Shown: one piece after another, positions 1 through 11,385 of the stretch | How the letters are laid out: the number at the start of each line of letters is the position of its first letter | Position numbering within the stretch: position 1 is the stretch's first letter | NCBI GenBank assembly: GCA_018985225.1 | Contig: JADGIF010000302.1 | Coordinates: 1-11,385 of the forward strand | DNA: 11,385 nt | DNA from: Amoeboradix gromovi X-113 | Lineage: Eukaryota; Fungi; Sanchytriomycota | Direction of reading: 5' to 3' | The notes under the pieces: generated by a model | Database searches by the model: none | The model's input: the letters and a program-made list of their open reading frames with translations, nothing else | What the model was told of the DNA's origin: nothing | Made by a program: the position numbers and the translations under genes

Positions 1-398
1 AAGGAACGCTTGAAGTTCAAGTGTAAGCAGAGGAAAGACGATGGTCGAATGCAATGAATCATTTACTAGTCAGACATGTACAAGGTGTGGTACTCTAAAG
101 AAAACCAATTTGGAGAGTAACACTTTTATTAATTGTCATTTGAGGATAGATAGAGACCATATGGCTGCAAGGAACATATACATCAAGTATATGCATCCTT
201 ATTCAATCCCACCCCAGGGTAGTGAAAGCGTGAGCGATCACTGTAACGGAGATCTAGCAATGCTAGTTTCTCTGTGGAAATTCTCGATTTTCTCGGAAAT
301 CAAAAGTTTTAACGAGGTGGATGTAATGTAAGATAAATTATTTTTTAAGATTTAACTAAGTAACATAGAGAAACAGAAACTAGTTTAAGTGGGAGACA
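1..398 (+). mobile_element. 3' remnant of a TnpB/Fanzor2-like (IS605/IS607 OrfB-type) element, family A copy 1, pseudogenised
   Basis: Frame 1 gives KERLKFKCKQR. After a frameshift near 30-37 it reads KTMVECNESFTSQTCTRCG...NCHLRIDRDHMAARNIYIK, i.e. the RuvC-II ExxTSxxCxxCG and RuvC-III DRDxxAARNI motifs of TnpB/Fanzor2. The second CxxC is partly deleted. Similarity to copy 2 ends at tttaagtgggagaca (384-398). Confidence 0.88.
200..398 (+). ncRNA. Putative omega-RNA scaffold region of family A element
   Basis: Sequence downstream of the RuvC-III motif stays alignable with copy 2. Stem gtttctctgtg (266-276)/catagagaaac (364-374), and possible pairing tcccac (207-212)/gtggga (389-394). Position matches TnpB/Fanzor omega-RNAs. 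Boundaries are approximate and expression is unknown. Confidence 0.45.
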
Positions 399-474
399 GT
401 AGTTTGTTAATCACCAATTTAATTTAATGCTAATAACTTGAATCAACTTTAAAATTTTCAAAACGTCTGATCAT

Positions 475-1935
475 ATGAAATTGGACCAATTTTTACGAGA
501 GCAAATACAAGCTAGCACCACCACTACCACTAAAATCAAGCAAAAGATATTCGAATTTGAAAGCTTGTATTTTAGAGTTCCAAATTCTATTAAGCAGTCT
601 GTGCCTGATGAAGAAGTAGATCTGAATTTAGAAGACTTTTTGCTTGTTTTAAAACGTGTTATGGCCCAGCACAAGATACATTCACCATCAAAAATTCCTC
701 TGAAAGAACACTTGGTAGAGGATATTGGTGATTTAAGTGTTTTGCAGTCTTCATTCGATGTTCTGAGCCACAGTAATCAATCCTTGATAATCGAAAAGGA
801 TGCTCTTGAACTAGAAAAACAATCTTTGCATGAAGAACTTCAGCAATACAAGAACCGTGAATCCGAAAATATTAAAGAGATGTCCAAATTAATGAGTAGA
901 CTTCAAAACATATCACAAGCTCAGTACGGTATTACGGGTGAACTGGAAGACTACAAGCAAATGGAAAAGAAGTGGCTAGATGATATAAATAGCAAGCATA
1001 TAGAGATTACCAATTTACAATCTCTGTTGTTTGATCATCAGCAGGCAATTCGCAACTTAGAATTGGAAAAAGACGAATATGCTCAACATATCCAGCAACT
1101 CCAAAATAGTTTGTCTAATTTTGATAAGTTGAAATTTGATAAACAAATCTTAGCAAATGACAACTCTAAATTAAATGATGAGATTATAGAACTGAAATCT
1201 CAGTTTATGCAACATCCTTTTACCTCTACTCATTTGATGACATACGTTGACTTCAAAAACTGCAGAGTTGATGAGATCCCTAAGGAGCATCATTATCAAA
1301 TTTTAAAAAACGTACAAATTGGAATAATTAGCGAGATAGACCGATTCAATAACACAATAAGTAGCCTGAATACCGAACTTGCCCAAATAAGCAACGAAAA
1401 CATGCAATTGAAACAAGCAATTGAAAAACTAGAAAATGAGAAGCAACAGTTGGAAAATGAACTAGAGCTGCAACCTATAAAACTGAATGAATTGCAACAG
1501 ATGCTAGATAAACAGGAGCCGTTAAAAACTGAAAATCTGATCTTAAATCAACAGATAGTTGGGTTAACTGAAAAGTTGCAAAAAATTACTGACAGATATA
1601 ATTCTGAAAAAACCGACCAGGCCACAATGAAATACAAATTGCAGCAAGAATTTACTGACTTTGATAGACAGGTCAACGACCTGAAAGCTAAAAAGAGTGA
1701 TATTCAAGCCAATATTAAAGAGAAACAAAATTACCTTTATAAGCTGGAAAACTCCATAGTAAAGTCGAATAAAATACGAAATACCAGCAACTGGGCGCTT
1801 GGGTTGGGTATTGTTCTTATACTTGCTGTAGTAACTTTTTATTTGTCCAGATTTATAGAATTCGATGATAAATGGATATCATGGATTGAATACCATATGA
1901 GCAAGTTTCAATTTAAAAATGCTATCATACTGTAA
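475..1935 (+). CDS. Long coiled-coil protein with a single C-terminal transmembrane helix (tail-anchored, golgin/tether-like architecture)
   Basis: 486-aa uninterrupted ORF rich in E/Q/K/L with heptad character, and hydrophobic WALGLGIVLILAVVTFYL close to the C-terminus. No specific family recognised. Confidence 0.85.
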   Translation: MKLDQFLREQIQASTTTTTKIKQKIFEFESLYFRVPNSIKQSVPDEEVDLNLEDFLLVLKRVMAQHKIHSPSKIPLKEHLVEDIGDLSVLQSSFDVLSHSNQSLIIEKDALELEKQSLHEELQQYKNRESENIKEMSKLMSRLQNISQAQYGITGELEDYKQMEKKWLDDINSKHIEITNLQSLLFDHQQAIRNLELEKDEYAQHIQQLQNSLSNFDKLKFDKQILANDNSKLNDEIIELKSQFMQHPFTSTHLMTYVDFKNCRVDEIPKEHHYQILKNVQIGIISEIDRFNNTISSLNTELAQISNENMQLKQAIEKLENEKQQLENELELQPIKLNELQQMLDKQEPLKTENLILNQQIVGLTEKLQKITDRYNSEKTDQATMKYKLQQEFTDFDRQVNDLKAKKSDIQANIKEKQNYLYKLENSIVKSNKIRNTSNWALGLGIVLILAVVTFYLSRFIEFDDKWISWIEYHMSKFQFKNAIIL

Positions 1936-2312
1936 TTAAAGCTTTTAGCGATCTTGCGGCACAGTTACATATTTTTAACTTTTTAGAGACTTTTCCCTGA
2001 TACAGGTCGGTTACTCTTGCACAATCGTCCCATGATAGAATTGCAATTAGGCTCTTACTGTTTGTAATTAATTCATGAAAATCTTTTCATATTCAATAAC
2101 ATAACAGGTGTAAAAGAGGTACCATCTTTGTTGATCATATCATGTTTTTGCTGGATTTCAATGATGTAAACCAACTTGGGTTATGACTTTGCTTGCCTTA
2201 GCCCTTTCTTCCACCGAATTAAAGTTATTAAGAAAAAAGGTAGAGCTTCGGTAAAAAAGGATGTCGTATTACTCATTATGCACAGGTTTTAGTTTAAAAT
2301 TCAGTACCTAAC

Positions 2313-2708
2313 ATGGAGGTAATAGAATTTCCAACCGTCTCAAATTCAATTGCAATTGTGAAATACAATGGCTGCATTTGTGCATTAGAGGACACAAGAT
2401 ATTTCATGGTAAGCAACATCAAACTATCGGATTTGAGAGTTCTTCGACAATTCTTTAAGATTGGGGCTTTTACGATAAGTGGCGAATACAAACTATATGA
2501 GCTGATAAATTGCATCTACATATGCTCGAAGGATGCAGGAATAATAAAAGATGACCAGATTACTAGTTTTTGTAATGGAAACTCTACAATCACCAAATAC
2601 AACGATGAATGGTTTGTTGAGAGTCAGGAAGATCTAGACGTCTTCAAATTCAACATATTTATAGAAAAATACAAAGAAATGCACTTGAAAGTATTAAAAT
2701 CCCGATGA
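2313..2708 (+). CDS. Hypothetical protein (131 aa)
   Basis: ATG-initiated ORF with protein-like composition, packed 25 nt from the next ORF. No motif recognised. Confidence 0.6.
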   Translation: MEVIEFPTVSNSIAIVKYNGCICALEDTRYFMVSNIKLSDLRVLRQFFKIGAFTISGEYKLYELINCIYICSKDAGIIKDDQITSFCNGNSTITKYNDEWFVESQEDLDVFKFNIFIEKYKEMHLKVLKSR

Positions 2709-2733
2709 CAATTCAATAAATATTTTTAGAAAC

Positions 2734-3327
2734 ATGACTTCAATTAAACAGCTTATTTTACAACTCTTGGCTGATCAATTTATTTCATTATCTGATTTCA
2801 AACTAGTACAATCAAACTATGATAATCCTAAAATACGAACACGATATCCTCTAATTTTCAAACTACAGCAGTTGCGCCTAATCGAATGGGCTCTCAAATT
2901 GCAAATTCACAAGAAGACAGTTAAAACCGAGCTAATTAGCTCCCATGATTATTCCGCTCCATCTCTTGGCAGAAATTGCTTGAGTTTGTTGCATGACAGG
3001 ATAATAGAATTGGATAAGGAAAAAGCGCCCGATGTTGTTTTAATGCAGGTTAAGTACGAAAAAGCGTCTTATGTGCGTAACTCGGATATTCCGCCGGTAA
3101 TATCTGAAATTAACGAGCAAAGAAACTCTTATTTCAAATCCTTTAACGACAAAAATAGGAAATCTGACGTTCACGTAAATTTAGAAATGTCTAAACTGTA
3201 TGAGGATGCCAGATCTGAATTGGAGTCTCTTAAATCTGAGCAGATTGAGTTGAGAAAAGAGATACTTACGCTGTTACCAGAGAAACTGCAAAATCTGTTA
3301 CCAAATCCTTGGATTATCACTCATTAA
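2734..3327 (+). CDS. Hypothetical helical protein (197 aa)
   Basis: 594-nt ORF in AT-rich DNA with a short coiled-coil-like C-terminus. No family recognised. Confidence 0.7.
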   Translation: MTSIKQLILQLLADQFISLSDFKLVQSNYDNPKIRTRYPLIFKLQQLRLIEWALKLQIHKKTVKTELISSHDYSAPSLGRNCLSLLHDRIIELDKEKAPDVVLMQVKYEKASYVRNSDIPPVISEINEQRNSYFKSFNDKNRKSDVHVNLEMSKLYEDARSELESLKSEQIELRKEILTLLPEKLQNLLPNPWIITH

Positions 3328-3393
3328 ATGTCCTCGCATATAACGCAAGTGTTCAATTACTGCTGCAAACTTTAAAGTAAACTATGCAGGATA

Positions 3394-4026
3394 TGTCTTC
3401 CCATTTAAATCTTCTCACTTCCTAGAAAGTAAGAAAGCCATTCGCTCTATTACACTGGTTTCTCAGACTTCCTACTCTGTAGCGGGTGTGAGTAGCGATA
3501 CATATACTTCAAATACATGGTCTCTATCCACTTTAAAATGTTAGTATCATCTGTCCAAATGGGCTTTAGCCAGATGCAATACTGTGTGCACGCTTCACTA
3601 GTAAATGACTAATCACATTCAACTTGTCTTTCCTCTTGCTTTACGCTAGGGCTTCACCTTAAGGCCGTTTCGAAATGTAGCAGCATGTTCTATTTCTACC
3701 AACGATCTTTATAGATTTCACAAACTCTGCTTGCGATGAGTTGGAGTCATTGTTATAGATAACAACTATCCTGCTTTTTATCAAGTAGGCTACCCTGGTA
3801 AGATGGAATTCTGGGACAATAAAACTCATGAATTTACGATAAATGATTTATTCAATTAAAATCGATTAGCAATATTAAGCTGCTTGTTTATATTAAATGC
3901 AAAGTATCTTGACGGTCAAGAACCTCGACCTCCTTGAGTAGCTACCGCCTTAATGTACTTTACGTGGATAAAAATGAGGTGACTAGAAGATTGTATTGAT
4001 GTCCACGTTGTTACACCGGAATCTAA
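3394..4026 (-). mobile_element. Heavily decayed TnpB/Fanzor2-like element, family A copy 2
   Basis: The reverse complement of about 3394-3645 aligns with 26-398 (aagcaagaggaaagac; tcatttactagt; gatagagaccat; aagtatatg; tttaaatgggaagaca). Upstream relics are FIVPEF (3806-3823) and LDSGVTTWT (4000-4026), the latter resembling RuvC-I LDPGVRTF. The extension beyond about 3650 is less certain. Confidence 0.75.
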
Positions 4027-4080
4027 TCAATGGAAACAAAATAAGATATGCTTATAATCCTTAGGCTACGCTTAAAGCAG

Positions 4081-4980
4081 TTAAAGGTTTTGTCTATCAT
4101 TTATAAAATCAACAATTGAAGGAATACTAGTCAACGAGTTAAAATGACGCAAATCTGTTTTCGTAATTAGGGATTCTAACATATAACTCAAGTGATGGGA
4201 TATTATGTAAGGATGCGTTGAATATTTAATGGAACAATCTAAGTAACTAGAAACGCAGGACCAGTCTGGTTTGCTAACGCCGGTAAACAACTGAGGATTG
4301 CATAGCAGTCCTCTAGCTACAGAAACCCCTCGACAACCTGTAGCAGCAACAGTTTCACGAGCATCTTCTAGTGTGAAGATGTCACCATTTGCTAAGCAAG
4401 GAATTCCTACCTGTTCATTTAAAAGTTTAATATCGTGAAGTCTAACTGGAACAGCAGTCTTTTCGGCTCTGGTTCTACCGTGAATAGTTACAAAATCTAT
4501 TCCCATATGTTCAGCTCTGCGCATTAGCTCACTTGTAAGAGCCAAGTCATTATGCAATCTGATTTTAATAGATTTAGAATAATAAGATGGGCAAATAGAA
4601 CTTAATTGTTTAACCATGTCAGCCACAATTTCGGGTTTACTACTTAAGTAAGCACCAATCTTTTCTTTTTGGGCCCATCCACATGGACAACCACAATTGA
4701 TGTCAACACCTTTCGAATACTTAATTACAAGTTCAGTAGCATATCTCAAATCTATAGCGTTGCTTGCGGCGAACTGCACAATCAATGGTGTATCATCCTC
4801 TGTAGTACACAAATCACTCGATCTAGCTTCACTACTTCTCCAAAACTCTTTCGCTAAAATCATGGGACTAACACAGATATCTGTGTCATATTTTCTCAGC
4901 AACTGTCTGAATGCAATCTTTGAGTATCTAACCATTGGTGCACTGGACTTGACAAATTCGTTGTCTCCAAAAGGATGCAT
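4081..4980 (-). CDS. DUS4: tRNA-dihydrouridine(20a/20b) synthase
   Basis: SAPMVRYSKIAFRQLLRKY, PLIVQFAA, GVDINCGCP, SIKIR, TIHGRT, ANGDIFT and ARGLLCNP are Dus family motifs, and the APMVRYSK N-terminus is typical of Dus4. Confidence 0.93.
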   Translation of the reverse strand: MHPFGDNEFVKSSAPMVRYSKIAFRQLLRKYDTDICVSPMILAKEFWRSSEARSSDLCTTEDDTPLIVQFAASNAIDLRYATELVIKYSKGVDINCGCPCGWAQKEKIGAYLSSKPEIVADMVKQLSSICPSYYSKSIKIRLHNDLALTSELMRRAEHMGIDFVTIHGRTRAEKTAVPVRLHDIKLLNEQVGIPCLANGDIFTLEDARETVAATGCRGVSVARGLLCNPQLFTGVSKPDWSCVSSYLDCSIKYSTHPYIISHHLSYMLESLITKTDLRHFNSLTSIPSIVDFINDRQNL

Positions 4981-5255
4981 TCCTACTCCTCGTTAAAATC
5001 TCGATGTAGGAGAACATCAAGAGTCTCACAAATTGACAAATCCAGTCGCTCCGTTGCAAATGAAGCGGAAGCAACCACTGCAGCATGGAGGAATTAAACA
5101 TAAAAGGATACAATTCAAGTGCCTGTACCTTACTGTCATATAGTTTCTATTTACTATTAAGTAATCGCATTTAATACCTTTAATAACATTGGTGCCTTTG
5201 AAGCTCTTATCTATCATTTAGTCTGTTTTTCAAGTAAAAGATGTGAAACTAGTTG

Positions 5256-6126
5256 ATGTTTTCCGTTGCTACTAACCGATTTAAAGTATATCTCAGATAC
5301 TCAATAATTAGTATGAATAAATCTAGCGCAATTCCCTTCAAGAGATACTCCAGTAATACTGAAGTACATCCTGCTAAGAAGGTTGTTGATGATGACTACT
5401 TGTTAATGCACCCTGTCTACACAAATGAATATGTGGATTCCGTTAAACCAAAGCATCTCCCTCCTATAAAATGGCACCAGAAGGTTGGGTTCTATGCAAT
5501 TGGGTCAGTTAGATTCTTGTTTGACAAAGCCACGGGCTATCCCCATAGCATGTCAGAAGCAAAATGGTTGCAAAGAATGATATTCTTAGAGACAGTCGCC
5601 GGATGCCCAGGTACTGAGTTCTAATATAGGCATGGTTGCTGGAAGTTTGAGACATCTACGTAGTTTAAGATCTTTGGAGCGTGACAACGCTTGGATTCAT
5701 ACTTTGTTGGAAGAAGCTGAAAACGAAAGAATGCATTTGCTAACGTTCTTGAAATTAAAAAAACCGAGTGGAGCTTTTCGCGTTGCGGTAATCTTGACTC
5801 AAGGAATCTTTTACAATGTTTATTTCTTGGCATATTTGTTATCGCCAAAGGTTTGTCATGCTATGGTAGGGTATTTGGAGGAAGAAGCTGTCAAGACGTA
5901 CACTCATGCTCTAAAAGACATTGACGATGGGAAATTATGGAAAGATGTTGCGGCACCTGATATTGCGCAGCAATACTGGAGATTAAGTGAGAAGGCAACC
6001 ATGAAAGATGTTATACTTGCTATTCGAGCGGATGAAGCAAATCACAGTCATGTTAATCATACTTTCTCATTGATGAAAGCAAATGACAAGAACCCCTTTA
6101 GCAAAAACAGCCACAATGTACCTTAA
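5256..6126 (+). CDS. AOX: Mitochondrial alternative oxidase, two exons (5256-5610, 5630-6126)
   Basis: FLETVAGCPGMVAGSLRHLRSLR (restored by splicing), LLEEAENERMHL, GYLEEEAVKTYT and IRADEANH di-iron motifs. The basic/Ser-rich N-terminus resembles a mitochondrial presequence. Confidence 0.96.
5611..5629 (+). other. 19-nt spliceosomal intron in AOX
   Basis: GTACTGAGTTCTAATATAG has GT...AG ends and a CTAAT branch-like motif. Removal joins CCA G|GC ATG and restores the conserved PGMV. Confidence 0.9.
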
Positions 6127-6726
6127 TAAATATATTAATACTGAACCTTAGAACTTTGGCTACACGACAGCTTTGGGATTACAAAGCGAATATGATGTAA
6201 TACAACTGTCGACTTAAGTCTAATAAGCCATTTATCTTGATTAAATGAGGTATTTCGCACGAATCTATTTTTCTAGACTTTTCCAACTCCATGAAAACTC
6301 GATAATCTTTTGAATTCGGTTGGCAAGTGGGTCAAAATTACCAAAACTAGAGCATGAGAAATTTAAAGAAATCAATGATAGATAAGATGACATTCCTAGA
6401 GAATTAGGGACTGCTCCAAGAAAGGAAATATACGATACATTTGCAGCGATTGTTCACTTCAGATTACAAACAACAATTTATTTCATAATAGTACTGCATA
6501 GCAGGATGCTGCAGGAATCGATTTTAGTCCAATATATCATTTTTCATGATATACGAATTCTATTTTTCCTATAGAACGTATCTGTATAATTATGTAATTT
6601 TTTAATAACTCGTCATACCTTTCTTGTTATCAATTGCAAATATGTCCAAATTGTCTCATCTTCATTATGTCAAACCCTAGAAAGATCGTTAGGAGAAATT
6701 AACAATATTTAGATAATTGAAACATA

Positions 6727-6752
6727 TGGGACATCAAATATAAAAATTAGAC
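6727..6752 (+). repeat. Left terminal inverted repeat, family B
   Basis: tgggacatcaaatataaaaattagac; 23/26 to the reverse complement of 7099-7124 and 24/26 to 11142-11167. Confidence 0.88.
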
Positions 6753-7098
6753 TTACTTTCTGAAATAGTTTGAATCATTATTTCAAGTGTGTTAAAAGAT
6801 AGTAAATTAAATTAATCTTTTCAAGTAAATTATTTTAGTATAAAAGCTTTTGATCCATCAGAATCTTGGATACAATGGTTAACAAGAAGAAGAGAAAACA
6901 AAAAACAAGTTATACGAAGAAAAAGAAAAAAGAACAGATAAGGCACTCAAAGACCTTATTTGAAAGAGATAGTGGGTGATCTTGTTTTATTTTAAAGAGA
7001 GGAATGACATTAATGAAACAAAATTGGTTTGAAAGAGGAAGGACTTTTATTAATAATGGTATTCTTCCTTATGGGGCACCTCTTTTAAAAACGACTTG

Positions 7099-7124
7099 GT
7101 CTAGTTTTTGTATTTGGTGTCCCA
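7099..7124 (-). repeat. Right terminal inverted repeat, family B copy 1
   Basis: gtctagtttttgtatttggtgtccca; its reverse complement is 25/26 identical to 11142-11167. Confidence 0.88.
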
Positions 7125-7471
7125 TAGTAAACTGGTTTATACTTAATTTAAGATATCAATTATTTCATCGGTTTTCAGCATTTAGTTCAGGTAATTGATG
7201 TGTCATTAGCGTTCTCAATCATTGAATACACTGATTTTTCTCTTTAAACTTGGCACGAAATAATCCAATGACGACTCGCAAACTATTCTGACTGCAAATG
7301 AACACTCAAGTCTTCCATAAATAAGAATTTTTGTCGCTAGGATAGCGTTTTATACCGCGCTGAAGTAAGTGATCACGGTTTAATGGGCAAGTATTAATTA
7401 AAAAAAATAACGGCAAGCTCAATTTTATTGGTCAGCTTTATTATAAGATGTAGGAACACCTCTAAACCACA

Positions 7472-8252
7472 ATGCTCTTCGCGAATTTGATTGCAGCGAT
7501 AACCTATGGAGAGCCATTTCACTTTAGAAAGCTTGAAAATCTAAAGCGTCGTTACATAACTAGTATTTCAACATCAGGAGACCTGACGTGTGTAGTTAGT
7601 GAACAGCTTTATTGTTGGAACACCCTATGATGTCTCAACTCCATTACAACTTAAAAAACAAAAACAAAAAGAAAATCTCTTTATGGATCGTATTTCCATT
7701 TACGGAAAGACTGCCTGTGCAACTTCGTTTACTCTTAAAGTTTATTGCACAAAAGACATAACAGCAGATTCTGTAGATTGGGTACAAGCATATGAGTATC
7801 CTGGCTTGCAGACTATGAGAATAGAGCTTGATGGGGATACTGCCTGTGTTTCTACTGATTCCTATGTGAAATGCACGAGTTTCTCGAGTATATTCGACAA
7901 TATACCAGTTTGGAAAAAGAAAAAGCTAGCAAAAGGTTGGGTATTTGCCATGTCTATCTCAGGTGATCACGCATGCGCGAATTACCTTTCTGGCAGAGTT
8001 GACTGCACCTATAATTTTAGTGCCGATAGTCCTAAGTGGTGGACATTAGACAGTTCTATTGGTAGAATTTGGATCAATAAAGGTAGGACCTGCGGCATAT
8101 CTTCAGGTGACCCCAGATCACTCATCTGCTATCAGAATGGAAAATGGAGAGCCCAAAAAATAAGTATCAATGCATTTGATCTAGATGACACGCACCTTGT
8201 CCTACAGGATGCAGGTTCTAATGAGTTCTTTCTTGCTGAATTCCCTAAATAA
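7472..8252 (+). pseudogene. Frameshifted secreted Cys/Trp-repeat protein (beta-propeller/tectonin-like pattern)
   Basis: ATG 7472 gives MLFANLIAAITYG...ISTSGDLTCVVSEQLYCWNTL* (stop 7628-7630). The downstream frame continues with homologous repeats ISIYGKTACAT..VYC, IELDGDTACVS..VKC, MSISGDHACAN..VDC and IWINKGRTCGI..LIC. One indel near 7620 joins them, so a sequencing error is possible. Confidence 0.65.
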
Positions 8253-8591
8253 ATCAAGCTGGCACTTGTTACAATAGTCTTCAACGTATCCCGGTTGGAT
8301 GCAAAACAATACTTTTTCTAGTGAAAGTTTGATTTTGAAAATGCGATCATGAAATATACTAAGCCTTTCTTTAGAAACTCTAGTGTCAAAAGGGATACAA
8401 CACTTTAAAAATTTCAGATATAAAGCACATAATCATAGATTTTTGGAAAACCCTATTAAGCAAGGTAAGAAAAATGAGTAATATCAATTTATTTCTTTTC
8501 ACGGCATAATTGCAAGCAAAGTCCAAACAAGCACAATGTGTTATTGAATGTTACTTGGTTTTGCCTATAAAGCGCTTTCAATTGCGCCCTC

Positions 8592-9520
8592 ACAGTGACA
8601 GGTTGGTAGTTTGGCTGGGGTGGCACATCTGTTAAAAGGTACGTAGGTGTCCTATGGGGAGCTCATTGAGAACAGAAATCTCAAGTAGAAGACAGGGGTA
8701 AAAGCTCCGTTGATTTTGGTGTTCAGAATGCACACAAACCATCAAAGTGTGGCCTAAGTATCCTTAATCTCCCTGGAGTCTAGGGCTTGAGGTGTCTGAA
8801 AAATTACTACAGTGGCAACTGCTTCTGGCATCCAAGCGTTCATAGTGACATCGCTTTTTGATCCTTCGATGTCGGCTCCTCCTATCATACCGAAGCAGAG
8901 TTCGGTAAGTGTCTGATTGTTCACCCCTAATAGGGAACGTGAGCTGGGTTTAGACGGTAGTGAGACAGGTTAGTTTTACCCTAATGATGGGTCGTCATCC
9001 GCACAGTAATTCAACCTAGTACTAGAGGAACCATTGGTTCGAGTCTCTGGTGTGTGCTCTTAGCTGGTAAGCTAGGGCAGCCCGGCTACGCTCGTAGGAT
9101 AACGGCTGAACGCCTCTAGGTCGGAACACACGCTGGAAGAGCACTCTTTTATTAAGCGGCGTAAGAGTCAAAGTAAGATGGCGGTTACGCAAACGAGATT
9201 GCTAAATCTTGTAGTTCGGGCTTCGTATTTAGTGGTGAACTGAACACAACCGTAAGCCATTTTGTGTCTTTAGAAGCGAGATGTAATCATAGATGTTGTC
9301 AACCGGATATGCCTATTATAGACGCAAAATCAAAAGATGAGAAATGTTGATGAAAAGTGAAAGTCGTCGTTTAGGAATAGAATTATGCTATTCCTACTCA
9401 GTACTGCATAAGAAATTATTGCGACAGTTAAATACAAGATATGCATTTACTCTCAAGTATAAGAGGATCGCATTCTTTCGAGATGTTGCTGAGATTTAAT
9501 CACTACTAGAATACGATCCA
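8592..9520 (+). pseudogene. Isolated 3' fragment of eukaryotic LSU (25S/28S) rRNA, domains V-VI, degenerate
   Basis: Matches conserved eukaryotic LSU strings agtttggctgggg.ggcacatctgttaaa, cttcgatgtcggctc, taatagggaacgtgagctgggtttagac, gtgagacaggttagttttacccta, ggctgaacgcctcta and the 3'-terminal tgctgagatt. No upstream LSU is visible and invariant motifs are mutated. The 3' boundary is approximate. Confidence 0.9.
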
Positions 9521-10409
9521 GTCAAATATTGATGATTCAGGACAACTCCAGAAGGGACGAAAAAAATAATTTGACAATAACTACCTTGTGGGTACAGCCT
9601 TCAAATACTCCAATGGCAGTATACTAAGAACTGAATACAAAAGTAGGGACCCGAAATGCAAGACTGCAAAGCAATCGGAAATTTTTAAACACTTTGCCAC
9701 GTTACAAGAGCGTTATAGAGATGATTTAGGGAGATGCTGCAGTATTGTCAGCTAAAAGATTGAATTTACGTGGGCTCGATTTAGAGCTTTTTAACCAGAA
9801 CGCTGTGATGACGCATTTAGGCTCCTGTAGTTTGCACGCGAATGTCTTTAACATTTAATATTATTTGCTTAAACAATACAATGCCTATATGATCTGATAC
9901 TTTGACTTAGCTTTTCTCTTTGATTCCAAGTATGATGTTCTCTATGAAAAATAGCTGATGTGAAGGTTGCATCCATAAACAGTCGAACAGTTAAATATTC
10001 GAGTGGATGACAACATCAATTATGTTGAATAAACTTTCAGTTATACTTTTGCATAATTCAAGGCTCTGGAGTAGCAGAAGCGGGCAACAAAAAGAGACAA
10101 TGAGCTACTCGATGACGGAGTAAAAAGCACTAGCACTAAATTATAGTAATCTTTTCAGCCTATTAAGCTGTGGATAAAATCATCATTCACGCCAGAAAAG
10201 TCATCAGAGGTTACATCACAACTTATAGAGTATCTAAGTGCTATCATCTGCCATAAAAATGACCAGCCTATTGTTAGGAGTCGTATTCTGCATTGATAGC
10301 TTCAATGTGGCCAATGACACATCTGCTCAAGGGATAATTGGAATCCTTAAAACTAACAAAGGTGATTTTTAGATAACTTTGGATTATTTGTTTCGTTGGA
10401 CATGAATCC

Positions 10410-10518
10410 CTCAAAACCAAGGAAATTATATGCCAGACAGTTCCACCAAAGTCACATAATCTACTTAAAATAGTTTACCATCTGGACTGAAAATAGACAA
10501 TGCACGATCATATGCTAT
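10410..10518 (-). pseudogene. PRE6: Relic of 20S proteasome alpha-4 subunit (Pre6/PSMA7) N-terminus
   Basis: Minus strand reads (I)AYDRALSIFSPDGKLF*VDYV, matching YDRALSIFSPDGxxFQVEYA. ATG has become ATA, the Gln codon is TAA (10465-10467), and a weak LGFE relic follows. Confidence 0.8.
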
Positions 10519-10731
10519 ATTGGAATGTCTCAAAAAACAAAATTTCAATTATTAGTACTGAATTGACTCATCATAGTTTGTAAAAAGGCGATATGCCTCA
10601 AGTTAGCAATAAATTGCTTTCAAATTTTTGCTAAGTTATAGATCACTTAATTCAAGGACCCCTATTTTAAAATATTAGTGTTTCTAATTTGGATTTTATT
10701 TGCAATCAAATTATGAAAACACCCTGAATAC

Positions 10732-11141
10732 TCAGTGAGTATTTATTCTTGGCACCTTCGCACCAAATGGTTGACATTTATACCACTTACATCGCGTAGA
10801 CTGGAAGGACATACCACAATATGTGCAACTATCTTTAGCAAATATTGCTGATGACTCTACCTTTGTAAATAGTCGAACATAAAAATTAATGCACTGGCAC
10901 AACAATGGTAGAACCACCTTTTTTAATCGATTAGCATTGTCTACCACACCTTTCAACACAAGTGTTAACGCATGCTCATGACTGAAATCAGAATGAGAAG
11001 CCATTCCACCATATTTCATGAAATTCGATTCTGGTTATCTGCCACCGGCTAGTGTCAGCATATATATGCAAGTGATGCATATCAAACCACCCTGTTTGGA
11101 TTTTTTACTGTGTTGTCTATAAATGGCGAACAAGTTACATA
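10732..11141 (-). pseudogene. TRM1: Disrupted tRNA (guanine-26-N2,N2)-dimethyltransferase fragment
   Basis: YVTCSPFIDNTVK/SKQGGLICITCIYMLTLAGGR*PESNFMKYGG...HEHALTLVL...ANRLKKVVLPLL...FYVRLF matches Trm1 (DP)YGSxSPFLDxAV..GGLLxVTCTDxxxLAG..PExCFxxYG..HExALR..FYVRVF. There is a 1-nt frameshift at about 11101-11106 and a stop at 11035-11037. Confidence 0.88.
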
Positions 11142-11385
11142 TGGGACACCAAATATAAAAACTAGACTAACTCGTTTTTAAAGAAGGTACACCATACAGA
11201 GGAAATGCTATCATTAATAAAAGATCTTCTGTTATACCAAGACTCTTTCATTACTTTCAATCCCCTCTTCAAAATAAAACTAGAAGACCCTGCATCTCTT
11301 TCAAATACATGAGGTCTTTGAGCATCTAAGCAAAAGGTGCATTTTCTTAGACGGTAATCTTTTCTAGAGTCATTTTGTAATGTTA
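11142..11385 (-). mobile_element. Right end of family B TIR element (copy 2), extends beyond window
   Basis: TIR 11142-11167 is followed on the minus strand by TA. About 190 bp aligns with 6945-7126. It abuts the TRM1 relic directly. Confidence 0.85.
11162..11383 (-). CDS. C-terminal 73 aa of a putative Fanzor1-like nuclease (5' part outside window)
   Basis: Open frame TLQNDSRKDYRLRKCTFCLDAQRPHVFERDAGSSSFILKRGLKVMKESWYNRRSFINDSISSVWCTFFKNELV*. CxxC followed by hxxRD...IL mirrors the Fanzor C-terminal zinc knuckle plus RuvC-III. The family assignment is by motif analogy. Confidence 0.6.
   Translation of the reverse strand, partial: TLQNDSRKDYRLRKCTFCLDAQRPHVFERDAGSSSFILKRGLKVMKESWYNRRSFINDSISSVWCTFFKNELV

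Follow-up and report, generated by a model that had tools for sequence, protein, structure and literature searches.

The window analysed here, 11,385 nucleotides that make up the whole of contig C550 in the 10.5-Mb, 1319-contig assembly of the sanchytrid fungus Amoeboradix gromovi X-113, ends inside a repeat. Close to that end the minus strand reads ...GGTGTCCCA, and the bases that follow directly are TAT GTA ACT TGT TCG CCA TTT ATA GAC, which translate as YVTCSPFID. The features around this junction, together with a related copy elsewhere in the window, are as follows.

11142..11385, minus strand: right end of a Fanzor1 "ghost" (MITE-like) element, which runs off the contig end, has at least 40 copies and is colinear with contig C1157
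11142..11177, minus strand: 36-nt terminal inverted repeat (TIR; TGGGACACCAAATATAAAAACTAGAC...) of the right type, a direct or inverted repeat with 6722-6757 and 7062-7137
11165..11383, minus strand: remnant of a nuclease C-terminus, 73 codons by translation (...RKCTFCLDAQRPHVFERDAGSSSFILKRG...), with its stop 22 nt inside the terminus
11140..11141, minus strand: TA dinucleotide beside the right end, site of a putative 2-bp duplication by comparison with the intact paralogue
11122..11139, minus strand: candidate guide flank (TGTAACTTGTTCGCC...), proposed by analogy with Spu-1
10756..11141, minus strand: TRM1 pseudogene fragment, residues about 150-278 of the intact paralogue, from Pfam TRM and tblastn
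6727..7124, plus strand: complete 398-bp ghost copy flanked by CATA and TA, with its left-type end at 6727 and its right-type end at 7124

Position 11142 is a real element boundary because some 40 other copies begin matching at the same place: on the plus strand the repeat terminus TGGGACACC starts at 11142, and at least 40 other genomic copies, 90-95% identical, start to match at 11141-11143. The initial annotation had set a TIR end directly against the TRM1 codons that follow the D-P motif, and the minus-strand reading, the Pfam TRM match and the alignment to intact TRM1 all agree with it. It had also seen CATA ahead of the left repeat of the copy inside the window, which is found at 6723-6726 with the repeat starting at 6727. 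Rfam and tRNA scans gave no match at the 11142 element.

The repeat belongs to a large family. Genome-wide, 1693 ends match its 20-nt terminal pattern, which amounts to about 850 copies; 988 candidates were also counted. The ghost copies examined span 300-780 bp, and their right part encodes ...YTSKKCSVCEN...YRLRKCTFCLDAQRPHIFERDAGSSSFILKRG..., with two CxxC pairs and then ERD, which is the layout of the TnpB/Fanzor C-terminus. The remnant at 11165..11383, with an upstream CxxC, recurs in other copies. One ghost copy of 782 bp (contig C389, L009:1504-2285) is lengthened by an internal tandem array with a unit of about 13 nt (ATAATACTGATTC-like), and shorter forms of this array are present in other copies.

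Longer relatives were reached by a search of 1.8 billion representative sequences, and through them longer copies in the genome. On contig C1157 an ORF with IGIDPGV, a zinc finger and the ERD motif stays open for 436 aa up to the contig edge. It stops 28 nt short of the terminus ...GGATGTCCCA, which puts the end of the nuclease ORF at the right inverted repeat or within it. The right end at 11142 is colinear with the 3' end of this Fanzor-like ORF and its right TIR, which upholds the earlier assignment of the element to a Fanzor1-derived TIR family with 11142 as the right (ORF 3') end. Contig C33 carries a 1.66-kb internally deleted copy whose left 270 nt are the left part of the ghosts, including the TATAAAAGG box, and contigs C574 and C1001 carry deleted copies of another subfamily. 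No complete nuclease gene of the family was seen among the matches listed. An active protein may come from C1157, whose ORF runs on to the edge of the contig.

How firmly can this nuclease be placed? Pfam found no significant match in the ghost remnants, and on the longer relatives PF07282 stays below threshold (20.9-26.1 bits, cut-off 26.3). The longer family proteins have no match in the PDB by sequence or by profile, alignment with hhalign to the IS607-type TnpB of the same genome covers the RuvC-I motif only, and the AlphaFold model of P0010, a 616-aa full-length relative 38% identical to the C1157 ORF, is poor (pLDDT 41.6). For P0010, the ESM Atlas returned giant-virus "transposase" clusters with PF07282 (feature score 0.98, TM 0.70 over about 500 residues) and bacterial IS605 OrfB/TnpB clusters (TM 0.42-0.44); this fold evidence comes from one source and concerns the relative P0010, not the TRM1 locus. 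The family is accepted as a divergent Fanzor1-type, Spu-1-like element with this caveat, the formal sequence tests being sub-threshold or negative.

Two candidates were set aside along the way. The Fanzor fragment at window 1-317 is not the parent of the repeat: at least 20 copies of its family share an end at about 317, and the TGGGACA repeat is missing from the family. That fragment, on the plus strand, is the C-terminal part of a different TnpB/Fanzor family (PF07282, E 2e-10) with a further piece near 3500-3623 on the minus strand, and its PF07282 domain has at least 150 scored matches in the genome (560 candidates). A pair of family TIRs 1.76 kb apart on contig C154 (L034:76-1834) encloses an unrelated 383-aa ORF, and its flanks TA and TT mismatch; host DNA may have been captured here, or the pair may be two solo ends. 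The genome also holds an IS607-like locus (contig C542:57-3245, L029) in which a serine-recombinase ORF stands beside an uninterrupted 569-aa TnpB/Fanzor2-like ORF on the same strand, with a 303-aa ORF downstream of the pair.

The closest known system is Spu-1 of Spizellomyces punctatus. There SpuFz1 lies between 30-nt inverted repeats with a conserved CA upstream of the left one, 134 ghost Spu-1 loci are without the ORF, and the omega-RNA joins a 75-nt scaffold over the right repeat to a guide of 14-15 nt of flank, with CATA as the TAM (Saito et al. 2023, PMC10432273). Ghost omega-RNAs function with SpuFz1. In earlier work on the same element, SPu-1, the TIRs are given as 33 bp and TA duplications as putative (Bao and Jurka 2013, PMC3627910). 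The A. gromovi family resembles it in having a single Fanzor1-type ORF between inverted repeats of about 30-36 nt with no transposase inside, an ORF end that adjoins the right repeat, many ORF-less ghosts that retain both ends, a CA that is conserved ahead of the left repeat and lies in register with the CATA TAM, and a hairpin predicted here over the right repeat. It differs in its roughly 850 ghosts against 134 in S. punctatus, in having a variable, A/T-rich pair of bases, not TA, between CA and the repeat, and in the 2-nt flanks of a single copy, which mostly disagree. Unlike those of Spu-1, the ghosts here are internal-deletion copies with about 80-100 C-terminal codons, and the protein is too divergent for sequence matches in Pfam or the PDB. 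The omega-RNA, TAM and cleavage activity of the A. gromovi family are putative.

In the predicted right-end hairpin, a subterminal UGGxGCACC base-pairs with the terminal GGUGUCCCA around an inner AAAAAC/GUUUUU stem. Nine copies from several subfamilies retain the hairpin, with one compensatory pair; the single-sequence fold is no better than those of shuffles (z -1.35).

The gene entered by the element is a copy of TRM1. Pfam TRM scores 72.3 bits on window 10765-11097 and 52.3 bits on the ORF at 10732-11019, and in the whole genome the profile matches three places: the intact gene on contig C606, the window fragment (profile 144-246) and a fragment on contig C49 (profile 11-101; 60 bits). The intact gene encodes 493 aa (L017:1255-2736, minus strand) and reads GAC CCA TAT GGA ACA TGT TCA CCA at the insertion site, that is, D-P-Y-G-T-C-S-P. 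By tblastn the window fragment is 74% identical to it in amino acids over residues about 150-278, with nothing past residue 278; its frame shifts by 1 nt within 11091-11106, and at 11035-11037 a TAA takes the place of a Gln codon of the intact gene. The part on C49 covers residues 8-149 with two stops and a frameshift (tblastn). In total the interrupted copy has three stops, frameshifts and no residues 279-493, and its motif is N-P-[insert]-Y-V instead of D-P-Y-G. Mini-introns are ruled out as the cause of the frame breaks by the intact paralogue, which is colinear and uninterrupted at both places. The initial annotation had named the interrupted gene simply as TRM1. That it is the TRM1 of the organism is not supported: by sequence it is a redundant paralogue, now a truncated pseudogene split over C49 and C550, and the working TRM1 is on C606.

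The copy did not decay from the start. Over 265 codons it differs from the intact gene with dN/dS 0.098 and dS 1.48, which marks the duplication as old and shows that selection maintained the copy through the greater part of its existence. It died comparatively recently, with the insertion perhaps as the cause or perhaps as a later event, and the element may have killed a working TRM1 paralogue rather than hit a dead one. The D-P-Y-G site of intact TRM1, CATATGGAACAT, itself resembles the left junction of the element, CA-NN-TGGGACAT, at 11 of 12 positions, which may be chance or may reflect an insertion preference for end-like sequence.

The other side of the insertion was located through the same Pfam TRM profile search. 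Contig C49 is 1.8 kb long, and its minus strand ends ...GAG ATC ATT GAC ATC AAT CCA TC, followed by TGGGACACCAAACATAAAAACTAGACCAAGTCGTTTTTAAAAGAGGTA and the contig stop. At this junction (...AAT CCA TC|TGGGACACC) the 5' half of TRM1 stands directly against a repeat end, and in the numbering of the intact protein one half stops at residue 149 and the other resumes at 150. It had been predicted that TRM1 5' coding sequence ending GAY CCA TA would precede the repeat: the 5' half does abut a repeat end, and it reads AAT CCA TC instead. In the same way, the expectation of CATA at the empty site finds its counterpart in the intact paralogue, which reads CCATAT, but the upstream flank observed ends CCATC and gives the tetramer CATC.

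Nor is the partner end the left TIR that had been expected. Past the 36-nt repeat the C49 end continues as a right-type end, of the subfamily found at the right end of the window copy at 7124, with which it is identical in subfamily, and the end at 11142 is of the main subfamily, unlike that on C49. All complete copies examined have one left-type and one right-type end. Since both ends facing TRM1 are right-type and of different subfamilies, the insert is probably a compound of at least two copies, nested or side by side, and not one element with a left end. A search for abutting RE-NN-LE junctions across the assembly found none.

The join of C49 to C550, and with it the inner structure of the insert, is read from complementary junctions only. 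Might the halves of TRM1 derive from separate loci, or have been brought together by an assembly artefact at the repeat? Both contigs end within the repeat, in right-type ends of different subfamilies, as would be seen if they were not neighbours. However, the halves meet at one codon, they are similarly diverged from intact TRM1 (75% and 77.5% nucleotide identity), and they are the sole TRM fragments that the Pfam search found in the genome, which makes unrelated halves highly improbable.

With the two contigs joined, the intact paralogue (CCA-TA-TGG) can be set against the filled site (CCA-TC[insert]TA-TGT), and the filled site holds exactly 2 extra nt. This fits a 2-bp gain with one copy changed since, or a dinucleotide carried in by the element. 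Further empty-site comparisons were sought from nested copies, none of which spanned the insertion point.

Flanks across the family extend the picture. The statistics derive from pattern searches; among the matches listed were 100 left ends, 94 of which have CA at -4,-3, mostly as ACA, followed by two variable, A/T-rich bases. CATA had been predicted as the TAM; it stands at only about 1 in 6 left ends, and the family-wide motif is ACA-NN. At right-type ends the figures are about 36-37% for CA and about 80% for A at -3. The two bases beside the repeat are variable, which does not fit duplication of TA, and of 26 complete copies 8 have matching dinucleotides on the two sides. This agreement is above chance and far below what regular duplication would leave; assembly mis-joins across repeats are one mundane possibility for the disagreement.

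MITEs derived from Tc1/mariner are short TIR elements with TA duplication, a 2-bp gain and a CA..TG-like target preference, and the A. gromovi copies are likewise short TIR elements with a 2-bp gain and a CA..TG-like target. A MITE of this kind could have been moved by a DDE transposase into CA-NN-TG sites with the Fanzor-like remnant as inert cargo and no RNA-guided role. The exact 2-nt gain at TRM1 is consistent with such an origin, as are the partly palindromic flanks (an A-NN|NN-T preference) and a remnant that has no significant Pfam match. Against it, the dinucleotide is not fixed as TA, 2-nt flanks agree in just 8 of the 26 copies, and no transposase lies inside any copy examined, nor was a DDE transposase seen with these TIRs. 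Left and right ends also differ strongly in C at -4, 94% against about 36%, an asymmetry not expected of a symmetric DDE target. A MITE with inert cargo is thus an unlikely account, and a Spu-1-like element is the reading carried forward here.

What could its right end do at TRM1? Bacterial TnpB elements of the IS200/IS605 type, with their non-autonomous derivatives, set the logic: the guide is the right-end flank, the TAM is the left-end flank, and the natural target is the empty site of the element itself. These elements are without TIRs and are moved as single strands by the Y1 TnpA, with no duplication. By analogy, the A. gromovi family would share the relation of flank, guide, TAM and empty site with the TnpB-omegaRNA system, and it differs from IS200/IS605 in its long TIRs and in the apparent 2-nt gain at the sole site with an empty-site comparison. 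If the logic of Spu-1 holds, the guide at the TRM1 locus would be the flank after TA, TGTAACTTGTTCGCC, and its target CATA plus that sequence. In intact TRM1, CATA is followed by TGGAACATGTTCACC, which mismatches the candidate guide at positions 3, 7 and 13 of 15 (3 of 20 counting TA). The 30-nt TRM1 flank, searched against the assembly with up to 3 mismatches, returned only its own match; as it occurs once, the assembly holds no empty allele.

Both results weigh on the proposal that the locus encodes a guide against any uninterrupted TRM1 allele or paralogue, which would be a self-targeting or homing-like situation. The assembly has no uninterrupted copy of the flank, and the one intact TRM1 differs at 3 of 15 guide positions. 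A guide equal to the flank would, moreover, hold for all of the roughly 850 copies; because this relation holds for every copy, the TRM1 locus is not singled out.

In its fullest form the homing proposal has a functional omega-RNA guide a Fanzor1 in trans against an uninterrupted allele of the TRM1 copy, for homing or copy-number maintenance of the kind proposed for TnpB, and perhaps also against intact TRM1. The architecture does match Spu-1, where ghost omega-RNAs work with SpuFz1; CATA directly precedes the matching stretch in intact TRM1; the right-end hairpin is kept across subfamilies with its one compensatory pair; and the C1157 ORF is open. Yet the three mismatches to intact TRM1 include positions 3 and 7 of the 15, the assembly is without an empty allele, a complete nuclease gene was not seen among the matches listed, and the fold z-score is just -1.35. 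Homing at this locus is therefore quite improbable.

The locus is probably best explained as the ordinary insertion of a Spu-1-like Fanzor1 ghost into a redundant, now dead TRM1 paralogue, and not as a self-targeting or homing device. On this account the sequence from 11142 on is the right end of a non-autonomous ghost of a Spu-1-like Fanzor1 TIR element, one of about 850 copies, and the insert lies at CCA|TA|TGG of the D-P-Y-G codons in the paralogue. The insert carries right-type ends of two subfamilies on its two sides and is probably made of two or more copies. By analogy with Spu-1, a transcript leaving the right end could take some 15 nt of the TRM1-pseudogene flank for its guide. Such a guide would be without a perfect target, given that no empty allele is present and that intact TRM1 has 3 mismatches in 15, and this lack of a perfect target argues for an ordinary transposon insertion.

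The TRM1 locus adds no new principle: the family enters coding sequence, and the relation of guide to flank gives no target in the working gene. Features of the family as a whole, namely the copy number, the asymmetric ACA-NN flank and the irregular dinucleotides, are more interesting. A more ambitious reading, which we hold to be doubtful, would make the 850 or so ghosts a working guide library, each omega-RNA directed against its own empty site and a Fanzor1 in trans (for example from the C1157 gene) cutting the empty alleles. If this were true, TAM-dependent retention or spread would have left its mark in the ACA-NN left flank, near-universal yet asymmetric, and the frequent dinucleotide disagreement would point to a transposition or repair mechanism new for Fanzor1 elements. 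TRM1 would then be a gene-internal example in which spread cost the fungus a functional TRM1 paralogue. Some 850 ghosts, a clear motif at the left flank and one or more gene disruptions that can be dated suit this genome well to asking whether ghost omega-RNAs are produced and put to use, a question that bears on the role of Fanzor in its natural host and on what moves Spu-1-like elements.

Two further features of the window lie apart from the insertion. An 867-nt stretch at 8514-9380 on the plus strand matches eukaryotic LSU rRNA (Rfam RF02543) at 437 bits over model positions 2389-3399, its 3' third; it is surrounded by protein-coding genes, where GC content is locally high, and may be an rDNA fragment or pseudogene. 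At 5611-5629, also on the plus strand, the alternative oxidase gene has a 19-nt GT...AG intron, and joining the exons restores ...AGCPG|MVAG....
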